From Enterobacteria phage vB_EcoM_IME339, in the sequence record MH051915: DNA of 64,000 nucleotides, one strand, 5' to 3'. A program made the position numbers and the translations under genes. The notes under the pieces are model-generated. The model saw nothing but the letters and a program-made list of their open reading frames with translations. It was not told the origin of the DNA and searched no databases. This document shows positions 1 to 64,000 of this stretch, one piece after another (positions within the stretch are counted from its first letter, which is position 1; the number at the start of each line of letters is the position of its first letter).

Positions 1-913
1 ACCCGTAGGCATTTTGTGAAAGATATTTATCATCTTCTGGTTTATGTTTTAACCAACCTGATGCAGCAAGAATCGCAGCAGCACGAGCTGAAGCAACACA
101 GAACGTTGCTGTATAAGTTGATTCTTTTTGGATATGTGAAACCATTTCACATACCATTCGGTATAATGAACGACCAGCTTCAGGTGCAGATGCATAACTC
201 AAATCAATGAATCCAGTATCAGTAATTCCTGTAACTTTATAGCGTTTTGACACTGTAATCAAAGACTGTAGAATATCTTTATTGATTTCATCCGCCATTT
301 CAGTTGCAAGCAAATCTTCCAAGAAATTAGGAGCATCGAATCCATTTGCTTCTAAATCTTGTGCTAATTCAACTGTGATGCCAGTTTTAAGTTTACGAGA
401 TTTAACCGCGGTTTGCCATTTATTAATCTGGAATCTAGCATCAGCAATTTCGCTATCAGAGCTTTCAAATTTGCTCGTTGACGCTGCGTCAGAAAATAGA
501 CGAACCTTTAAAAGAACAATTGCAATCTGAAGAGCTAATTCTAAATCGCTTTCTTCAATATCAGCAAATGGTGTATCTTCTAATACTTTATAAACGATAT
601 TATTATATTTGAATAAATCGCCTTTATTGAGAGTTAATTTAGACTCTTCTGTTAATTCTGTGATTTGTTCTCGGTCTACGTACCCAGCTTCGCCAGCGTA
701 AGTAGCACCAGTTTTAAATGTAAATTCGTTATCTGGGTTAAGGTATTTGATACCATAAAAAGCAGCAACAGGTTGATTAGTTCTTTGCGTTGCTACAATG
801 TCAGAATATATTAATTTAGTGGTAGCGCGAGTCAAAGCAACGAGATTTGGGCGACCGATTGAGTTGCTATTCGTTGTGGTTGATTCGCGCAGAAGTTCGT
901 TGATTTTAGCCAT
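1..913 (-). CDS. 24: Head vertex protein gp24 (partial; C-terminus lies beyond window start)
   Basis: Minus-strand ORF open to the window edge; start ATG at 911-913; N-terminus MAKINELLRESTTTNSNSIGRPNLVALTRATTK matches T4 gp24 from memory; sits directly downstream of gene 23. Confidence 0.85.
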   Translation of the reverse strand, partial: MAKINELLRESTTTNSNSIGRPNLVALTRATTKLIYSDIVATQRTNQPVAAFYGIKYLNPDNEFTFKTGATYAGEAGYVDREQITELTEESKLTLNKGDLFKYNNIVYKVLEDTPFADIEESDLELALQIAIVLLKVRLFSDAASTSKFESSDSEIADARFQINKWQTAVKSRKLKTGITVELAQDLEANGFDAPNFLEDLLATEMADEINKDILQSLITVSKRYKVTGITDTGFIDLSYASAPEAGRSLYRMVCEMVSHIQKESTYTATFCVASARAAAILAASGWLKHKPEDDKYLSQNAYG

Positions 914-940
914 TGCGCTTTCCTTTTGGTTTATATGATT

Positions 941-948
941 TATTTATA
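941..948 (-). promoter_or_regulatory. Late promoter TATAAATA (minus strand) for gene 24
   Basis: Plus-strand TATTTATA ~30 nt upstream of the gene 24 start. Confidence 0.6.
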
Positions 949-949
949 C

Positions 950-983
950 CATAAAAACAACTAAAGGGACCCGAAGGTCCCTT
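950..983 (-). terminator. Rho-independent terminator downstream of gene 23
   Basis: AAGGGACC-CGAA-GGTCCCTT hairpin followed on the minus strand by TAGTTGTTTTTATGG. Confidence 0.7.
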
Positions 984-996
984 AAATCGTCAAAGA

Positions 997-2562
997 TTAG
1001 ATACCTTTAACATATACACGGCGGAAGTAAGCGTTTTTACCAAGGCTATTCAGAATAGAAGGCATACCGCTTTGAATGCGAGAAGCCGGAGCCTGAGCAG
1101 CGGATTCTGCAAATGGGTTGATACCGATACCGTAACGAGTTTTGAATCCCATTACTGGTTGGAAGTTCTTCGGATCGGAACCACGCAGCGGAGTCAGAGC
1201 TACATATGGAGCATAGTAAATACCAGCATCCATTTCGTTCGGACCTTTATAACCTACAGTGAAATAATCCTGTTTAGCATACTGGTCGATATATACACGG
1301 TATTTACCACCCAGAACACCAGCAAATACTGACTTGGTAGTATCAGTGTTAAAGCCGGTAGCCAGACCTTGTGCAGCATAAGAAATGCCAGTATCAACTG
1401 AAGCCAGAACGTTAACTACGTTACGGGAAGCGATAATGAAGTTACCTTCACCACGACCGGTCTGACGAGCAATTTCAACTGCTTCTTTGTCAATCTGGAA
1501 CAACAGAGCTTTAAAGGATTCACCCGCCCAGCGAGCACCACGAATATCAATCGGATCCTGGAAGTCAAATACACCAGCTTTAGAACCCGGAGTCAGGGTC
1601 ATACCAGATTTACCAACCTGGGCTGAGTAGTTAATCCAATCAACAACTTCGCGGTTGATTTCCAGCATGATTTCGGTAGCCAGAATACCAGACAGTTCAG
1701 CATCAGCATCCATACCGTGAACAGCGCGGAGGTCTTGTGCTAATTCGATAGAGTAAGCAGCTTTCAGCTGGCGAGATTTAGCTTCGATAACTTGTTTATC
1801 GATACGGAAGCCCATTTCATTCCATGGGTTATCGGTAGAACCGTTGAAACTTTCCTGGAGTTCAGCGATAGAAGTAGCCATACCTTCAGCGATTTCTACC
1901 AGTACACCAGCTTCCATTTGTTTCTTAATTTCAGCATCTAATTTAGCTGCGTCAGTTGCACTAGTATCAATTTGCTTAACTTCTGTAGCTTGCAGATACA
2001 CAGTACCAGTGTCCTGGAAGAAGTGGGTGTAAATAGTTCCAACTTCAAGAGTATCACTTGCTTTCAAAGCAGCGAATTTCTTAGCAGCACCCTGACCAGA
2101 GAACATTGCATCTGGGCCATACATTGGGTGGAATGCTTCTTTAGCACCGGAAGCGATTGGGTCTTTACCATATACTGCGCGCAGTGCGAATACCTGGCCA
2201 GTCGGGCTGTTCATCGGCTGAACACCGCAAATATCGAAAGCAATCAGGTTAGGAATAGCACGACGTACCATACCCATAACAGCTGGGCCAATCTGAGTTA
2301 CTGCGCCAGAAGTCTGACCAGCAGCGATGTTAGTAGCATTGTAACCGTGGTCACCACCGATTTCAGCTTCTGTTAAGAAAGAACCGAACGCCTGAGCGAT
2401 TTTTTCGTCTTTGTACTCTGGAGCTGTCTGGAAATCTTTTTCCTGGTTTTCAAAGATTTTAGCGATAATCGCTTGTTTGCTATTAGCAATTTCCGGTAAA
2501 CCTTCACCTTCCAGTAATGGCTTCCATTTGTTCAAAAGTTCAGCTTTAGTTTTGATAGTCAT
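997..2562 (-). CDS. 23: Major capsid protein gp23
   Basis: 521 aa; MTIKTKAELLNKWKPLLEGEGLPEIANSKQAIIAKIFENQEKDF matches T4 gp23; correct length and position. Confidence 0.97.
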   Translation of the reverse strand: MTIKTKAELLNKWKPLLEGEGLPEIANSKQAIIAKIFENQEKDFQTAPEYKDEKIAQAFGSFLTEAEIGGDHGYNATNIAAGQTSGAVTQIGPAVMGMVRRAIPNLIAFDICGVQPMNSPTGQVFALRAVYGKDPIASGAKEAFHPMYGPDAMFSGQGAAKKFAALKASDTLEVGTIYTHFFQDTGTVYLQATEVKQIDTSATDAAKLDAEIKKQMEAGVLVEIAEGMATSIAELQESFNGSTDNPWNEMGFRIDKQVIEAKSRQLKAAYSIELAQDLRAVHGMDADAELSGILATEIMLEINREVVDWINYSAQVGKSGMTLTPGSKAGVFDFQDPIDIRGARWAGESFKALLFQIDKEAVEIARQTGRGEGNFIIASRNVVNVLASVDTGISYAAQGLATGFNTDTTKSVFAGVLGGKYRVYIDQYAKQDYFTVGYKGPNEMDAGIYYAPYVALTPLRGSDPKNFQPVMGFKTRYGIGINPFAESAAQAPASRIQSGMPSILNSLGKNAYFRRVYVKGI

Positions 2563-2580
2563 TTGTGTTAACCTTTAAAA

Positions 2581-3390
2581 TTAGAAACGAGATGCGACTT
2601 TCGCATATACACTTACAATATCTTCTGCACCAGGTGCAGTTTTATCTTCTACAGCTTCAGTGACGAAATTCAGTCCGGCTGCTTCAGTATCAGGAGTATT
2701 TATACCCTCAGTAATAGTGCTTTCATCTTTATTAGACTTCTTCACCATTTCTACGATGGCACTCAATTTACTTGAGAATTCATCTGAATAATCCATACCT
2801 TCGACCAGAGCAGAGACTTTTTCTTTTTGAGACTCAGTCAGATCTTTAGTACTTTCGCTCAATGCCACTTCACGCTGCACATAATTGATATATGCGTCAC
2901 GCTTATTGAGTTCTTCGAACAGACGAGCTGATTCTTCTTTATGTTCTTGCAGCTCTTCTTCCATTTCAGCTACAACATCAACTGATTCTTCTGGAACAAC
3001 AACGTTGTGTTCAACAAAGAGCTCTTTTAATCCACCAAGCATGGATTCAAACAGTTCGGCTTTGATGCCTTTATCAACTGCTAATTTATTTTCGGCGAGC
3101 CATTCTTTCGCAAGATGGTCGATGAATTTAGAAGCTTGCTCAGCGATTTTCTTCTCAGCTTTTTCTTCGGCTTCTTCTTTATTTTTTTCTACTTCTTCTT
3201 CTGCTTTTTCAGCAATTTTAGCGATATGAGATTCAGCTAATTTAACGGCGTGCTGCTTGACGGTAGCTTCGAATACAGTGCCGAAAGTTTCTTTTGCTTC
3301 CGGAGAAATATTAACTGATTCGAAAATACTATCAAGAGCAACGGAAGCATCAATTTTTTGCGCTTCAGCAATCAGTTGTTCTTTAAGCAT
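2581..3390 (-). CDS. 22: Prohead core scaffold protein gp22
   Basis: 269 aa, highly acidic coiled-coil, immediately upstream of gene 23 in T4 order. Confidence 0.9.
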   Translation of the reverse strand: MLKEQLIAEAQKIDASVALDSIFESVNISPEAKETFGTVFEATVKQHAVKLAESHIAKIAEKAEEEVEKNKEEAEEKAEKKIAEQASKFIDHLAKEWLAENKLAVDKGIKAELFESMLGGLKELFVEHNVVVPEESVDVVAEMEEELQEHKEESARLFEELNKRDAYINYVQREVALSESTKDLTESQKEKVSALVEGMDYSDEFSSKLSAIVEMVKKSNKDESTITEGINTPDTEAAGLNFVTEAVEDKTAPGAEDIVSVYAKVASRF

Positions 3391-3420
3391 TTTGTAGTCC
3401 TGTTGTTTAGATAATAATAT

Positions 3421-4059
3421 TTATAACGCTTTTTTCATGGCCTCTGCGAGAGCCATATAGGCGTCATCGGCACTTGTATCGGCTTCCGCCGTCTGTGATT
3501 CGGTAATTTCCTTAGGAGTTACCCATGCATCTGGAGCACTTGGACCCCATACTGCATCAACACCTACAGTTAATTTAAATCCTTCGTTTACGATACGATA
3601 ACCTTTATTTGTGTCAGTCAATGAACCTAATCCACGAGAAGAAACTCCTGGAATCCATCCGGCACGAATATTAGCTGCTAATTTATCTCCAGGACCATGG
3701 TCACCTTCAATAACACGAGCTCGTCCGTATACGTCATTTCCTTTCCACCACATATCTTCTATAATGATAGCGGCTTGCATCGGGTCAACATTAGCGCGTG
3801 GAGGATGATTTAATTCTCCGAGAGCTTGTTTAGTTAAAACTTGCTCATTGATATAGTCTTTTACCGCTTTTTCTAATATGCGTTTTGGATAAAGACGTTT
3901 ATTTCTATTGACGACTTCCGCTTGCATGAATATTCCTTCGATGTATAAACCAGGTTTTAAACCTAGGTCTTTTCCATCATGAGATTCAAGCATTGGCACG
4001 CCATCAATAATTTCGCCAGGTTGACCCCAAGTTTCAATTAGTAATTGGGGTTCATTCAT
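3421..4059 (-). CDS. 21: Prohead core protease gp21
   Basis: 212 aa; position between 68 and 22; length matches T4 gp21. Confidence 0.9.
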   Translation of the reverse strand: MNEPQLLIETWGQPGEIIDGVPMLESHDGKDLGLKPGLYIEGIFMQAEVVNRNKRLYPKRILEKAVKDYINEQVLTKQALGELNHPPRANVDPMQAAIIIEDMWWKGNDVYGRARVIEGDHGPGDKLAANIRAGWIPGVSSRGLGSLTDTNKGYRIVNEGFKLTVGVDAVWGPSAPDAWVTPKEITESQTAEADTSADDAYMALAEAMKKAL

Positions 4060-4484
4060 TAGCTTAATCCTAATGCTTTACGGCGTTTAAGAGCTTTTTT
4101 ACGCTTACGCTGAGCACGAGATTGACCTGCTGGATTGGCAATCTTCGTTTTGGTAGCTTTGCGAGCAATTTGTCTACGTTTTGCTTTAGACAGCCCAGTG
4201 GTTTGAAATGCATTACGTTCGCGCGTTTTGCGGTCTTTAGTACGTGTAATTTCACCACGAGCTGAAACATGCTTAACAATGAATTCATTTAACGGCATAT
4301 TTTCATTAATAGAAGCTAATGCAACTGCTAAATCAGTTTCATCATCAAGCATATTCTCGACAATTGTATTTATATCGTCTTTATTTAAAGCAGAAGACAA
4401 TTCGTCAAAGCGACCCTGTGCTTCAGGAATAAGTGCTTCGACATTCTCGAGAACTAATTCATGAGTTTCAGGGATCAGAAGCAT
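4059..4484 (-). CDS. 68: Prohead core protein gp68
   Basis: 141 aa with basic C-terminus; T4 order 20-67-68-21. Confidence 0.8.
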
Positions 4485-4725
4485 TATTCATCATCCTCGT
4501 CTTCGTCATCTTCGTCAGAGTCTTTGTCTTTTTTGTCGTCTTTATCATCACTATCTTCGTCATCATCCTCGTCTTCAGGTTCTTCACCTTCGATTAAGAA
4601 ATTACGAGCGATAGCGATTTTTTCTTCTTTAATTAAATCAATCGTTCTTGCAGCCATGGCTTCAGCAAATAATTTACGAGCGGCTACGAGGTCGTTTGAT
4701 TTAATAGCTTCAATTAAACCTTCCA

Positions 4726-4726
<1 letters not shown>
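4484..4726 (-). CDS. 67: Prohead core protein gp67 (acidic, internal peptide precursor)
   Basis: 80 aa with poly-acidic C-terminus ([14 protein letters not shown]...); position after gene 20. Confidence 0.8.
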
Positions 4727-6351
<1,625 letters not shown>

Positions 6352-6383
6352 TTAAGCAGGATGGGGATTTCTCCCCATTCATT

Positions 6384-6875
6384 TTATTCCCAATAATCGA
6401 GAGCGAGAGTTACTTCAAAGGTTTGGATTTCATTGTTTGAATCCCAATCTAATTGAAGTTCACCCACGTTAGTAGGCCACAGGCCTTTAATTTCGACTTC
6501 TTTTGTTACAGTTTTAGCGTCACGAGCATATTGGCGTACAATAGCGCTCTTTTTATACTCTGCTGGTTTTCCACCAGTAATTTCGTTTCCTTGCCCAGCA
6601 GCAATGCTTTGCCAGTCAACAAACTTCTGACGTGCATCATGAGCCTCATCATTCATTACTGTAATAGTCCAGTCATCGAATGTACGATCGCCTGCTACGT
6701 TAATTTTACGGTTCATAAACCCGACTGGAATTTTTTCTACAATACCAGCTGGTAAAGCAGTGGCTTTACATTGAAACGTAAAATTTTGTCCAAGATAAGA
6801 AATTTCTACTTGGAACAAGTTAGGTCGAGCAAAATCACCAGATTCAAACGCTCGTGTTACATCATCTACAAACAT
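6384..6875 (-). CDS. 19: Tail tube protein gp19
   Basis: 163 aa; position between 20 and 18; length matches T4 gp19. Confidence 0.9.
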   Translation of the reverse strand: MFVDDVTRAFESGDFARPNLFQVEISYLGQNFTFQCKATALPAGIVEKIPVGFMNRKINVAGDRTFDDWTITVMNDEAHDARQKFVDWQSIAAGQGNEITGGKPAEYKKSAIVRQYARDAKTVTKEVEIKGLWPTNVGELQLDWDSNNEIQTFEVTLALDYWE

Positions 6876-6983
6876 ATTAGCCTCTGTAGTATTTATATCC
6901 CTATGTTTAACCTAGGGCATATAGAATTAAAGATATAGTGTATTTATATGGCCTGCCGAAACAGGCCTTTAGAATGCACCGTA

Positions 6984-8963
6984 TTAACCTGCAAGACCAG
7001 TTAACTCATCGAAATCTGCACCAGTAGCAGTTGCTACGAAGTTCAAGGTAATGTAGTTAATGCTTCTAGCCGGTTGGATGTAGAATGTTGCAACAAACTC
7101 ATTTCTATCAATTACTGACGGAGTGTTATTTGTTGTATCGCAAACTACACGATATTCATAAATTCCACCGAGAGCTTTAATTCCCTGTAAGTACTGGGCA
7201 GTTTCTGTGCGGAATGATGAACGAGTAAACGCGTTGTTTAATTCGAACAAACGATATTTTGAACTACGTCCGATATTCGTTTTCAACATATTAAACAGAC
7301 GACGAACGTTAATACGATCAAATGGAGAAGGAACAGAAGTAGCTGTTTTATCACCATACAATACGTAACCATCACCACCTGTACCGGTTACCGGGTTGAT
7401 AGCTTCTTGGTATAAACGGTCGCGCTGCGCCTGGCGAGTTTCAATAGCAAGTTTAATAACGTTAAGAATCTGGCCACGATTATAACCAGCTGGAGACATC
7501 CAAGTCTGAGAAACGTTATCAGTTCTTGCGCATAAACCGGCAATATCAGCTGCTAATGGAACCCAACGATTTACATCATTATATTTGTCATACTGATATT
7601 TGTAGTTACCATCAATTGCTGCATAGGTTGAACTGATATTAAAGTTATTATCAGTGTATGAACCAGTTGCAGTTCTCCAATTGACTAAGTTATCGACAGC
7701 ACGAGTTACAGGAATTCCAACTACAGTTTCACGCGGTGGTGAGCATAATACTAAGCAATCTTGACGAGCATCCCCAATTGAAACGACATGTTTTTGGACA
7801 GTAGATGCTGTTTCTAAAGATTCACCGGCACAAGAACCCGCAATAAACAACTGAACGTCAACAGATTCACGGTCAGCAAAGAAGTCCCAAGCTTCCATCA
7901 AATCTCCTGCTGTTACTTCAGCATTTGACGATAATCCACCAGACAGAGTTAAAATTCCAGAGAAGCCTTCTGGCCAGTTTTGCGCAGTTGCGAAAATATA
8001 TTCTGAACCACCTTTTGCGAAAAAGTCATCAATATAGATGTTACTATCGTAAATATCTTTTTCACCACGCTTCGTTGAAAGAACAACGCTTTGAACAATA
8101 GCATCATTGCGACGAACTATAATAGCGTATTGTGAATCAGTTTGTGGTCCATATCCAAACACTGCCTTGGCAGTAGATGCGCGGGTTCCGCCACCTGGAT
8201 AAATTGGGAGTAATGCAGAAGCCCCTTTTGCGTAGTCAGCTTTAGATACGATTTCGATTTCGATTTTATCGCCCAACTCGCCTGGATAAAGAGCTACTAC
8301 TCCTGGAATTCCATATTTTTCGAGATTTGCTTGAAAGTCAACAGCTGTCATAGCAGCTTCGGCATTTTCAATTTCAGCTAATAAAATACCAGAATCAGTA
8401 ATAATTTTTCCAAGAGTTATTACTGCAGCTAAACCAGAGGAAGACGAAGAAATTTCCGCGGTCCAGTTAGAACCTAATTCCGGATATTCGCCTACTTCTT
8501 TCGCTTTAGCGATAATTTTTGCAGTAGGAATATTAATTTTCTTAATTTTTCCATCAGCATCCACTTCGGTAACTTTACATTCTGTTTCAATGTCTTCTGA
8601 AACATACTTAACCGTGATTTTATCTCCAACCGCGTAGTTACTACCTGGGGTAGAAATAGTGTATTCAATATTACCGGCAATCGGAGATGAGTTTTTAGCG
8701 GTATCTCTATCGACAGCACGCACAACTCGCAAATCATTTCCGTATTGTAAGAAATTCATTGCAGACATAAAATAGTCAGCAGTTTCAGCTGTAGGTTGAC
8801 CAAAAGTATTAACTAAATCTACTTCATTTGTAACCTGTTTAATTTGAAAAGCAGGACCCCACTGGAATTTACCGGCCAAAGCTGCTGTACCAGTAGAGTT
8901 ATTAACCACGGTGCTTTGAACCGTAGTTTCTTTGAGCTCAATGCCCGGAGATAATAAAGTCAT
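6984..8963 (-). CDS. 18: Contractile tail sheath protein gp18
   Basis: 659 aa; MTLLSPGIELKETTVQSTVV N-terminus; T4 order. Confidence 0.93.
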   Translation of the reverse strand: MTLLSPGIELKETTVQSTVVNNSTGTAALAGKFQWGPAFQIKQVTNEVDLVNTFGQPTAETADYFMSAMNFLQYGNDLRVVRAVDRDTAKNSSPIAGNIEYTISTPGSNYAVGDKITVKYVSEDIETECKVTEVDADGKIKKINIPTAKIIAKAKEVGEYPELGSNWTAEISSSSSGLAAVITLGKIITDSGILLAEIENAEAAMTAVDFQANLEKYGIPGVVALYPGELGDKIEIEIVSKADYAKGASALLPIYPGGGTRASTAKAVFGYGPQTDSQYAIIVRRNDAIVQSVVLSTKRGEKDIYDSNIYIDDFFAKGGSEYIFATAQNWPEGFSGILTLSGGLSSNAEVTAGDLMEAWDFFADRESVDVQLFIAGSCAGESLETASTVQKHVVSIGDARQDCLVLCSPPRETVVGIPVTRAVDNLVNWRTATGSYTDNNFNISSTYAAIDGNYKYQYDKYNDVNRWVPLAADIAGLCARTDNVSQTWMSPAGYNRGQILNVIKLAIETRQAQRDRLYQEAINPVTGTGGDGYVLYGDKTATSVPSPFDRINVRRLFNMLKTNIGRSSKYRLFELNNAFTRSSFRTETAQYLQGIKALGGIYEYRVVCDTTNNTPSVIDRNEFVATFYIQPARSINYITLNFVATATGADFDELTGLAG

Positions 8964-8994
8964 TTTTAATCCTCTTTAATATGCTTTAATATAT

Positions 8995-12132
<3,138 letters not shown>

Positions 12133-12173
12133 GATTTCTCCTAATCTGGGCTTTAATTAGTTTATAATATTTA

Positions 12174-13875
<1,702 letters not shown>

Positions 13876-13876
13876 T

Positions 13877-13904
13877 TAAAAATCCTTTGGGGCCTTGCGG
13901 CCCC
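13877..13904 (-). terminator. Rho-independent terminator downstream of wac
   Basis: GGGGCC-TTGC-GGCCCC hairpin followed on the minus strand by a U-rich tract. Confidence 0.65.
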
Positions 13905-13907
13905 ATG

Positions 13908-15371
13908 TTATGCTGGTGATAAAAAGGTAGAAAGTAATACCCATTCGCCGTCTTTACGAACGTAAGCTTGACCATCTTTTGGAGCTTCAGGAATATAACC
14001 TGCTTCTTGTAGAGCTTGAACATCACCTTGCAGAGAAGATATACTACCTTTGGCTGTATTCACTTCTTGTGTAACTGATGCAATGTTGGTTTCGTTAGCT
14101 TTTATTGAATTGGTTAATCCACGTTCTTCGACAGTTGAACCGTTTGGATTAGTTCCATTTACTAAAGTATTTAACGCTACAACTTGCCCTTTAATTCCTG
14201 CGCTGTTATTACCAATCTCTACTTGTAGGTTTTGAACATCGTTGTTCAAGCTTGAAACAGAAGTTTCAATTGTAGAAACTCGGTTTAAAAGAGACCCAGG
14301 AGGAGAAGGTTGTCCACCGCTAGAATCAGTTCCAACAATTTGGTTTAACCACGAAACATTCGCTCTTAAACCAGATGAAGTGTTTTCACCGACGATTCCA
14401 TTTAGAGCTTCGATTGAAGTTGTATTATCTTTGATTTGGCCTTTAATACTCGAAGGAATATCATCTGAACCAATAGAAGTTTCAATAACGGTTAAACGCT
14501 GTTTAATACCTCCACTTTGATTTAGCTCTAAATTAATAGATGCAATATTATCAGTGTTTGTATTAACACTCGTAATAATCGAATTATTTCCTGGATATCC
14601 TATTGAGGTCTTAATAGCACTAATGTCAGACTCAACTGTTGTCTGTTTAGTGTCAATTTCATTTAAGCGGCTGTAAACGGTTTGTGAAAACGATGGTGGT
14701 TTTGGTCCAAGCTCTTCACGGAGATTACCAACTTCAATAGTCAAAGAACCTACATCAGATTCAATAAATTTTGTTTCTAATTCGCTTAAACGTATTCCCT
14801 GTGAAGTAATGACATCAGTATTATTAATAATGCGATGCTTCATTCCTGTGCTAGGATTTCCTACAACAGGAAGACCATTAATATCTTGGCCTGTGTATTG
14901 TCCAAGTTCACGCTTTATCCACAGTAAATCATTTCTGATCGTTCTGTATACAGAGTTGGCCTCGGAGTTAAATGGACCAATATCAGCAAGAATGCTGTCA
15001 ACCGTACTATTAGTCCCATTTAATATTTCTGTATGTTCACTGGTTAGCGTTTTAAGGTCAGAAATATCCTTTTTATTGATACTTATTTGGGCCAAAGCTT
15101 CAATATCACCAGATACATCTAAGATGCCCTGAATTGTTTTAATATCACTATTTGCGGTTTCTAAAGATGTTTTAAGTATTCCGATGTTTTTATCAAGAAC
15201 TTCAACATTTCTTAGTATAGAAACTGTTGGTCTATTCATTGAGCCTTCACTTCCATACTGTGTGTCAGCTCCTAATATTTCTTCGCCGTTTTTAATCCAG
15301 GAAATGCGGCTCTGGCCCTCTGCAGGAGGGCCGTCAACGAATGGTAAGTCATTCAGTACAATATCTGTCAT
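13908..15371 (-). CDS. wac: Fibritin (whisker antigen control)
   Basis: 487 aa, repetitive coiled-coil segments, C-terminal foldon-like [27 protein letters not shown]. Confidence 0.9.
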
Positions 15372-16951
15372 TCTTTTACCTTAATTATGTAGTTTAAAGA
15401 AATGTTCCATGGACGTGTTTCATTTCCAATTAATTCAGGACGATTTAATGTATATTTGGAATTTCGTTGTGATGCTGGGTCAATTTCATATCCATCATTG
15501 GTGAAGTATGAACGGTTATCCCAGTCAAGTCCTTTACGTGTACCAACAAAATTTGATCTACGGGTATTACCGAATGCTCCAGAATCATCATGCTCACCAA
15601 ATCCGCCAGCGTGTTTATGATAAGACATCTGCTGTTTTTGTACTTCACCAACATATCCACCGGTACAACCTACACCTAATCTAGGCTTACCAAATTGGTC
15701 ATTACCATTAACGTTTGGATTTGTTAAGTGAGAGCCACGACCAGAGCCACGAACAAAAAGACCACGCATATCAGGTAATCCAGGATTTGATGAGCTTCCG
15801 CCGTATCTTGTTCCAATTCTAGAAGCGTATAACGGACAATCTGACGCAGAAACAGTTCCACCATGACAGAAGCGCCAAGCATCACTAGGAAGACTATCTG
15901 CCGCCCACATCATAATAGCTCCGACAGGAATAGTTCTATCTATTTCATTCTGTGTTACAACACGCTTACCTTGAATATAACCACCGGTCATGTTAACTGT
16001 TCCGGTAATATTTGCTCCGCCTGAAGCTATTGTGAGCGTATTATTAATGCGAAGTGTTCCATTAATCGTTTGACCACCTCTTTGGTGGATAACGTCAGCA
16101 TTCCAAGCTAATGCCGATGAAGCATCGCCTCCACTCTGTGAGCCGGCGGTTGTAGTTAATTTAACTACGCCTCTCATTGACGTTGTAGAACCACGACCAT
16201 TAAGAGTTGCACCAGTAACCGCAACAGAAGCATTATTCGAGTTAACTTCTGATTGTGTTCCTAATTTAATTACGCCCTTATATTCTTCTGTAGCAGACGA
16301 ATTCATAAACGTATAAGGAGAAATTGCATAGCCTTCTCTTAAGGTTCCTTGACGAACTTGAGCTACTGTTGCTAATTGAACAACGCCTTGGTCAGATTCA
16401 GTAGCGGTGGTTTCAGAAGGAGCAATTTGCGCAATTAATTTAATAGCTAACTGCTGTGTTTTTAATGGAGTCATTGCAGTAGTATCATCTGCTCCAGCTA
16501 ATGCTTGCGGTAGAGATGAAATTTTAATAACTCCATTTGATGATTCAGTTGAAACGCGAGTTTCAAAGGCATTATTAAGGGCAACAGTAAATTTAGCAGG
16601 AGTTATAGAAGATTCATTATTAACTCCAGCAATTGCTTCATCATCTGTAGAATATCGTGTTAATCCATAAACGGTTTCAGTTGCGTTTGGGTAAGATAAT
16701 CTTGTTGCCAATGTTGCTGGTGTAACTGCTTTGGTATTATCAGTTCCATCGATAACTTCCTGTTCAGTAGCAAGAAATAAAATTCCCTTTGTTGTTGATG
16801 ATGCGTCAGGAACTCCATTTACACCAGCAGGAGAAATGGCTGCTATAGCAGCCTGAACATCAGTAATCTCTGCTGGAAAATTTGTACCAGTTGGATCAAA
16901 TTTTACATAGCGAGATTCATTAGAAACGTGTTGGTATGTATTATTACTCAT
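15368..16951 (-). CDS. 12: Short tail fibre protein gp12
   Basis: 527 aa; position between wac and 11. Confidence 0.88.
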
Positions 16952-17607
16952 GCTGTTCTCTCAAAATGATAAAGTACTATTGGAGTTTGCTGATTATCTA
17001 AAGTTACAGTTTGTGCACCAAGCAAATTCCATGTGCCATACCCAGGCTTAGATTCTGAAATAATTTCTTGGGAAATAGTTATTCCATATGTAGAATATGT
17101 GCTTAATACATGTTTTTGATTATCTAAATAAGTAACTTCTAATTTACTACCATCTGTTGGATGGTCTTTATATGAATTGATAGCAGTAAATGACGCAATA
17201 GCTTCTTGCAGGGCAACACGAACTTTGGCGACAAACTCGATAGCTGTCATTCCAGTTGTTGCTGAAACTGGAAGACCGAATACTAATACAGTAACAGGAG
17301 AACCAGGAGGAAGCGAATCATCTGTTACAGTTCCCGAAAATGCCCAATAATCAGTTTGAGAAACACCCTCAGGAGAAACACCAGTTTTATTAGTAATAAT
17401 TGTACCAACGTCTTTTATAGAAAAATTATGAACATCATTAATAGCTGATTCTACGTTTGGTTCATAAAATCCTTTCGCTAATTGAGAAATTGTCACTGAC
17501 CCAACTGATTGACGATTCATTACATCGATGTCGCCAGTTTTAGGTCTAAAACCAAGAAAATCGGCTAAGCGGGAAATAACTCCCGCTTTATTATTAAGTA
17601 AACTCAT
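16948..17607 (-). CDS. 11: Baseplate wedge protein gp11
   Basis: Track ORF 225 aa; start moved to Met-7 ([14 protein letters not shown], 219 aa) which overlaps the gene 10 stop (TAATG) and matches T4 gp11. Confidence 0.85.
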
Positions 17608-19415
17608 TATGCAATCCTTATCCAACGATAAACTGTAATATATGGTTGAATGTTAGTTATTGATGTTGGCGGAGTATGAGTAGAGTTAGTAGATGCTTTA
17701 GCTTCACGGTATTTCGTGTAAACTGGACCGGATTCATCTGGGTCGTATTGACATCCACCAACAATGACTGATCCATTTTCATCAACTATTAGAACTTCTT
17801 CATCTGTCTCAGTTGCAGGAAGATTAGCATTTTCCAATGTAACAGAAGTAGAACCGCCTGTTCCACCCGCAGTATGTGAAGGATTTCCACCCGAATCTAA
17901 ATCGTTGTTATTTAGAGCAAAGTTAGGGTCCGAAATATCTTCATTCCATCCAACTAAAACTTTTCCTTGCCCAAATAATTTCCATGAGCCGAATCCCATA
18001 TATGTAACAGGGTTATTTGGATTAACAGCGTTTTCATATATAGTTCCAATAGGATAAATCGTATCAAAGATATTTGAAACAGCATTAAATTCGCGTTGAT
18101 AGGATTGAACTGCTTCTACATTTGGCCAACCAATTTTATCGAAGTCTGTTAAATTTACATCACCAGAAATATCTACTCCTGGTCCTTGCGATACATAGAG
18201 ATTATCAGTTTCATCGATAATCTCATCTTTTGTTAATAATGTACCTAAATCATTATTAAACCAGGTGATATTGATAATGTCACCATGCTCAAATACTCTA
18301 TCGAAATGTAAAATTTCCGGTATGCCGTTTTCGTCAGTTTCAACTGAATAGTCGGTATGAGACTGTTCCCAAGTTCCACCTAAAACAGAGCATTCTACTT
18401 CATCGTCTGAGTCGGCACCAACGCAATGAAATAATGGCATTCCAACTGTGCCAGCCAATTCCTGCAAAATTCCATTAAAACGAACCTCAAGAGAATTAGG
18501 ATTAATAGGTTCACCTGGAATTAATCCAAAAGCTGAAAATGGAATTGATTTCATTGTTGATAAATCAGTAACGTAAATGCTTCCTTCTAAAGAAGTTTTT
18601 GACGTTAATTTTGAATCTAACAGTCTAATTTGGCGTCTTGTATATGAACTTCTCCATTGTGATACACCATCCATAAATGTTTCAATTTGAACAGTGTCAC
18701 CAATATTACAAGGCTGTCTTAATCGAATATTAAATCCATCAAGAGGAACTAATTCGCCTTCATTTTCGCCCGGAGAGCCAAAATCACTGTTTTCACTAAA
18801 TACATCGCCGTAATACAATTCGTTACCACGATGTTTTACTCTGATGTTATTTACATTATAACTAGTTCCACGGAAAACATCTAAAAAGTCTGTTTGTCCT
18901 TGGACTTCGACTAAAAATTCTTTACGAGCTACATTACTAATGTCTGAACTGGTAATTTTGTCAATTTGCTTATTTTTGACATATTCCCAACGTCCTGGGG
19001 CGCAATACACTAATTCCAAATCACTGAATTGAACATTAATTTCAACCGGTACTGCAGACCCTTTAATCGTATCACCGGAAGCAGCTACTAGTGTAACTGG
19101 GTTGACGTTCCATGTAGCAAATACGTCTCTAGCTCTAATTACCTTGTTGTAATCATTGACAGTTCCCTTTGGAAGATTTATAGTTACTCTTCCAGAAGAG
19201 GTATTAATAGCGTATGATTTTCCCCATTCAGCTTTTAATGTTTGACCAGATGAAGCATCATAAGTTTTCCAGGCACCGGCTGAATATGGAACATCTCCAT
19301 CACCAAGCTCGTAATAAAGCTCATCAAAGTTTTCATTTATTTTTATACCACCTTTACGCAGGTAGTCACCGGTACCATCATCAACAACATTACCGATATT
19401 AATATTTTGTTTCAT
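17607..19415 (-). CDS. 10: Baseplate wedge protein gp10
   Basis: 602 aa; T4 order. Confidence 0.88.
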
Positions 19416-20281
19416 TATTGAGCCACCCCGATTTTCTGCGTAGCGATAACTTTAACTGCTGCTCTCATACCGACAGTTGAAGAACTTATAGTCGCCGTTA
19501 CATAATTTTCTTTAATACTAAATGCAATATTAGCGATTTCGTCTTCTTCGGTTTCATTCCCAACTCGCATGACAGCATATTCAGAAGAAATGACCGCTGA
19601 ATTAACAGTATCCACAAGAATATTTATTTCTGCCGTTTTAATTTTTCTTCCATCTACCGATTGACATGTAACTAATAATTTAGCCATGTTATATTCAGTA
19701 CGATGAAATAGTGGAATATCAACTGATCCGGATGTAGAAATATTCCATGTACCTTCAGCTGGTGATTCCTTTTGTCCAAACATACTTTCAATAGAATAAT
19801 TCCAAACCGATGTAGAATTATCAGATGAAATACAGCGTAAAGTTACTTTACTATATGGGCTAGTTACTACTAAATTACCTGAAACGCCTTTAATTGAATC
19901 AATAGCTTGAATCGTTAAAGGATTAGTAACTGATATTGATCCATTTGAGTTAATAAATTCAACGCAGTCGCCAAGTTCGCCTCTTTCAATGATAACTTTA
20001 ACACCTACGGTAGAGGTATCAATATCATGTCTAGTGCCAACTTTTACTGGAGTTGCGTACTCTGCAATAGAGTGTTTTTGATAATATCCAGTAGCATGGA
20101 TAATTTGACCATCTGCTCCAGTGCCATTTGCTACTGCCATTTTACGTTGATCGCCAAACGCATTATAAATTGCGTTAAAATCACTATTAATTTTATTACC
20201 ACCGTCGAATAAGATATCACCAGTAGAAGCGTTACCAATTTCGCCGGTATCAATCAATTTCTTTGGTTCTTGAATGAACAT
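19415..20281 (-). CDS. 9: Baseplate wedge protein gp9 (long tail fibre socket)
   Basis: 288 aa; T4 order; late promoter upstream. Confidence 0.85.
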   Translation of the reverse strand: MFIQEPKKLIDTGEIGNASTGDILFDGGNKINSDFNAIYNAFGDQRKMAVANGTGADGQIIHATGYYQKHSIAEYATPVKVGTRHDIDTSTVGVKVIIERGELGDCVEFINSNGSISVTNPLTIQAIDSIKGVSGNLVVTSPYSKVTLRCISSDNSTSVWNYSIESMFGQKESPAEGTWNISTSGSVDIPLFHRTEYNMAKLLVTCQSVDGRKIKTAEINILVDTVNSAVISSEYAVMRVGNETEEDEIANIAFSIKENYVTATISSSTVGMRAAVKVIATQKIGVAQ

Positions 20282-20305
20282 AGCGGTTTCCTTATGAGTT
20301 TATAG

Positions 20306-20313
20306 TATTTATA
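20306..20313 (-). promoter_or_regulatory. Late promoter TATAAATA (minus strand) for gene 9
   Basis: Plus-strand TATTTATA between the gene 8 stop and gene 9 start. Confidence 0.65.
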
Positions 20314-20340
20314 AAGAAAAAGGGAGCCCATGGGCTCCCT
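20313..20340 (-). terminator. Rho-independent terminator downstream of gene 8
   Basis: Palindrome AGGGAGCCCATGGGCTCCCT followed on the minus strand by TTTTTCTTT. Confidence 0.7.
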
Positions 20341-20344
20341 TAAG

Positions 20345-21349
20345 TTAAAATGTAAACAGAATATTGATTTCTTCTGTTTGATCCATTGCCATGATAATAG
20401 GTGGCCTATTTTCCATATAAATCATTTCGCCCGAATGCCTCATTAAATCTTCCGGATCATAATAATCCTTTTCAGCTTTAACATTTGGGTCATTTGGATG
20501 AGCTTTAGCTTCAAGAGGATTCGTGATTATTGATATTTGCCTAAATCCTTTATTTCCCGGTAGTGCAGCTTCAGGAAAATAAACTGAATCTAAATATGCT
20601 TTAAAACGGATAGTATTTGCCTTAACGCGGTAAATTAATCCAAAATCATCTTGTTGCCATGTGAGATTATCTTCATATCCCCATCTAGTCGGGTCTTCTT
20701 TTAATTCCTCAGGCCAAGGAACCACGATATATTCATTCGTGCATCTATTTATAGATACATCAGGCGGAATCTCAAAAAGATATTCCCAAACATACCCGTC
20801 TCCAGGCTCGATTGTTCCTTCCGCGTCTCCTCGACCTTCAGGAGGAGTCATTGACCTAACAGAAGGAGTCCATTTTCCACCTAACTTAAGGCATTCATCC
20901 TTATTAGTTAAAGACTCAATTGAACACATTCCTGTGTCAGGAACATCTAAACAACGATATACTAACCAGCCTGCGCCTGATTCAGTAGCATTGTAAGGAG
21001 CTGAGTTACACACTACAATATCGTTAATTCTAAATGTGTATGGATCCGGATATCTAGTATCTCCCCAATCTCGACGAGGAATAACTGCATCAAGCATAGA
21101 TGGAAGAACCTTTACAGTTCCCATCATATGAGTCCACATGTCAGTTACACCTAATACAGAATCAGTTGGATAAGGTGGAGCAAAGCCCACCTCATTTTCA
21201 TTTGATGACCATGGTTCTGATCTTCCAAATGTGATAAAGATAGTGTTTTTATCCGGACCACTTCCAATTGAATTATAAAAATTCAACATTTTTTCTGTTC
21301 TAAATTTTGAAGTAACTATCGCACGATAGATAACACTTGAATCATTCAT
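20345..21349 (-). CDS. 8: Baseplate wedge protein gp8
   Basis: 334 aa; T4 order. Confidence 0.85.
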   Translation of the reverse strand: MNDSSVIYRAIVTSKFRTEKMLNFYNSIGSGPDKNTIFITFGRSEPWSSNENEVGFAPPYPTDSVLGVTDMWTHMMGTVKVLPSMLDAVIPRRDWGDTRYPDPYTFRINDIVVCNSAPYNATESGAGWLVYRCLDVPDTGMCSIESLTNKDECLKLGGKWTPSVRSMTPPEGRGDAEGTIEPGDGYVWEYLFEIPPDVSINRCTNEYIVVPWPEELKEDPTRWGYEDNLTWQQDDFGLIYRVKANTIRFKAYLDSVYFPEAALPGNKGFRQISIITNPLEAKAHPNDPNVKAEKDYYDPEDLMRHSGEMIYMENRPPIIMAMDQTEEINILFTF

Positions 21350-24300
21350 CTATTTTAACCTGTGTTGGATTTTCAGGGTCTCTTGGATTTCCTATATTAT
21401 CTTTTAGACGTTTATTAACTAAATCCCTAAATTGTGCAAATGTTGTTCCAGATGCATCGAATAAAGGACTCATTAATTTACGTCGTTCAGACGGCAATTG
21501 ACCTTGAAATATTGAATTGTTATTTTCAGCATTATAGTCATCAGGAAGAGGATATTCTACACCAGCCATTGGGCCAGGCTCGTAAATTGCTTCGCCTGTT
21601 ACCGAATCATGCTCAATTTCACCAGTTGGAGTTAATTTAGCTACTCTATCAGCATATTCAGTAGGCAATCCAGAATCCCATTTGTAGTTTTTGTATTTAT
21701 TAATTATAGTCTCTGTGTGTTTAAGAGTTAAACCAACATTAATAAACATTGTTAAAAGAGTAATTGCTATAAATCCAAATCCTACTGGATGAACAAAACG
21801 AATAACGTCAGATTTCCAGCGGGAAGAAGGTAAATTGGATTTAATTTTCATTACATAATATGATCTACTTCTATTAATATAGTCTATATTATTTTGAAGC
21901 AAATCCTTTCCTTTAACCCCGCGAATAATTTCGCCTTCGAAACTAGGGAGTCTTTCTGCTTTAACTTCTTGACCGGCAATTAATCTTCCTAAAAGATTAT
22001 GAATAGTTACAGTCCATTGCAATTTACCATTAGAATAGCTTCTTTCTATATAAGTAACATTACATCTTCCTGTAGCGGTATAAATCGTTTGTCCTACTAA
22101 GTCTTCGGTCAAAGAATCAGATTGAACGATTATATCATATTCAGTACCAGCCCCAGATTCAATTTCAATTTCAACTTCTTCATTATAAAGAACTTTAAAA
22201 AGAAATTTGTATGATGCTTCAATTCCTTTAGTGGAATAAAAATCATAGCTACGTGATTCAAAAAATCTTGCAACAGCATCGCGTTTGTCAGCATTTAAAT
22301 AAATGTTTCTTTTATATATCTCTGACCACAAATATTCCCACGCATGCTCTTCTCGTGGATATTTGTTACGAATTAAATTTCGTAAATTGTTATACTGAGT
22401 TCCATATCCATCAGAGAGATACTGAATATATGCTTCACAAAATGCCTCAAAATTCGAATCCTGTAACAAATAAGAATCAGGCATCATTGTGCCAATCAAT
22501 GGTCTTAAATCAGGGTCAGCTAATCCACGCTCTTCTTCGGGCGACCAAGGAGTTTCATGCTCTTGGTTTTGTAAAAATGCTTTTAAAAATACTTCAGTTG
22601 GCTTCCAAATAATTTCGACAGTGTCTCTAACACGATAGTTAAAATCATAGTAAGAAATTATTTCACCAGAAGCTTTATAGAAAAGCATCCCAGATGCATA
22701 TTTTTTAAATCCAGTGAATTTAACATTTGGCATTACTATAGTGCAATCGCCATCGTCCCAATATTCATGAACTAATCTATCTGGTGATGTTTCCGGAATA
22801 TTTTCTATAACTTTAATGTATTTTAAATCAGCATAAACTACTACAACCCTATCAGAGTTGTTTATCCAACAACGTGTGTTAGATTTTTTAGACCAGTTAA
22901 AGAATGGTTCTGCATAGTATTTCATCGGCTGAGGAGTAAAAGTTTCCCAATCAGACTTTTCATCTGCTATAAATGCCATCATATGATAATGCTTATCAGC
23001 TAACCATTCACGAGGAAATTCATATTTAACAGCACCGATTAACTGATATTTTGCTGCAGTTTCAGGGTCATTAACAACATTATCACTTAAAAATTTAAAA
23101 TTACTCGATGATAGAGAAACTAATTTACCATCAGTTGACATATTCGCATACCCTGGTTGAATACGTCTTCTTTCTTCTTCAGTGTTGCCAAAAACTCTTT
23201 TCCATGTTTTTGTGTCATGATTTAAAACATATATTCCTTTATCAGCAGAATCAATTATTTTTGATGTTCTAGGATTAGCATTTAATGTTTCAACTTCACC
23301 AATAATAAGAGCAAAAACTTTATCACCGACAGAATCCATTTTATAGCATACTGCTTTAGGATTTCCAGTTATAGTCATAGTATCAGGTTCAAAAAGCCTT
23401 TCCGAATATGTCGGAGATAATGGATCAGAATCTATAGGTGCATTACTCGTTTTTATGTATCTAACTTTATCTCTGGCGACAACGTAAATGTAATCATCGG
23501 TGCAAGTAATAGCTTCTGCAATACGGTATACATTAGCTGGTAAAGTCGCGTAAGTGGCAAAAATTTCTACATCAAATCCTAGATGTAATTGGTCACCGAG
23601 TTTAGCGAATGTTATATCCTGAGAACTAAATCTGACATCATCAGCTGACCATCTAACATCAGTCGATTTGCGGCCATAGAAAATCTTGTCGTATCCTAGA
23701 ACGTATGTTGTGTTCGCAGATTGGTAATATACTGTCTTAGATAAAGGATATCCTACGCGGTCATTGAAGAGCTTTACAGCTTTCCAGGTTTGTCCTTTAT
23801 CATTGGATACTTTAACTACAGGTTGATAACGCTCAAAAAGATATAGAATCCCTTCTGATTCCATCAAATAAACTCGGTTAATATCCTTACATACTTGCTG
23901 AATAGAACCTTGTATTTCATGATACTCATTTTCACCAATAATAAAATTACTTATTGATGAAACGTCAACATATGATGGGCTGAACTGAAATGATTCATTC
24001 ATTAATGCAGCCATTATAGTGTCATTATTAAAATTGACATAATCAGAATTATTAAGAGTAAATTTTTCCTGAATGAATTTATTGGCTAATTGCATTTCAA
24101 TCATGTTTTGAAATGTATAAGCATTTGTAGCAAAAGTTTCAAACTCTTCGGTATAAATCCAATCAGATTGCTCAAAATCTTGCGCAGCTGTAGCTACTCT
24201 AATAACGTATGATGTCAATGGGTCAGCATCATCAAAAAAGAAGCTGTTATTTGCAGTATATCCTAAGTTAATCCATCTGTATTGATTACTCGGGAGATTT

Positions 24301-24440
24301 TCCCCCGAGTCTGTTTTTGTCTCAGCGATTTCTACAAAATAGTAGAAATTAGCACCAACGTCATCCCAGCGTACTTGCACCTGATTTGCGGATAACTTGG
24401 AAATTCTGAGACTAGTGACTGAAGGTGCTTTTACTGTCAT
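21342..24440 (-). CDS. 7: Baseplate wedge protein gp7
   Basis: 1032 aa; T4 order and length. Confidence 0.88.
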   Translation of the reverse strand: MTVKAPSVTSLRISKLSANQVQVRWDDVGANFYYFVEIAETKTDSGENLPSNQYRWINLGYTANNSFFFDDADPLTSYVIRVATAAQDFEQSDWIYTEEFETFATNAYTFQNMIEMQLANKFIQEKFTLNNSDYVNFNNDTIMAALMNESFQFSPSYVDVSSISNFIIGENEYHEIQGSIQQVCKDINRVYLMESEGILYLFERYQPVVKVSNDKGQTWKAVKLFNDRVGYPLSKTVYYQSANTTYVLGYDKIFYGRKSTDVRWSADDVRFSSQDITFAKLGDQLHLGFDVEIFATYATLPANVYRIAEAITCTDDYIYVVARDKVRYIKTSNAPIDSDPLSPTYSERLFEPDTMTITGNPKAVCYKMDSVGDKVFALIIGEVETLNANPRTSKIIDSADKGIYVLNHDTKTWKRVFGNTEEERRRIQPGYANMSTDGKLVSLSSSNFKFLSDNVVNDPETAAKYQLIGAVKYEFPREWLADKHYHMMAFIADEKSDWETFTPQPMKYYAEPFFNWSKKSNTRCWINNSDRVVVVYADLKYIKVIENIPETSPDRLVHEYWDDGDCTIVMPNVKFTGFKKYASGMLFYKASGEIISYYDFNYRVRDTVEIIWKPTEVFLKAFLQNQEHETPWSPEEERGLADPDLRPLIGTMMPDSYLLQDSNFEAFCEAYIQYLSDGYGTQYNNLRNLIRNKYPREEHAWEYLWSEIYKRNIYLNADKRDAVARFFESRSYDFYSTKGIEASYKFLFKVLYNEEVEIEIESGAGTEYDIIVQSDSLTEDLVGQTIYTATGRCNVTYIERSYSNGKLQWTVTIHNLLGRLIAGQEVKAERLPSFEGEIIRGVKGKDLLQNNIDYINRSRSYYVMKIKSNLPSSRWKSDVIRFVHPVGFGFIAITLLTMFINVGLTLKHTETIINKYKNYKWDSGLPTEYADRVAKLTPTGEIEHDSVTGEAIYEPGPMAGVEYPLPDDYNAENNNSIFQGQLPSERRKLMSPLFDASGTTFAQFRDLVNKRLKDNIGNPRDPENPTQVKIDE

Positions 24441-26419
24441 TGTGATATAGGCTCCAAATCGATAGTTAAGTATTGTGGACGTAAGTCATTTTCAAATACA
24501 ATCAGTGAACCATCGCGAGTAAAGATAACATCATCGGTTGGGTCAGAATATAATTCAATAGTCTGAACTTCAAATTTTTCAGATGTTAAATTAATTTTAG
24601 CGATATTCCAATAAATCACATCAGCTGGATAATTTATTTCGCCGATAACATAGTATTTGTCGCGTCCATCAGAATTTGCTAATTTGTTAAAATCGTTGCC
24701 TGTATATGGCTGAATGTTTTCATTTTCTGTAACATCGCCAGAAGCAAATGGACCAATAATAACTTTACCAATTCCTTTAGAATCTCGGTCTGTTGATACT
24801 ATACGAACGTCATATAATACATCTTCTTCTAAACCAGTATCAGGATTTACAACCTTTCGTCCAGAATTAAATGAAAACGTATTAGATTCCATAGAACGAT
24901 CTTTTATTTGATTATTGTATTTAATACCTGCTTCAGGCGTTTTATAGAAGTTTTGTACTTCACGTACTATTTGAATTGTCGCGGATGAGCCAATGATAGA
25001 ATGATCTGCATCATCTACATATGTCAACATCTTAGATTTAGCGAAAGATGAGTTAAAAATTTCTACATCTTCGGTATAATAACGATCAATTTTATCAATT
25101 ATTTGACCTTCGAGCCACTGCTCAGATTCTTGCAGCTTATTTAAAGCATATGTGACTTTTAAATTAGTCTTAATAAAAAGATAATTAGGAGAAATAATTG
25201 ATGGCGTAATAGGAGCTAAATTATAGTCTTTGAGATAATTTTTAATATCTTCGCGTTGTACAGTAGTTAAATACAGCCCTGATTTAGGTTTAGCAGCAAT
25301 AAATGCATAACCAGGTTTAGTAGAATCAGTGAAAGTCTGAACTGCTTGAATAATAGAACCAAATCTCTCTGAAACGAATGTATCATAGTCAGTTGCAGTT
25401 ACGCAGCGTTGCTGGGTTTCGCGTTTAATAGTACCCAATTCGCGAATACGTTCAATATCTTCTGGATCGCCGCCGCCATCTGCCCCAACAAAATCTGGGT
25501 CATCGTTTGGGTTTTCATTAATATTGATGACAGTTATATTTGTTAATGTATCTGCGTATGAAAATCCGACTGCGCCATTCGCATCTGCACCGTTAGTACT
25601 GATGTACTCAATAACAATCGTAGAGTTCTGAGTAGGTTTAAGACCTCCAATATAATTAGCGGTCAATGCTCCTTCTGCCGCGTTAACAGAAATCTCACCT
25701 TCACCAAAATAAAATTCAGTATTTCCATCAATAGTTTCACGCATGTAGTAAATTGTTGATGTAGAACCAGCATGAACCATTGACTTTCTTGTCCAGTTAA
25801 TCCATTCTGCTCCATCAACGTATAGTTTAACTTGGTTTCTATCTATATTTTTGTCATAAATGATAATAGGTGTTAATTTATCATAAATGATTTCAGTTCT
25901 TACTATACGTCCCTGAGCCAATTTTAAACGTGGAAAATATTGGTTATTTTTATCACGAATAGCAATAACATCTTCGGTAGATACAAAGTTATAAGGATTA
26001 ACAGAAGTATCCTTTGCATATGCTAAAAAGCGAGTACCACGAGGAATAGTAATGTAATTTCTATTCAATGCATCTGTACAAGTTAGCATAATTTCAGTTT
26101 GAGCAGCCGATTTTGAAGTAGGTAAATATCCATTGTCTTGCGCAGCTTGAACTACTGAACTACGTAAGTTAGCAGTACGCATAAAGCTTTCATACAAGGC
26201 AGCATTACCAAACTGCTGAATGTACAATGTATTATAAGCCAAAAGGTCGCATAGAACGTTTAATCTCGAGCCTTCAAAATCATAATCCAAAAATTCATTT
26301 TGACCATTAAGCCATTCAATGAGGTTTTGTTTTATTTCAGCAAATGTACCCCCGACGAATATCTCGGGAATAGCATTTGCTGTTCTTGTTAATTGATAAT
26401 TTACAGGGGTATTTGCCAT
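24437..26419 (-). CDS. 6: Baseplate wedge protein gp6
   Basis: 660 aa; T4 order and length. Confidence 0.88.
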   Translation of the reverse strand: MANTPVNYQLTRTANAIPEIFVGGTFAEIKQNLIEWLNGQNEFLDYDFEGSRLNVLCDLLAYNTLYIQQFGNAALYESFMRTANLRSSVVQAAQDNGYLPTSKSAAQTEIMLTCTDALNRNYITIPRGTRFLAYAKDTSVNPYNFVSTEDVIAIRDKNNQYFPRLKLAQGRIVRTEIIYDKLTPIIIYDKNIDRNQVKLYVDGAEWINWTRKSMVHAGSTSTIYYMRETIDGNTEFYFGEGEISVNAAEGALTANYIGGLKPTQNSTIVIEYISTNGADANGAVGFSYADTLTNITVININENPNDDPDFVGADGGGDPEDIERIRELGTIKRETQQRCVTATDYDTFVSERFGSIIQAVQTFTDSTKPGYAFIAAKPKSGLYLTTVQREDIKNYLKDYNLAPITPSIISPNYLFIKTNLKVTYALNKLQESEQWLEGQIIDKIDRYYTEDVEIFNSSFAKSKMLTYVDDADHSIIGSSATIQIVREVQNFYKTPEAGIKYNNQIKDRSMESNTFSFNSGRKVVNPDTGLEEDVLYDVRIVSTDRDSKGIGKVIIGPFASGDVTENENIQPYTGNDFNKLANSDGRDKYYVIGEINYPADVIYWNIAKINLTSEKFEVQTIELYSDPTDDVIFTRDGSLIVFENDLRPQYLTIDLEPISQ

Positions 26420-26427
26420 TTTAAATC

Positions 26428-26721
26428 CTATTTAATGAATACTTTAGATGATGCCTGAGCCACAGTATCACCGCATGATATTGGATCAGCCATTTGAACA
26501 GCTTTCTTTCCAGTGACATATACCTTAGAAGTTCTAGGTTGTGTCACTCCGCCATGTGTTTCATATGGCTTTTTAATTTCTGTATGTTCTGTAATTGGAT
26601 CACCTGCTACGAGAACAGCAATTCCTCCAGTGAATACTTTACTTTGTGTGGCATTCACAACTGTTGGAGGCCATGCTTCATGGCCAGCAGTAACACACTT
26701 ATCGTAACTTAATCCTGACAT
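26428..26721 (-). CDS. 5.4: Baseplate spike tip protein gp5.4 (PAAR-repeat)
   Basis: 97 aa; PAAR-like sequence; lies between 5/5.1 and 6. Confidence 0.8.
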
Positions 26722-27279
26722 TTATGGCCTCTCATACACATAGCTTCTCAATTTATTAGCCCAACGACTCCAATTTCCAACTATAGTTTTTGTATAATTT
26801 TTAACAAGAGTTTTTCTTATTGGAGCTGGAGGATTCGTTGGTTCAGTAGTATCAGAAGATGACCTAGAATTACTGCCAGAACCTCCAGATTCACTTTGTT
26901 CTTGGTAGTCATATATTAATGTTACTTCGTAAGTGAATGTCTTCTGGAGGTTTTGAGGAGCTTTCCATAGATATAACTGAGTATTAGAATCAGTTGGAAG
27001 GTCTTCCCATGAAGCAGCAGTTTTAAATTCATTATCTAAACGATATTTCAACGCATCATTTCCAAATCCAAATACAGATTCATACGTTCCATATAAACGA
27101 TTTTCTTCTACTAAAACCCCAGGAGTTTCTTCGTAACTAGTTATATTTATAGATACTAACGTTTCACCTGTTTCTAATTGAGCGGTAAAGGTGACGTCGA
27201 TAGAAGAACCTTCCATGGATTCTCCTAAATCAGCGCTCATTGGAAGTATATTAGCCAATGTCAATCCTCGATCCATCAA
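26722..27279 (-). CDS. Hypothetical protein, gene 5.1-like by position
   Basis: 185 aa ORF between gene 5 and 5.4, overlapping the gene 5 stop; product unknown. Confidence 0.6.
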
Positions 27280-28978
27280 TTGTGTATTGACCAGATGAAA
27301 TAGAACTCATAGATGCCATTTTTTCTGTCCAATCGCCACCAACGTCCCAATCAACTGTACCAGCAACTTTCCAAGAAAGATTTCCATTTACTGTATTAGT
27401 CTGATTTCCTTCAACTAAAGTGGTAGCATCTCCTTTAACTGTAATGTCAGCATTACCTTCAACTACAATAGTAACATTACCTTTGACTAGGATAGTTCCA
27501 TTACCTTCAACTGTCTTAGTTTCATCGCCACGCACAAATATTGTATTGCTTCCATCTATTTGGTGGAGACGATTATCCATGTTGTAATAAATTTCTGACC
27601 CACCGACGTTAGTCTTTTTATCGCCAGCTACCAAAAAATTACCATCAGCATTTGTTATATCATACAAATTATCAACAGTTTTTCTTGTTCTTCTTCCTGA
27701 TGGTGATACTTCCTCATACGTTCCAGTCGGATGAACTAATCTGTATCGTTCTTGTCCCGGGGTATCGTCAAATTCCTGAATATGACCGCTTTCAGTTTCC
27801 ATTGTGTGAACATACGGATATTCACCTTTATATGAAGAAACAGGTTCTTTAAATAAAATTCTCGAATCATTCGGAATAGGAGGGTCAGCTGGATCAGAAG
27901 ACTTTGCTACAGTAGCAGCCATTGCTGACAAAGACCTAGCCGGTGTTTTCACTTCAATACCGTATGATTCCAAATTCCCTGTAAGAATAATCATGGTAAC
28001 ACGGGATGCACGGCCTTTTGTTTGTTGATACCACAATGAATCACGACCAGCTTTATATGCTTTTTCCCAATCTCCGGCTAACATAGCAGTTAACATTGTG
28101 TTAAATTTAGCTACACCGCCAACACCCATCTGAAATGCCATATTTTCTAATGCCATTTGACGAGAACGATTAACTGCCTGCCAAACTGGGCCAACTTTAG
28201 AATGTGATTTAATGTCGCGTTGCATATCAGCCAAATCACGTTCAAATAAAGTTACCGCTTCTTCCATTGTAATAGAACCTGGATTTCCGGTAATTTCACG
28301 ACCAACTTGTTTTGATAAAACTTTATTAATTTGAGTCATATCACGAACTGGCTGCTTCATGATAAGATGACCAATACCAATTGTCGGATATCCTTCAGTA
28401 TCCCAATAAACTTTTAGTCTTAATCCTTCATCACGGCGAAGCATTTCAGCCATTGACATATTTGGATTATCATCAGTTGGAATTTCTGATAGCGGTCTAT
28501 CATCGGGATTTATCGCAGTGTCTAGATTGCTATCTTGGATAATATTAGAAGACGAATCATATCCTACTTCTCCGCCTTGGTTTAATACGTTAGTATCATT
28601 TCCTAGACGTCTAGGATACTGTCCAGTTGGGTCAGAAAATCCTTCAAGTCTATTAGGCTTTTCGCGAACTATTCCGCCATATGTGCCAAGGACAATTCCG
28701 TTAGTTTTCCATTTGTCTAAAAAATGACCATAAACTCTAGTTCCTTCTACTGGCCCTGTAACAGAACCTCCAATTCCAGACATTGCTGCAGAAGTTATAG
28801 GTTGAATAACTGACATCCATGGCAATTTATCGGTTGGAATACCCATTACGTCGCCTTGTGCTCTTTGAGGTGGATGCAGACCAACCACACGAACACGAAC
28901 ACGACCTAATTTTAATGGATCCATTCTATCTTCAACAACACCAACAAACCAATTGAGGTTATTACTTATCATTTCCAT
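27251..28978 (-). CDS. 5: Baseplate hub / cell-puncturing device with tail lysozyme gp5
   Basis: 575 aa; MEMISNNLNWFVGVVEDRMDP N-terminus; internal lysozyme domain (DTEGYPTIGIGHL) resembling gene e product; C-terminal VxGxxxxx beta-helix repeats. Confidence 0.93.
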   Translation of the reverse strand: MEMISNNLNWFVGVVEDRMDPLKLGRVRVRVVGLHPPQRAQGDVMGIPTDKLPWMSVIQPITSAAMSGIGGSVTGPVEGTRVYGHFLDKWKTNGIVLGTYGGIVREKPNRLEGFSDPTGQYPRRLGNDTNVLNQGGEVGYDSSSNIIQDSNLDTAINPDDRPLSEIPTDDNPNMSMAEMLRRDEGLRLKVYWDTEGYPTIGIGHLIMKQPVRDMTQINKVLSKQVGREITGNPGSITMEEAVTLFERDLADMQRDIKSHSKVGPVWQAVNRSRQMALENMAFQMGVGGVAKFNTMLTAMLAGDWEKAYKAGRDSLWYQQTKGRASRVTMIILTGNLESYGIEVKTPARSLSAMAATVAKSSDPADPPIPNDSRILFKEPVSSYKGEYPYVHTMETESGHIQEFDDTPGQERYRLVHPTGTYEEVSPSGRRTRKTVDNLYDITNADGNFLVAGDKKTNVGGSEIYYNMDNRLHQIDGSNTIFVRGDETKTVEGNGTILVKGNVTIVVEGNADITVKGDATTLVEGNQTNTVNGNLSWKVAGTVDWDVGGDWTEKMASMSSISSGQYTIDGSRIDIG

Positions 28979-29552
28979 AAGATTTCTCCATTATACGTAT
29001 AAGGTCGTTCATAAATGAATTGATGTCTGATTTTGCTATTATTTTTATTTGACGAAGTTTTTCATTTTCAAGAACAGCAGCTTCATACGTATCGACCGCA
29101 GCAAGTGCTCCTTCATATTGAGGATATTTTCTAGCTTTATCGCCTTTGTCATACCAAACATATGGATTATCATCATATGATACTAAATTATAAAATTTTT
29201 CACCGTTTTCATTCACATGATATACTATTTGGTCTCCACCTACGTTTTTGTATTTTTGTATAGATGCTTGATAAGCAGCTTCTTGCGAAGTAATCCATCC
29301 ATAATACGGATCATAATTATCATTACACATCAATAAAACCCAATACAACTGCGGATTTCCATATATAGCATTTGCTAATTCTTCAGGGCGTGGTGAACCT
29401 TTAATATAATAAGTACGTAAGCGGTATCCCGCAAGAGCACGTTTGAAATAGTCTTTATAGTTTCTAAAAATATCTGTCATAGGAATAGTCGGCGCGTTTT
29501 TATTCACCGTTTTGGCCGCATATTCAATCGGATCAAAAAATGTAAAGAGCAT
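28962..29552 (-). CDS. 53: Baseplate wedge protein gp53
   Basis: 196 aa; first gene of the minus-strand late block, divergent from gene 4. Confidence 0.85.
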   Translation of the reverse strand: MLFTFFDPIEYAAKTVNKNAPTIPMTDIFRNYKDYFKRALAGYRLRTYYIKGSPRPEELANAIYGNPQLYWVLLMCNDNYDPYYGWITSQEAAYQASIQKYKNVGGDQIVYHVNENGEKFYNLVSYDDNPYVWYDKGDKARKYPQYEGALAAVDTYEAAVLENEKLRQIKIIAKSDINSFMNDLIRIMEKSYGNDK

Positions 29553-29565
29553 GGGCCCTCCTGTT

Positions 29566-29573
29566 TATAAATA
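29566..29573 (+). promoter_or_regulatory. Late promoter TATAAATA for gene 4
   Basis: Exact TATAAATA 27 nt upstream of ATG 29600. Confidence 0.65.
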
Positions 29574-29580
29574 TATTATC

Positions 29581-29588
29581 TATTTATA
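29581..29588 (-). promoter_or_regulatory. Late promoter TATAAATA (minus strand) for gene 53
   Basis: Plus-strand TATTTATA ~30 nt upstream of the gene 53 start; divergent with the gene 4 promoter. Confidence 0.65.
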
Positions 29589-29599
29589 AGGAGAATCCA

Positions 29600-30052
29600 A
29601 TGGCATATTCTGGAAAATGGGTTCCTAAAAATATATCAAAATATAGAGGTGACCCTAAAAAAATTACGTATAGATCAAATTGGGAAAAATTCTTTTTTGA
29701 ATGGTTAGATAAAAATCCAGAAATTATTGCATGGGGTAGTGAAACAGCAGTAATTCCTTATTTTTGTAATGCAGAAGGGAAAAAACGTAGATACTTCATG
29801 GATATTTGGATGAAAGATTCTTCTGGACAAGAATTTTTTATTGAAATAAAGCCTAAAAAAGAAACACAACCACCAGTTAAACCAGCACATCTAACAACTG
29901 CAGCGAAGAAAAGATTTATGAATGAAATTTATACATATTCCGTTAATACTGACAAATGGAAAGCAGCTCAAGCTTTAGCTGAAAAGCGTGGAATAAAATT
30001 TAGAATTCTAACAGAAGATGGATTAAGAGCTCTTGGCTTTAAGGGGGCATAA
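29600..30052 (+). CDS. 4: Head completion protein gp4
   Basis: 150 aa; late promoter TATAAATA 27 nt upstream; T4 order 4-2-3-1. Confidence 0.85.
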
Positions 30053-30876
30053 TGGCTATTTTTCAAATAATTAATGAAAGCACTCCCCAAGTTCCAAAGG
30101 TTAAGCAATCATTAAACGAAAAGAAATGGATTCAGATAGGTCTTGAATACAGAAAGGCCAAAGCAAAAGGAATGACAGGAAAGCAATTTGCTGAAGAAAG
30201 AGGAATCAAATACTCTACGTTTACTTCGGCAATGTCAAAATATGCTTCAGGAATTAAAACGGCTGAAAAGATTCAAAAGCTTGAATCAAAACCAATGAAT
30301 AAACTCAATAAGCAAGAAAGACAACTGCTTATGATAAATTCATTCAGGCAAACATTGCGTGATAAAATTCGTAATGAAGGTGCAGCAATTAATAATAAAA
30401 CCAAAAAGTGGTTTGCTGAAACTATTAAGCAGGTAAAAGGACATAAAGTTGTTCGCCCGCAGCCGGGACGAATATATGCTTTTGCTTACGATGCTAAACA
30501 CAAAGAAACTCTTCCTTATTGGGATAAATTTCCTTTGATAATTTACCTCGGTTTAGGTAAACACAATTTAATGTACGGATTGAACTTGCACTATATTCCA
30601 CCTAAAGCTCGTCAGCAATTTCTAGAAGAGCTTTTAAAGCAATATTCAAATACACCTACTATTACTAATAAAACGAAATTAAAAATTGATTGGAGTCAAG
30701 TGAAAGGATTTAGGGGTGCAGACCAAATGATTAAGGCATATATACCTGGTAATATTATGGGTAGCCTTGTTGAAATCGCCCCGAAAGACTGGGCGAACGT
30801 TGTATTAATGCCACTTCAGCAGTTCGTTTCAAAAGGAAAACGTTTCTCTGCAAACAAAGTCTGGTCAAATATCTAA
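30052..30876 (+). CDS. 2: DNA end protector protein gp2
   Basis: 274 aa, basic; overlapping start with gene 4 stop. Confidence 0.85.
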
Positions 30877-30982
30877 TTCTATTATCTTCCATTCTTTTCT
30901 ATTGTTTGTTCTAATTGGAATTGAATGGAAGGGACTTAGACCCATTATACCACCAACATTTATGAAGCATTATGAGGAATAT

Positions 30983-31513
30983 ATGTCGCAAGCACTGCAA
31001 CAAATTTTTAACCAAGCAAATACAACTAACTTTGTAGTATCAATACCGCATAGTAATACTACATCTGCTTTTACTTTAAATGCTCAGTCAGTTCCTATTC
31101 CGGGAATTAGGATACCTGTTACTGATACCGTGACTGGGCCGTTTGGACTAGGCCGAGCACAACGTCCAGGTGTTACATTTGAGTACGACCCACTCATCGT
31201 GAGATTTATAGTTGATGAAGAGCTTAAGTCATGGATAGGAATGTATGAATGGATGCTAGGAACTAGTAACTATCTTACAGGCGAAAATACTGCCCAAAAA
31301 ACAGGTCCTGAATACATTACGCTTTACATTTTAGATAATAGTAAAACTGAAATCGTGATGTCAATAAATTTTTATAAGCCCTGGGTTTCTGACCTGTCTG
31401 AAGTAGAATTTAGCTACACAGAAGATTCAGACCCAGCCTTAGTATGCACAGCAACGATTCCTTATACGTATTTTCAAGTAGAAAAAGATGGAAAAATTAT
31501 AGCAGAAGTTTAA
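30983..31513 (+). CDS. 3: Tail completion / sheath stabiliser gp3
   Basis: Track ORF 203 aa; start moved to Met-28 (MSQALQQIFNQANTTNF, 176 aa), which has a GAGGA RBS and matches T4 gp3. Confidence 0.85.
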   Translation: MSQALQQIFNQANTTNFVVSIPHSNTTSAFTLNAQSVPIPGIRIPVTDTVTGPFGLGRAQRPGVTFEYDPLIVRFIVDEELKSWIGMYEWMLGTSNYLTGENTAQKTGPEYITLYILDNSKTEIVMSINFYKPWVSDLSEVEFSYTEDSDPALVCTATIPYTYFQVEKDGKIIAEV

Positions 31514-31562
31514 TGCTTCAGTTTCATGTGTTATAATCTTAACTAAATTTGAGGAGAAACAT

Positions 31563-32275
31563 ATGAAACTAATCTTTTTAAGTGGTGTAAAGCGTAGTGG
31601 AAAAGATACTACTGCAGATTTTATTATGAATAATTATTCTGCAGTTAAATATCAACTTGCTGGTCCTATTAAGGATGCATTGGCTTATGCATGGGGTGTA
31701 TTTGCAGCAAACACTGGCTATCCTTGTTTAACTCGTAAAGAGTTTGAAGGAATTGACTATGATCGTGAAACTAATTTAAATCTGACTAAATTAGAAGTAA
31801 TTACGATTATGGAACAAGCATTTTGCTATCTTAATAGTAAAAGCCCAATTAAAGGTGTGTTTGTTTTTGATGACGCAGTTAATTTCGTAGCATTTAACAA
31901 GATTGCTGACGTTATAAATAATATTGAAGATCAATGGTCAGTCCGTCGTCTGATGCAAGCCCTAGGTACGGATTTGATTGTTAATAACTTCGACCGCATG
32001 TATTGGGTAAAATTATTTGCTTTAGATTATCTTGATAAATTTAACTCAGGTTATGATTATTATATCGTTCCTGATACTCGTCAAGATCATGAAATGGATG
32101 CGGCTAGGGCGATGGGTGCTACAGTAATTCATGTAGTTCGTCCTGGTCAAAAATCCAATGATACTCATATTACAGAAGCTGGATTGCCAATTCGTGATGG
32201 CGATTTAGTAATTACAAACGATGGTTCTCTTGAAGAACTTTTTTCTAAAATTAAAAATACACTAAAGGTACTATA

Positions 32276-32276
<1 letters not shown>
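31563..32276 (+). CDS. 1: Deoxynucleoside monophosphate kinase gp1
   Basis: 237 aa; P-loop GVKRSGKDT; position before 57A. Confidence 0.88.
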
Positions 32277-33016
<740 letters not shown>

Positions 33017-33045
33017 ATCTCATCAAAATTAATTAGGAAAATAAA

Positions 33046-33333
33046 ATGAAAACTTTCAAAGAATTTACTACAAAAACTACCCCGGTTTCTACTATTACTG
33101 AAGCTACTCTTACTTCTGAAGTTATTAAAGCAAATAAAGGACGAGAAGGTAAACCAATGATTAGTCTGGTTGATGGCGAAGAAATCAAAGGTACTGTTTA
33201 CCTAGGTGATGGGTGGTCTGCTAAAAAGGATGGTGCTACAATCATTATCTCTCCTGCTGAAGAAACTGCGTTGTTTAAAGCTAAACACATTTCTGCGGCA
33301 CATCTCAAGATTATTGCTAAAAATCTTTTGTAA
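33046..33333 (+). CDS. ipI: Internal protein I (IPI; capsid-packaged GmrSD inhibitor)
   Basis: 95 aa; N-terminal capsid targeting sequence MKTFKEFTT...ITE|A; early promoter upstream. Confidence 0.85.
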   Translation: MKTFKEFTTKTTPVSTITEATLTSEVIKANKGREGKPMISLVDGEEIKGTVYLGDGWSAKKDGATIIISPAEETALFKAKHISAAHLKIIAKNLL

Positions 33334-33336
33334 TAA

Positions 33337-33382
33337 ATATTTCACAAAGTTGTTTACATAGGGTTTTAGTTGTGATACTATT
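33337..33382 (+). promoter_or_regulatory. T4 early promoter
   Basis: GTTTAC -35 and TGTGATACTAT extended -10. Confidence 0.6.
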
Positions 33383-33409
33383 ACCCTATCAACTACCGAG
33401 GAGAATAAA

Positions 33410-33595
33410 ATGAAACGTTGTGAATTAATTAGAAATGTTGCTATTGCAATTTCTGCTTCTGCTTTTAGTTTTTCAATGTTTGTTGGATTTATATGTGGAT
33501 TATTAACTACAGCAGAAAATGTGTTTTCACTTGTAGTAGCATTTTTAATTGGTTTAATTGCTATCGTTATGGATAAAATTTCTAAAGGTGAATAG
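33410..33595 (+). CDS. Small hydrophobic membrane protein (hypothetical)
   Basis: 61 aa, two predicted transmembrane helices; early promoter 33337-33382 and AGGAG RBS upstream. Confidence 0.5.
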   Translation: MKRCELIRNVAIAISASAFSFSMFVGFICGLLTTAENVFSLVVAFLIGLIAIVMDKISKGE

Positions 33596-33596
33596 A

Positions 33597-33980
33597 ATGT
33601 ATAAAGTGTATGCGGATTATCAGGCTAATCCATCTGAAAAGCCAGGTTGTCAAATTGGATGGGCTCATGATACTTTGCTTGAAGCAGTAGATGCTGCTCA
33701 AAAATTAGGATATAAATATGTAGAGATTGTTCAACTACCATCAGGAAAAGTTATTACTCTTGAAGAGTTCAATAATATTAAACCAAACTTTTTACTTTTT
33801 GCAGGTGATAATTATTATCCTCGCGGTGGATATGCTGATTTAATCGCGAAAGCCGCTACCGAAGATGAACTCCGTGATATTATCAAAGAAAATGAAAACA
33901 AACCGATGTATGGTTCTAATCGCTTTGATTGGTGGCAAATCGTAAATGCCCATACTCATACTATTGTTGATGAAGGTTGA
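33597..33980 (+). CDS. Hypothetical protein
   Basis: Track start 33558 is TTG; moved to ATG 33597 (MYKVYADYQ) with AAAGGTG RBS. Confidence 0.6.
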   Translation: MYKVYADYQANPSEKPGCQIGWAHDTLLEAVDAAQKLGYKYVEIVQLPSGKVITLEEFNNIKPNFLLFAGDNYYPRGGYADLIAKAATEDELRDIIKENENKPMYGSNRFDWWQIVNAHTHTIVDEG

Positions 33981-33982
33981 TA

Positions 33983-34270
33983 ATGATTCTTTACGCGAAA
34001 GTATCATCCATTGAAAATGGATATAAATATGATCAAGAAGCAGCTAAATCCTTGATTGATGATTATGGCATTTTAACATATTTTGAAGTTGAAAAGGTTT
34101 ACATTGACCGTTCATCTTCTCAGGTTAAATTAGTAAAGGAAGACCGTAAATTTAACACAGTTAACTTTGATTTCTTTATTGAAACAGAAAAAGGTCCTCT
34201 TGAATATGATATTTTCAAGAATCCTTTGGGTCTTGAATGCATCGTAAATATGTATCACCATAAATGGTAA
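33983..34270 (+). CDS. Hypothetical protein
   Basis: Track start 33977 is TTG; moved to ATG 33983 with GAAGG RBS; 95 aa. Confidence 0.55.
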   Translation: MILYAKVSSIENGYKYDQEAAKSLIDDYGILTYFEVEKVYIDRSSSQVKLVKEDRKFNTVNFDFFIETEKGPLEYDIFKNPLGLECIVNMYHHKW

Positions 34271-34367
34271 ATATGCTTTAAGAATTATTTGTTATTATTA
34301 ACTCATACCGCACTGATTAATACCCTCTATCACCAAGGGCTCTTATTTGAGAGCCTTTGTTAATAAT

Positions 34368-34440
34368 TGGGAATTAGCCAAGTTGGTAAGGCACTGGATT
34401 TTGATTCCAGGATGCAAAGGTTCGAGTCCTTTATTCCCAG
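34368..34440 (+). tRNA. tRNA-Gln (anticodon UUG)
   Basis: Hand-folded cloverleaf: acceptor TGGGAAT/ATTCCCA, anticodon loop TTTTGAT, T-loop GGTTCGAGTCC; no encoded CCA. Confidence 0.85.
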
Positions 34441-34441
34441 C

Positions 34442-34528
34442 GCGAGAATGGTCAAATTGGTAAAGGCACAGCACTTAAAATGCTGCGGAATGATTTCCTT
34501 GTGGGTTCGAGTCCCACTTCTCGCACCA
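34442..34528 (+). tRNA. tRNA-Leu (anticodon UAA)
   Basis: Acceptor GCGAGAA/TTCTCGC, anticodon loop CTTAAAA, long variable arm, encoded CCA. Confidence 0.85.
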
Positions 34529-34533
34529 AATTT

Positions 34534-34607
<74 letters not shown>

Positions 34608-34617
34608 ATTTAATTTA

Positions 34618-34691
34618 CTCCGTGTAGCTCAGTTTGGTAGAGCGCCTGATTTGGGATCAGGAGGTCCAAGGTTCAAATCCTTGTATGGAGA
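34618..34691 (+). tRNA. tRNA-Pro (anticodon UGG)
   Basis: Anticodon loop TTTGGGA, T-arm CAAGG-TTCAAAT-CCTTG; acceptor stem has two G-U pairs, so boundaries are +/-2 nt. Confidence 0.75.
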
Positions 34692-34693
34692 CT

Positions 34694-34783
34694 GGAGGCG
34701 TGGCAGAGTGGTTTAATGCACCGGTCTTGAAAACCGGCAGTCGCTCCGGCGACTCATAGGTTCAAATCCTATCGCCTCCGCCA
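34694..34783 (+). tRNA. tRNA-Ser (anticodon UGA)
   Basis: Acceptor GGAGGCG/CGCCTCC, anticodon loop CTTGAAA, long variable arm, encoded CCA. Confidence 0.85.
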
Positions 34784-34788
34784 GTTTT

Positions 34789-34864
34789 GCTGATTTAGCT
34801 CAGTAGGTAGAGCAACTCACTTGTAATGAGAAGGTCGGCGGTTCGATTCCGTCAATCAGCACCA
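34789..34864 (+). tRNA. tRNA-Thr (anticodon UGU)
   Basis: Acceptor GCTGATT/AATCAGC, anticodon loop CTTGTAA, encoded CCA. Confidence 0.85.
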
Positions 34865-34865
34865 A

Positions 34866-34940
34866 GGCCCTGTAGCTGGAAGGTTCAAGCAAGCGACTCA
34901 TAATCGCCAGATGGTGGTTCAATTCCACCCAGGGCCACCA
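34866..34940 (+). tRNA. tRNA-Ile (anticodon CAU, presumably lysidine-modified to read AUA)
   Basis: Acceptor GGCCCTG/CAGGGCC, anticodon loop CTCATAA, encoded CCA; T4 tRNA-Ile has a CAU anticodon. Confidence 0.8.
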
Positions 34941-34953
34941 AATTAAGAATTAA

Positions 34954-35040
34954 GGGGAGTTATCCCGTAGAGGTAGCGGTGTGGACTGTAAATTCATTGT
35001 CATTGCGACTCGGGTGGTTCGACTCCCATCGGTCCCCCCC
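34954..35040 (+). ncRNA. Candidate small structured RNA between tRNA-Ile and tRNA-Arg (possibly stable-RNA species 1/2-like or a degenerate tRNA)
   Basis: GGGGAGT at the 5' end can pair with ACTCCC near the 3' end; contains GGTTCGACTCC T-loop-like motif and a C7 run; no canonical cloverleaf could be folded by hand. Confidence 0.25.
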
Positions 35041-35045
35041 AATTA

Positions 35046-35121
35046 CGGGGCATAGCTCAGAAGGAAGAGCAAGGACCTTCTAAGTCCTAGGTCGTAGGTT
35101 CGATCCCTACTGCCTCGACCA
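35046..35121 (+). tRNA. tRNA-Arg (anticodon UCU)
   Basis: Acceptor CGGGGCA/TGCCTCG (one G-U), anticodon loop CTTCTAA, T-arm GTAGG-TTCGATC-CCTAC, encoded CCA. Confidence 0.8.
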
Positions 35122-35137
35122 ATTAAGTGAGGAAAAT

Positions 35138-35488
35138 ATGAAAGGTAATGTTTATTTAGTAGTTCATGATTTAACATTTTATTTTAATCACAATGACACT
35201 GTTATTTCTGAACGTGTAATTAATTTGCTTTATCAACATGCGGATTATGTTTATGTCGAAAACGAATATGGTCATTGGCAATTTCTCAAAAATCGTTCAT
35301 TTGGCTTAGATGGTTACGAATACTTTGAACGTAAAGACCTTTTAGATAAAATTTCGTTATCTACGCAATATCAAAATCACAAGTCTTTACACAAATGCCG
35401 ACTAATTCGAAATGCTGAATCTGCGTATGAAGCAATTGATTTATGGCGTAAACGCCGTGAACAGATTGATGCTTTAAAAGAATATTAA
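35138..35488 (+). CDS. Hypothetical protein
   Basis: 116 aa ORF immediately after tRNA-Arg with GAGGAAAATATG RBS. Confidence 0.6.
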   Translation: MKGNVYLVVHDLTFYFNHNDTVISERVINLLYQHADYVYVENEYGHWQFLKNRSFGLDGYEYFERKDLLDKISLSTQYQNHKSLHKCRLIRNAESAYEAIDLWRKRREQIDALKEY

Positions 35489-35827
35489 GAAACCGGGTCG
35501 CTACCGGTAAGTCGTCGGACTGATGTTCCCTGGGTAAGGACTGGCATTAACAAATCTTTACGATCTGTTAATGTCCCCTTACATCACAGCAGAAACGGCG
35601 CACAGAATTATCGATTCGAGGAAATATCTTTGCCGTAAGCCGAGTAGCGTTTTTGACGGAACGTTCGGATATGGTCGAGATATGGCCTTTTAAAAATATT
35701 GAGTAGCGTCAACTGCTTAATAACCGGGTTCGAATCCCGGCGTTTCGTACAAACACTTGCCTTAGCAGGTGGAACCCCGACAAGGTTGCCGCAAGGCTTA
35801 GCCCCGACCGAAAGGTTGGGGCTTTTT
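35489..35827 (+). ncRNA. ORF-free structured region; candidate non-coding RNA(s) ending in an intrinsic terminator
   Basis: No ORF of 60 aa or more on either strand; local hairpins (ACCGG-7nt-CCGGT at 35492-35508); canonical tRNA T-arm CCGGG-TTCGAAT-CCCGG at ~35724-35740; duplicated GAGTAGCGT motif; terminator 35801-35827. Confidence 0.3.
35801..35827 (+). terminator. Rho-independent terminator
   Basis: GCCCCGACC-GAAA-GGTTGGGGC stem-loop followed by TTTTT. Confidence 0.75.
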
Positions 35828-35829
35828 AG

Positions 35830-35837
35830 TATAAATA
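35830..35837 (+). promoter_or_regulatory. T4-type late promoter (TATAAATA) for the internal-protein-like gene
   Basis: Exact TATAAATA ~40 nt upstream of ATG 35878. Confidence 0.6.
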
Positions 35838-35877
35838 TAGTAGTATATTAAATCCACGAATTAAAACAGGAAATAAG

Positions 35878-36351
35878 ATGAAATCATATGCTCAATTTTT
35901 AAATGAAGCGGTGTTAAATGAAGCATCTAGCACCGAAATTCAAGCTGTCGCAAAAGCAGCCATTGCAGCGGGTAAATATTCCTATAAAGATGCTTCTGAC
36001 GAATCACGATTCCAATTTGCTCGCGACATGAAAGCAGAAGGATTTACGGGAAATGCAGTTAGTATGGCCTGGAAAAGTTTAGTTGCTACTGGCGCTGCTT
36101 TTGCAAAGGCTTCGGGTAAACCTGCTCCTAAAGCAGATCCTAAAGCTGCACAAGAAAAAAATATCGTTAAAGGAATTATCTCTAAATATGAAGCTATCCT
36201 TAAAGAGCTTTTAGTAATCAAAACCGAAGGCCAAAAGCTAGCCCGTGCTTATAGTTTCAAAGATAATCCGCATGTTCACTCTCTTGAGTATGTTGAAGAC
36301 ATCCAAAAAATTATTAAAGACCGCATTTGGTCTGCTAAACAAATCAAATAA
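35878..36351 (+). CDS. Internal-protein-like capsid-targeted protein (IPII/IPIII-type leader), function unknown
   Basis: 157 aa; N-terminus MKSYAQFLNE|A matches the T4 capsid targeting sequence and gp21 cleavage motif (L-x-E); Ala/Lys-rich; late promoter upstream; terminator downstream. Confidence 0.75.
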   Translation: MKSYAQFLNEAVLNEASSTEIQAVAKAAIAAGKYSYKDASDESRFQFARDMKAEGFTGNAVSMAWKSLVATGAAFAKASGKPAPKADPKAAQEKNIVKGIISKYEAILKELLVIKTEGQKLARAYSFKDNPHVHSLEYVEDIQKIIKDRIWSAKQIK

Positions 36352-36358
36352 CATTCTT

Positions 36359-36386
36359 AACCCCAGCCGAAAGGTTGGGGCTTTTT
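36359..36386 (+). terminator. Rho-independent terminator
   Basis: CCCCAGCC-GAAA-GGTTGGGG stem-loop plus TTTTT; near-duplicate of the terminator at 35801. Confidence 0.75.
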
Positions 36387-36504
36387 GGTATCTAGGCCTT
36401 TCTGGACCTCTCTAGTCATCATTTGGTTTATACCCTTTATAATATATTATCCTATCTTTTAATTGCCCCTCCCTGCCCTAGAATTCCCTAAAACTTTTTA
36501 AAAA

Positions 36505-36552
36505 ATTTTTCACAAAACGGTTTACATCTCTGTTCTTCCATGGTACTATACA
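36505..36552 (+). promoter_or_regulatory. T4 early promoter (-35 GTTTAC, extended -10 TGGTACTATAC) with AT-rich UP element
   Basis: Matches T-even early promoter consensus; block nearly identical to those at 51660 and 53105. Confidence 0.7.
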
Positions 36553-36592
36553 ACTATCAACTACTGATACAGAAAACAACTTGGAGAATGAA

Positions 36593-36856
36593 ATGGATAA
36601 TTACGGCGAACTGTTCAACTTCTTTATGAAATGCGTTTCAGAAGATTTCGGTCGTACAGTGAATGATATTAAAGTTATCGGTCCTGATCATCCGATGTTT
36701 GAAACTTACGCAGTAATGGGTAATGAAGATGGTCAGTGGTATACTGTAAAGGTTGTGATTAACATGTTTACAGCAGAAGGTTATGTTAAACTGTCTTCTA
36801 AAGTTTACCACGATAACGACGAAATCGCAGAAGAATATTTCAATAATATGAAATAA
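36593..36856 (+). CDS. Hypothetical protein
   Basis: Track start 36581 is TTG; moved to ATG 36593 (MDNYGELF) with GGAGA RBS; 87 aa. Confidence 0.55.
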   Translation: MDNYGELFNFFMKCVSEDFGRTVNDIKVIGPDHPMFETYAVMGNEDGQWYTVKVVINMFTAEGYVKLSSKVYHDNDEIAEEYFNNMK

Positions 36857-36911
36857 GTTTACACAGGCTCATGATTGAGATATTATGAGCCTGTAACTTG
36901 AGGAGAACATA

Positions 36912-37310
36912 ATGAATATTGAAGATAAAGAAATGCGAGAGTTATATAATTCATTAACACCCGAACAACAAAAAGCTGCCAAAGAATTAGAGAAAGCTCT
37001 TAGTTTAAGCTTGACAAAAACTGATTGGGCCGCCGTGTATGAAGAAAAAATGAGGTCTGAAAATGAAGCTATCGAGAGAAATGAATGGATTGTAAACACC
37101 AAGATTAGTTCTGATGGCTGCTCTGTTGAGGTGTCAGCTGTAGTTAAAGGTACTCATGGCGAAGAATCATGGGGCTGGCATAATGAGGCAAACAAATATA
37201 TTGTTCTCTCAACGTCAAAAACTTATGGTCAAAAGGTTCCTGTATCCAAAGCTATTATTAAGCAAGCTCAATGGGAAGCCAATGAAATCTGTCTCGCAAA
37301 AATGAAATAA
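36912..37310 (+). CDS. Hypothetical protein
   Basis: 132 aa; GAGGAGAACATAATG RBS. Confidence 0.55.
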   Translation: MNIEDKEMRELYNSLTPEQQKAAKELEKALSLSLTKTDWAAVYEEKMRSENEAIERNEWIVNTKISSDGCSVEVSAVVKGTHGEESWGWHNEANKYIVLSTSKTYGQKVPVSKAIIKQAQWEANEICLAKMK

Positions 37311-37384
37311 CATGTTTACATTTCTCAAATAACAGGATATAATTCTACACGGATTTTAAATCTTAATCAACCTAAGGAAATATT

Positions 37385-37978
37385 ATGAACACACTGAAGA
37401 AAATTGTTGAGTTTATTCGCACTAAACTTGGTTCTGCTATGGCTAAAAATCTATCTGTCGAAGAACAGTATACTGCTGCAGCAGCAAAACTACTTGATAA
37501 AATTAAAGATCTAAAAACTGCTTCTGTTAAATCTATTAATGAAGAAAAACGTATTCGTGAACTTATTGTCGAAAAGAATCGACAGGCTGAATCAAAAGAG
37601 CGTGAAATTCGTAAACTTCTTTCCGAAGGTCAAGATGTAACAATGCACGCTAAACTCGGCTTGCTATATCGTCGAACGGCTGAGCAGTTGACTACTAAGG
37701 CTGACGGTTATGCTGAAATGCGAATTGAAATCGCTAAGAAAGTAGTTGAGTTAGATGATGCTCGTCAAGAACTTGCAGTTAAATTGGAATATATCCGTGA
37801 AACTCGTGCAGCAAATGCCCTTGGAATTAGTACTGCAGATGATGTAGTTGAAATCGCAGCGCTGACTAAGGTTGATATTGAAGATACCCTTGCTCGAGTT
37901 GAAACCTTTAACGGTAATATTTCCGGGGTTGAAACTACCTCTGCCGATGTCCAGGAATATATTAATTCTCTGAAATAA
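37385..37978 (+). CDS. Coiled-coil protein with weak PspA/IM30-like character (hypothetical)
   Basis: 197 aa, heptad-rich; segments such as DTLARVETF resemble PspA by eye only; early promoter at ~37310-37345. Confidence 0.5.
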
Positions 37979-38019
37979 TGATAAGGGGCTTCGGCCCCTA
38001 TTACTTGGAGTAAATAGGA

Positions 38020-38625
38020 ATGAAAATGCAAAGTGATTTCAATTCAATGTTTGAAGAGTTCCAAAGACAGGTTGATGTTCCAGACCAATTACTAAATGCT
38101 CTTAAACGTATGGCAGAAGGACGTAATTATTATTGGGGGTCTTCATATGAAACTGATGAAAGTCTTTCTGGATTTTATAAAGGTAAAAAGTCTTTAATAC
38201 GTCCTGGAATACTTATTAAAAGTATTGAATCAATTCATTCATTGACATGTGATTTTGATGTTGAATTTACTGATTTCATTTCTCCTGAATGGACAGTTTG
38301 TTATTTAAATGACGATTATGATTATCTTGGCGTTTATAGTTTAAGTGACGCATGGTTTAAACGTAATTTACAAAAGTCAAATTTGTTCTATATTGATACT
38401 ACGGTAAAATTTCAGGGAAAGAAATATTTCTTTACTCTTATAGTTGATTCTGAAACAAAGCATGAAAATAAACGTATTCTTAGCAAAAAGAATATCTTAA
38501 CTATTGTTGATGATCTTTTTGATAAATTCGTGGAAAATCCTAATTTTGAAAGCGATTTATTATTAGAAAAATTTGTTAAGGAATGTAGAGAATATGTCAA
38601 AGCCATCACTATACCTTCCAAGTAA
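38020..38625 (+). CDS. Hypothetical protein
   Basis: 201 aa; hairpin terminator-like element upstream; C-terminus shares the FVKECR junction motif with the next three ORFs. Confidence 0.55.
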   Translation: MKMQSDFNSMFEEFQRQVDVPDQLLNALKRMAEGRNYYWGSSYETDESLSGFYKGKKSLIRPGILIKSIESIHSLTCDFDVEFTDFISPEWTVCYLNDDYDYLGVYSLSDAWFKRNLQKSNLFYIDTTVKFQGKKYFFTLIVDSETKHENKRILSKKNILTIVDDLFDKFVENPNFESDLLLEKFVKECREYVKAITIPSK

Positions 38626-38986
38626 ACCTGTGAAGTATGAATTAAAGCGCCAGCTAATTTCTACTGATGTATTAATAGGTCCTGTTATACTCATATCATT
38701 TGTAATTCTATTGATTATTGGAGGTGTTTTAGATGTTATGACTGATATTGATTCTGGCGAAATACTTGTGTTAATGCTAATTCTTCCATTAATAGTTCCA
38801 CTTTTATTAGTACCTGTAAATTGGATAGGATATTGGTATCAAGGAAGACATTATCGTAAACGTGTACGTGATTGGAAAGCACAGTGTAAAAAGATTAAAA
38901 AGGAACACCAGCTTAAACTTGTTGAGTATGAATTTAATGAAATTATGAAATTTGTTAAGGAATCACGATGCAAAAGCCAAAACTAA
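38594..38986 (+). CDS. Small membrane protein (hypothetical), paralogue family member
   Basis: Track start 38573 is TTG; moved to ATG 38594; two transmembrane helices then a basic tail; C-terminal FVKESR motif. Confidence 0.5.
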   Translation: MSKPSLYLPSKPVKYELKRQLISTDVLIGPVILISFVILLIIGGVLDVMTDIDSGEILVLMLILPLIVPLLLVPVNWIGYWYQGRHYRKRVRDWKAQCKKIKKEHQLKLVEYEFNEIMKFVKESRCKSQN

Positions 38987-39330
38987 ATAAAGTCAAATAT
39001 TCGTTCCCCGAGGCACTATTAATTCTTGCCGTGTCAGTATTTGCAGCTCTTGCTGGTAGTCTTATTGGATTGTTAATTGACTGTATTATTTTAAACATCG
39101 ATGGTTCAGCAATTATAACAGAGGTTTGGAGTGAACTTCGTTTTACTATAGCGATTACATTATTTTCATTCTTTGGTACCATGCTATATTTTCATTATGA
39201 TAATTTTAAAATAAATTGGCAAAGAAAAAAGGATTACAAAATACAATTAAAAGAATATAATAGCTACATGTCTTATATTGAAAATGAATCAATGAAAGAG
39301 TTTGTGAGTGATTGCAGGAAAATCAAATGA
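38968..39330 (+). CDS. Small membrane protein (hypothetical), paralogue family member
   Basis: 120 aa; transmembrane helices; C-terminal EFVSDCRKIK. Confidence 0.5.
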   Translation: MQKPKLNKVKYSFPEALLILAVSVFAALAGSLIGLLIDCIILNIDGSAIITEVWSELRFTIAITLFSFFGTMLYFHYDNFKINWQRKKDYKIQLKEYNSYMSYIENESMKEFVSDCRKIK

Positions 39331-39815
39331 TTTTAAAAACTCGCTGGTATGATTTAGATGACGGGGATGATGGCATTTCAGTTGATAGAGTTGACTGGAA
39401 TGGCTGTTCCGAAGATATGAAAAATTTGCTGATTAGGGAGTTTAGAATGGGATATCAACCAGTTAAGCCATCTACTGCAACAGATGATAAATTCGTGTGT
39501 ATTCATAATGGTCGCGCTAAATTAACGAACGCTGATTGGTTCACAGATAAGATTATGATTCTGTGGTATATTATTAGTTTTCCTGTGACATCATTTGTAT
39601 TTTGCTTCTTTGGAGAAAGTCCAGTAGGCAGAACGGAAGATTGGATTCTTTTAATTATACTTGTTAATATTTTTACAGCAGCAGTACTATCAGGAATATG
39701 GTGCGTGTTCATTGAAATGCCATGGCGGTTACGTAGGCAGCAAAAGATTTTTGATGAAAAGAAATATACTCAAAATTTAAATAATTTTATCACTGAATGC
39801 AGGAAATTAAAATGA
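39327..39815 (+). CDS. Small membrane protein (hypothetical), paralogue family member
   Basis: Track start 39312 is TTG; moved to ATG 39327 (ATGA overlap with upstream stop); transmembrane helices; C-terminal NFITECRKLK. Confidence 0.5.
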   Translation: MILKTRWYDLDDGDDGISVDRVDWNGCSEDMKNLLIREFRMGYQPVKPSTATDDKFVCIHNGRAKLTNADWFTDKIMILWYIISFPVTSFVFCFFGESPVGRTEDWILLIILVNIFTAAVLSGIWCVFIEMPWRLRRQQKIFDEKKYTQNLNNFITECRKLK

Positions 39816-40252
39816 AAACATTATCAGCTGGTATTATCTTTATGACAGAAGATAAAGATTTATTTATGGGACGAGTTACTGGTTCTCGTAAGCCTGGAAT
39901 GATGGCACATCGTTGGGATATTCCAAAGGGGCGTGTAGAAAGTTCTGATTTGAATGCACTGGAAGCTGCAAAAAGAGAATGTTTAGAAGAGACTGGCTTT
40001 AGTAATTATAATCCAGACCTTCTAGAAGACCTAGGTGTATTTAAATATTCTAGTAATAAAGACTTACAGTTGTTTTATTATACGATTCCAGTAGAGCATG
40101 AGATGTTTAGAAATTGCCATTGTGAGTCTTATTTTGAAAATAAAGATGGCGTTATGATTCCAGAGATGGATGCTTTTGCTCTTATTCCTCGTACTCAGTG
40201 GCAATATGTGATGGCTCCTTCACTTTACCGAATAATGAACAGCCTCTTTTAA
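39797..40252 (+). CDS. nudE: Nudix hydrolase NudE (e.1)
   Basis: 151 aa; Nudix box region GRVESSDLNALEAAKRECLEETGF; immediately upstream of e; alternative start ATG 39812. Confidence 0.85.
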   Translation: MQEIKMKTLSAGIIFMTEDKDLFMGRVTGSRKPGMMAHRWDIPKGRVESSDLNALEAAKRECLEETGFSNYNPDLLEDLGVFKYSSNKDLQLFYYTIPVEHEMFRNCHCESYFENKDGVMIPEMDAFALIPRTQWQYVMAPSLYRIMNSLF

Positions 40253-40818
<566 letters not shown>

Positions 40819-40842
40819 TTCACAGTTACTTGGAGGGATAAA

Positions 40843-41259
40843 ATGACTCGTATTAATTTGACTTTAGTATCTGAACTTGCTGATCAACATTTAATCGCAG
40901 AATACCGTGAACTGCCGCGTGTTTTTGGTATAGTTCGTAAACATGTTGCAAATGGTAAACGGGTTAAAGATTTTAAAATATCTTCCGAGTTTATTTTAGG
41001 TTCTGGTCATGTTACGTTCTTTTATGATAAGTTAGAATTTTTGCGAAAGCGTCAATCAGACATTATAACGGAATGCTTAAAACGTGGGTTTAGTATAAAA
41101 GATACTGAAGTTCCTGACATCAGCGATATTCCAGCAGAATGGAAAAATGATTATAATCCATGCAAATCAGCTATTAAGTTGAGTCAACAACGACTCGATG
41201 AAAAAATTTTAATGAAGCCACACTGGTATAAATACTACGGTAAAAATATTTACATTTAA
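40843..41259 (+). CDS. denV: Endonuclease V (pyrimidine dimer DNA glycosylase/AP lyase)
   Basis: 138 aa; [17 protein letters not shown]...YKYYGK matches T4 DenV. Confidence 0.93.
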
Positions 41260-41268
41260 AGGAAACAC

Positions 41269-41742
41269 ATGAAAACATATCAAGAATTTATCACTGAAGC
41301 AGCTATTAATTCTCAAATTATTGCTGAATCTTTTACTGATCTTTTGAAATTTAAAAAAGGTCAAAAAATCACTGCTGTATTGGATGATGGTACAGAAGTT
41401 GAGATGGATGTACAGGGATATAATTATGCAGTAGATGGAAAACTGTATAATAAATCTCACGCTAAATTTGATTCATTTGACGACTTTGTTAATACAGTTG
41501 AAGATGAAAAAACTCGTAGATCAATTTCAACTGGCGATGCTAAGGTTCTTATGGCGCACGGCCATGAACGTATCCGCGCCAAACAGAATAAAATGGGTGA
41601 AGATAATTTTGCATTAGTTGGTTATCAATCTGGTAAGCAAACTTATGGCTATCAGCGTACTGCTACCATGTATAACAAAAATGGTAAAATCGCTTTCGTG
41701 AATAGCAAAGGCTCTATTCAGTACGTCAAATCATTCAAATAA
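41269..41742 (+). CDS. Internal-protein-like capsid-targeted protein, function unknown
   Basis: 157 aa; N-terminus MKTYQEFITE|A is a near-consensus T4 capsid targeting sequence; sits after denV rather than between e and denV as T4 ipII/ipIII do. Confidence 0.75.
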   Translation: MKTYQEFITEAAINSQIIAESFTDLLKFKKGQKITAVLDDGTEVEMDVQGYNYAVDGKLYNKSHAKFDSFDDFVNTVEDEKTRRSISTGDAKVLMAHGHERIRAKQNKMGEDNFALVGYQSGKQTYGYQRTATMYNKNGKIAFVNSKGSIQYVKSFK

Positions 41743-41847
41743 GCAAATAAGAAATATGGGAACAAGCTGGACCTCATGATTCTATGAGGGATTCCCGCCA
41801 ACCTGTAATAAGGTCGAGCCTGAGTGCGGTAATGGGTAAATACAGAA

Positions 41848-42435
41848 ATGGACAATTCATGCGCCATGGAATGGCCCAAATTTAGAGAGAATAAAATGAG
41901 AACATTTTTAACTGGTCCTTATCTATCCCTGATGAATGCTTTTACACACCATTCTGATGCTAGAGTAGAAGAAATTTGTAAAAACGATTATATCCCACCA
42001 TTTGAAGACTTACTCAAACAGTATTGCACACTTCGACTAGATGGTGGACGTCAATCTGGTAAATCAACTGCTGTGACTAACTTTGCTGCTAATTGGCTGT
42101 ATGACGGTGGAACAGTTATTGTTCTTTCTAATACTTCAGCTTACGCTAAAATTTCTGCGGGCCACATTAAAAAAGAATTTTCGCGTTATTCTAATGATGA
42201 TATTCGATTCCGCTTATTTACTGATTCTGTGCGCAGTTTTATTGGCAATAAAGGAAGCAAGTTCAGGGGTTTATTGCTTTCGCGAATTTTGTATATAATT
42301 GATGAGCCTGTTAAAGCTCCCGATATGGATAAAATTTATGATATTCATATTGACACTGTACATTACTGTTGCAATAGCAAGTGTTGCATTGGTGGTATTA
42401 CTCGCCCGCAGTTTTTCGTAATTGGAATGCAATGA
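41848..42435 (+). CDS. Hypothetical protein (vs.8-like by position)
   Basis: 195 aa ORF; start uncertain (ATG 41848 or ATG 41896). Confidence 0.5.
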   Translation: MDNSCAMEWPKFRENKMRTFLTGPYLSLMNAFTHHSDARVEEICKNDYIPPFEDLLKQYCTLRLDGGRQSGKSTAVTNFAANWLYDGGTVIVLSNTSAYAKISAGHIKKEFSRYSNDDIRFRLFTDSVRSFIGNKGSKFRGLLLSRILYIIDEPVKAPDMDKIYDIHIDTVHYCCNSKCCIGGITRPQFFVIGMQ

Positions 42436-42761
42436 TGACAGATACGCAACTTTTCGAATATCTTTATTTTTCGCCAAAAACTATTAAAAATAAATTGGTG
42501 AATCATTTTGAAATTTTGGCAAATAACAACGTCTTGAGCGAATTTTATCCTAAGCAATACAAATTACAAAAAGGTGTATTCAAAGGATGCAGAGTTTTGT
42601 GTACTGCTCCTAATGCAAGATTAATGAATAAAATTCCATATTTTACCATGGAATTTATTGATGGACCTTTTAAAGGACTAATCACCCAAAGTTTAATGGC
42701 ATATGATTCTGAGCCATTTTTAATTAAAGAACAATCTTGGATAAATTTATTTTCTAATTGA
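42432..42761 (+). CDS. Hypothetical protein
   Basis: Track start 42381 is GTG; moved to ATG 42432 (MMTDTQ), overlapping the upstream stop. Confidence 0.5.
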
Positions 42762-42769
42762 GAGGTTAT

Positions 42770-43132
42770 ATGAAAGCATATCAAATTCTTGAAGGCACGC
42801 ATAAAGGTACTATTTATTTTGAAGATGGTATTCAAGCGCGAATTATTGTTTCTAAAACCTTTAAAGAGGACTCTTTTGTAGACCCAGAAATTTTCTATGG
42901 TTTGCATGCCCGTGAAATTGAAATTGAAACACAACCTACAGTTAAAATTGAAGGTGGTCAACACCTGAACGTTAACGTTCTGCGTCGTGAAACTCTGGAA
43001 GATGCAGTTAAGCATCCGGAAAAATATCCGCAGCTGACCATCCGTGTATCCGGTTATGCAGTTCGCTTTAACTCTCTGACTCCGGAACAGCAACGCGACG
43101 TTATTGCTCGTACCTTTACTGAGAGTTTGTAA
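42770..43132 (+). CDS. Autonomous glycyl radical cofactor (GrcA/YfiD-like)
   Basis: Track start 42758 is TTG; moved to ATG 42770; 120 aa; C-terminal ~58 aa ([59 protein letters not shown]) match E. coli GrcA as I recall it, with the glycyl radical signature RVSGY. Confidence 0.9.
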
Positions 43133-43353
43133 TGGCAAAGATAATTATTGAAGGTTCTGAAGATGTGTTAAATGCTTTCGCCGAATGGTTTAGTAATTCA
43201 GGCGAACAGCAATTTAATGAAGCGTGGAACATGGGTGATATTAGTGGAATTTATCCTACGACAGAAATTTCTGTTCAAGGATATGGAATTCATGAACCTA
43301 TTCGTTTAGTTGAATATGATTTATGTACTGGTGAGGAAGTCAAATATGATTGA
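43132..43353 (+). CDS. Hypothetical protein
   Basis: 73 aa; start overlaps upstream stop (TAATG). Confidence 0.5.
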   Translation: MAKIIIEGSEDVLNAFAEWFSNSGEQQFNEAWNMGDISGIYPTTEISVQGYGIHEPIRLVEYDLCTGEEVKYD

Positions 43354-43612
43354 AGATATTAAGGGTTATAAGCCACATACTGAAGAGAAAATCGGTAAAG
43401 TGAATGCTATCAAAGATGCTGAAGTTCGTTTAGGACTTATCTTTGATGCTTTATATGATGAATTCTGGGAAGCACTAGATAATTGTGAAGACTGTGAATT
43501 CGCGAAGAATTATGCTGAAAGCCTTGATCAGTTAACTATTGCTAAAACTAAACTCAAAGAAGCCAGTATGTGGGCTTGTCGTGCTGTGTTCCAACCAGAG
43601 GAAAAATATTAA
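43346..43612 (+). CDS. Hypothetical protein (vs.4/Acb2 candidate by position; unverified)
   Basis: Track start 43310 is TTG; moved to ATG 43346 with GAGGAAG RBS; 88 aa. Confidence 0.45.
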
Positions 43613-43890
43613 TGGCTCAATTAAGCGCAGGGTTTGGTTATGAGTATTATACTGCCCCTCGTCGTGTATCTGTCGCTCCTAAGAAAATTCAAAGTCTTGA
43701 TGACTTCCAAGAAGTAGTCCGTAAAGCTTTCCAGGACTACGCACGTTATCTTAAAGAAGATTCACAGGACTGTCTCGAAGAAGATGAAATTGCTTACTAT
43801 GAGCAGCGTCTTGAACAGCTTAAAAACCTACATGAGGTTCGTGCAGAAGTTACAAAGTCTATGAATAAATTGATTAGATTTAAAGAATAA
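43612..43890 (+). CDS. Hypothetical protein (vs.3-like by position)
   Basis: Track start moved to ATG 43612 (MAQLSAG), TAATG overlap; 92 aa. Confidence 0.45.
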
Positions 43891-43922
43891 CTGTTTACTT
43901 TTCCTCTTGACTGTGGTATAAT
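43890..43922 (+). promoter_or_regulatory. T4 early promoter for regB
   Basis: GTTTAC -35 and TGTGGTATAAT extended -10, ~30 nt upstream of the regB RBS. Confidence 0.7.
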
Positions 43923-43949
43923 TTTTCTATCAGTTAAGAGGAGAATAAC

Positions 43950-44411
43950 ATGACTATCAACACAGAAGTTTTTATCCGTCGAAATAAGCTCCGTCGTCAC
44001 TTTGAGTCGGAGTTTCGTCAAATTAACAATGAGATTCGTGAGGCATCAAAAGCAGCAGGGGTCTCATCGTTTCATCTAAAATATTCTCAACATCTTCTTG
44101 ATCGTGCAATTCAACGGGAGATTGATGAGACATATGTTTTTGAATTATTCCACAAAATAAAAGACCATGTTTTAGAAGTTAATGAATTCCTGAGTATGCC
44201 TCCACGCCCTGATATTGACGAAGATTTTATTGATGGTGTTGAATATCGTCCTGGGCGTTTAGAAATCACAGATGGAAATCTTTGGCTTGGATTTACAGTT
44301 TGTAAACCTAATGCGAAGTTCAAAGACCCGTCGCTTCAATGCAGGATGGCAATTATCAACAGTCGTCGTTTACCGGGAAAGGCTTCTAAGGCAGTAATTA
44401 AAACTCAATGA
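43950..44411 (+). CDS. regB: Sequence-specific endoribonuclease RegB
   Basis: 153 aa; MTINTEVFIRRNKLRRHFESEF N-terminus and length match T4 RegB. Confidence 0.85.
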   Translation: MTINTEVFIRRNKLRRHFESEFRQINNEIREASKAAGVSSFHLKYSQHLLDRAIQREIDETYVFELFHKIKDHVLEVNEFLSMPPRPDIDEDFIDGVEYRPGRLEITDGNLWLGFTVCKPNAKFKDPSLQCRMAIINSRRLPGKASKAVIKTQ

Positions 44412-44418
44412 GGTAAGC

Positions 44419-44964
44419 ATGAGAAAAGCACTACTCGCTGGTCTATTGGCCATTTCTATGATGGCACATAGCTCCGAGCATACTTTCAGTAATGTCCAAC
44501 TCGATAACATGCGTTACGCGTATCAATTCGGGGAACAATTTTCTAAGGATGGAAAATATAAAACACACAAAAATATCCACAAGAGCGGATTAGGCCATAT
44601 AATGGCTGCTATTTTATGGCAAGAAAGCTCTGCCGGAGTTAATTTAAAATCTAAACCAAAGCATCACGCTTATGGAATGTTCCAAAATTATTTGCCTACT
44701 ATGCGAGCGAGAGTTAAGGAACTTGGTTATAATATGACCGATGCTGAAATAAAAAGAATGTTGAATAAACGGTCCAATTCAGCTTCCTGGGCGTACATTG
44801 AACTTTCTTATTGGTTAAATATACATAAGGGCGATATAAGAAAGGCAATATCCTCTTATAATTCGGGATGGAATGTTAAAGCAGGTTCTAAATATGCTTC
44901 TGAAGTCCTAGAAAAGGCTAATTACCTTAAAAATAATAAACTTTTGGAAATAGTAAATGACTAA
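44419..44964 (+). CDS. Secreted protein, vs.1-like (possible lytic transglycosylase-like fold)
   Basis: 181 aa with N-terminal signal peptide MRKALLAGLLAISMMAHS; position between regB and vs. Confidence 0.55.
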   Translation: MRKALLAGLLAISMMAHSSEHTFSNVQLDNMRYAYQFGEQFSKDGKYKTHKNIHKSGLGHIMAAILWQESSAGVNLKSKPKHHAYGMFQNYLPTMRARVKELGYNMTDAEIKRMLNKRSNSASWAYIELSYWLNIHKGDIRKAISSYNSGWNVKAGSKYASEVLEKANYLKNNKLLEIVND

Positions 44965-45304
44965 AATTTTGGTTTTATGTATAGGATTAATTTCATTTTC
45001 TGCTTCTGCGTTAGCAAATACATCATATACTGAAATTAGAGAGTATGTAAATCGCACTGCGGCAGATTATTGTGGGAAAAATAAAGCATGCCAAGCTGAA
45101 TTTGCGCAGAAATTAATATATGCATATAAAGACGGAGAAAGAGATAAATCAAGCAGATACAAAAACGATACATTATTAAAACGATATGCTAAAAAGTGGA
45201 ATACCTTAGAATGTTCAGTTGCGGAGGAGAAAGATAAAGCCGCTTGTCATTCAATGGTTGACCGTTTGGTAGATTCTTATAATCGAGGATTGAGTACTAG
45301 ATGA
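44957..45304 (+). CDS. vs: Valyl-tRNA synthetase modifier Vs (by position and length)
   Basis: 115 aa with signal-like N-terminus; follows vs.1 as in T4. Confidence 0.55.
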   Translation: MTKILVLCIGLISFSASALANTSYTEIREYVNRTAADYCGKNKACQAEFAQKLIYAYKDGERDKSSRYKNDTLLKRYAKKWNTLECSVAEEKDKAACHSMVDRLVDSYNRGLSTR

Positions 45305-45768
45305 TTGTAAAATATATCAAGGGCGATATTGTCGCCCTTTTCGCTGAAGGTAAAAATATTGCGCATGGATGCAATTGTTTTCATACTATGGGTTCAGGCG
45401 TAGCGGGTCAATTAACCAAAGCTTTCCCTAAAATTTTGGAAGCTGATAAATTACAGACTGAATGGGGTGATGTAACTAAACTTGGTTCTTACTCAGTCTA
45501 TGAAAAATACTTTAGGACTCATAAAGCGTATTGCTTCAACCTTTATACTCAATTTCAACCAGGGCCAAATTTTGAGTATTCCGCTTTAATGAATTGTATG
45601 TTAGAATTAAATGAGTTTGGTGAAAATAAACTGATTAAACCTACAATCTATATGCCTAGGATTGGTGCAGGCATAGGTAAAGGGAACTGGGATATTATTG
45701 AGGGGATTTTAGATACATATTCCTCTAAATTAGAAATTGTGATTGTTGATTGGGAACCATTATTATGA
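45301..45768 (+). CDS. Macro-domain protein (putative ADP-ribose binding/hydrolase)
   Basis: 155 aa; N-terminal GDIVALFAEGKNIAHGCNCFHTMGSGVAGQL resembles the macro-domain diphosphate-binding motif. Confidence 0.6.
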   Translation: MIVKYIKGDIVALFAEGKNIAHGCNCFHTMGSGVAGQLTKAFPKILEADKLQTEWGDVTKLGSYSVYEKYFRTHKAYCFNLYTQFQPGPNFEYSALMNCMLELNEFGENKLIKPTIYMPRIGAGIGKGNWDIIEGILDTYSSKLEIVIVDWEPLL

Positions 45769-45977
45769 ATATACATTATCCACATCCATATGACCCAAAG
45801 AATAAGGCAGTAATTATTCGTCAATGGGAACGCATTTGCCGTACTAAATGCCCAATTAATAGTCCACATGACGTAGATAAAGACTACATTGGAACATTCG
45901 TTGAATATACCTTTATTGATAAGAAAGGTCGTAAACAGCATGTAGAAGAATACTGCTTAAAGGTTACATGGTTATGA
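45765..45977 (+). CDS. Hypothetical protein
   Basis: Track start 45750 is TTG; moved to ATG 45765 (ATGA overlap); 70 aa. Confidence 0.45.
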   Translation: MNIHYPHPYDPKNKAVIIRQWERICRTKCPINSPHDVDKDYIGTFVEYTFIDKKGRKQHVEEYCLKVTWL

Positions 45978-46180
45978 GCCAAACTAGTATTCTTAAAAAT
46001 GCCCATTGTGAAAAGTGTAAATGGCCAGTTGTTTTTGCTTTATGCAACGATGAAATGGCTTGTGATTTCGATTATTGGTGCTATTGTTCTAATAAAGGAT
46101 GCATCAATCATAAAGGTGAAGGATTTTATTCGGGATTTTATCCTTATCCAGATTTCGTTAAAGAAGGTAAACCGAAATGA
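45968..46180 (+). CDS. Small Cys-rich protein (possible zinc binding)
   Basis: 70 aa with CxxC...CxxxxC...C pattern. Confidence 0.5.
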   Translation: MVMSQTSILKNAHCEKCKWPVVFALCNDEMACDFDYWCYCSNKGCINHKGEGFYSGFYPYPDFVKEGKPK

Positions 46181-46350
46181 ATAGTTCTGAGTTACAGTAT
46201 GAAGTGTTACGTGAGCTTGATAATTTAATTGAACTCGCTGTCAATAAAGGTTTTGCCATTGGAATCGGTCAAAAAGATACTGGTCATTTAACTATGGAAA
46301 TATTTAAGCAAAAGCGAATTATTTTAAAACTCCTGGAAATTAATATATGA
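46177..46350 (+). CDS. Hypothetical small protein (57 aa, below the ORF-track cut-off)
   Basis: ATGA overlap with upstream stop, and its own stop overlaps the next start; fills an otherwise uncoded gap. Confidence 0.4.
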   Translation: MNSSELQYEVLRELDNLIELAVNKGFAIGIGQKDTGHLTMEIFKQKRIILKLLEINI

Positions 46351-46532
46351 GTCTGAGTAAAGAACAAAAAGATAAATTGTTTGAGCTTATCCATGAACTT
46401 CTAGATGAGCATACAGAAGCAAACACCTTTTATGATGAATACGGCCCGCTATCTCCCGAACAGCAAGAAGAATTTGCTGATCGGTTTGATAAGAAAGAAA
46501 ACGAATTAATAGCTTATGTGAATACGCTTTAA
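46347..46532 (+). CDS. Hypothetical protein
   Basis: 61 aa acidic ORF immediately upstream of tk. Confidence 0.5.
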   Translation: MSLSKEQKDKLFELIHELLDEHTEANTFYDEYGPLSPEQQEEFADRFDKKENELIAYVNTL

Positions 46533-46541
46533 GAAGGTGAT

Positions 46542-47123
46542 ATGGCGAGTTTAATTTTTACTTATGCAGCAATGAATGCTGGAAAATCTGCTTCTCTTTT
46601 GACTGCTGCGCATAATTATAAAGAGCGCGGAATGAGTGTATTAGTTCTTAAGCCTGCTATTGATACTCGCGATTCTGTCTGTGAAGTCGTTTCTCGCATT
46701 GGAATTAAGCAGGAAGCAAATATTATTACAGATGATATGGATATTTTCGAGTTCTATAAATGGGCTGAAGCACAAAAAGATATTCATTGCGTATTTGTAG
46801 ATGAAGCCCAGTTTTTAAAAACTGAACAGGTGCATCAATTGAGCCGAATTGTTGATACATATAATGTTCCTGTTATGGCCTATGGTCTAAGGACTGATTT
46901 CGCCGGAAAATTATTTGAAGGTTCTAAAGAACTTTTGGCGATTGCAGATAAACTTATTGAACTAAAGGCAGTTTGTCATTGTGGTAAAAAAGCTATTATG
47001 ACAGCTCGATTAATGGAAGATGGAACACCCGTTAAAGAAGGTAATCAAATCTGTATTGGTGATGAAATTTATGTTTCTTTGTGTAGAAAACATTGGAATG
47101 AATTAACTAAAAAGCTCGGTTAG
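46542..47123 (+). CDS. tk: Thymidine kinase
   Basis: 193 aa; P-loop AMNAGKSAS and C-terminal zinc-ribbon cysteines; length as T4 Tk. Confidence 0.93.
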   Translation: MASLIFTYAAMNAGKSASLLTAAHNYKERGMSVLVLKPAIDTRDSVCEVVSRIGIKQEANIITDDMDIFEFYKWAEAQKDIHCVFVDEAQFLKTEQVHQLSRIVDTYNVPVMAYGLRTDFAGKLFEGSKELLAIADKLIELKAVCHCGKKAIMTARLMEDGTPVKEGNQICIGDEIYVSLCRKHWNELTKKLG

Positions 47124-47165
47124 TGCAAAAGTTATAAATAGGTTTATCTAACTAAAGGGGTATAT

Positions 47166-47378
47166 ATGCTACAATTAACTGAAAAGCAACTTCGCAATCT
47201 TACTGTTCTTCAATTAGATGAAATTCGTAGGGAAGTTGGAAATATCATTTCAGCTTTGCGTCGAGAAGTATCACTCAACCAATCTCCGGCAGACTATACT
47301 AGATTGCGAAATTTTGAAAAATACCTTGATAAAGTTAAGGCCGTGCATCGGCATAAAGTAAATACAGGACAAAAATGA
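47166..47378 (+). CDS. Hypothetical protein (rI.1-like by position)
   Basis: 70 aa; TATAAATA motif at 47133-47140 upstream. Confidence 0.5.
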
Positions 47379-47390
47379 TAGGAGGCCTTT

Positions 47391-47684
47391 ATGGCCTTAA
47401 AAGCAACGGCACTATTTGCCATGCTAGGATTAGCGTTTGCTTTATCTCCACCGATTGAAGCGAATGTCGATCCTCATTTTGATAAATTTATGGAATCTGG
47501 TATTAGACACGTTTATATGCTTTTTGAAAACAAAAGCGTAGAATCATCTGAACAGTTCTATAGTTTTATGCGAACGACTTATAAAAATGACCCGTGCTCT
47601 TCCGATTTTGAATGTATAGAGCGAGGCGCGGAGATGGCACAATCATACGCTAGAATTATGAACATTAAATTGGAGACTGAATGA
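47391..47684 (+). CDS. rI: Lysis inhibition regulator RI (periplasmic antiholin)
   Basis: 97 aa with signal peptide MALKATALFAMLGLAFALS; position next to tk as in T4. Confidence 0.75.
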   Translation: MALKATALFAMLGLAFALSPPIEANVDPHFDKFMESGIRHVYMLFENKSVESSEQFYSFMRTTYKNDPCSSDFECIERGAEMAQSYARIMNIKLETE

Positions 47685-48067
47685 AATTCAGCGACTTTTC
47701 ACAAAGTGGAAAACCTTCAAAGGCAGATGAATACTTAGGTTTATTAATGGCTGCACAAGCTTATTTTCATTCTGCGCATTTTGAAACTAAAAATTATGCT
47801 AGACACAAAGCATACGATTTTATTTTCTCCGAGTTGCCAGATTTGATTGATAAATTTGGTGAGCAATATTTGGGGTATTCTGGTAGAAAATACACGCCGT
47901 CAATTCCGGATGCCAGTAAACTTCCTACCGACACAATTAAAATGATTGATCGTATACTAGACCAATCTGACAGCATTTACAAAGAAATGCCTCCAGCCAT
48001 TCAAAGCACGATAGATGATATTACTGGAATGTTTTACCAGAGTAAGTATCTTCTTTCCCTCGAATAA
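47681..48067 (+). CDS. Hypothetical protein (rI.-1-like by position)
   Basis: 128 aa; ATGA overlap with the rI stop. Confidence 0.5.
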
Positions 48068-48071
48068 CATT

Positions 48072-48096
48072 AGTCTCCTTCGGGAGACTTTTTTCA
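48072..48096 (+). terminator. Rho-independent terminator
   Basis: AGTCTCC-TTCG-GGAGACT hairpin followed by TTTTTT. Confidence 0.7.
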
Positions 48097-48099
48097 TTT

Positions 48100-48136
48100 T
48101 ACCGGTTTACTTTCCATTTGAGCTGTGATACTATAC
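48100..48136 (+). promoter_or_regulatory. T4 early promoter
   Basis: GTTTAC -35 and TGTGATACTATAC extended -10, directly after the terminator. Confidence 0.65.
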
Positions 48137-48162
48137 AACCATCGGATAAAGAGGAGAACATC

Positions 48163-48351
48163 ATGAAAATTGAAGCACTTAATCAAGAAGGAAATATCTA
48201 CGTCATCATTAATGGTGATTTTTTCGTCGACATGGATGAAGTTACTAGTGAAGAACTTGTAGAACTTCTTAAGAAACGCTATGATATGTGTGATGAAGCT
48301 GCAACTCATATGGCGTGTGCAATATTCTCTCTTTCATATGTGGTGGAATAA
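48163..48351 (+). CDS. Hypothetical small protein
   Basis: Track start 48118 is TTG inside the promoter; moved to ATG 48163 (MKIEALNQ) with GAGGAG RBS. Confidence 0.5.
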
Positions 48352-48533
48352 TGATTAGTATCGAACAAGCAGATAAAATTAAAGAATTGGTAGCTTTAAT
48401 TCGCAAAGCAGATGAGGAACGCGTTAACTTTGCCTTATCAGGTATTGAAGAATTTGAAGCTAAAGTTGATAATGCTTTAGAAGCTTTAGATATGTTTCTT
48501 GATGAAATTATCGATCATAATACGAGAGTTTAA
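48351..48533 (+). CDS. Hypothetical small protein
   Basis: Track start moved to ATG 48351 (MISIEQ), TAATG overlap. Confidence 0.45.
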   Translation: MISIEQADKIKELVALIRKADEERVNFALSGIEEFEAKVDNALEALDMFLDEIIDHNTRV

Positions 48534-48535
48534 GT

Positions 48536-48730
48536 ATGCTAACACGTGAACAGTTTGAAAAAATCATTAAATTAGCACGTGATATTGAAATAGATTCATA
48601 CCAATTGGCAGTTGAGCATTGTGAAGGATATTCATACGATGGTATAGAAGCAGCTAAAAAGGATTTGGATAAATCCAAAGCTAAGTTAGTTCAATATCTT
48701 GAAATGATTAGGTGGAATAATGAAAACTGA
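48536..48730 (+). CDS. Hypothetical small protein
   Basis: 64 aa. Confidence 0.45.
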   Translation: MLTREQFEKIIKLARDIEIDSYQLAVEHCEGYSYDGIEAAKKDLDKSKAKLVQYLEMIRWNNEN

Positions 48731-48893
48731 AAAGCAGATGTTTTTAATGAAGCTAATTGAAGAATATGCTAACGCAGTTTCTGACTATGAGTATTCTGCT
48801 CGGGAAAGAGGTACAGCTTTCGCAAAGGAAGAAATGAAAATCATGGTTGATGCTCACACAAAGCTTCAGAATTTTATTGAAAACGTCATTTAA
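48720..48893 (+). CDS. Hypothetical small protein (57 aa, below the ORF-track cut-off)
   Basis: ATG 48720 preceded by GGTGGAATAATG RBS; overlaps the upstream stop. Confidence 0.4.
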   Translation: MKTEKQMFLMKLIEEYANAVSDYEYSARERGTAFAKEEMKIMVDAHTKLQNFIENVI

Positions 48894-48930
48894 TAGTTTA
48901 CAGGTTGGCAAGGTTATGGTATAGTAATCT
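48890..48930 (+). promoter_or_regulatory. T4 early promoter
   Basis: GTTTACA -35 and TATGGTATAGTAAT -10 region. Confidence 0.6.
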
Positions 48931-48953
48931 TGTCAACTGTCAAGGAGAAGAGA

Positions 48954-49058
48954 ATGAAAGTTTTGTTTGTTGTGTATGTGATGATTCAATATAATTACCC
49001 AATGTTTACTTATAATCTGGTGAACAACATTATTGATATTATTCAAAGGAGTATGTAA
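48954..49058 (+). CDS. Candidate 34-aa hydrophobic leader peptide / micro-ORF
   Basis: Strong RBS AAGGAGAAGAGA then ATG; MKVLFVVYVMIQYNYPMFTYNLVNNIIDIIQRSM; stop lies 2 nt before the GTG start of the next gene. Confidence 0.3.
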   Translation: MKVLFVVYVMIQYNYPMFTYNLVNNIIDIIQRSM

Positions 49059-49060
49059 TT

Positions 49061-49618
49061 GTGAGTGAGTCGAAGAGAATCAATATGAAACGATTGGTAT
49101 TAGAAGTTAGTCCGCTTTTTGGCGAATTGGCTATAGAAAAAGTAAATAATATGTATCGTTTGACGCAAGAAGACGATATGCTATATTTTACGCCCAGTGA
49201 AATCATTCATTTAACCCAAATTGAAAATCCTTATACTGATAAAATTGTAAGCATTAATGATGAGCATAAAATTCATTTTTATTCTTCATGCCCAGGATTT
49301 AATATTGAAAGCGAGTCAATATGCTTATCAGTTATCCATTGGGACAGTTTTATAGATAAGATTAAATATTTTTATTATTCTAATGAAAGAAAACATAGTT
49401 TAAAATGGTTTAAAAATTGCAATGCTATTATTACTAACGCTTGCAATCAGAATGATGAAACTGTTTTAAACGTATCAAAATGTTATGAAGATGGAGACGT
49501 CTTAACTATTCGTCAAATTGACGATTTTCGATCGCATATTGTCACATTTACCAAAGACGAAGCTATTGCGCTAAAGACTTATCTTGATTCTGTCATTCCA
49601 ACTATGATTTCAAAGTGA
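49061..49618 (+). CDS. Hypothetical protein, paralogue A
   Basis: 185 aa from GTG 49061 (alternative ATG 49085); C-terminus KDEAIALKTYLDSVIPTMISK parallels the next ORF. Confidence 0.55.
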   Translation: MSESKRINMKRLVLEVSPLFGELAIEKVNNMYRLTQEDDMLYFTPSEIIHLTQIENPYTDKIVSINDEHKIHFYSSCPGFNIESESICLSVIHWDSFIDKIKYFYYSNERKHSLKWFKNCNAIITNACNQNDETVLNVSKCYEDGDVLTIRQIDDFRSHIVTFTKDEAIALKTYLDSVIPTMISK

Positions 49619-49624
49619 GGAAAT

Positions 49625-50146
49625 ATGTTTATTTCAAGTGGAAGTGGTTTAATTCGTGTTGAATTTAAAAATGACATCTTCCTTATTCAAGGAGACGATA
49701 TTATTAAAATGAGTTATGATGAAATTAAGAAAATTTGTAATGCTCTTGAAAATCATGGAAAGGTGAATGCTGTCATTGATATTGGCGATTTATGGGTGAC
49801 ACTTTATGAAGTATCCGAAGGATTTAACATTGAAGATGAAAACAACATCTTAGCTATTGATAAAAGAAGCGATTTGTTTGATGTGTTAAAAGTTTATGAA
49901 CAGTCAAACGGTGGAAGAAAAGCTGCATTGATTTATCAAAAACCACATTCATGTGGAACTGCTTCAATTATTTCAGATATTGAAGATGAAACTGATACTT
50001 ATATGTGTATTTTAAAAGCTGGTGGTGACCGTCATCCGGATTTTATTTCTATTCGTCAAAACAATGGAGAAATTTCATTATCAAAATCAGAAGCTGAAGC
50101 TATGATTAAGTATTTAACAACTGTTACACCTTCAATGAAAGGATGA
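49625..50146 (+). CDS. Hypothetical protein, paralogue B
   Basis: 173 aa; C-terminus KSEAEAMIKYLTTVTPSMKG parallels the previous ORF. Confidence 0.55.
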   Translation: MFISSGSGLIRVEFKNDIFLIQGDDIIKMSYDEIKKICNALENHGKVNAVIDIGDLWVTLYEVSEGFNIEDENNILAIDKRSDLFDVLKVYEQSNGGRKAALIYQKPHSCGTASIISDIEDETDTYMCILKAGGDRHPDFISIRQNNGEISLSKSEAEAMIKYLTTVTPSMKG

Positions 50147-50616
50147 TTATAATTATGGTTATTAATGAAAACTCTTGGCATTATAAATTATTCAAAATGT
50201 TTAACGACGAATGGAAACGACCTAAGACACTGTGCGCGTATTTTTGGTCTATTGTTATCCCTACATTTTTCGTTTCTTTATTCGGATGTACTATGCTCGC
50301 AGGTCTAACTATTATCTGCGCAGAAATCATACAGAAATGGCTTATTTTTGGTAGTTTATGGACTCTTATTCCATCAGCATTTATACTTGCCATTTTGCTT
50401 GTTTTACTTATTATTGGTTCATTTGTTATTCCTGCACAACTGCATGAAAAATATAAAGATTATAAATGGAAAAAGGATTATGCTTTACATGTAGAAAATA
50501 TTGATAGGGCGTATAAAGGTTTACCTCCTATTCAACCCAAGAAATCTATTATCGTCGAATTTTTAAAAGCGCGCAAAGCTAAAGTATGTCCTGTTATTGA
50601 ATATAAGGCTGAATGA
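50143..50616 (+). CDS. Integral membrane protein (hypothetical)
   Basis: 157 aa with 3-4 hydrophobic helices; ATGA overlap. Confidence 0.55.
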   Translation: MIIIMVINENSWHYKLFKMFNDEWKRPKTLCAYFWSIVIPTFFVSLFGCTMLAGLTIICAEIIQKWLIFGSLWTLIPSAFILAILLVLLIIGSFVIPAQLHEKYKDYKWKKDYALHVENIDRAYKGLPPIQPKKSIIVEFLKARKAKVCPVIEYKAE

Positions 50617-51626
50617 TGAAAACAGTAATGAAAAGCTATTTTGGTAGTCATCTTTATGGAACTTCTACTCCAGAATCTGATGTAGATTTTAAAGAAATCT
50701 TTGTTCCTCCTGCTCGCGATATTCTTATCGGAAATGTTAAAGAGCATATGAGTAAAAACACTAACAACACATCATCTAAAAACACTAAAGATGATATTGA
50801 CCACGAACTATACAGTCTTAAGTATTTCTTTAAATTAGCAGCAGATGGTGAAACTGTAGCATTGGATATGCTCCACACTCCACCTGAACTTGTAGTTAAA
50901 TCTGATTTGCCTGATGTATGGAAGTTTATTCAAGATAATCGTTCTCGTTTTTATACGACTAACATGAAATCCTATTTAGGGTATGTTCGCAAGCAAGCTT
51001 CTAAATACGGTGTTAAGGGTTCTCGTTTGGCCGCATTACGTGATGTATTGAAAGTAGTTAATCAAATCCCTGAGCAATGGGTTGATTACCAAGAAGACGG
51101 CTCCATTAAGCAGCGTCGCACTAAAGTTGAAGATATTAAGCATCGTCTTCCAGAGAACGAATTCTGTGAATGGGTATTCCATAATCATGAGAAAACAGGT
51201 CCACAAACGTTCTACACTGTGTTGGGTCGTAAATATCAAACAACGCTTTCTCTTATTGAGCTTAAGCAGTCACTGAATAAATTAGATGCTGAATACGGCG
51301 AACGTGCTCGTAAGGCTGAAGCGAATGAGGGCATCGACTGGAAAGCTCTGAGTCATGCTTGTCGTGGTGGACTCCAACTATTGGAAATTTACAAAACTGG
51401 TGACTTAGTCTATCCACTTCAAGACGCTCCATTTATTCTCGACGTGAAGTTGGGTAAACATCCATTTAAAACTGTTCAAGAGTTTTTGGAAGATGTGGTC
51501 GATCAAGTAGAAGCAGCATCCATTGAAGCTTCTAAGAACGGTATGCAGCAAAAAGTAGACATGGGTTTCTGGGATGACTTCCTTGAGAGGGTTTATCTTG
51601 AAAACCATCGAAGTTATTATAAATGA
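50613..51626 (+). CDS. Predicted nucleotidyltransferase (Pol-beta-like fold), nrdC.11-like by position
   Basis: 337 aa; N-terminal YFGSHLYGTSTPESDVDFKEIFV fits the G[GS]x(9-13)DxD nucleotidyltransferase motif. Confidence 0.65.
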   Translation: MMKTVMKSYFGSHLYGTSTPESDVDFKEIFVPPARDILIGNVKEHMSKNTNNTSSKNTKDDIDHELYSLKYFFKLAADGETVALDMLHTPPELVVKSDLPDVWKFIQDNRSRFYTTNMKSYLGYVRKQASKYGVKGSRLAALRDVLKVVNQIPEQWVDYQEDGSIKQRRTKVEDIKHRLPENEFCEWVFHNHEKTGPQTFYTVLGRKYQTTLSLIELKQSLNKLDAEYGERARKAEANEGIDWKALSHACRGGLQLLEIYKTGDLVYPLQDAPFILDVKLGKHPFKTVQEFLEDVVDQVEAASIEASKNGMQQKVDMGFWDDFLERVYLENHRSYYK

Positions 51627-51628
51627 TA

Positions 51629-51654
51629 GGGAGCCTTCGGGCTCCCTTTTTTAT
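51629..51654 (+). terminator. Rho-independent terminator
   Basis: GGGAGCC-TTCG-GGCTCCC hairpin followed by TTTTTTATTT. Confidence 0.8.
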
Positions 51655-51659
51655 TTCAA

Positions 51660-51712
51660 AATTTTTTCACAAAACGGTTTACAAGCATAAAGCTTTATGG
51701 TACTATACAACT
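51660..51712 (+). promoter_or_regulatory. T4 early promoter
   Basis: GTTTAC -35 and TGGTACTATAC -10; near-identical to the block at 36505. Confidence 0.7.
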
Positions 51713-51740
51713 ATCAACTGATACGGATTTGGAGAATAAA

Positions 51741-52709
51741 ATGAAAACTGTAACTATCAATAAGGGTATCTACTTCGGTAAAGAAATCTCTGGAACTTTT
51801 GAGCTCTTAGGCGAATGGTTCCCAGATAATGCTCCGGTAGATGCACAAGGAGATGGTAAAGTTTTTGTTGAAATTGACGGTAAACGTCGCGGTGTTTGGG
51901 TTTACAAATCAGATATTTCATATGATGGTGTAAAGGTTGAAGAAGTTAAAGAATCGTATGAAGATATGAAAACCCGCATTAATAAAAGATTTAATGTTAT
52001 GGGAATGATGACGAATGGTATTATTAATGGAAATATTCGTTCATTAATTATCTCTGGCGCAGCAGGTATTGGTAAAACGTATTCTTTAGATAAAGCTTTG
52101 AATAAAGCAAATGATATTGGATACATTGAATATAAAAGCATTAATGGTAAAATCTCTGGTATTGGTCTTTATGAGCAGCTTTGGAATAATCGTGAAGAGA
52201 ATTCTGTCCTTTTGATTGATGATGTGGATGTTTTCTCTGATATGGACATTCTTAATCTTCTAAAAGCCGCTCTGGACACCGGAGAGACCCGTAAAGTCTG
52301 CTGGAGCACTGCGTCTTCTTACTTAGAAGAAAAAGGCATTGAGCGTGAGTTTGAATTTAAAGGAACGATTGTTTTTATCACAAACGTTGACATTGACCGC
52401 GAATTAGACCGTGGTACTAAACTTGCTCCACACTTACAAGCATTAGTGTCCCGCTCGGTTTATTTAGATTTGGGTGTTCACACTAATGAAGAAATTATGG
52501 TCAGGGTTGAAGATGTTATTCTTTCAACTGACATGATGCAAAAGCGCGGTCTTTCTGATGAAGAAACTTATAAAGCATTATCATGGATGAAAGTTAATGT
52601 TAATCGTTTACGCAATGTTTCACTGCGTACTGCTCTTTATCTTGCTGACTTTATTATGACCGATAAAAACGGTTGGGAAGAAATCGCTGAGGTTACTCTT
52701 CTGAAATAA
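51741..52709 (+). CDS. AAA+ family ATPase (hypothetical), nrdC.10-like by position
   Basis: Track start 51729 is TTG; moved to ATG 51741; Walker A GAAGIGKT, Walker B LLIDDVD. Confidence 0.7.
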   Translation: MKTVTINKGIYFGKEISGTFELLGEWFPDNAPVDAQGDGKVFVEIDGKRRGVWVYKSDISYDGVKVEEVKESYEDMKTRINKRFNVMGMMTNGIINGNIRSLIISGAAGIGKTYSLDKALNKANDIGYIEYKSINGKISGIGLYEQLWNNREENSVLLIDDVDVFSDMDILNLLKAALDTGETRKVCWSTASSYLEEKGIEREFEFKGTIVFITNVDIDRELDRGTKLAPHLQALVSRSVYLDLGVHTNEEIMVRVEDVILSTDMMQKRGLSDEETYKALSWMKVNVNRLRNVSLRTALYLADFIMTDKNGWEEIAEVTLLK

Positions 52710-52810
52710 TTCATAAGAGGACTTCTATGACAAAAAGGCAGTTCAGAAATAGATTATATGGACTGCCATTAAAAAGATGACTAGAATTAAACTGGTGAAT
52801 GGAGGTAGTG

Positions 52811-53113
52811 ATGTTATACTCAAAGGCTCGTGAAATTTACGAAACTAAAATTAAAGAAGCAGTATTTCAGTTCGCAACGACAATGCGATGGACAAATGAC
52901 TGGGAGTATTCAAAAAATCATAAGAAGCCCATGGTGACAAGAAAGGCTCATATGTTAGTGTTAATAGACCGTGAGCAGATTAAAGCCCGAGAAGCCCTCC
53001 AGAATCATAAAAAGGCTGCCTTTGAATGGTTTATGGATAACACTGCTCCTGAGACCAAGAAAGCGGTAAGTGCATGGTTCAGTGGAAAAAATTGTGAAAG
53101 AAGTTTCTTTTAG
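52811..53113 (+). CDS. Hypothetical protein
   Basis: Start moved to ATG 52811 (MLYSKAREIY) after GGAGG RBS; 100 aa. Confidence 0.5.
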   Translation: MLYSKAREIYETKIKEAVFQFATTMRWTNDWEYSKNHKKPMVTRKAHMLVLIDREQIKAREALQNHKKAAFEWFMDNTAPETKKAVSAWFSGKNCERSFF

Positions 53114-53148
53114 TGGTTTACAAGACTGTTCCTCTGTGGTACTATACA
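53105..53148 (+). promoter_or_regulatory. T4 early promoter
   Basis: GTTTAC -35 and TGTGGTACTATAC -10; same leader block as at 36505 and 51660. Confidence 0.7.
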
Positions 53149-53173
53149 ACTATCAACTACGGAGGAACACAAA

Positions 53174-53701
53174 ATGAACGCTAAAGATATTTTCAACTTG
53201 GTAAATTACAACGATGGTAAATTTAAATCTGAAGCGCAAAGCAAGTTCTTTAACGACATCTCAATCGGAGGTGAAATCACTGTTGATGGAGGACAAATTT
53301 ACAAATCCCGTTGGAATTGGATCGTTATTATTGATGAGATCGGTATTGTAGAAATTTACAAAAATACGAATAAAAATCGTACATTGCACTGGTCTCGTGA
53401 TACTAACGAACAGTACAAAAAGGATAAAGCATCTAAATTATCTCGTGTAACTCAAGAAGATATTGAGTTCATCAAGAAAGATATTTTAATGTATGATAAT
53501 TTAATTGCTGAAGAGCAAGCTGTTATTGATAAATTTGACGAGATTAAAGCTTCTCGTGAAATTCCTGATTTTATGAAAGAATCGGTAAATGAACGATACA
53601 CTCTCATTTCAGAGCGTATTGAAACTTACAAAAAGCAAAGAGCTGAACGCCAAAATACTCTTCGGAAGTTTGAAGAACGGTTAAAGACGGTACTCGCATA
53701 A
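53174..53701 (+). CDS. Hypothetical protein
   Basis: 175 aa; GGAGGAACACAAAATG RBS. Confidence 0.55.
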   Translation: MNAKDIFNLVNYNDGKFKSEAQSKFFNDISIGGEITVDGGQIYKSRWNWIVIIDEIGIVEIYKNTNKNRTLHWSRDTNEQYKKDKASKLSRVTQEDIEFIKKDILMYDNLIAEEQAVIDKFDEIKASREIPDFMKESVNERYTLISERIETYKKQRAERQNTLRKFEERLKTVLA

Positions 53702-53756
53702 CCGCTTTATACCAAGGATGGTATAATGGTTCTAAGCCCTTTTAATTGAGATTATT

Positions 53757-54164
53757 ATGAAACAGTTGATAATTAAAAGATTGAATTTATTGATATGTTG
53801 TTTATGTGTAGTAGTTGCATATGGTTATTACGCAATTAATGATTATATGCATTATAAAGATTATGATGTTACTGTAGTTAATACCATTACAGGAACACAA
53901 GGAAAAGGGTCTAGTTTATCGTTTATTGCCGTATATGAACTCAAAGATGGTTATAGATTTGGTGAATATATTTCCCCAGAGATGTATTCTTCAATAGAAA
54001 AAGGTGATAATATTACTGTAAGTTTACGTCCTTTCGACGTAAAACAGACATGGTTTGATAATATTGTTTGGTTCTTTGGAATGGTATTAGTTCAATCTGT
54101 GTGTGGTGCTTATATAGTCTGTTCCATCTTATTCTGTATATTTAGTAAAATTGAAATTGAGTGA
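53757..54164 (+). CDS. Membrane protein (hypothetical)
   Basis: 135 aa with N- and C-terminal hydrophobic helices. Confidence 0.55.
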   Translation: MKQLIIKRLNLLICCLCVVVAYGYYAINDYMHYKDYDVTVVNTITGTQGKGSSLSFIAVYELKDGYRFGEYISPEMYSSIEKGDNITVSLRPFDVKQTWFDNIVWFFGMVLVQSVCGAYIVCSILFCIFSKIEIE

Positions 54165-54229
54165 GGAAAATATGTCAGTAGTAATTAATAATGTCAATGC
54201 AGTAATTAAATCTTTAGTTAATAAAAAAA

Positions 54230-55063
54230 ATGATGAATGAATGGACTGTATTTCGTCGTGGAGAGCCAGATAAATTTTTTCATAGATTTAACCCAACTTT
54301 GGATTTGAATGTTATCGACAGAGATGTTCATGCTGAAATTTTAGATAAGTTTAAAGTTGATATTGGATTTGGATTAGAAAAACATTTACAGCGAACAAAT
54401 GGATCTGGAATGAGTTTATCTAATCGCATTATGAAAGCCCTTAATAAAATTGGAGCGTTGTCTCGTATTAACGCGAGTGAAATTCTTCGTAATTATAATA
54501 AAGGATATGACCTTTATGGTCGACTAATGCCGAAGTTATCATTTGACCAAATGATTGCAGATTTGTGGGAAAATCAAAGACGATTATTAGCATTAGGCGC
54601 TCGATTAGCTAAAGGTCTAGATAAACAAATGATTTTTAAGACCAATAATACAGAAGACCTTAAATGCTTTAAATTTAGTATTCGTGGAGATGATTATTAC
54701 ATCAGAGCTCACTCTACAGATTATGTTAATATGGGTCATCATCTCTGTTTAGCTTTTGAAGTTTTAAAAGAAGCTGGAACATTAGAATATTCATCTGGGG
54801 CAAAATGTCCTATTGGTTCAAGTTGTATTTTAATTTATCGCCCGGATGAATCCAGTTCAACTACATTGCCTACGAAACCTGTACCAGTTCGTAGTAACGA
54901 AAAACATTCTGAACAAATTGATTATTTTAATAAACAGATTGAAGAGCTGAATATTTCTATTCAACAATATGACGATGAAATTTTCAGACTATCTGGATTG
55001 AGTAGTAAAGCTAAATCTGAGCGTGAAAAGTTAATTAAAATCGTTGATTTACTTAAATCTTAA
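54230..55063 (+). CDS. Hypothetical protein, member 1 of a four-gene paralogue family with C-terminal coiled coil
   Basis: 277 aa; shares the internal motif (W/F)xxQ(R/L)xL(L/K)xxAxRL and a C-terminal heptad-rich tail with the next three ORFs. Confidence 0.6.
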   Translation: MMNEWTVFRRGEPDKFFHRFNPTLDLNVIDRDVHAEILDKFKVDIGFGLEKHLQRTNGSGMSLSNRIMKALNKIGALSRINASEILRNYNKGYDLYGRLMPKLSFDQMIADLWENQRRLLALGARLAKGLDKQMIFKTNNTEDLKCFKFSIRGDDYYIRAHSTDYVNMGHHLCLAFEVLKEAGTLEYSSGAKCPIGSSCILIYRPDESSSTTLPTKPVPVRSNEKHSEQIDYFNKQIEELNISIQQYDDEIFRLSGLSSKAKSEREKLIKIVDLLKS

Positions 55064-55071
55064 GGAATACC

Positions 55072-56100
55072 ATGAAAACTCGTTCTCAAATTGAAGATAT
55101 GGTTCGTAATGCCAGCTATACTCGTGATGTTATGACATTTTTGTGTGAAAATAATTTAGACCCTGATAAAGTTAATCATGTTATTCATCACTTTAAGTAT
55201 ACAAATAGCAGTGAATGGATACGTAATTTTAGTAAAGCAGGGTATATTACACAAATGACGGCTCGTGAGCAGCTCACAGATTTCTGTAAAACTATTGATT
55301 ATAAAAATCCTCTATTTGTTCAAGGCGTTGGTCAAAGTAAGGTCGATTTATCATCTGGATTTTTCAATCCAAATCATTATCGTATTGAATGGAGATTTAT
55401 TGCTCTGTTCCGTAGACAATTAAAGCAAATTTTATCAACTGCGAGTCGATTGAAAGGTTCTGATATTAACTTAAAGAACCTGAAATTTGATGGTTATACT
55501 CTTCAGATGGAAGTAAGACCATTAAAAGAAAATAACAGAACTGCACGAATTAGCTTTAAACCTAATACAAAAAATTCTCTTTCAATTTGCGAATGCCTTA
55601 AATCGCAGTTGACAGAAGCATTTAAGTATATGGATGTTGTTGCTGCAGTTCATTCTAAGATTTTACCTCGTTTTGAGCGAAATTGGGAACATACAACAAC
55701 GTATGAACTTGATATGATCGTTTCATTTAAATATGAATTTTTGAGAAAGGACGAAGTTACACAAGAGAAAAAGCAAGAAGTGCAAGATAACTTAAATTTA
55801 AATTTATCCAATTACTCATCAAACGATCCTAAATGTTGGATGTACAGTTCAAGTAGTACAGATGCATGGAAACTTAATAAAGTGAGTTTTCTTCCTACTG
55901 AAAATTCAAATTTTAAACCTGTAGAAAAATGGCACGCCGATGCGATTGAGAAGTCTCTTAAAGCAGTAGATGATGAACTTGTTAAAGCAACTAATGAAAT
56001 GTTAGAAGCTGAAAAGGTGTTAGAACAAGCACAATCAAGAGTTCAAAATCTGACAAAGCAACGTTCTAAACTGAACAATGCACTAAATGCACTGAACTAG
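55072..56100 (+). CDS. Hypothetical protein, paralogue family member 2
   Basis: 342 aa; motif RFIALFRRQLKQILSTASRLKG; C-terminal coiled coil. Confidence 0.6.
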   Translation: MKTRSQIEDMVRNASYTRDVMTFLCENNLDPDKVNHVIHHFKYTNSSEWIRNFSKAGYITQMTAREQLTDFCKTIDYKNPLFVQGVGQSKVDLSSGFFNPNHYRIEWRFIALFRRQLKQILSTASRLKGSDINLKNLKFDGYTLQMEVRPLKENNRTARISFKPNTKNSLSICECLKSQLTEAFKYMDVVAAVHSKILPRFERNWEHTTTYELDMIVSFKYEFLRKDEVTQEKKQEVQDNLNLNLSNYSSNDPKCWMYSSSSTDAWKLNKVSFLPTENSNFKPVEKWHADAIEKSLKAVDDELVKATNEMLEAEKVLEQAQSRVQNLTKQRSKLNNALNALN

Positions 56101-56130
56101 TTTACTTTGCCACAAGGATGTGGTATAATG
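56095..56130 (+). promoter_or_regulatory. T4 early promoter
   Basis: GTTTAC -35 and TGTGGTATAAT extended -10 upstream of paralogue 3. Confidence 0.65.
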
Positions 56131-56157
56131 TTCTTACTTTCTACTGAGGAGATTATT

Positions 56158-57159
56158 ATGACTCGTAACGAATATATCAAATCATTCAATAGCGTTATTG
56201 ATGATAAAGTTAAACCCATGTCTAGTCAGAATGCTGTTCTTTCTATTATCAATCAATGGCTCAGCAGTATTGATGCAAGTATTGTTTCTTCCAGTAAATT
56301 TATTCATGAAGTTCGTGAAATTTCTAGCCGCGTAGATAAAGATGATATTAAGATAACCTTTAAAGGGTCTCGTCTTCTTTCATATTTGGTTAATCGGGAT
56401 ATTCTTGGTAATTTTGGGAAAGAAATTAAACGAACTAAAGGTGTAATAGGATACAATTGGTTCGGTGATGTTAATTCTTATCATCTTAATATTAAAGAAG
56501 ACCCTAAGAATATTTTTACTCGTCGTTGGATTAGTAATTTCAGACTTTTCAAGAAGCAACTTTTAAAATCAGCTTCTAAATTATGTTATGGTGATTATCG
56601 TCAAATTCATCCTTTGGCTTCTGATATGATTATCGTAAAAGAATATGAGCTTGATAAAAATAAAGTAGCTATTTTTGTGAATTATGAATTTTTTACACCA
56701 GAAGCTAACCAAAAGAATATTAATAAATTTTTCTCAATTGCTAGCACTATAACTCATCAATTAGAAACGGCTTTGGATTGTATGGAAACTGTAAAAAGTA
56801 TTCATACATATCCTTTCAAAAATATGGGTGGTTGGGAAGGATATAAAATTGTAATTAGTCTTCGTGAAGTGAAATGTGCGTACTCACCGACTGATAAAGA
56901 AATTTACCAACAAAAATGTGAAGAAATTGTGAATACTCCTAAAGAAGAAACTACCCTTGAGGAACTAATGGAATGTCTTGACGATTCACCTGAACCGGTA
57001 GAAATTCGTCCAGAAGTTATTGCACTAGAAAAAGCTTATAAAGAAGTTCTAGAAATTTCTAATAAAGCGCAGAAAGAATATGAGCAGGCTAAAAGGATTT
57101 GGGAAGAATCTGTTAATCGCCTGGATCGTCTTGAACAAGCTTTACAGTTAATTAAGTAA
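56158..57159 (+). CDS. Hypothetical protein, paralogue family member 3
   Basis: Track start 56107 is TTG inside the promoter; moved to ATG 56158 (MTRNEYIKSF) with GAGGAG RBS; motif RRWISNFRLFKKQLLKSASKL. Confidence 0.6.
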   Translation: MTRNEYIKSFNSVIDDKVKPMSSQNAVLSIINQWLSSIDASIVSSSKFIHEVREISSRVDKDDIKITFKGSRLLSYLVNRDILGNFGKEIKRTKGVIGYNWFGDVNSYHLNIKEDPKNIFTRRWISNFRLFKKQLLKSASKLCYGDYRQIHPLASDMIIVKEYELDKNKVAIFVNYEFFTPEANQKNINKFFSIASTITHQLETALDCMETVKSIHTYPFKNMGGWEGYKIVISLREVKCAYSPTDKEIYQQKCEEIVNTPKEETTLEELMECLDDSPEPVEIRPEVIALEKAYKEVLEISNKAQKEYEQAKRIWEESVNRLDRLEQALQLIK

Positions 57160-57211
57160 TTTAAAGCCAAGGATGGCTCGGAGTATAAATCATTAACCAA
57201 GTGAGAAGAAC

Positions 57212-58141
57212 ATGAAAACTCGTAAACATTATATTGATTATTTTGACAGTCTTATTACTAAACACCGTAATTATCAGATCGGACACAGAGCAGTAATCAA
57301 TAATATTCTTCGTGATTTCCTTCAATATGTTGGCCAGGAAAATCATATCTGTAAAGATACTCAAAACGCTTATTCTCATTCGTTAGGCAATTTGCTTGAA
57401 TGGTTTAAACGTTCTCGTATGTTATCTTCTACTGTAGCTCGCGATAACATTAAAAACTTTATGAAGCCAAGCTTCATTAAATCTGCGACATCTATAACCG
57501 ATTTGGTTGAATTTACTATTGTTAACGATGTTAAAAAGACCCATTTAGCCGATTGGTTATCTACCATTCCTGAAACTAAATTTGCTGATAAATTTGCTTG
57601 TCAGTTCAATGACCAAGTGAATATGCTTTTTAAGCATGCTCGCAAACTATTTACCGCAGGCGATGACCGTACAAATACAGTTCATGTTAAGGATTGGGTT
57701 ATTGCTGATGAAGTAACACACAAGCCAGGTGGTTCATCAGTGGTAATTAATATCCAAGTTCCTTATTATTACTCACGTAATCTTGGCACCATGAACTCTA
57801 AAGAAATTAATAAGCACAACAAAACTATTCGTTCGTTGTCTTATAAACTCCGCATGATGTTAAAAATCATGGACGTAGTAGAAATGTATGACGAAATCGA
57901 AGATAATGGTTCAATGTTATACAGTTCACGTATTCTAATTAAACTGAAGAACCCTAATACATATAAGACAGTTGTAAAAGAGCCTAAAGTAGAAAAAATT
58001 GATAACTTGAGCGAAGAACGTGAATATCTCAATGCTCGTTTGATTGAAGTTGAAGCCCAGATTGCCGAACACACCAAATTGTTAAAAGCTCTTAATGCAA
58101 AAGCAAATGGTTTACGTAATGCTATTGAGGTATTGAAATGA
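57212..58141 (+). CDS. Hypothetical protein, paralogue family member 4
   Basis: 309 aa; N-terminus MKTRKHYIDYF parallels member 2 (MKTRSQIEDM); C-terminal coiled coil. Confidence 0.6.
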   Translation: MKTRKHYIDYFDSLITKHRNYQIGHRAVINNILRDFLQYVGQENHICKDTQNAYSHSLGNLLEWFKRSRMLSSTVARDNIKNFMKPSFIKSATSITDLVEFTIVNDVKKTHLADWLSTIPETKFADKFACQFNDQVNMLFKHARKLFTAGDDRTNTVHVKDWVIADEVTHKPGGSSVVINIQVPYYYSRNLGTMNSKEINKHNKTIRSLSYKLRMMLKIMDVVEMYDEIEDNGSMLYSSRILIKLKNPNTYKTVVKEPKVEKIDNLSEEREYLNARLIEVEAQIAEHTKLLKALNAKANGLRNAIEVLK

Positions 58142-58506
58142 AAAAGCGTCTATTAGAAGATATTGCCGAAGCTTCAGATTTTCCTGAATGGACTCCATGC
58201 GCTGGGTTTGATAAAGGACTGTTAGTTACTGACGATTTAGATTTTAAACCTCCAGCCTGGGATGCTATTATGGCTATGGTTGAACGTCGCGAAAGGGCTT
58301 CTAAAAACGTTCCTAATTGTCCTGAATGCGGTACTGAACAGGTTCAATTGATTAACTGGCGTAAACCGGAACTTGAATATAAATGCCGTCATTGTAAACA
58401 CAAATTTAGCAAGCATGCTCCGGAAATGGTTAAATTACCTGACTCTACTGAGTTCTTTAAAGAACTTGCGAGTGTTCAACCAATGCCTAATAATATTTTG
58501 GATTAA
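58138..58506 (+). CDS. Zinc-ribbon protein (hypothetical)
   Basis: 122 aa; CPECG...CRHCKHKF four-cysteine zinc ribbon. Confidence 0.55.
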
Positions 58507-58507
58507 A

Positions 58508-58750
58508 ATGACCAAGCGTAAAGAATATATGGAGACTGCTGAAAAAGCAGTCCGTGAATTAGCAATAGCGTATTATAATGAACATGGTAAATTTCCTGAT
58601 AGATACAGCGTGCTTAAATCTGCTTTAACTCGTTCATATAAAAATATGCTATCAGAAGTAAGTGATATTATATACAAACATAAAGAACAAACGGGCCAAA
58701 GTCTTGATTACGACGAGACTTTTAAACAAGTACTAGGAATTAAGGAATAA
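58508..58750 (+). CDS. Hypothetical protein
   Basis: Track ORF 58373 overlaps the upstream gene; moved to ATG 58508 ([10 protein letters not shown]); 80 aa. Confidence 0.5.
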
Positions 58751-58751
58751 T

Positions 58752-59015
58752 ATGTTTAAAGTATATGGTTATGATAGCAACATCCATAAATGTGTGTATT
58801 GCGATAATGCAAAACGTCTTTTGACCGTGAAGAAACAGCCGTTTGAATTTATCAACATTATGCCGGAAAAAGGTGTTTTTGATGATGAGAAAATCGCTGA
58901 GCTTCTGACGAAACTGGGTCGTGATACTCAAATTGGACTGACGATGCCACAAGTATTTGCTCCTGATGGAAGTCATATTGGTGGATTTGACCAATTGCGG
59001 GAATACTTTAAATGA
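58752..59015 (+). CDS. nrdC: Glutaredoxin/thioredoxin NrdC
   Basis: 87 aa; MFKVYGYDSNIHKCVYCDNAKRLL with CVYC active site. Confidence 0.92.
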   Translation: MFKVYGYDSNIHKCVYCDNAKRLLTVKKQPFEFINIMPEKGVFDDEKIAELLTKLGRDTQIGLTMPQVFAPDGSHIGGFDQLREYFK

Positions 59016-59227
59016 TGCTCGAAGGAACTGATTATATCCATGACTACCGCGGAAGCGCGGTATATGTAGGTGATGAGGTTGCAGTTTACTATGGGTATGG
59101 AACTTTGATGACAGCCAAGGTTATTCAAATTAAAAATAATCGTGCTAAACTCGAAGTTTATTATTCTAACGGTGAAAAGTCTATTTCTAAATGGAAATAT
59201 GGCGATTGTATGGTCAAACTGGGGTAA
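59012..59227 (+). CDS. Hypothetical protein
   Basis: 71 aa; ATGATG start overlapping the nrdC stop. Confidence 0.5.
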   Translation: MMLEGTDYIHDYRGSAVYVGDEVAVYYGYGTLMTAKVIQIKNNRAKLEVYYSNGEKSISKWKYGDCMVKLG

Positions 59228-59229
59228 AT

Positions 59230-59400
59230 ATGATTTACGATATTAATGTATCAAGAACTCCGTCAATGGTTACTATTCCTGCTGAAGAATTAGATCGTCT
59301 TCAGAAAATTGAAGAACTTCTTTGGGAAATTGAATCTGATTTGCCATCAGGATTAGAATCCTGGATTGATTATGAAGAACTTAATAAATTGCGAAATTAA
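59230..59400 (+). CDS. Hypothetical small protein
   Basis: Start moved to ATG 59230 (MIYDINVS); 56 aa. Confidence 0.4.
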   Translation: MIYDINVSRTPSMVTIPAEELDRLQKIEELLWEIESDLPSGLESWIDYEELNKLRN

Positions 59401-59410
59401 TTGGTGAAAA

Positions 59411-59731
59411 ATGAATATTGAAAATAAATTAGATGTTGATGCAGTTCTGAGTGAAATCATCGAAGACCATGATGCATTTTCAGAAAATTATGATTTCGAT
59501 TTTTCGGATTATCTTAAACCTATCGAAATAGAAGACTGGGTGCAAGATGGTAAATGCCAATATCGCCAGTGTGTTTATTTTAGTCCAAAACACAATGTAC
59601 ATGTTTCCGTAAATGAAACTCGCTCAGGTTCTTATCATTCTGACTGGTATTATGCAGTTCCGACTGTTGAACTAGTCGAGCCCCGTGAACGTGTAGTAAC
59701 TCAGACAGTACGAGAATGGATTACGCTATAA
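59411..59731 (+). CDS. Hypothetical protein
   Basis: 106 aa; GGTGAAAAATG RBS. Confidence 0.5.
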   Translation: MNIENKLDVDAVLSEIIEDHDAFSENYDFDFSDYLKPIEIEDWVQDGKCQYRQCVYFSPKHNVHVSVNETRSGSYHSDWYYAVPTVELVEPRERVVTQTVREWITL

Positions 59732-59854
59732 AACCTTGGTGGGCGGCTAGATGGGAAACTGTAGAGCCAGAGCCGGAAGAACCGGTTTACACTGATGAAG
59801 AAACAGTATATAATGAACCGACGATAAATGACATAATTGATATGGAGATGGGAC

Positions 59855-60301
59855 ATGATTACAGTAGATAAGTGGTTTAGAATTAATCGTGCTGATAAAG
59901 GGTTGTGTAATTACTGGCCTGAACTTAGTGCAGGTACTGTCTTTAAAGTTCGTGAACTTGCAAAAGAATGTGAAGATGACATAGAACCTGATACTGGAAT
60001 TATTGAAATTGAACTTTCTGATGGAAAGATTATTAACATCTATGATAAGCCAATTACGTATTGGTGCTTGTGGAATACTGAATCCGCAGAAAATGGCGAA
60101 ATTGAAGAAGTTGTAGAACGAATTGATCAAGTTATTCGGAAGCCTGAAGCCGCTTTTCAAGGTGAACGTATTTCATACGCATTATCTAAATTAGCTGCAC
60201 AAGAAAATAACGATGGCTATGAAGGAAATTTAATGCAAGCCGCGGCAGAATATATTGAATGGCTTGAAACCCAAATTTCTTTTTCTGACCGAGCGTTTTA
60301 A
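59855..60301 (+). CDS. Hypothetical protein (49.1/pin-region by position)
   Basis: Track start 59837 is TTG; moved to ATG 59855 (MITVDKW) after GGAG RBS; 148 aa. Confidence 0.5.
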   Translation: MITVDKWFRINRADKGLCNYWPELSAGTVFKVRELAKECEDDIEPDTGIIEIELSDGKIINIYDKPITYWCLWNTESAENGEIEEVVERIDQVIRKPEAAFQGERISYALSKLAAQENNDGYEGNLMQAAAEYIEWLETQISFSDRAF

Positions 60302-60349
60302 TACTTGAAATAATAAATACCCTTATCTATTTAAGGTAAGGGTTTTATT

Positions 60350-60823
60350 ATGTTATTGACTGGCAAATTATACAAAGAAGAAAAACAGAAATTTTATAAT
60401 GCACAAAACGGTAAATGCTTAATTTGCCAACGAGAACTAAATCCTGATGTTCAAGCTAATCACCTCGACCATGACCACGAATTAAATGGACCAAAAGCAG
60501 GAAAGGTGCGTGGATTGCTCTGTAATCTTTGCAATGCAGCGGAAGGTCAAATGAAGCATAAATTTAATCGTTCTGGCTTAAAGGGACAAGGTGTTGATTA
60601 TCTTGAATGGTTAGAAAATTTACTTACTTATTTAAAATCCGATTACACCCAAAATAATATTCACCCTAACTTCGTTGGAGATAAATCAAAGGAATTTTCT
60701 CGTTTAGGAAAAGAGGAAATGATGGCTGAGATGCTTCAAAGAGGATTTGAATATAATGAATCTGACACTAAAACACAATTAATAGCTTCATTTAAGAAGC
60801 AGCTTAGAAAGAGTTTAAAATGA
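60350..60823 (+). CDS. 49: Endonuclease VII (Holliday junction resolvase)
   Basis: 157 aa; MLLTGKLYKEEKQKFYNAQNGKCLICQRELNPDVQANHLDHDHE with zinc-binding cysteines; matches T4 gp49. Confidence 0.95.
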   Translation: MLLTGKLYKEEKQKFYNAQNGKCLICQRELNPDVQANHLDHDHELNGPKAGKVRGLLCNLCNAAEGQMKHKFNRSGLKGQGVDYLEWLENLLTYLKSDYTQNNIHPNFVGDKSKEFSRLGKEEMMAEMLQRGFEYNESDTKTQLIASFKKQLRKSLK

Positions 60824-62637
60824 CAATTGAAAAAGAAATTGAAGGATTGATTCATAAAACTAATAAAGACCTTTTGAACGAGAATGCTAATAAAGATTCT
60901 CGTGTTTTTCCAACTCAACGGGACCTTATGGCTGGTATTGTGTCTAAACACATTGCCAAAAATATGGTCCCGTCTTTTATTATGAAAGCGCATGAAAGCG
61001 GAATTATCCATTTCCATGATATTGATTATTCCCCTGCTCTTCCATTTACTAATTGCTGTTTAGTAGATTTAAAAGGAATGCTTGAAAACGGATTTAAGCT
61101 CGGTAATGCGCAGATTGAAACTCCTAAATCAATCGGCGTTGCTACTGCAATTATGGCACAAATTACTGCACAGGTTGCTTCCCATCAATATGGCGGAACG
61201 ACTTTTGCGAATGTAGATAAAGTACTTTCTCCTTATGTTAAACGCACCTATGCAAAACATATTGAGGATGCAGAAAAATGGCAAATCGCTGATGCGTTGA
61301 ATTATGCCCAATCTAAAACAGAAAAAGACGTATACGATGCATTCCAAGCTTATGAATATGAAGTAAATACTCTCTTTAGTTCAAATGGACAAACGCCTTT
61401 TGTAACAATTACATTTGGTACGGGAACTGACTGGACTGAACGAATGATTCAGAAAGCAATTCTGAAAAATCGTATTAAAGGCCTTGGCCGTGATGGAATA
61501 ACTCCTATTTTCCCTAAGCTTGTTATGTTCGTTGAAGAGGGTGTCAATCTTTATAAAGATGATCCGAACTATGATATTAAGCAGCTTGCGTTAGAATGTG
61601 CAAGCAAAAGAATGTATCCTGATATTATTTCAGCTAAGAACAATAAAGCTATCACCGGTTCATCTATTCCTGTTTCTCCAATGGGTTGCCGTAGTTTCTT
61701 AAGCGTATGGAAAGATTCGACTGGTAATGAAATTCTTGATGGACGTAATAATCTCGGTGTTGTAACACTGAATCTTCCTCGCATTGCGTTAGATTCTTAT
61801 ATTGGAACACAATTCAATGAACAGAAATTTGCCGAATTGTTCAATGAACGAATGGATTTGTGTTTTGAAGCTTTGATGTGTAGAATTAGTTCCTTAAAAG
61901 GAGTTAAAGCGACCGTTGCTCCTATTCTTTACCAAGAAGGTGCATTCGGGGTTCGTCTTAAACCTGATGACGACATAATTGAGTTATTTAAAAACGGTAG
62001 AAGTTCAGTGTCCCTAGGATACATTGGTATTCACGAATTGAATATTCTTGTCGGTCGTGATATTGGACAGGAAATTTTGACTAAAATGAATGCTCGTCTT
62101 AAACGGTGGACTGAAAGAACCGGTTTTGCTTTTAGCTTGTATTCTACTCCTGCTGAAAACCTGTGCTATCGCTTCTGTAAACTTGATACTGAAAAATATG
62201 GAAGTGTAAAAGATGTTACTGATAAAGGCTGGTACACTAATAGTTTCCATGTTTCAGTAGAAGAAAATATTACTCCGTTTGAAAAGATTTCTCGCGAAGC
62301 CCCATATCATTTCATTGCGACAGGTGGTCACATTTCTTATGTTGAACTTCCTGATATGAAAAATAACTTAAAAGGTCTTGAGGCTGTATGGGATTATGCT
62401 GCACAACATTTAGATTATTTTGGTGTTAACATGCCAGTAGATAAATGTTTTACATGTGGAAGTACCCATGAAATGACTCCTACTGAAAACGGATTTGTTT
62501 GTTCTATTTGTGGAGAAACTGATCCTAAAAAGATGAATACGATAAGAAGAACTTGTGGTTATTTGGGAAATCCGAACGAACGCGGATTTAATCTCGGCAA
62601 AAATAAAGAAATCATGCATAGGGTTAAACACCAATGA
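60820..62637 (+). CDS. nrdD: Anaerobic ribonucleoside-triphosphate reductase NrdD
   Basis: 605 aa continuous ORF; C-terminal zinc ribbon CFTCGSTHE...CSICG and glycyl radical motif RTCGYLG; no intron interruption. Confidence 0.95.
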   Translation: MTIEKEIEGLIHKTNKDLLNENANKDSRVFPTQRDLMAGIVSKHIAKNMVPSFIMKAHESGIIHFHDIDYSPALPFTNCCLVDLKGMLENGFKLGNAQIETPKSIGVATAIMAQITAQVASHQYGGTTFANVDKVLSPYVKRTYAKHIEDAEKWQIADALNYAQSKTEKDVYDAFQAYEYEVNTLFSSNGQTPFVTITFGTGTDWTERMIQKAILKNRIKGLGRDGITPIFPKLVMFVEEGVNLYKDDPNYDIKQLALECASKRMYPDIISAKNNKAITGSSIPVSPMGCRSFLSVWKDSTGNEILDGRNNLGVVTLNLPRIALDSYIGTQFNEQKFAELFNERMDLCFEALMCRISSLKGVKATVAPILYQEGAFGVRLKPDDDIIELFKNGRSSVSLGYIGIHELNILVGRDIGQEILTKMNARLKRWTERTGFAFSLYSTPAENLCYRFCKLDTEKYGSVKDVTDKGWYTNSFHVSVEENITPFEKISREAPYHFIATGGHISYVELPDMKNNLKGLEAVWDYAAQHLDYFGVNMPVDKCFTCGSTHEMTPTENGFVCSICGETDPKKMNTIRRTCGYLGNPNERGFNLGKNKEIMHRVKHQ

Positions 62638-63104
62638 ATTATGATAGATTTTATCCTTGCGATTTTGTGAATGGCCCTGGATGCAGGGTCGTTCTTTTCG
62701 TTACAGGTTGTTTGCATAAATGCGAAGGGTGTTATAATAAATCAACATGGAATGCTAGAAATGGCGTTCCATTCACTGGTGAAACACTGGAACAATTAAT
62801 TGAATGTTTGAATAATGATTATATAGAAGGATTAACTATAACTGGAGGAGACCCTCTCTATCCTGATAACCGAGATGTTATTCACTCTGTGGTTCAAACA
62901 GTAAAAAATCTTTATCCAAATAAAAGCATTTGGTTGTGGACAGGATATAAATTTGAAGATATTAAACAACTAGAAATGCTTAAATATGTTGATGTTATTA
63001 TTGATGGGAAGTATGAGAAAAATCTTCCTACCAAAAAGCTGTGGCGAGGATCAGATAATCAGCGACTTTGGTCAAATACCGATGGGGTGTGGAAACATGA
63101 TTAA
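62634..63104 (+). CDS. nrdG: Anaerobic RNR activating enzyme NrdG (radical SAM)
   Basis: 156 aa; cysteine cluster CLHKCEGCYN; ATGA overlap with nrdD. Confidence 0.9.
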   Translation: MNYDRFYPCDFVNGPGCRVVLFVTGCLHKCEGCYNKSTWNARNGVPFTGETLEQLIECLNNDYIEGLTITGGDPLYPDNRDVIHSVVQTVKNLYPNKSIWLWTGYKFEDIKQLEMLKYVDVIIDGKYEKNLPTKKLWRGSDNQRLWSNTDGVWKHD

Positions 63105-63219
63105 ATTGAATTATATTATGGACACTATAAATGATATGATTTTTCATTTTGGTCCAGAATTTTATTCGCAATATAGTTTAGTGCTTATCAATGCTTGGTT
63201 AATCAATTAAGGGTAAAAT

Positions 63220-63432
63220 ATGTATAAATTTCGTAAAGGTTTAGCTGATTTTCTTACAACCGTAACATTCTTTTTGTTTATGGCAGTTGGAGCTATTTTC
63301 CTTATTCCTTTTATTGTTATATTTTTCGTGATTAGTTTGATTTCTCCAGAAAAAGGACTGTCTTCTAGCGAGTTCAATGAGCGTTTGGATAAAATTACTA
63401 ATAAGCTGAATGCTGCTCTTAGTAAGGAATAG
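63220..63432 (+). CDS. Small membrane protein (hypothetical)
   Basis: 70 aa with one long hydrophobic helix. Confidence 0.5.
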   Translation: MYKFRKGLADFLTTVTFFLFMAVGAIFLIPFIVIFFVISLISPEKGLSSSEFNERLDKITNKLNAALSKE

Positions 63433-63434
63433 TT

Positions 63435-63743
63435 GTGAAACAAAACAAGATTGAAGTCTATGGAATTCCAGATGAAGTAGGTCGTTGTCCTGGATGTCAA
63501 TCAGTTACAAAACTTCTAAAGGAGCTCAATGCTCCTTTTACTTTCTATAAAGTTCTTACAAATAATGGTAAGATCGAGTATGATCGTCCACTGATTGTAT
63601 CTCTTGCTAAACGCGCTGGATTCACATCTCTTAACATTCGTTATCCAGTCATTTTCATCAATGATTCTAGACAAAAGAACATTAAACACTTCAAAGAAAC
63701 TCTCATTTCACTTGGATATGATAGAGATATCATAGAAGACTAA
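63435..63743 (+). CDS. nrdH: Glutaredoxin-like protein NrdH
   Basis: 102 aa from GTG 63435 with AAGGA RBS; CPGC redox motif. Confidence 0.8.
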   Translation: MKQNKIEVYGIPDEVGRCPGCQSVTKLLKELNAPFTFYKVLTNNGKIEYDRPLIVSLAKRAGFTSLNIRYPVIFINDSRQKNIKHFKETLISLGYDRDIIED

Positions 63744-63747
63744 GACG

Positions 63748-63769
63748 GGCCCTCTGGGCCTTTCTTTCT
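63748..63769 (+). terminator. Rho-independent terminator after nrdH
   Basis: GGCCC-TCT-GGGCC hairpin followed by TTTCTTTCT. Confidence 0.6.
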
Positions 63770-63824
63770 AACATTCTGTATATTACCATTCTAAGCTATC
63801 GTTCCCTTCTTATCATTCCCTAAA

Positions 63825-63872
63825 ATAATTTTCACAAAGTTGTTTACAACAAGTTCAAACTGTGGTATTATT
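63825..63872 (+). promoter_or_regulatory. T4 early promoter
   Basis: GTTTAC -35 and TGTGGTATTAT extended -10 with AT-rich upstream region. Confidence 0.65.
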
Positions 63873-64000
63873 AACATATGAATTGCCTTTGAGGAATTGA
63901 TATGGTTGATAAAGAGATTAAAAAGATCAGTATTATCGTGTTAACGGACATATTGTTATTGTTACAGCAGTAGATGATTTTGAGGTTCACTATACTTTAC

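Follow-up and report, generated by a model that had tools for sequence, protein, structure and literature searches.

The window analysed here is a 64,000-nt stretch of Enterobacteria phage vB_EcoM_IME339 (MH051915). Within it, the intact coding sequence of ip4 (ipIV) occupies positions 41269..41742 on the plus strand and specifies 157 amino acids, leader included, from an ATG start to a stop codon at 41740..41742. The translation begins MKTYQEFITEAAINSQ and, followed over a longer N-terminal stretch, reads MKTYQEFITEAAINSQIIAESFTDLLKFKKGQK...VKSFK. The ATG lies 9 nt past the stop codon of denV, the gene for endonuclease V, which is present as a divergent allele (40843..41259, plus strand) whose product shares 107 of 138 residues with T4 DenV. 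Ahead of denV stands the lysozyme gene e (40289..40783; 159 of 164 residues identical to T4), and downstream of ip4 come homologues of T4 vs.8, vs.7, vs.6 and regB. The vs.6 counterpart (42758..43132, plus strand) encodes a homologue of the autonomous glycyl radical cofactor GrcA.

The region immediately downstream of ip4, corresponding to vs.8 (41743..42435, plus strand), contains a stop codon that interrupts the N-terminal 40 residues of the 219-aa vs.8 annotated in T4, and only a 179-aa form, at 41896..42435, is intact. Because this shorter form agrees with the annotation of phage BW-1 and with one alternative start given in X04567, the vs.8 start in the T4 reference is probably placed too far upstream. 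The vs.8 homologue (41896..42432, plus strand) falls in phrog_1488, a family with function unassigned; the terminase large subunit profile phrog_2 also matches it weakly at residues 45–148 (E 2.7e-6), a stretch that contains a P-loop-like GGRQSGKS. A structured RNA in the 153-nt spacer after ip4 was considered as a candidate and dropped, as the folding of the spacer does not surpass that of shuffled sequence (z = −0.11), and an Rfam scan of 40700..42100 gave a single chance-level match below threshold.

Elsewhere in the window there is a T4-type IPI gene (33046..33333, plus strand; 92 of 95 residues identical to T4 IPI) and an ORF at 35878..36351 (plus strand) with a leader-like N-terminus, MKSYAQFLNE/A, where the slash here and below marks the end of the leader or a potential cut. 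The latter encodes 157 residues, with a predicted mature pI of 9.5, and matches phrog_2280, described as ‘unknown function’. It is located downstream of the tRNA/rnaC region in sequence that T4 lacks, which in T4 coordinates falls between 70825 and 70859. IME339 has a complement of IPI, Ip4 and the 35878 ORF, without IPII or IPIII; a tblastn search of the window with the mature parts of IPII and IPIII finds neither at E ≤ 1.

The product of 41269..41742 is almost certainly Ip4 (IpIV), an alternative internal head protein of T-even phages. It matches PF24183/DUF7412 with 318.2 bits (cut-off 27), residues 1–157 lying on profile positions 1–158, and phrog_3155, ‘internal virion protein’, with E 1.1e-101 over positions 1–157 of 157. 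Because both matches run from end to end, ip4 is not a chance reading frame. Matches to the ip4 product are present in 469 of the 50,697 phage records searched by tblastn: approximately 305 of them at 95% identity or more, in Tequatrovirus phages including T2, K3, RB3, RB27 and RB51, and approximately 160 at 60–80% identity, in Klebsiella Jiaodavirus, Salmonella Gelderlandvirus and others. The T2 protein, named ipIV or ip4 in three T2 records (‘ipIV: IpIV internal head protein’), is 99.4% identical. UniProt Q38388, ‘Ip4 [Enterobacteria phage K3]’, which is the top match in the BFVD viral structure library, is 98% identical, and the RB51 protein ‘Ip4: internal virion protein’ 98.7%. Identity reaches 100% with Kha5h ‘ipIV: internal head protein 4’, with HY01_0115 and with the UniRef cluster ‘Internal head protein 4’, the last of these found on 109 contigs. 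Records already exist of the gene and its name, of its leader and of the variability of the locus, and ip4 is not a new gene. One T2 record, AP018813 (locus extract 3001..3474), labels ip4 ‘valyl tRNA synthetase modifier’ and gives several of its neighbours implausible names, an error of annotation transfer in the public record.

The Ip4 family as a whole consists of 14 clusters at 90% identity and three remote metagenomic groups, which are 34–36% identical in alignment (37–42% over the matched stretch). Conservation stands at 99% within Tequatrovirus and at 60–71% across genera, that is, among Tequatrovirus, Jiaodavirus, Gelderlandvirus and a Serratia phage. When 1.84 billion representatives were scanned exhaustively with HMMER, the mature part of Ip4 matched five sequences only, all phage-like in look and none annotated; no cellular homologue was detected.

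The first ten codons (41269..41298, plus strand; MKTYQEFITE) form a capsid targeting sequence with a predicted cut by gp21 after Glu10. T4 IPII and IPIII begin MKTYQEFIAEA, so that 10 of the first 11 residues are shared with Ip4 (MKTYQEFITE/A) and a single position differs; in the T4 record X04567, residues −10 to −1 of IpII and IpIII are annotated as a removed leader. Scanned with a regular expression in all six frames, the 64 kb contain the strict leader motif only once. Residues M1, K2, F7 and E10 are each conserved at 90% or more across the Ip4 family, and every homologue, even at 34% identity, retains an N-terminal leader that ends in Glu with a small residue behind it; two of the three distant homologues read MNF..FLNE/S. 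Codons 11–20 (41299..41328, plus strand; AAINSQIIAE) hold a second conserved motif, hydrophobic-x-Glu followed by Ser or Ala, with a possible second cut after Glu20: E20 with S or A behind it is found in nearly all homologues, among them two of the three at 34–36% identity. A motif scan for gp21-type sites (Leu/Ile-x-Glu plus a small residue) recovers ITE/A at residues 8–11, IAE/S at 18–21 and no others in Ip4. From these patterns we infer cleavage after Glu10, perhaps also after Glu20. Cut at either site, mature Ip4 would be a basic protein of 16.5 or 15.5 kDa with a pI of 9.14–9.28, to be compared with mature pI values of 9.0 for IPI*, 9.6 for IPII and 9.7 for IPIII.

Beyond the leader, blastp detects no significant similarity of Ip4 to T4 IPI, IPII or IPIII or to the product of the 35878 ORF. 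The alignments with IPIII and with Melville gp114 span the first 11–13 residues only, and those with IPI and IPII, although longer, also start at residue 1 and show 29–33% identity. An earlier note, written from the sequence of this stretch, had described a 157-aa ORF directly after denV that joins a near-perfect capsid targeting sequence to a mature part unrelated to the 35878 gene or to IPI, and each element of that description agrees with what we find. The note had also allowed for the protein being identical to T4 IPII or IPIII, which is not the case, the mature parts being unrelated. The homology searches and structure prediction that it proposed lead to the Ip4/DUF7412 family and to a predicted fold without an informative match.

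An AlphaFold model of Ip4, computed with the remote homologues added, has a mean pLDDT of 84 and a pTM of 0.78, with residues 21–157 mostly above 90. The model shows a mixed alpha/beta body preceded by a disordered leader of low confidence, residues 10–20 falling below a pLDDT of 50. Foldseek returns nothing better than E 0.1 from the PDB, a search of BFVD with the model returned K3 Ip4 itself and nothing else, and the structure of IPI was not among the matches in any of the fold searches. Approximately 50 positions are invariant among close homologues. Across 15 aligned sequences, the invariant polar residues are K58, N61, K62, N107, K108, Q120, Y128 and T131, and because no His, Asp or Glu is among them, we read the sequences as pointing to a binding protein more than to an enzyme.

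The interval from e to vs.8 is arranged differently in different phages. T4 has the order e–ipIII–ipII–denV–vs.8, the window e–denV–ip4–vs.8 and T2 e–ip4–vs.8, without denV. In Klebsiella phage vB_KpnM_311F the order is e–Ip4–ipII–ipIII, and in Salmonella phage Melville e is followed by Ip4 and then by another internal protein. A blastn comparison of 33000..46000 with T4 shows that the flanks of the e-to-vs.8 interval are 93–97% identical and that the interval itself has been replaced. The left breakpoint lies at about 40832–40839: collinear identity with T4 ends at 40832, inside the early-promoter/inverted-repeat element that precedes ipIII in T4. On the right, T4 homology restarts at 41754, equivalent to T4 64942, the end of T4 denV. 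There, a conserved stem-loop region (41758..41796, plus strand), with a 7-bp stem at 41772..41789, forms the right-hand boundary of the exchanged segment, and the same sequence is found 3′ of denV in T4 and 3′ of ip4 in T2. The T2 sequence aligns with the window except at 40833..41253, so that, compared with T2, the window carries an inserted denV cassette that separates the promoter element from the ip4 leader. The Ip4 proteins of T2, K3, RB51 and HY01 are the same protein as that of the window, 98–100% identical over 157 residues and with the same leader; T2 shares the downstream flank as well, and the neighbourhood alone sets it apart, ip4 following e directly without denV in T2 and standing behind a divergent denV and the early promoter element in the window.

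These alignments support cassette exchange as what would best explain the e-to-vs.8 arrangement. The earlier note had placed the T4 internal protein genes between e and denV, had seen that here e is followed directly by denV with the internal-protein-like gene after it, and had read this as cassette shuffling in a hyperplastic locus; the gene orders are as it gave them, and the replaced interval between nearly T4-identical flanks bears out the reading. Ip4 is encoded in one of two polymorphic internal-protein loci, and both the conserved leader and the flanking repeat elements are present there. Repoila et al., writing in EMBO J in 1994, reportedly described the polymorphism of two such loci together with the conserved leader. 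The denV gene has 78% nucleotide identity to T4 over 40839..41132, while the neighbouring genes have 93–97%, so denV is itself a swapped cassette. Searches spanning the gene junctions find denV–ip4 in at least 163 records and T4 ipII–denV in 74; the order in the window is commoner in the database than that of T4 itself. In 311F (locus extract 3001..4051), three leader-bearing genes follow e in tandem, encoding Ip4, IPII (95% identical to T4 IPII over the first 86 residues) and the start of an IPIII-like ORF. Since Ip4, IPII and IPIII occur there side by side, Ip4 is more than an allelic alternative to either of the other two.

The segment just upstream of the ip4 start (41241..41268, plus strand) overlaps the last codons of denV and carries a ribosome binding site, AAAGGAAAC, at 41258. 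The stretch 41241..41300 shares 93% identity with the leader and first 11 codons of T4 ipII, and 41254..41300 shares 91% with the leader and start of T4 ipIII; the ribosome binding site is the same in both T4 genes. Inside the 3′ end of denV, 42 nt upstream of the ip4 ATG, TATAAATA (41227..41234, plus strand) matches the T4 late promoter consensus perfectly and is a candidate late promoter of ip4. The same motif stands at −42 in phage BW-1. At the same codons T4 denV reads TACAAATA, which differs from it by one synonymous base. In pattern scans of IMG/VR, one contig joined the TAT version to the leader and no contig the TAC version, numbers too few to judge conservation. Two further copies of the motif are found just upstream of e, at 40255 and 40268.

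In the spacer between e and denV, an inverted repeat, GAATTGTGA...TCACAGTT, forms part of an early-promoter-like element (40788..40829, plus strand). Comparison of intergenic regions shows that the same element precedes ipIII in T4 and ip4 in T2. In X04567 the T4 counterpart is labelled inverted repeat A/A′ and marked as potentially terminating e; −10 regions for IpIII are also given there. The window retains this promoter/inverted-repeat element, but denV stands between it and ip4. A generic scan for sigma-70 promoters and terminators gave nothing above background.

Our main reading, to which we assign a probability of roughly 0.8, is that the gene encodes Ip4 and that this protein is packaged, processed and injected, its most likely role being to block an early host defence. 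During infection, the early promoter ahead of denV would supply the Ip4 precursor by read-through, as would the late promoters of e; the TATAAATA inside denV may contribute as well. Guided by its N-terminal leader, the precursor would enter the prohead scaffolding core, and the gp21 prohead protease would remove this leader after Glu10 and perhaps trim the protein to Glu20. The resulting basic protein of 15.5–16.5 kDa would stay with the packaged DNA, enter the host along with it and, most likely as a stoichiometric inhibitor, block a host defence operating at DNA entry. By analogy with Ip1, Ip2, Ip3 and Bas37_0260, the target may be a modification-dependent (type IV) restriction enzyme other than the GmrSD variants already tried. 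The T4 leader guides internal proteins into the prohead and reportedly suffices for the packaging of foreign proteins (PMC3012670). The T4 internal proteins then enter the host together with the DNA, and by that analogy Ip4 is probably packaged and injected.

The characterised internal proteins give some indication of what Ip4 might do after injection. T4 Ip1, Ip2 and Ip3 each block one distinct GmrSD subtype, and at least ten Ips have been reported in T4 relatives (PMC12373910, citing Repoila et al. 1994). Ip4 resembles T4 IPII and IPIII in occupying the e-to-vs.8 locus, in having a near-identical leader, ribosome binding site and targeting sequence and in being a small basic protein when mature. 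In contrast to ip4 in the window, the gene of each of the two has a promoter and inverted repeat of its own directly in front of it, and the mature parts are without detectable sequence similarity. The two also differ from Ip4 in having known targets, GmrSD-ECOR21 for IPII and GmrSD-ECOR17 for IPIII, which is required on ECOR17 (PMC9391042); T2, a native carrier of Ip4, is still restricted by both enzymes (PMC12373910). T4 IPI (as IPI*, the inhibitor of GmrSD of E. coli CT596) is likewise small and basic, and is itself packaged, processed and injected. Its leader, like that of Ip4, ends ITE/A, whereas its locus adjoins 57B and its mature sequence is unrelated. Bas37_0260, here compared by description only, is similar to Ip4 as an alternative internal protein recognised solely by its N-terminal leader, but it is located in the ipI locus. 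It blocks McrBC (bioRxiv 10.1101/2025.11.20.689424), and leader-bearing proteins can therefore target type IV enzymes other than GmrSD.

Expression of ip4–10 against further active GmrSD variants gave no reproducible inhibition, the ‘ip4’ construct being known by name alone (PMC12373910). Because T2 is restricted despite carrying Ip4 and ip4–10 gave no reproducible protection, the target of Ip4, if there is one, most likely lies outside the GmrSD variants tried. Analogy with the other leader-bearing proteins gives even odds that Ip4 is an anti-restriction inhibitor. We propose only tentatively the more specific version, in which the injected Ip4 would inhibit a defence outside the tried GmrSD subtypes, either another modification-dependent nuclease or a different immediate-early defence. 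Judged by its sequences, Ip4 is unusually conserved for a factor engaged in an arms race, and this speaks against such a role.

The same conservation, higher than a fast arms race predicts, would suit a protein that is packaged and injected without a specific host target and that serves mainly as a basic counter-ion or helps to pack DNA in the head, a part that other internal proteins could equally play. Such a role also fits the basic pI of mature Ip4, the contacts that internal-protein lysines make with DNA phosphates (T4 head review, PMC3012670) and the failure of ip4 to yield a target among the GmrSD variants. We consider it less likely than a defence inhibitor, and unlikely overall: a generic role does not need a well-ordered conserved fold with so many invariant positions among close homologues, and all four characterised proteins with such a leader have specific defence targets. 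Klebsiella phages, moreover, carry Ip4 alongside IPII and IPIII, which argues against simple interchangeability.

It is very improbable that Ip4 is not packaged at all and acts only inside the infected cell, its leader-like N-terminus being a relic of recombination. The 5′ 60 nt of the gene do resemble a portable recombination module common to ipII and ipIII, but the leader, including Glu10 and the small residue after it, is kept at 34–36% identity, beyond the reach of DNA-level recombination with T4 leaders, and the reported sufficiency of the T4 leader for packaging also tells against a relic. Concerning the virion itself, a ‘hypothetical protein’, named only in a figure, is among the five major bands of HY01 (PMC5201272); a literature search for virion mass spectrometry of Ip4, DUF7412 or internal head protein found nothing usable, as the proposal of a non-packaged protein would allow. 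The suggestion of a novel internal-protein cassette peculiar to IME339, a new product of shuffling, could draw on the absence of ip4 from T4 and on its position after denV, unlike T4, but it is refuted by (near-)identical copies in approximately 305 records, named Ip4 or IpIV in T2, K3 and RB51, and by a denV–ip4 junction that recurs in those 163 or more records.

If the tentative version, with a target outside the tried GmrSD subtypes, is true, the conservation of Ip4 would reflect not an arms race specific to strains but a target that is itself conserved and common to Escherichia, Shigella, Klebsiella and Salmonella. With matches in approximately 470 phage records, Ip4 is among the most widespread internal proteins of T-even phages, and the question of its target is a general one that is not specific to the window. 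Finding that target would fill one more cell in the phage–host matrix and could help to explain the host range of T2-like therapeutic phages.

Follow-up and report, generated by a model that had tools for sequence, protein, structure and literature searches.

An internal E. coli-type tract in the vs.6 gene of a T4-type coliphage: probable conversion of a resident grcA homologue by the host gene

The closest described relatives of the gene analysed here are vs.6 of phage T4, whose product we take from the UniProt naming to be Y06I, and grcA of Escherichia coli, which encodes GrcA (YfiD). According to the account of Wagner et al. (2001) given in a later paper (PMC8683613), both Y06I and YfiD receive a glycyl radical from the activating enzyme of pyruvate formate-lyase (PFL), bind PFL that has been cleaved by oxygen and restore its activity. 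In the literature, vs.6 has also been named as a match to the Pfam family Gly_radical (PMC1524935). With respect to DNA structure, the nearest described cases are the psbA and psbD mosaics of cyanophages, auxiliary metabolic genes that likewise contain host-like internal segments, attributed to phage-host homologous recombination (Sullivan et al., 2006; PMC1484495). The gene described here appears to unite both aspects, as a vs.6 ortholog which carries an internal patch of E. coli grcA type in its glycyl radical domain.

The vs.6 ortholog and its mosaic structure

The window, that is, the whole 64-kb stretch of DNA that was analysed, contains an ORF of 120 aa and 363 nt (Table 1), the ATG of which is the annotated start also in T4 and in Escherichia phage ECO4 and the TAA stop of which overlaps the ATG of vs.5 (TAATG, as read from the sequence). 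The gene order denV, internal-protein-like ORF, vs.8, vs.7, vs.6 ORF, vs.5, vs.4, vs.3, regB and vs.1 matches that of T4 and ECO4, and the location between vs.7 and vs.5 places the ORF in the orthologous group of T4 vs.6, with which it shares length and position. Its DNA is 98.9% identical to that of ECO4, 485 phage records, mostly Tequatrovirus and for the remainder Mosigvirus, show 95-99% DNA identity to the ORF, and at least 80% of the gene is covered in 921 phage records. Gene order and this identity band therefore assign the window to a T4-type coliphage. A scan for promoters and terminators around the gene retrieved sites no more numerous than in shuffled sequence.

Table 1. Positions of the vs.6 ortholog, its segments and relevant neighbouring genes in the window
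Feature	Position	Strand	Basis or remark
denV	40843-41259		part of the denV-regB early region
Shine-Dalgarno GAGAGG	42760-42765	+	read from sequence; 4 nt 5' of the ATG at 42770
vs.6 / Y06I ortholog, 120-aa stand-alone glycyl radical protein (GrcA/YfiD homologue)	42770-43132	+	family scores and synteny
Phage-type 5' half, aa 1-59	42770-42947	+	AT-rich; 77/151 identical to E. coli grcA
Probable host-derived conversion tract, aa 60-117, with the radical glycine in RVSGY	42948-43122	+	145-nt exact match, GC, codons
Phage-type 3' end, last three codons and stop	43123-43132	+	3/10 nt differ from E. coli
vs.5	43132-43353	+	next gene; ATG and ribosome-binding region overlap the vs.6 3' end
regB	43950-44411		part of the denV-regB early region
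nrdD	60820-62637	+	Pfam NRDD 571 bits and Gly_radical; anaerobic ribonucleotide reductase
nrdG	62634-63104	+	Fer4_12 and Radical_SAM; activase

The protein is a small stand-alone polypeptide that ends in a glycyl radical domain with the signature RVSGY, as do members of the GrcA/YfiD family of approximately 14 kDa. Pfam Gly_radical (PF01228) is matched by residues 60-101 with 67.2 bits (cut-off 22.2). Membership in the GrcA/YfiD family was judged on TIGR04365 and IPR011140: with 154.6 bits, TIGR04365 (spare_glycyl) is the best-scoring family by a wide margin, although the score stays below the NCBIfam equivalog cut-off of 170 because the N-terminal half has diverged. The YfiD structure (PDB 6owr) is retrieved with E 4.6e-42, phmmer aligning residues 22-120, and residues 58-120 align to residues 697-759 of the C-terminal glycyl radical domain of PflB (PDB 1h16 etc.), including RVSGY, with E 4.8e-26. 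The ORF is hence the ortholog of T4 vs.6 (Y06I) and a homologue of GrcA/YfiD.

The two halves of the gene relate to E. coli grcA in a fundamentally different manner. BLASTP against E. coli GrcA gives 74/100 identities overall, and residues 60-120 are 100% identical to GrcA residues 67-127, RVSGY included, a match which the original prediction had put at about 58 residues and which extends over 61. At the DNA level, positions 42948-43132 (185 nt) show 97.3% identity to grcA in 5,426/5,426 complete E. coli genomes, the first 145 nt thereof (42948-43092) being free of mismatches in the pairwise alignment. The last 40 nt of the gene hold five synonymous differences from E. coli grcA; two private synonymous substitutions are located within the tract at 43093 and 43105, and the 3' end differs at 43123, 43126 and 43127, sites at which related phages vary too. 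As the last 10 nt are thus phage-type again, the host-like segment is an internal patch of approximately 175 nt. Upstream, identity to grcA drops to about 51%, essentially the random level, compared with 177/182 identical positions downstream of the breakpoint in the codon-aware alignment. The maximum chi-square breakpoint falls after nucleotide 178 of the gene (42947|42948; chi2 = 97.6, p<5e-4, 0/2,000 permutations reaching this value), a few bases before the start of the host-like DNA that had been predicted at around 42955. A segment of host identity delimited by a significant breakpoint, as in the cyanophage psbA mosaics, is consequently present.

Composition changes at the same place. The 5' half, which had been described as AT-rich and phage-like, indeed has a GC content of 0.333 and a GC3 of 0.186, against 0.475 and 0.393 in the tract, whose GC content lies within the top 1-2% of equal-sized windows across the ORFs of the 64-kb window. 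The predicted switch to E. coli-style codons is equally pronounced: CTG accounts for 5/6 leucine codons and CCG for 3/3 proline codons of the tract, as opposed to 41/655 and 30/241, respectively, in the plus-strand ORFs of the window, and CTG, CCG and CGT/CGC, which dominate the tract, are minority codons elsewhere. The breakpoint is hence sharp and statistically supported in composition as well as in identity, and the segment displays host-type composition and codon usage of the kind known from psbA.

When the whole 64 kb were compared by megablast with the 5,426 E. coli genomes, the grcA tract was the only segment that matched the chromosome in all of them; the other matches were a tRNA-like stretch to plasmid-borne tRNA-Tyr genes and 52 nt to the chromosome of one genome. 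This uniqueness fits a conversion process that needs pre-existing homology, which is rare between other phage genes and the host.

Donor of the tract, direction of transfer and the Klebsiella phages

To assign the donor, 80 grcA genes from different species were compared with a 173-nt core of the tract (42950-43122). The window has 2 mismatches to E. coli in this core, 4 to a cryptic Escherichia lineage and 15 to Citrobacter, the best other genus, and 15 Tequatrovirus and Mosigvirus sequences have 0-4/173 differences from E. coli and 12-18 from the nearest other genus. By these counts, the tract is E. coli DNA rather than generic enterobacterial or convergent sequence, with E. coli specifically as the donor. 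With Salmonella and Enterobacter grcA as queries, no phage record at 95% identity or above was retrieved. pflB and tdcE were also considered as donors and rejected: the tract of phage phiC120 is about 79% identical to E. coli pflB, and grcA is the best match in every E. coli genome.

Klebsiella T4-like phages have undergone an independent event with Klebsiella grcA as the donor. In the Jiaodavirus genomes, a tract at the same position shows 94.8-97.1% identity to K. pneumoniae grcA, against about 87% for the E. coli gene and 90.8% for that of K. aerogenes; the core has 5-10/173 differences from K. pneumoniae (PKO111: 18), and the 186-nt tract approximately 22-28 differences from E. coli. Phage KPV15 has 5 differences in the 173-nt core, about 160 nt being covered with one difference, and identity to K. 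pneumoniae grcA reaches 95% or more in 77 phage records. A GC jump from approximately 0.37 to approximately 0.55 accompanies the tract. The junctions vary, as the tract of KPV15 starts one codon further 5' and that of LilPanda reaches further 3'. Among five Jiaodavirus genomes, synonymous codon divergence amounts to 17.9% in the tract versus 9.2% in the adjacent 5' half, which could be due to several donors or to GC-rich DNA decaying faster in an AT-rich genome. As for psbA-type patches, the donor can be assigned at synonymous sites to the phage's own host clade and differs with the host. A third, shorter patch is suggested by a phage from an oral metagenome (L103), in which 75 nt have one difference from Haemophilus grcA (sister contigs have 6-10 differences), a case that is statistically modest.

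That no transfer occurred, but purifying selection on the radical domain together with codon adaptation to the host made phage and host DNA converge, could be argued from the C-terminal 61 residues, which are invariant across Enterobacteriaceae and many phages, and from the codons of the tract, which are those that E. coli prefers. However, precisely because these residues are invariant in many enterobacterial GrcA proteins and several phage lineages, synonymous sites provide a clean test. An RB16-like phage encodes exactly the same C-terminal residues and RB43 and CC31 nearly the same, but among amino acid-identical codons they match E. coli in only 31/61, 31/59 and 32/54 cases, respectively, compared with 55/60 here; likewise, nucleotide identity to host grcA reaches 97% here versus about 83% in phages encoding the same amino acids, by which the nucleotide-level relationship expected by the original prediction is borne out. 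Furthermore, the tract follows synonymous states specific to E. coli and distinct from those of Citrobacter and others, the Klebsiella phages follow those of K. pneumoniae instead, and the change occurs as a step at one nucleotide position rather than as a gradient. Convergence is refuted by the synonymous sites of the unconverted lineages and must be regarded as very improbable, and protein constraint does not account for the identity of the tract.

A stretch of 185 nt identical to the propagation host might also arise from a chimeric assembly in which host reads have been merged into a phage contig. The same in-frame junction recurs, though, in more than 500 independently sequenced phage records, the T4 reference included, and every phage shows substitutions of its own that none of the 5,426 E. 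coli genomes contains, which refutes an artefact of assembly or contamination and leaves it a practically negligible chance. The opposite direction, with E. coli having obtained the 3' part of grcA from a T-even phage, has nothing in its favour beyond the shared sequence and is hardly credible. In E. coli, the tract has ordinary E. coli composition, and relative to the Salmonella, Klebsiella, Enterobacter and Citrobacter orthologs it has diverged to about the same extent as the 5' part of grcA (83.2% and 84.3% identity, respectively, to Salmonella), whereas it is in the phage only that the tract is an outlier in GC and codon usage; a phage origin is moreover at odds with the match of the Klebsiella phages to Klebsiella. 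Even divergence across the E. coli gene and outlier status in the phage therefore identify the bacterium as the donor.

Conversion of a resident gene, its age and its recurrence

The N-terminal half, considered in the original prediction as a phage sequence to which a host-derived radical domain had been joined, is itself of GrcA type. An hhalign comparison of profiles comprising everything 5' of EGGQHLN, built from 57 distinct phage and 67 bacterial proteins, gives a probability of 99.1% with E 1.8e-18 and 28% identity over all 60 columns, so that the protein possesses an N-terminus homologous to bacterial GrcA and is not a mere C-terminal fragment of PFL. Full-length homologues without a host-like tract are encoded by CC31, RB16/RB43, RB49, Slopekvirus, T5-like phages and jumbo Erwinia phages, the radical-domain DNA of these unconverted lineages being approximately 72-84% identical to host genes with longest exact matches of 17-35 nt. 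N-terminal homology and the existence of full-length unconverted homologues therefore speak for gene conversion within a resident gene and against a fusion: as read from the sequences, the event would be the replacement of the phage's own radical-domain sequence by that of the host. The proposal of a recombinant gene with a host-derived radical domain is thereby upheld in terms of identity and breakpoint, and is revised with respect to how the gene was assembled.

Our main reading, to which we assign a probability of approximately 0.85, is that the ORF is an anciently acquired and diverged GrcA homologue which has been patched by E. coli grcA, that the Klebsiella phages represent a parallel case and that a function like that of Y06I can be expected. 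By homologous recombination with the host chromosome, approximately 175 nt of E. coli grcA would have been copied into the resident phage gene, most likely in the form of a patch-type gene conversion during infection, seeded by the about 80-85% identical radical-domain DNA, and would have taken the place of the glycyl radical domain sequence that the phage gene had before. The patch stops at both ends where phage and host DNA cease to be usably homologous, which is immediately ahead of the EGGQHLN codons at its 5' end and among the final codons of the gene at its 3' end. In Klebsiella T4-like phages the same kind of event would have taken place independently with Klebsiella grcA.

Plasmid marker rescue is a well-known instance of intracellular recombination between T4 and homologous DNA that contains cytosine. 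As T4 degrades the host DNA and makes hydroxymethyl-cytosine (hmC) DNA, a copy-choice or heteroduplex route has to be assumed for the chromosome. The recombination event itself is deduced from sequence. The amino acids encoded by the patch are identical to those of some unconverted phage lineages (L094-L096), and the patch therefore need not provide a benefit at the protein level; it may be a trace left by recombination that is neutral to selection, and not an adaptation. No such patch is found in E. coli phages of the RB49, RB43 and RB16 types nor in T5-like phages, which indicates that the process is rare or lineage-dependent. Tequatrovirus and Mosigvirus, the converted genera of E. coli phages, have hmC-type DNA, and the unconverted RB43 and RB49 have canonical DNA (PMC8056088); a tie of conversion to hmC DNA or to host-DNA degradation is speculation from a small sample in which CC31 is unconverted too.

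The tract is not private to this phage, but shared by more than 500 records of Tequatrovirus and Mosigvirus, T4 included. With E. coli grcA as a query of phage genomes, 504 records are found at 95% identity or above. In a further 106 records the identity is 90-95%; most of these appear to belong to Mosigvirus, the score of which is lower because the alignment runs 38-45 nt further upstream. A comparison of Tequatrovirus with Mosigvirus yields, for the flanking genes, the 5' half of vs.6 and the tract, nucleotide identities of 62-73%, 88% and 97-99% and synonymous codon differences of 35-46%, 22% and 4.7%, respectively. Within each genus, synonymous codon differences amount to 4.2-4.3% in the tract and 1-12% in flanking genes. 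As divergence of the tract between the genera equals that within them, the tract is much younger than the split of the genera, and its age would, estimated from these divergences, roughly equal that of the sampled diversity within each genus. The qualification of the host origin as recent, made in the original prediction, is consequently adequate in relation to the separation of Tequatrovirus and Mosigvirus and to the age of the species E. coli, but does not apply to this isolate in particular.

How the tract came to be shared by two genera, and how often it is renewed, allows several readings. Either each genus captured the tract separately or the tract crossed between them. A single capture in one T-even lineage, followed by spread between Tequatrovirus and Mosigvirus through phage-phage recombination in co-infected cells, is a possibility to be taken seriously even if we would not bet on it: the 5' junction is identical in the two genera (A at grcA position 199, identity beginning with position 200), G at grcA position 375 is common to most members of both, and the 5' half is more conserved between the genera than the flanking genes. 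Coinciding junctions are, on the other hand, to be expected anyway where phage-host homology ends, the 5' junction of Jiaodavirus is the same despite a different donor, and the core tract is devoid of a derived substitution common to both genera. In addition, the Mosigvirus RB69 is reported to exclude T4 and to be incapable of recombination with it (PMC6024577; PMC8056088), which favours separate captures. Frequent and ongoing conversion, by which the tract is re-copied from the current host often enough to stay in concerted evolution with grcA, seems rather unlikely. The substitutions by which the phages differ are mostly private and radiate star-like from the E. coli sequence, synonymous divergence of the Tequatrovirus tract is about half that of flanking genes (4.2% versus 6.8-12.4%), and the varying junctions and high divergence of the Jiaodavirus tract would fit different Klebsiella donors, all of which is in line with such renewal. 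Yet a few substitutions are clade-shared, such as C216T in three Mosigvirus genomes, and hence the tract is not overwritten at intervals of a few generations; tracts of E. coli or Klebsiella type persist in phages whose names refer to Yersinia or Salmonella hosts; and the Jiaodavirus divergence is also explicable as decay of GC-rich DNA under phage AT pressure. No E. coli allele fits the private phage variants better than the major allele, and when three minor alleles (A213G; C222T+T246G; T225A) were compared with the phages, the only shared polymorphism was A213G in one phage (L083), which corresponds to the chance level.

We tentatively put forward, in full awareness that the odds are below even, that the vs.6 tract serves strictly lytic phages of the T-even type with hmC DNA as a landing pad at which chromosomal DNA of the respective host arrives repeatedly, with separate captures in Tequatrovirus, Mosigvirus, Jiaodavirus and possibly the Haemophilus-type phage L103, and with occasional re-copying.

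Anaerobic context, implications and comparison with known systems

By analogy with T4 Y06I, the protein encoded in the window is expected to acquire a radical on Gly95 through the host activase PflA and to rescue PflB. The vs.6 protein would then dock onto oxygen-cleaved host pyruvate formate-lyase and restore its activity, by which the production of acetyl-CoA and formate could be kept up in micro-oxic conditions; during infection in the gut, the phage would thus supply extra spare parts for the PFL of the host when oxygen intrudes. The anaerobic auxiliary role that had been predicted for the gene agrees with the biochemistry of the T4 protein as summarized in PMC8683613 from Wagner et al. 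(2001), and nrdD and nrdG, the presence of which in the same genome had served as an argument, are both encoded inside the window (Table 1). Their region is free of E. coli-like DNA in the megablast comparison with E. coli genomes. Formate is the reductant of class III ribonucleotide reductase. With NrdD/NrdG being encoded 18 kb downstream, a functional link of vs.6 to NrdD via formate, and thereby to the anaerobic supply of dNTPs, is plausible.

The tract provides evidence of natural phage-host recombination in phages of T4 type, whose DNA contains modified cytosine and which break down the DNA of the host. Its signature differs with the host species, being that of E. coli in phages of E. coli and that of Klebsiella in phages of Klebsiella; the tract may record the species of the recent natural host of a phage. 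Marked grcA alleles could make the frequency of homologous recombination between phage and host measurable. As the donor sequence is exactly known, the tract constitutes an ancestral reference point and a dated marker for T-even diversification. If the landing-pad reading is true, this would be a rare internal calibration of the pace of T-even phage evolution relative to that of the host, and all of the Tequatrovirus and Mosigvirus diversity sampled here would post-date the capture from E. coli sensu stricto. On the practical side, the use of grcA as a conserved qPCR tag gene for Straboviridae has been proposed (PMC12845203); the conserved part of the gene is, however, the one that also occurs in the host genome, and false positives may therefore arise from host DNA.

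The literature searched yielded no description of the nucleotide-level mosaic or its host specificity, vs.6 being named there only as a Pfam match or via the Wagner paper, and an earlier mention elsewhere may exist. Whereas the gene, the protein family, its biochemical activity and intragenic host-phage recombination as such (cyanophage psbA) are already known, the host-specific conversion pattern is apparently undescribed.

Among the known systems, T4 Vs.6 (NP_049730.1, RefSeq 'autonomous glycyl radical cofactor GrcA') is the closest, being encoded with 363 nt at the same locus vs.7-vs.6-vs.5 between denV and regB. The two proteins share 118/120 residues, the exceptions being Thr54 and Arg73 in the window and Pro54 and His73 in T4. 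The comparison with Y06I that had been proposed for the gene thus reveals the same E. coli-type tract in T4, with one core difference, CGT to CAT, which gives His73; the window tract has in addition its two private synonymous changes. With E. coli GrcA (YfiD, PDB 6owr), the radical domain is shared in protein and, at 97% identity, in coding DNA and the N-termini are homologous at the profile level, but the N-terminal half of the window protein is shorter by 7 residues and shows only about 28-35% identity, the protein as a whole scores below the NCBIfam equivalog cut-off, and its gene sits in the early-gene cluster of an AT-rich lytic phage. The C-terminal domain of PflB shares the RVSGY region and is the piece that the small protein is thought to replace; E. 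coli pflB DNA is only about 79% identical to the tract, as measured for phiC120. The cyanophage psbA/psbD mosaics, finally, concern another gene, another host group and other phages, and the comparison is one of kind and not a quantitative one. In contrast to these, the patch described here is near-identical to a named host species and fixed across two phage genera, and in Klebsiella phages a Klebsiella-type patch takes its place.

Tract type, named hosts and a possible third patch

Among phages named for Yersinia or Salmonella hosts, the tract is of the E. coli type in ZN18 and pSe_SNUABM_01 and of the K. pneumoniae type in PSE-D1, the loci and records concerned being L083 (Yersinia phage ZN18), MN580668 and ON550260. 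The natural host of a phage may be better told by the tract than by the host used for isolation.

A GrcA homologue encoded at 1501-1902 of L103, an IMG/VR oral-metagenome contig of a phage type of roughly 150 kb, contains a stretch of 75 nt with a single difference to the grcA gene of Haemophilus sp. (L066), while sister contigs show 6-10 differences over the same stretch. This may be a third host-derived patch, shorter in extent.

Two of the compared sequences have disturbed reading frames, which are probably sequencing errors: vs.6 of the Klebsiella phage KPV15 is broken by a 1-nt deletion within a T run around position 1640 of the locus (L108), and the annotated grcA of K. aerogenes NCTC10006 (L172) is truncated by an additional A.

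A 2026 typing study (PMC12845203) picked grcA as the conserved tag gene on which to base its qPCR primers for Straboviridae. The tract, common to phage and E. coli chromosome, is the best-conserved part of the gene, so that host DNA could give rise to false positives.

Other host-like and GC-rich stretches of the window

Features of the window besides the tract
Feature	Coordinates	Strand
GC-rich stretch	1011-2453	
GC-rich stretch	15711-16253	
Phage tRNA cluster, eight tRNAs	34368-35121	
tRNA-Tyr-like stretch	34953-35042	
ORF after denV, 157 aa	41269-41742	
vs.8 homologue, 195 aa	41848-42435	
Antisense ORF, 197 codons, covering entire vs.6	42545-43138	-
Short E. coli match, 52 nt	51644-51695	
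GC-rich stretch	59601-59823	

The GC-rich stretches reach a GC content of at least 0.46 in 183-nt windows, on a par with the grcA tract, and none of them contains a match to E. coli DNA; a high GC content by itself is therefore no sign of host origin here. The short match, at 96%, is confined to the chromosome of one E. coli genome (NZ_CP040643.1), where the matched site bears no annotation.

Within the tRNA cluster, the tRNA-Tyr-like stretch matches a gene labelled 'tRNA-Tyr' of a listed E. coli plasmid record at 86.7%, and for another 215 E. coli records the best match to the 25-kb query falls in the 80-90% identity band. ARAGORN called no tRNA between 34941 and 35045; the stretch may be a tRNA-Tyr-like gene overlooked by the tRNA finder.

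The antisense ORF, which stands without family match context, has its simplest explanation in the scarcity of stop codons on the strand opposite vs.6.

The denV-vs.8 region compared with T4

The region of internal proteins and vs.8 differs from T4 in the window phage and likewise in Escherichia phage ECO4. Where the window phage encodes one ORF after denV, T4 possesses ipII (100 aa) and ipIII, and the vs.8 homologue is shorter than T4 vs.8, which comprises 219 aa.

Follow-up and report, generated by a model that had tools for sequence, protein, structure and literature searches.

Organization of the tk.4 locus

The window, i.e., the whole 64,000-nucleotide stretch of Enterobacteria phage vB_EcoM_IME339 DNA (sequence record MH051915) that was analyzed, contains a stand-alone macrodomain gene, tk.4/adfM, which is flanked by closely spaced phage genes (Table 1). 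Its product is identical in all 155 of 155 residues to Tk.4 of phage T4 (NP_049723.1), and the gene matches its T4 counterpart at 462 of 468 nucleotides in blastn, with all six changes being synonymous. It occupies the same slot as in T4, between vs and tk.3, and both the identity and this position place it in the T4 Tk.4/AdfM orthologous group; the protein additionally matches PHROG 335 ("phosphatase") with E = 1.3e-65. The flanking segments 41754–45978 and 46542–48886 are 96–97% identical to T4 in blastn, with the identity being 96% over 4.2 kb. Furthermore, the region 44400–47200 matches 728 phage records in megablast, nearly all of them from Tequatrovirus and relatives, and the best match is Escherichia phage IME537 with 99.8% identity. 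The original prediction had located the macro gene beside the vs/regB cluster, which is correct, as regB, vs.1, and vs lie directly 5' of it.

Table 1. Features of the tk.4 locus in window coordinates.
Feature	Position	Strand	Basis
Best sigma-70-like candidate promoter, TTTACT-17-TATAAT with TG, just 5' of regB	43894..43922	+	promoter scan
regB, vs.1, vs: co-oriented, tightly packed 5' of tk.4	43950..45304	+	
regB	43950..44411		IME537 annotation
T4 vs.1 counterpart (hypothetical protein)	44419..44964		IME537 annotation
vs	44957..45304		IME537 annotation
Shine-Dalgarno-like GAGGA, 11 nt 5' of ATG (putative role)	45285..45289	+	sequence read directly
tk.4/adfM CDS, stand-alone macrodomain; ATG start, TGA stop, 155 codons	45301..45768	+	ORF list
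"Macro domain protein"	45301..45768		IME537 annotation
ATGA, tk.4 start overlapping vs stop; possible translational coupling	45301..45304	+	sequence
Loop 1 and start of helix 2, H22-A35 (HGCNCFHTMGSGVA); predicted ADP-ribose-binding loop	45364..45405	+	conservation in 54 and 120 homologs
Asp49 codon, family-specific invariant residue	45445..45447	+	alignments
N80-L-Y-T-Q84 motif, end of strand beta-4	45538..45552	+	profile-to-PDB and MAFFT alignments
Loop 2, P119-W130 (PRIGAGIGKGNW); predicted Gly-rich phosphate-binding loop	45655..45690	+	alignments
ATGA, tk.4 stop overlapping tk.3 start	45765..45768	+	sequence
tk.3 (T4 counterpart)	45765..45977	+	blastn
ORF, 70 aa, Cys-rich, PHROG 2306; replaces T4 tk.2/tk.1 region	45968..46180		
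ORF, 57 aa, PHROG 3452; replaces T4 tk.2/tk.1 region	46177..46350		
ORF, 61 aa, PHROG 653; replaces T4 tk.2/tk.1 region	46347..46532		
Thymidine kinase	46542..47123		IME537 annotation

The genes regB, vs.1, vs, and tk.4 probably constitute one early transcription unit. The number of promoter-like sites detected in the region by the promoter scan did not exceed the expectation from shuffled sequences; thus, the timing of expression is deduced from knowledge of T4 and from the packing of the genes. Within codons 7–13 of tk.4, a hairpin with an 8-bp stem, AAGGGCGA-tattg-TCGCCCTT, spans positions 45319–45339. On the minus strand, where GATATATTTT comes next, the hairpin received a terminator-like score; an antisense terminator, a translational element, and mere chance are all conceivable.

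Two further genes upstream of tk.4 deserve mention. The vs.6 homolog (42758–43132) encodes a GrcA-like autonomous glycyl-radical cofactor with the C-terminal sequence RVSGYAVRF. The product of the vs.1 homolog (44419–44964) begins with what, by eye, resembles a signal sequence and weakly matches lytic tail proteins, in agreement with a 2006 study in which vs.1 was matched to SLT transglycosylases (PMC1524935). Both genes are known from T4.

Downstream of tk.4, the ORF at 45765–45977 was first read as an extra gene missing in T4; blastn identified it as T4 tk.3. The adjoining stretch, 45978–46541, shows no blastn similarity to T4 despite lying between the two highly similar flanks. The site of T4 tk.2/tk.1 is occupied here by three small co-oriented ORFs, which gives the interval from tk.3 to tk the appearance of a small hyperplastic cassette.

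Macrodomain fold and structural class

The original prediction had proposed a macro domain on the basis of an N-terminal motif, which corresponds to residues 8–38 of Tk.4, and this assignment is borne out by the Pfam profile, the AlphaFold2 model, and the structure matches, all of which are macro. Tk.4 matches PF01661 (Macro) with 27.7 bits (gathering cut-off 22; E = 2.9e-6) over positions 2–113 of the 118-position profile. The AlphaFold2 model, which was built on an alignment of 54 homologs, has a pLDDT of 95.5 and a pTM of 0.90 and adopts the three-layer α/β/α macro fold. An A1pp/macro domain has been recognized in tk.4 orthologs since at least 2006 (PMC1524935), and the T4 record describes Tk.4 as "phosphatase; contains A1pp phosphatase motif".

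Tk.4 is a macrodomain of the ALC1-like class. Every one of its top structural matches is an ALC1-like macrodomain, DarG with bound ADP-ribose among them. By sequence, the solved structures nearest to it are those of Bacteroides Bt_1257 (1.3e-9), yeast Poa1p, the DarG macrodomains, and human TARG1. With the profile of 54 homologs, ALC1-like structures are matched at 4e-17 to 6e-11, whereas coronavirus Mac1 is matched at just 2e-3. Both in sequence and in structure, Tk.4 is nearer to the ALC1-like class than to the MacroD, viral Mac1, PARG, and macroH2A types.

Tk.4 contains the two Gly-rich loops expected to bind the ADP-ribose and phosphate moieties, and its segments M30-G-S-G-V-A35 and I121-G-A-G-I-G-K-G128 align with the corresponding loops of TARG1, DarG, Poa1p, and Bt_1257. 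In the alignments of 54 and 120 homologs, N25, C26, G33, and A35 of loop 1 are invariant, as are G122 and G124 of loop 2. The residues of the family that are invariant or nearly so comprise N25, C26, G33, A35, N80, Y82, T83, P119, G122, and G124.

Active-site residues

Despite the shared class, the predicted catalytic center of Tk.4 is not DarG-like. Both the profile-to-PDB alignment and the MAFFT alignment of 120 homologs with reference proteins place Gln84 at the position of the catalytic Lys, i.e., Lys84 in TARG1 and Lys80 in DarG, and in both alignments Bt_1257 also has Gln at this position. Gln84 is kept in 118 of the 120 homologs and in all 80 bacterial relatives. Moreover, the residue aligned with the catalytic Asp125 of TARG1 is Gly126 in Tk.4 and Ala in most relatives. 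Asp49 is kept in 117/120 homologs and 80/80 bacterial relatives; at this position, a Tyr is found in DarG, PhiKZ gp104, Poa1p, and Bt_1257, and TARG1 has a gap. The mobile loop of Tk.4 is of the same length as that of DarG and TARG1, whereas Bt_1257, compared with the profile of the Tk.4 family, has six additional residues (SKGLPP) inserted.

These residues bear on the enzymatic activity that the original prediction had made dependent on the presence of the catalytic residues. The canonical Lys of TARG1 and DarG is indeed missing; however, activity is not thereby refuted, since SCO6735, a proven hydrolase of thymidine-ADP-ribose (T-ADPr), has an essential Gln at this position. SCO6735 is 54% identical to Bt_1257 and lacks the Lys/Asp dyad, and its Gln85 corresponds to K84 of TARG1 and K80 of DarG (PMC9411070). 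The enzyme removes DarT-made thymidine-ADP-ribose from DNA faster than DarG or TARG1 and rescues E. coli from DarT, and the substitutions Q85A and Q85E each render it completely inactive (PMC9411070). A water-mediated, backbone-assisted catalysis, in which Gln positions the distal ribose, was proposed by the authors, who also described a mobile loop that is five residues longer than in DarG/TARG1 and contributes Lys89 and Lys94 to DNA binding (PMC9411070). The equivalence between Tk.4 and SCO6735 is transitive, as it was drawn via Bt_1257 and the structure-based equivalence in that study.

Distribution in phages and bacteria

The family is widespread among phages, with tblastn matches to Tk.4 in 2,845 of 50,697 phage records, 2,463 of which cover at least 80% of the protein. 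The hosts of the matching phages include Escherichia, Klebsiella, Salmonella, Pseudomonas, Vibrio, Acinetobacter, and Aeromonas. A scan of prokaryotes, in which each species was represented by one genome, yielded at least 519 confirmed Tk.4-like stretches, many of them on megabase chromosomal contigs, and 80 loci were kept for the analysis of genomic context. H22, N25, C26, D49, N80, Y82, and Q84 are retained in 80/80 of these bacterial loci. Since D49, N80, Y82, and Q84 lay outside the search patterns, their retention constitutes independent evidence.

Nearly all of the 80 bacterial loci are stand-alone genes encoding roughly 140–180 amino acids. No tblastn match to DarT2 was found within 4 kb of any of the 80, nor did these loci have a conserved neighbor beyond lineage-level synteny (maximum 9/80). 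The stand-alone copies without a nearby DarT2 thus indicate that the Tk.4 family is an orphan in cells too, as is SCO6735, and not a detached DarG.

Homologs carrying bacterial names were also examined for a cellular origin. Two contigs from metagenome-assembled genomes (MAGs) labeled Bacilli and Culicoidibacterales (JBOFGC010000414.1 and JBOFQK010000158.1) carry T4-type Rnl1, PNKP, dCMP deaminase, spanin, and Dda-like helicase; evidently, they derive from T4-like phages and were binned into the MAGs. The homologs on chromosomal contigs described above are genuine. In JBOFGC010000414.1, the macrodomain gene is found downstream of the RNA ligase 1 gene, at a distance of two genes. In Acinetobacter phage B09_Aci02-2 (MH800199.1) and Vibrio phage Noelle (OQ095919.1), the Tk.4 homolog stands beside NAD/PRPP genes, namely those for nicotinamide phosphoribosyltransferase and ribose-phosphate pyrophosphokinase, which hints at a linkage of Tk.4 homologs with phage NAD+ salvage in some lineages.

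Role in resistance to DarTG2

The toxin DarT2 blocks replication by ADP-ribosylating thymidine within TNTC motifs of single-stranded DNA. T4 lacking both adfA and adfN stays resistant to DarTG2, from which a further anti-DarTG factor was inferred by the authors (PMC11825919). In the HIDEN-SEQ preprint of November 2025, in which a T4 transposon library was grown on a DarTG2-expressing host, tk.4 was the only T4 gene found to be conditionally essential on that host; a clean tk.4 knockout rendered T4 sensitive to DarTG2, and the gene was renamed adfM (bioRxiv 10.1101/2025.11.20.689424). The authors state that enzymatic removal of ADP-ribose from DNA "seems likely", based on fold similarity to M. 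tuberculosis DarG (bioRxiv 10.1101/2025.11.20.689424). The leading hypothesis of the original prediction, that the macro protein counters a DarT-like toxin, is therefore supported and not new, as the preprint reports this requirement for a T4 protein of identical sequence. Nor are the gene itself, the macro annotation, and the action against DarTG2 new to the record. As for enzymology, none was found in the literature for T4 Tk.4, and the available part of the preprint, the source of the genetic evidence, shows neither complementation nor catalytic mutants.

Phage T5 provides a consistency check. It contains no detectable relative of Tk.4, since the best six-frame match to the family profile reached 9.9 bits (E = 0.04) and no ORF of T5 matches the family; T5 is sensitive to DarTG2 (PMC11825919; bioRxiv 10.1101/2025.11.20.689424). 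This combination is consistent with the anti-DarT2 role. T5.105, annotated as "Sir2", was considered as a hidden macrodomain and rejected, as by eye it starts with DxDGVL in the manner of HAD-type phosphatases.

Proposed mechanism and alternative readings

We propose that Tk.4 is a macrodomain that removes thymidine-ADP-ribose from phage DNA by a Lys-independent, Gln84-dependent hydrolysis, a reading to which we assign a probability of roughly three in four. Tk.4 would be made early in infection from the regB–vs.1–vs–tk.4 gene string and would protect the DNA of the phage against the host toxin DarT2 during replication. Its two Gly-rich loops would hold the ADP-ribose moiety on the thymidine of single-stranded phage DNA, Gln84 would position the distal ribose and the transition state, and a bound water would catalyze the hydrolysis of the thymidine–ADP-ribose bond, by which normal DNA would be restored. 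Such a reaction probably requires no lysine, which would set it apart from the Lys-based chemistry of DarG and TARG1 and liken it to that of Streptomyces SCO6735; because the catalytic Lys is replaced by Gln in both Tk.4 and SCO6735, Tk.4 is better modeled on SCO6735 than on DarG.

The proposed hydrolysis has to be reconciled with the fact that Tk.4 has neither the Lys essential in DarG nor the long DNA-binding loop of SCO6735. This double lack raises the possibility of a third, hitherto undescribed catalytic arrangement. Tentatively, the proteins with the signature H-G-C-N-C ... Asp49 ... N-x-Y-T-Gln84 may thus form a distinct, very widespread stand-alone ALC1-like subfamily, which may employ such an arrangement, possibly via Asp49, and may also act beyond the thymidine adduct of DarT2, e.g., on other nucleic-acid ADP-ribose marks; we regard this extension as possible but doubtful.

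Protection may, alternatively, be non-catalytic, in that Tk.4 would act as an antitoxin mimic that binds and inhibits DarT2 or covers the modified DNA. The catalytically dead variants SCO6735 Q85A, DarG K80A, and TARG1 K84A inhibit DarT in vitro by interaction (PMC9411070); thus, genetic protection alone does not prove hydrolysis by Tk.4. Such a role would also accord with the missing DarG catalytic Lys and with the phage anti-DarT factors AdfA and AdfB, which are described as direct inhibitors. However, Tk.4 (155 aa versus a model of ~330 positions) has no equivalent of the C-terminal DarT-binding domain of DarG, and neither N25 and Q84 nor the two Gly loops vary among phages or among at least 80 bacterial species without a nearby darT. 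An active-site-like invariance of this kind is more in keeping with an enzyme than with a protein that binds one specific partner, and we consider a mainly non-catalytic role improbable.

A comparably small likelihood is given to a main role in small-molecule metabolism, in which Tk.4 would be an Appr-1''-p phosphatase similar to Poa1p or an O-acetyl-ADP-ribose deacetylase and its effect against DarT2 a side activity. The "A1pp phosphatase" label in the T4 record and the "phosphatase" name of PHROG 335 agree with such a role, but this annotation is a transferred domain name, and the sole phenotype on record is DarTG2 sensitivity (bioRxiv 10.1101/2025.11.20.689424). Poa1p ranks high among the matches of Tk.4 both by structure and by sequence and, like Tk.4, has the H-x-C-N-C motif and no Lys; moreover, some phage homologs adjoin NAD-salvage genes and one is near RNA-repair genes. 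Nevertheless, Poa1p has Ser at position 84, where the Tk.4 family has an invariant Gln, as does the DNA hydrolase SCO6735.

T4-like phages encode three ADP-ribosyltransferases, Alt, ModA, and ModB. The residue modified by Alt and the Mod enzymes is arginine, and the ALC1-like macrodomain class is not known to cleave this linkage. Regulation of the phage's own transferases, which the original prediction had offered as a second role, has no support, and although SCO6735 and TARG1 also remove Glu/Asp-linked ADP-ribose from proteins (PMC9411070), it is very improbable that Tk.4 reverses or tunes the modification of host proteins or RNA by the three, given the Arg linkage, the recovery of tk.4 as a hit specifically on the DarTG2 host (bioRxiv 10.1101/2025.11.20.689424), and the conservation of the family in numerous bacteria, where nothing in its vicinity points to phage transferases.

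Implications

With hydrolysis of thymidine-ADP-ribose as the preferred reading, a real anti-defense gene, i.e., a likely phage eraser of the marks of a DNA-ADP-ribosylating toxin, has been recovered by reading the sequence alone. The biological news is small, as the gene, annotation, and role had been recorded; what is new here is mechanistic, namely that the two proteins named AdfM represent distinct macrodomain subfamilies, with Gln as the catalytic residue in T4 Tk.4 and Lys in PhiKZ gp104. A catalytically dead control of Tk.4 should consequently be designed as Q84A or N25A and not as a Lys mutant. The difference between Gln and Lys also bears on the annotation of thousands of phage and bacterial homologs that are labeled "phosphatase".

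Comparison with known macrodomains and anti-DarT factors

The identification of Tk.4 as a DarG antitoxin was rejected, as it lacks four defining features of DarG, namely the score, the C-terminal domain, the Lys, and an adjacent darT. Against the NCBIfam DarG equivalog NF048014, Tk.4 scores 30.3 bits, with the cut-off being 250; the macrodomain portion of the PADLOC DarG model matches it with E = 1.3e-9, and its 155 residues cover only positions 2–146 of the DarG models (338 and 329 positions). DarG (5M31/5M3E from T. aquaticus and 5M3I from M. tuberculosis) possesses a C-terminal DarT-binding domain, which is missing in Tk.4, and employs a catalytic Lys80 in place of Gln84. Furthermore, DarG is encoded beside darT, whereas the neighbors of tk.4 are vs and tk.3.

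Human TARG1/OARD1 and yeast Poa1p belong to the same ALC1-like class as Tk.4, with comparable profile and fold scores. TARG1 contains the Lys84/Asp125 dyad, in contrast to Gln84 and Gly126 in Tk.4. Poa1p shares the H-x-C-N-C motif; however, it differs in having Ser at the Gln84 position, a large insertion, and a small-molecule substrate. SCO6735 and Bt_1257 (PDB 5E3B and 2FG1/2AFC, respectively), which are about 26–29% identical to Tk.4, share with it the Gln at the catalytic Lys position. Their mobile loop, a defining trait of this subclass, is 5–6 residues longer and carries DNA-binding lysines that are absent from Tk.4; additionally, Bt_1257 has Tyr at the Asp49 position, and the H-G-C-N-C / N-x-Y-T-Q signature is Tk.4's own.

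Among the phage factors, AdfN of T4 (gene 30.3), which counters DarTG1, resembles an antitoxin without its toxin and, as an ADP-ribosylglycohydrolase, clears the marks left by DarT, the same strategy as that proposed for Tk.4 (PMC11825919). However, AdfN has the unrelated NADAR fold, is specific for the guanosine-ADPr of DarT1, and does not counter DarTG2 (PMC11825919). AdfM of T4 is the same protein as the Tk.4 described here, the differences being confined to the six synonymous changes in the gene and to a phage in which the tk.2/tk.1 region is replaced. PhiKZ gp104, which was independently named AdfM, removes T-ADPr from an oligonucleotide in vitro, with reduced activity of the N23A variant on T-ADPr DNA, and the study states that no macrodomain Adf had previously been reported (Cell Rep 2026, PMC13309987). 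Both gp104 and Tk.4 are stand-alone phage macrodomains countering DarTG2 and share the conserved Asn (N23 in gp104 and N25 in Tk.4), around which their BLAST alignment spans only 23 residues (E = 0.005). The activity of gp104 has been demonstrated in vitro, whereas the evidence on T4 Tk.4 is genetic. Moreover, gp104 is a Lys-type, DarG-like protein (FPTKDNW) that matches M. tuberculosis DarG at about 1e-24, whereas Tk.4 is of the Gln type and belongs to another subfamily; AdfM is thus one name for two non-orthologous phage macrodomains.

Follow-up and report, generated by a model that had tools for sequence, protein, structure and literature searches.

Early-promoter cassettes of the T4-like phage vB_EcoM_IME339 and a variable junction between nrdC.11 and nrdC.10

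Background

The closest described counterparts of the elements considered here are the PeSLs, which were defined in phages RB49 and phi1 by Arbiol et al. 2010 (PMC2839356) as composite units of about 100 bp joining a promoter to a stem-loop, and for which exchange between flanking units, with excised mini-circles, was proposed. In that work the elements of the T-even phages were regarded as analogues, not homologues, of the RB49 PeSLs; repeated promoter/leader elements at the T-even internal-protein (IP) loci had been described by Repoila et al. 1994, as related in the same paper. The concept was extended to T4/PST by Comeau, Arbiol & Krisch 2014 (PMC4122927), where these PeSLs cluster in hyperplastic regions and near indels; according to a figure legend of that paper, PST PeSLs lie at ~50-51 kb, in the nrdC.8-nrdC.10 region, and the 50-52 kb of PST that the legend names corresponds to the nrdC.8-nrdC.11 cluster. 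A review by Hinton calls the T4 early promoters "uber" promoters of the UP/-35/TGn/-10 kind and notes additional consensus regions.

We present an analysis of such elements in 64,000 nucleotides of Enterobacteria phage vB_EcoM_IME339 (MH051915), a stretch hereafter called the window, to which coordinates refer unless another genome is named. It follows up an earlier note in which repeated blocks of this stretch had been taken for PeSL-like cassettes of T4-type phages, a reading with which the published T4/PST consensus and architecture agree. Judged by their sequence, the repeats of this T4-like phage appear to be early promoters with their terminators and leaders, all of them already known from annotation and published as PeSLs. 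The finding is correct but ordinary and holds little that is new, the elements having been in the T4 annotation since the 1990s and the shuffling idea having been published in 2010 and 2014. What we offer is a refinement of the published idea, in that the junction nrdC.11/nrdC.10 emerges as a hot spot of insertion with several alleles among about 530 Tequatrovirus genomes, the neighbouring cassettes being fixed.

A T4-like early region with annotated elements

Comparison of 50000-55000 with hundreds of Tequatrovirus (T4-like) genomes gave 97-98.5% identity, in agreement with a 25-kb query, and the window as a whole is a Tequatrovirus mosaic that is about 95-97% identical to T4 and carries other indels than T4. 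Its + strand from ~32 to 64 kb corresponds to the T4 early region, in the order 57B-ip-tRNA-e-denV-vs-regB-tk-rI-mobD-nrdC-49-nrdD-nrdG, gene names being taken from relatives with T4-style naming (ime09, RB32 and T4). The 51.6-kb cassette sits between nrdC.11 (50613-51626) and nrdC.10 (51741-52709), and from the nrdC.11 stop to the nrdC.10 start 139 of 139 nt are identical to T4. At this very site the 1990s T4 record in GenBank (U76612) annotates a terminator and a -35 and -10 labelled "early promoter 54.4", which the IME339 cassette resembles in everything; the same record also annotates a -35/-10 before nrdC.8 (window 53116). The nrdC.10 product itself gives sub-threshold matches to P-loop NTPases (AAA_14, AAA_22, nSTAND3) over residues ~96-203.

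Architecture of the cassettes

All parts of the 51.6-kb cassette lie on the + strand. Directly after the nrdC.11 stop codon (TGA, 51624-51626) comes a putative intrinsic terminator (51628-51653), also a terminator in U76612, in which the stem AGGGAGCC/GGCTCCCT encloses a TTCG loop (51628-51647) and is followed by a T-run; the GC-rich UUCG-tetraloop stem, with T6 behind it, folds with -16.4 kcal/mol (z -3.67). The AT-rich UP-element stretch TTTTTATTTCAAAATTTTTTCACAAAACG (51648-51676), common to the T4 motA and frd.3 copies, leads into the core early promoter, T4 'early promoter 54.4' (51677-51706), with a -35 GTTTAC at 51677-51682, a spacer, a TGn at 51698-51700 and a -10 TACTAT at 51701-51706. 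Within the leader (51707-51740), ACAACTATCAACT would span the transcription start, which is expected ~7 nt past the -10, near A51713, in the conserved CTATCAA. The Shine-Dalgarno (SD) region GGAGAATAAAA (51731-51741) runs into the nrdC.10 start codon at 51741.

Three sister cassettes on the same strand repeat this plan in varying degrees. A paralogue upstream of e.8 (36499-36595) has a UP element, a -35 at 36520-36525, a TGG/-10 at 36541-36549, the shared leader and an ATG at 36593; folding of 36455-36520 gave no stem-loop belonging to it, and the nearest hairpin is about 140 nt upstream. The paralogue upstream of nrdC.8 (53095-53176; -35 at 53116-53121, -10 at 53140-53145, ATG at 53174) has its UP region within the 3' end of nrdC.9, and a hairpin directly upstream of it was sought by folding and not found; an inverted repeat (53127-53171) instead pairs its spacer with the SD region across the -10 (-19.6 kcal/mol, z -5.7). 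A weaker family member upstream of mobD.5 (48072-48165) combines a UUCG terminator (48072-48089), a -35 at 48105-48110, a -10 TACTAT at 48129-48134, the leader ACAACCATC and an ATG at 48163, the terminator being a GC-rich UUCG-tetraloop stem followed by T6 (-10.8 kcal/mol, z -4.2).

The earlier note had several of the blocks preceded by GC-rich hairpin terminators. This holds for 51628-51647 and 48072-48089, where strong UUCG terminators are predicted, a GC-rich stem-loop and a U-run after a stop codon (z <= -3.7) fitting the usual description of rho-independent terminators; these two hairpins are also the strongest +-strand terminator-like sites of their neighbourhood. It does not hold for 36520 and 53116. 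A promoter with an adjacent or overlapping stem-loop is thus present at 51628/51677, at 48072/48105 and at 53116, by virtue of the inverted repeat across its -10, and absent at 36520.

In all four cassettes a -35 GTTTAC(A/T) and a -10 TAnnnT stand at T4 spacing, the -10 is extended (TGG at 36541, 51698 and 53137, TGA at 48126), AT-rich tracts lie upstream, and an SD and ATG follow 24-40 nt downstream. Three read TTTACA-N17-TACTAT and the fourth TTTACT-N17-TACTAT, in accord with the T4/PST PeSLs (PMC4122927), which likewise join an AT-rich region, TTTACW-N17-TAYWAT, a stem-loop just upstream and a 3' SD with a start codon. They depart from those PeSLs in that the cassette at 36520 is without a stem-loop and those at 48105 and 53116 are without an indel in the sampled genomes. 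The difference from the RB49 units is greater, since the latter use canonical TTGACA/TATAAT boxes with polyG/polyC stems mostly between or overlapping them, whereas the window has the -35 GTTTAC and upstream UUCG terminators.

The primary role of the cassettes is regulatory. We propose that the rho-independent terminators at 51628 and 48072 would insulate each unit from upstream transcription, the former probably stopping nrdC.11 transcripts, as the T4 annotation also has it. Identity to a named T4 early promoter suggests that the very strong UP/-35/TGn/-10 promoter recruits the host sigma-70 polymerase at time zero, and the short conserved leader would span the start site. As the GGAG Shine-Dalgarno fits a target of the RegB RNase, matching the strong RegB/S1 consensus GGAGRAYARAA at 11 of 11 positions in the 51.6-kb cassette (51731-51741), the message would be made at once and probably inactivated by RegB cleavage within minutes. 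Matches at 10 of 11 positions occur at 36583-36593 and at the SD of regB itself (43940; regB, 43950-44411). Across the whole window such motifs are not above chance (15 vs 10.7 expected), and their placement at start codons is suggestive.

Probable common descent of the repeats

Self-comparison places 36490-36567, 51647-51724 and 53086-53163 in one repeat family with 71-74% ungapped identity over 78 nt, with weaker members at 48103-48143 and 33322-33399. Every block located by the earlier note is present, but its description of them as near-identical over ~70 nt overstates the degree of likeness. One 21-mer, GGTACTATACAACTATCAACT, is present in three exact copies (36542, 51699 and 53138) against 0.00 expected from 100 shuffles. 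A generic sigma-70 scan showed no excess over shuffles (79 vs 76; 62 vs 58) and is therefore uninformative; only the T4-specific pattern discriminates, GTTTAC-N18-TANNNT being found at 14 sites against 0.91 expected, all on the + strand of the early region from 32.9 to 63.9 kb.

Such likeness might be ascribed to the functional consensus of strong T4 early promoters alone, with neither shared descent nor a role in recombination. T4 early promoters are indeed known for extended consensus regions, and identity within the trio is concentrated in the -35, the TGn/-10 and the start region: in fixed register the three copies agree fully (100%) at the -35, at the -10 and over the 13 nt that follow it, and nowhere else, with values of 28-60% for the UP region and 39-67% for the spacer. 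However, these 13 nt are not shared by the other promoters of the window, which match there with a mean of 0.44 and a maximum of 0.69 as against 1.00 within the trio.

The paralogues of T4, obtained by listing all GTTTAC-N18-TANNNT sites of the full genome as assembled from an unannotated record, contradict that account. About nine of them form a subfamily which, by the T4 annotation, precedes e.8, mobD.5, nrdC.10, nrdC.8, imm.1, ndd.6, ndd.4, motA and frd.3, and which is thus dispersed, as are PeSLs, over hyperplastic (early, non-essential) parts of the genome, here those around e, mobD, nrdC, imm, ndd, motA and frd. Its members have in common the core TGGTACTATACAACTATCAAC, plus the whole leader down to the ATG in various combinations. 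In a gapped alignment the 15-nt spacer AAGCATAAAGCTTTA is the same in the nrdC.10 and frd.3 copies, and the spacer AAGACTGTTC(Y)TC is common to the imm.1, ndd.4 and nrdC.8 copies, even though spacers are not contacted sequence-specifically. Leaders of about 30 nt are shared in a different, mosaic pattern, TACTGATACGGATTTGGAGAAT(R)AAATG linking the imm.1, ndd.6, nrdC.10 and e.8 copies and TA(Y)GGAGGAACA(S)AAAATG those of nrdC.8 and ndd.4; the hairpin, T-run and ATTTTAAAAATTTTTTCACAAAACG in turn are common to the motA, frd.3 and nrdC.10 copies. Shared spacers and leaders that contacts with RNA polymerase do not demand argue for common descent with exchange of sub-segments. The blocks appear more alike than generic promoter consensus requires, as the earlier note had expected of a self-alignment, and consensus alone, which also sits ill with the cassette duplications that flank the junction inserts described below, is so improbable an explanation that we give it almost no weight.

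We therefore favour a different reading, which we hold to be very probably right: the cassettes are orthologues of T4 immediate-early expression cassettes, a paralogue subfamily with exchanged sub-segments whose members double as homology patches, as the PeSL model has it. A search with the 89-nt cassette matched 544 records at 3220 places in all, or about six for each genome, almost all of them in Tequatrovirus; on this reading the roughly 6-9 copies in each Tequatrovirus genome would descend from a common ancestor and have exchanged hairpin/UP, spacer and leader segments. As a by-product, their conserved blocks of 20-50 nt would offer short homology patches to the T4 system, which recombines very readily. 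Less than 50 bp of homology is reported to suffice for T4 recombination (PMC2839356), so these blocks could double as linkers for the gain and loss of modules. A short match that had raised the possibility of cassette transfer into a T5-like phage (111-kb record UoN_LDJ77_1) was rejected, the record being an incomplete Tequatrovirus and the match an ordinary paralogous copy. A cassette fragment does occur outside the Tequatrovirus set, in the 158-kb Salmonella phage STML-198 (NC_027344), where 89265-89311 matches window 51696-51742 over 47 nt with 95.7% identity (-10, leader, SD and ATG) as the only match to the region.

An insertion hot spot at the nrdC.11/nrdC.10 junction

The junction was surveyed in a systematic sample of the 529 records that match window 51250-52150, which comprised 54 full-length genomes. 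Extra DNA lies between nrdC.11 and nrdC.10 in 22 of these (about 41%), in size classes of about +262 bp (6 genomes), +430 (2), +480 (8), +620 (4) and +1100 (2), and we read the structure of the inserts in one or two representatives of each class. T2, BW-1 and G29 carry an ORF of 486 nt between two copies of the hairpin, UP and -35. In vB_SsoM_113 a 49-aa ORF and a DUF4031 ORF have TTGGRGAATAAAATGAAAACT on both sides, and the insert brings with it a second promoter, of the ip-locus type. Ge15 has a 66-aa ORF joined directly after CTATCAA, a joint that is also present in G29, and ZN18 carries cargo of the vB_SsoM_113 type with half of the hairpin and the UP/-35 deleted. Both modules are stacked in G29 and SYGD1, which places three promoters in a row. 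The junction is thus a true shuffling site, with at least five different inserts bounded by duplicated parts of the cassette.

Against Pfam and PHROGs the cargo ORFs matched DUF4031 and families of unknown function only. A PHROG assignment of the T2 ORF as 'RNA polymerase ADP-ribosylase' is not trusted, as it is a tail-end match to profile positions 1275-1424 of 1480.

Position by position, the single cassette of the window equals the left copy of T2 through the hairpin and the right copy from the -35 onward, with the switch within a ~25-nt AT-rich stretch common to both T2 copies; 51648-51676 is the crossover interval, where one of the copies on either side of the T2 insert gives way to the other. 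This configuration matches exactly what was seen between RB49 and phi1, where one phage has an ORF between two units and the other has in its place a single chimeric unit with the crossover in the AT-rich region (Arbiol Fig. 3). We propose that in the relatives the homology patches at this junction have repeatedly allowed small ORF modules to be inserted, deleted and stacked.

The concentration of alleles at one place, including the stacked modules of G29 and SYGD1, when similar cassettes nearby are inert, could also speak for a protein-directed mechanism, be it a site-specific recombinase or a nuclease recognising GGGNCC hairpins or CTATCAA, with nrdC.11/nrdC.10 as an integron-like attachment site; Arbiol et al. 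indeed speculated on a recombination protein that binds stem-loops (PMC2839356). Yet the joints fall in three different conserved blocks and not at one fixed position, the low homology requirement reported for T4 recombination speaks against the need for such a protein, and the homing endonucleases of the region are at other junctions. This mechanism strikes us as very unlikely. The comparison with integron cassettes, or with lambdoid 'morons', is apt in so far as small self-expressed modules gather at permissive intergenic sites, up to three being stacked in G29; unlike integron cassettes, they are not known to come with an integrase or an attC-like site, and it is the regulatory sequences that serve as linkers. 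That the cassette is more than a passive homology patch, namely a preferred, possibly protein-targeted, integron-like landing site that captures and stacks self-expressed ORF modules, similar cassettes 1.5 and 3.5 kb away being inert, is a long shot. The alleles of this junction form a natural series that can be used for an experimental test of PeSL-mediated exchange.

Conserved neighbours and the distribution of breakpoints

Neither the nrdC.9/nrdC.8 cassette (53116) nor the rI.-1/mobD.5 cassette (48105) carries an insert in any of 40 sampled genomes each, and the sole indel in their vicinity consists of a seg-like homing-endonuclease gene that separates nrdC.10 from nrdC.9. The cassette at 36520 is never interrupted in relatives; the places where homology is lost there are the hairpin repeat 36356-36391 and the promoter that follows, 36856-36916. 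Immediately after the four cassettes come e.8, mobD.5, nrdC.10 and nrdC.8, all of which are present in T4, T2, RB32, ESh26 and ime09 with 95-99% identity. A hot spot at one cassette junction beside fixed neighbouring cassettes means that a cassette is not sufficient for plasticity, and genes beside cassettes are not to be assumed recent acquisitions. Modular gene shuffling, as invoked in the earlier note, is thus borne out at nrdC.11/nrdC.10 but not at 48105 and 53116, and its corollary that the flanked genes are the ones most likely to have been recently exchanged finds no support, in view of the conservation of the downstream genes in all five relatives, the two invariant junctions and the breakpoint statistics.

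In the panel formed by these five relatives, junction zones make up 26% of the sequence and hold 69 of the 80 breakpoints (p~1e-29). Promoter-bearing junctions have a breakpoint in 7 of 12 cases and other junctions in 21 of 52, a difference that is not significant in this panel (Fisher p=0.34), and many of the indels are accounted for by homing-endonuclease genes or are found at cassette-free junctions. Since breakpoints are as frequent at promoterless junctions, the cassettes are one route among several, the others including homing endonucleases and exchange at promoterless junctions.

These figures lend some weight to the view that the cassettes are cargo rather than cause, that is, that illegitimate or microhomology recombination at gene boundaries, followed by selection for viable genomes, moves modules that happen to bring their own promoter. 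The two cassette junctions that do not vary across about 500 genomes (40 sampled for each) agree with it, as does the ragged deletion in ZN18. On the other hand, the copy in the window and T4 is a clean left/right chimera that switches within the ~25-nt AT-rich interval, as would be expected of homologous exchange; the three distinct joints are confined to the three conserved blocks; and at least five alleles and stacking at one site contrast with none at the neighbouring ones. We regard the cargo view as unlikely and retain the reading of the cassettes as expression units that double as homology patches.

Two copies of a 36-nt terminator-hairpin direct repeat with a GAAA loop, at 35797-35832 and 36356-36391 (+ strand), flank an ORF at 35878-36351, the right copy being 130 nt upstream of the cassette at 36499 and a recurrent homology breakpoint in relatives. 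This ORF, a homologue of RB32ORF133c, is absent from T4 and T2, which keep a single copy of the repeat, and is a clean repeat-mediated indel in which no promoter is involved. The 36-nt repeat had been remarked on by the annotators of RB32; a search of 33.9-36.7 kb against Rfam for the hairpin repeats as known RNAs returned 8 tRNAs only. The eight tRNA genes form a T4-type tRNA region (34368-35118) between the ip/tRNA.x genes and the hairpin-flanked ORF, and their content varies among relatives.

Further variation in the early region

T2, RB32 and ESh26 have other sequence in place of the ip slot of the window (33046-33333), which the promoters at 32986 and 33352 enclose, and the breakpoints of this replacement fall within the two cassettes, in the manner of the IP-locus elements. 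A promoter of the 33352 type also travels with the insert of vB_SsoM_113, ZN18 and G29 at the nrdC.10 junction. The IP-type promoters differ from the trio at 36520, 51677 and 53116 (the TGGTACTATACAACTATCAACT subfamily) in their leader and in the inverted repeat that surrounds their -10. A slot at the e.7 position (36912-37310), between the promoters at 36857 and 37314, holds a rare allele of a PHROG family of unknown function that ESh26 has and T4, T2 and RB32 lack; of 40 sampled genomes only 1 shows homology that reaches into the slot.

Homing endonucleases are linked to differences at 49625-50616, 52690-52716, 61355 and 62634-62654. Two ORFs stand in place of T4 mobD, the seg-like gene between nrdC.10 and nrdC.9 is found in RB32 and several others, and the window has neither mobC nor the T4 nrdD intron with I-TevII. 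Elsewhere genes that every relative has differ sharply as alleles: nrdC.3 is ~70% identical to T4/T2/RB32 and 97-98% to ESh26/ime09, 46347-46532 is ~68% identical to T4/T2/RB32, and nrdG is 79% identical to T4. The alleles concerned (57212-58141, 46347-46532 and 62634-63104) appear to reflect mosaicism by allelic replacement and not by indel.

In seven of 13 early promoters (-35 at 32986, 33352, 36857, 40788, 43893, 48896 and 53116) the -10 lies between the arms of a strong inverted repeat, with minimum free energies of -13 to -21 kcal/mol and z of -3 to -7.7. At 40788, 43893 and 53116 the 3' arm covers the Shine-Dalgarno, so that read-through RNA would hide the SD and RNA from the local promoter would not. 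The stem at 36857 differs from that of its T4 orthologue by a compensated C-G to T-A change.

Follow-up and report, generated by a model that had tools for sequence, protein, structure and literature searches.

The genes nrdC.6, nrdC.5, nrdC.4 and nrdC.3 lie side by side in the genome of Enterobacteria phage vB_EcoM_IME339 (sequence record MH051915; the window analysed here is a stretch of 64,000 nucleotides). Judged from profile comparisons and predicted structures, all four share a common ancestry, nrdC.6 being placed among them by structural evidence and a bridging sequence. It is proposed that their products constitute a single NrdC.3-6 superfamily. The ability of T4 nrdC.5 to overcome the defence protein Dsr1 was already known; the union of nrdC.3-nrdC.6 into one superfamily is the proposal made here. 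There is a somewhat better than even chance that the proteins form a diversifying group of early binders with an anti-defence role, attaching stoichiometrically to host immune proteins, with paralogues and alleles tuned to their targets.

The window phage is a Tequatrovirus. In this region its DNA is 91% identical to that of T4 and the gene order, between nrdC.7 and nrdC.2, is unchanged. By identity and synteny, the four genes (called A, B, C and D; Table 1) are orthologues of T4 nrdC.6, nrdC.5, nrdC.4 and nrdC.3, respectively, with protein identities of 93.4, 93.5, 90.1 and 60.9%. The initial annotation, made from the sequence alone, had suggested this correspondence correctly, and its four open reading frames of 277, 342, 333 and 309 amino acids are all present where it placed them. 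For C, the count of 333 residues takes the ATG at 56158 as the start, whereas the longest possible frame opens with TTG and has 350. The A protein is 93-97% identical to its T4 and Lutter counterparts, while the D allele shares only 60-61% of its residues with T4 NrdC.3. Phage Lutter has an annotated promoter at the position equivalent to the promoter-like site in front of C. Searching the 136 window ORFs with the family HMMs gave no further paralogues.

The reading frame of A is shortened at its beginning. The run of A residues at 54223-54230 has eight members in this record and seven in T4, and the extra nucleotide severs the 5' end from the main nrdC.6 frame. The nrdC.6 product of relatives is 295-296 amino acids long and begins with MSVVINN.

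Table 1. Positions of the four genes and associated features in the window (strand as given; aa, amino acids)
Feature	Position	Strand	Description or basis
Orphaned 5' end of nrdC.6	54173..54241	+	encodes MSVVINNVNAVIKSLVNKK, then three out-of-frame codons and a stop
Gene A, nrdC.6 orthologue, 277 aa as read here	54230..55063	+	phrog_2257; PF26899 (search database's precomputed Pfam annotation of homologues)
First shared motif of A	54458..54505	+	LSRINASEILRNYNKG; hhalign register matches LLSYLVNRDILGNFGKE of C
Internal motif of A	54560..54619	+	DLWENQRRLLALGARLAKGL; predicted helix hairpin
C-terminal heptad tail of A	54908..55060	+	heptad scan and AlphaFold model
Gene B, nrdC.5 orthologue, 342 aa	55072..56100	+	DUF7235 (PF23882), phrog_2351
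Internal motif of B	55393..55452	+	RFIALFRRQLKQILSTASRL; profile alignment
C-terminal heptad tail of B	55936..56097	+	hydrophobic a/d positions 12/12 in best window
Promoter-like site, T4-early-type	56100..56129	+	GTTTAC, 17-nt spacer with GTGG, TATAAT; just upstream of nrdC.4
Gene C, nrdC.4 orthologue, 333 aa	56158..57159	+	phrog_1435; PF26897 (search database's precomputed Pfam annotation of homologues)
Internal motif of C	56521..56583	+	RRWISNFRLFKKQLLKSASKL; spans predicted helices 119-130 and 132-142
C-terminal helix of C	57010..57156	+	residues 285-332 in AlphaFold model; heptad scan
Gene D, nrdC.3 orthologue, 309 aa	57212..58141	+	phrog_1435
Internal motif of D	57617..57667	+	VNMLFKHARKLFTAGDD; B/C/D alignment
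C-terminal heptad tail of D	57995..58138	+	heptad scan

The paralogy of C and D is evident from both blastp (E 5e-7) and hhalign (E 1.4e-13, and 5.8e-14 with the tails removed). The remaining pairwise blastp comparisons (A-B, A-C, A-D, B-C and B-D) were all insignificant; as blastp detects C-D alone, it is too insensitive for the question of homology. Alignment of the B and CD profiles by hhalign gave an E value of 6.9e-7, changing to 4.5e-6 when the coiled-coil tail was removed. The score was 55.1 against 14.9 +/- 2.4 for column-shuffled targets, and reversed controls also scored about 15. Among the window ORFs, the B HMM finds its best match outside its own family in CD, and the CD HMM in B. 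The profile alignment called for by the initial annotation shows, through the tail-less match and the shuffled nulls, that the homology of B, C and D is significant beyond the coiled coil, which refutes the idea that their similarity is confined to it.

Identity between the paralogues is about 20%. In the alignment of 27 B, C and D sequences Thr2 and Arg3 are invariant, R123, F128 and A139 are at least 90% conserved, and the internal motif is in register. When the B/C/D profile was run by HMMER against 1.84 billion representative proteins, it matched just 18, all of them family members or fragments, with no outside relatives and no A-family match.

Direct alignment of A to B, C and D by hhalign falls short of significance, with a probability of 4-9% (E 0.004-0.01). 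The score of 26 lies about 4-5 standard deviations above the shuffled null of 15 +/- 2.5 and the register is correct; shuffled targets reached the real score in 0/30 trials for A-B and 1/30 for A-CD. The segment DLWENQRRLLALGARLAKG of A is aligned to the internal-motif columns of B, C and D at low probability, and DLWENQRRLLALGARLAKGL is the best-conserved block within the A family. Predicted structures connect A to the others. Upon searching BFVD by Foldseek, the model of C matched NrdC.6 of phage JS10 (E 7e-6), and the models of A and C had common matches in Pectobacterium PM2, Enterobacter IME523, and Acinetobacter fHyAci03 and Acj9. These matches extend over the globular part, and the order of secondary-structure elements is predicted to be identical in the two models. 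A 338-aa protein of Enterobacter phage CIP9 bridges the families: it is matched by the A HMM from the motif to the tail (25 bits), by the B HMM (19.6 bits) and by the CD HMM at the motif. The membership of A depends on predicted structures (pLDDT 78-82) and weak profile scores. Klebsiella phage EI and Enterobacter phage CIP9 each have a 257-aa neighbour, and these were considered and rejected as family members.

The single four-gene family of the initial annotation is therefore retained, by profile for B, C and D, and for A through the predicted structures and the CIP9 bridge rather than by direct alignment. The N-terminal similarity that it described applies to B, C and D, and A has a different N-terminus; the common internal motif is likewise secure in B, C and D, with A falling on the matching columns at low probability. 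The heptad-rich C-terminal tails were correctly recognised in all four proteins. The middle regions, on the other hand, were said to have diverged, whereas conservation is in fact highest in the motif region, and divergence is found in the N-terminal helices and in the stretch from the long helix to the tail.

The models suggest a five-part design, in which a helical domain at the N-terminus is followed by a conserved helix hairpin, an alpha/beta domain with four strands, a disordered linker and finally a C-terminal heptad helix of about 50 residues. The best 42-residue heptad window is C-terminal in every protein (at 227, 289, 292 and 262 in A, B, C and D, respectively), with 9-12 of the 12 a/d positions hydrophobic. 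The model of C has a pLDDT of 82 and that of a full-length A form (P0122) a pLDDT of 78, with its terminal helix at residues 243-295. The closest solved folds to the predicted alpha/beta domain are those of tail terminators, at Z scores below 8. Profile searches against the sequences of the PDB gave nothing relevant to the NrdC.3-6 proteins. A, B and D are basic, with pI values of 8.7-9.4, and the neutral to basic character of the proteins led to DNA mimicry being dropped as a function.

Function has been assigned genetically for T4 nrdC.5, a nonessential early gene. When supplied in trans, it allows a T4 deletion clone to plate again on E. coli carrying dsr1 (Srikant et al. 2022, eLife, PMC9391042); the relation of nrdC.5 to nrdC.3, nrdC.4 and nrdC.6 is left undiscussed in that paper. 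The defence evasion named as one possible role in the initial annotation is thereby borne out for one member. Gene B is the orthologue of T4 nrdC.5, occupying the same slot between nrdC.6 and nrdC.4 and encoding a protein of the same DUF7235 family (E 3e-120), and its product would be expected to overcome Dsr1 as the T4 protein does. The anti-Dsr1 activity was tested for T4 NrdC.5, and B is linked to it by orthology. The functional evidence is genetic and comes from T4 nrdC.5, not from the window phage. To our knowledge, nrdC.5 is the only anti-Dsr1 gene. Dsr1 is a SIR2-domain defence protein, and its E. coli homologue EcDsr1 is reported to sense the phage major capsid protein via a large sensor domain. 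We infer that B acts on Dsr1 by direct binding, the sensor domain being a plausible target; literature searches for biochemical data on NrdC.5 binding or inhibiting Dsr1 found none.

Since one copy is known to disarm Dsr1, its three companions are candidates for immune evasion as well, and nrdC.3, nrdC.4 and nrdC.6 may have roles analogous to that of nrdC.5. The four are early, dispensable accessory genes whose products would bind host immune proteins stoichiometrically. The conserved core and tail would serve as a scaffold and probably allow self-association, and the fast-changing N-terminal helices and hairpin-linker region, the parts likeliest to set specificity, would recognise the target, so that every paralogue or allele would be matched to a defence protein, or a variant of one, of its own.

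It is less likely, although a serious consideration, that nrdC.5 alone acts in counter-defence and that its paralogues share the scaffold while doing something else early in infection, for instance binding nucleic acid of the host or phage, or host takeover factors. The basic character of A, B and D would equally suit nucleic-acid binding, an identity of about 20% leaves room for functional divergence, and a search of the literature gave no phenotype for nrdC.3, nrdC.4 or nrdC.6, and nothing under the DUF and Pfam accessions. However, the allele diversity, presence or absence and frameshifts of these genes are typical of host-range accessory genes. Only T4-like phages carry the family, always at one syntenic site, and every copy lies at this variable locus beside a proven anti-defence gene. 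Genera differ in having 4, 3 or 1 copies, some close relatives lack members of the family, and the nrdC.3 alleles fall into classes of >93%, ~75% and ~60% identity.

A further reading, speculative and rather improbable in our estimate, is that the family derives from a virion tail-terminator-like protein turned into an early decoy, its paralogues blocking sensors of structural proteins. Dsr1 and Avs-type sensors recognise conserved phage structural proteins. Ahead of late structural-protein synthesis, the paralogues would each fill the large shape-recognising sensor of a different pattern-recognition defence protein of the host (Dsr1, Avs7 or other Avs types sensing capsid, tail tube or tail terminator) and so prevent its activation. 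The coiled-coil tail would confer avidity through oligomerisation, and the array would be a set of structural-protein mimics diversifying alongside the host sensors.

Pairwise dN/dS values for the four genes are 0.07-0.30 (0.14-0.30 versus T4), compared with 0.02-0.06 for the neighbours nrdC.8-10, nrdC and gene 49, and the family accumulates non-synonymous changes 4-10 times faster than the neighbouring genes. In sliding windows dN/dS peaks locally at ~0.8-0.9 and is ~0 over residues 61-160 of B; purifying selection on the motif core is strong, and substitutions lie mostly outside it. In whole genes and in 40-codon sliding windows dN/dS was never clearly above 1, so that relaxed constraint is possible. 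The suggestion of the initial annotation that the family is under selection is accordingly borne out only in part: the rates are raised, without a clear signal of positive selection.

That the copies except nrdC.5 are decaying duplicates with little present function appears quite improbable. The extra A in the window cuts off the N-terminus of NrdC.6, a 1-nt deletion in T4 removes the tail of the same protein, both nrdC.4 and nrdC.6 are split in T2, and nrdC.4 is missing from some relatives. Frameshifts and deletions that recur in this way are as compatible with dispensability or decay as with a usefulness that depends on the host. However, intact full-length orthologues are found in hundreds of genomes and in four Tevenvirinae genera at 33-53% identity, dN/dS is well below 1, and the motif core is conserved by purifying selection.

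There is little to recommend a role in tail or virion assembly, which the tail-terminator-like domain might suggest. Instead of belonging to the tail module, the genes occupy an early accessory region on the plus strand that has a promoter-like site of the early type; laboratory hosts can be infected without nrdC.5, and 27 family members had no match to the tail-terminator Pfam families at E values up to 1. An absence of true homology, with coiled-coil or low-complexity composition producing the resemblance as the insignificant blastp results might imply, is hardly credible given the persistence of the B-CD match without the tail, control scores of about 15 against 55 observed, structural matches spanning the globular part and the CIP9 sequence connecting the families.

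On the preferred reading of an early anti-defence family, joining nrdC.5 to its three neighbours defines a family of four in which one scaffold carries variable surfaces, and thereby points to three specific candidates for anti-defence genes in the most thoroughly studied phage. Host-range differences among therapeutic T4-like phages could be explained in part by the nrdC.3 allele classes and by the copy-number differences between genera. The tail-terminator likeness raises the idea of a virion-protein fold reused as an immune inhibitor.

In T4, NrdC.3, NrdC.4 and NrdC.6, of which D, C and A are the orthologues, are annotated as conserved hypothetical proteins. PHROGs distributes the four genes over three families of unknown function, and a Pfam search recognised DUF7235 in B but had no meaningful match for A, C or D. 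Three separate families are kept in the databases; NrdC.3, NrdC.4 and NrdC.6 are here merged with DUF7235 into one superfamily. The tail terminators compared (lambda gpU 3fz2, T5 p142 8bcp, SPP1 gp17-like, GTA 6tba and Mu 9khy) lack both the N-terminal helical domain and the C-terminal coiled coil of the NrdC.3-6 proteins. Unlike the tail-terminator genes, nrdC.3-6 are situated in the early accessory region from nrdC.7 to nrdC.2, outside the late tail module. A functional analogue of NrdC.5 is DSAD1, the inhibitor of DSR2 from an SPbeta-like phage. DSAD1 is reported to be a phage protein neutralising DSR2, a SIR2 NADase defence protein with a sensor that recognises a virion protein.

The four genes of the array share a common ancestor and form one superfamily, assigned with high confidence for nrdC.5, nrdC.4 and nrdC.3 and with good confidence for nrdC.6. 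The genes themselves were already known; what is new is that three separate database families are united (Table). The phage is a Tequatrovirus. Over the 4.9 kb around the array, identity is 96-98% with several T4-like phages of Shigella and Escherichia, and 91% with T4. Flanked by nrdC.7 and nrdC.2, the genes map one for one onto T4 nrdC.6-nrdC.3, in agreement with the initial annotation, whose gene count and protein lengths are also confirmed. Many GenBank records (e.g. phage Lutter) call every nrdC.x gene "thioredoxin", which appears to be a carry-over from the gene name nrdC. A thioredoxin domain is absent from all four proteins.

Genes of the array, their database families and other features of the region
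Feature	Position	Strand	Description	PHROG	Pfam
A	54230-55063	+	277 aa, T4 nrdC.6 counterpart	phrog_2257	PF26899
B	55072-56100	+	342 aa, T4 nrdC.5 counterpart	phrog_2351	DUF7235 (PF23882)
C	56158-57159	+	333 aa, T4 nrdC.4 counterpart	phrog_1435 (with D)	PF26897 (with D)
D	57212-58141	+	309 aa, T4 nrdC.3 counterpart	phrog_1435 (with C)	PF26897 (with C)
Terminator	51628-51647		strong hairpin
Promoter-like site	51678-51706		early type
nrdC.10	51729-52709
nrdC.8	53174-53701		175 aa
nrdC.6 separated 5' end	54173-54241		first 19 codons: MSVVINNVNAVIKSLVNKK
A-run	54223-54230		in nrdC.6
Divergent block	57212-58506		nrdC.3 + nrdC.2

Pairwise blastp of the four proteins detected only the NrdC.4-NrdC.3 pair (E 5e-7). 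Family alignments were built from database homologues and the syntenic loci of T4, Lutter, one Mosigvirus, two Dhakavirus and one Gaprivervirus. Using hhalign, NrdC.4 and NrdC.3 were aligned with a probability of 98% (E 1.4e-13), and NrdC.5 with the joint profile of these two over 254 columns with a probability of 92% (E 6.9e-7). Without the coiled-coil tails, the latter alignment still has an E value of 4.5e-6 and brings the internal motif into register, showing that the likeness of the three proteins is not restricted to coiled coil and that the motif is shared, as had been noticed from the sequence. The score was 55, compared to about 15 +/- 2.5 for reversed or column-shuffled targets. When all 136 long ORFs in the window were scanned, the NrdC.5 and joint profiles proved to be each other's best non-self match, and a 315-aa protein of Klebsiella phage EI matches both. 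Thr2 and Arg3 are invariant in NrdC.5, NrdC.4 and NrdC.3, confirming the N-terminal similarity.

The conserved core is a helix hairpin with the rough consensus F..xF..N...iL..aSkL..Gd.R, and a second motif, LS...n.d.L..f.K, is situated upstream. Aligned with the others, NrdC.6 falls into the expected register and exceeds the shuffled null by about 4-5 SD; at a probability of 4-9%, however, the similarity is not significant. Its inclusion in the family is based on predicted structure and on a bridging protein. The AlphaFold models of NrdC.4 (pLDDT 82) and full-length NrdC.6 (pLDDT 78) have an identical order of elements: a helical N-domain, a small beta element, the helix hairpin, a beta hairpin, a long helix, a second beta hairpin, a disordered linker and a long terminal helix. 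In Foldseek searches of BFVD, the NrdC.4 model matched NrdC.6 of JS10 (E 7e-6), both models matched targets from Pectobacterium PM2, Enterobacter IME523, and Acinetobacter fHyAci03 and Acj9, and in Acj61 they matched proteins with consecutive accession numbers. The bridging protein, of 338 aa, is encoded by Enterobacter phage CIP9 at the same syntenic site and matches three HMMs: NrdC.6 (25 bits, motif to tail), NrdC.5 (19.6 bits) and the joint profile (at the motif).

All four proteins are neutral to basic and, as initially described, carry a heptad-rich C-terminal tail, with similar endings of the pattern L..A(L/I)..LK. NrdC.8 has a heptad-rich terminal helix with a similar end (…RKFEERLKTVLA) and no relationship to the family by HMMs; the tail may be a module common to several proteins of the nrdC region. 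A 173-aa metagenomic protein (P0235) combines a near-exact NrdC.5 tail (…AIEKSIKAVDDELVKATNEVLEAEKMLEKAQEKVKNLTKQRSKLNNALNALN) with 120 unrelated N-terminal residues that have no counterpart in sequenced phages, and is either a product of tail module shuffling or an assembly chimera.

With the NrdC.5/NrdC.4/NrdC.3 profile, a full HMMER search of 1.84 billion representative proteins found only 18, and by structure and tblastn searches relatives are confined to T4-like phages of Enterobacteriaceae, Acinetobacter and Aeromonas. Tequatrovirus has four copies at the syntenic site, Mosigvirus, Dhakavirus and Gaprivervirus have three, and Marfavirus and Kanagawavirus have a single one. In some close relatives nrdC.4, or a larger part of the array, is missing.

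The A-run in nrdC.6 is A8 in the window and A7 in T4. The extra A shifts the first 19 codons out of the frame of the main ORF and so removes 19 N-terminal residues from the protein; it could be a genuine slippage variant or a sequencing error. At least one further record, that of Shigella phage CT01, is a 100% match to the 277-aa form. In T4 (AF158101), a 1-nt deletion in nrdC.6 (GAGCTG-ATATT; about 4700-4771, corresponding to about 54990 in the window) replaces the coiled-coil tail by 16 unrelated residues. nrdC.4 is split in T2 and G8, and nrdC.6 is also split in T2. As the T4 and T2 lesions show, inactivation or truncation has occurred repeatedly and independently in laboratory phages. On three contigs, a 299-aa protein (P0119) fuses NrdC.5 residues 146-274 to NrdC.3 residues 129-309; the deletion removes all of nrdC.4 and joins non-equivalent positions of two paralogues.

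The array evolves faster than its neighbors. Compared with T4 and Lutter, dN/dS is 0.07-0.30 for the four genes (0.14-0.30 against T4 alone) and 0.02-0.06 for nrdC.8-10, nrdC and gene 49. Change spares the motif core (dN/dS about 0 for NrdC.5 residues 61-160) and clusters in the N-terminal helices and in residues 181-280, with dN/dS rising to about 0.8-0.9. The earlier suggestion of selection is supported in part: these findings do not prove positive selection, but they fit the pattern that host-range accessory genes would show. For nrdC.3 there are three allele classes, the window allele having 60-61% protein identity to that of T4. Its stop overlaps, in ATGA, the start of the downstream gene nrdC.2, which encodes a zinc-ribbon-like protein, and the two genes form a hyper-divergent block (61% and 57% protein identity to T4; dS about 0.8-1.0) between genes that are 90-100% identical. 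The block looks like a swapped allele cassette.

Directly upstream of nrdC.4 there is a textbook T4-early-type promoter-like site. Another early-type site and a terminator precede nrdC.10, whose product has weak matches to the AAA and STAND-like NTPase families AAA_14, AAA_22 and nSTAND3 (E 6e-5 to 5e-4), all under Pfam cut-offs. In the most likely mechanism, the four products would neutralize host immune sensors as early, dispensable and probably oligomeric binders, their scaffold being conserved and their recognition surfaces variable. Oligomerization might occur through the tail. T4 nrdC.5 overcomes the SIR2-domain defense protein Dsr1, and a T4 clone with deletions no longer plates on ECOR17 (Srikant et al. 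2022, PMC9391042). These genetics bear out, for one member, the defense evasion suggested by the initial annotation, whose interpretation is thereby supported in part; the proteins may bind sensors directly, and the other three genes may also counter defense. The union of the superfamily makes nrdC.3, nrdC.4 and nrdC.6 candidate anti-defense genes, the role of nrdC.5 being already published. No literature was found on these three genes or on the mechanism of NrdC.5.

A 2026 study reported that EcDsr1, an E. coli Dsr1 homologue, has a large bilobed sensor in common with Avs7 and is activated by the phage major capsid protein, and that other Avs families sense the tail terminator, tail tube and other core proteins. 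In a predicted model, the four-stranded alpha/beta domain of the family looks gpU-like at the level of fold; Pfam and PDB sequence searches gave no sequence support for this likeness, and the array lies outside any tail module. If correct, this tail-terminator-like domain is a further new result.
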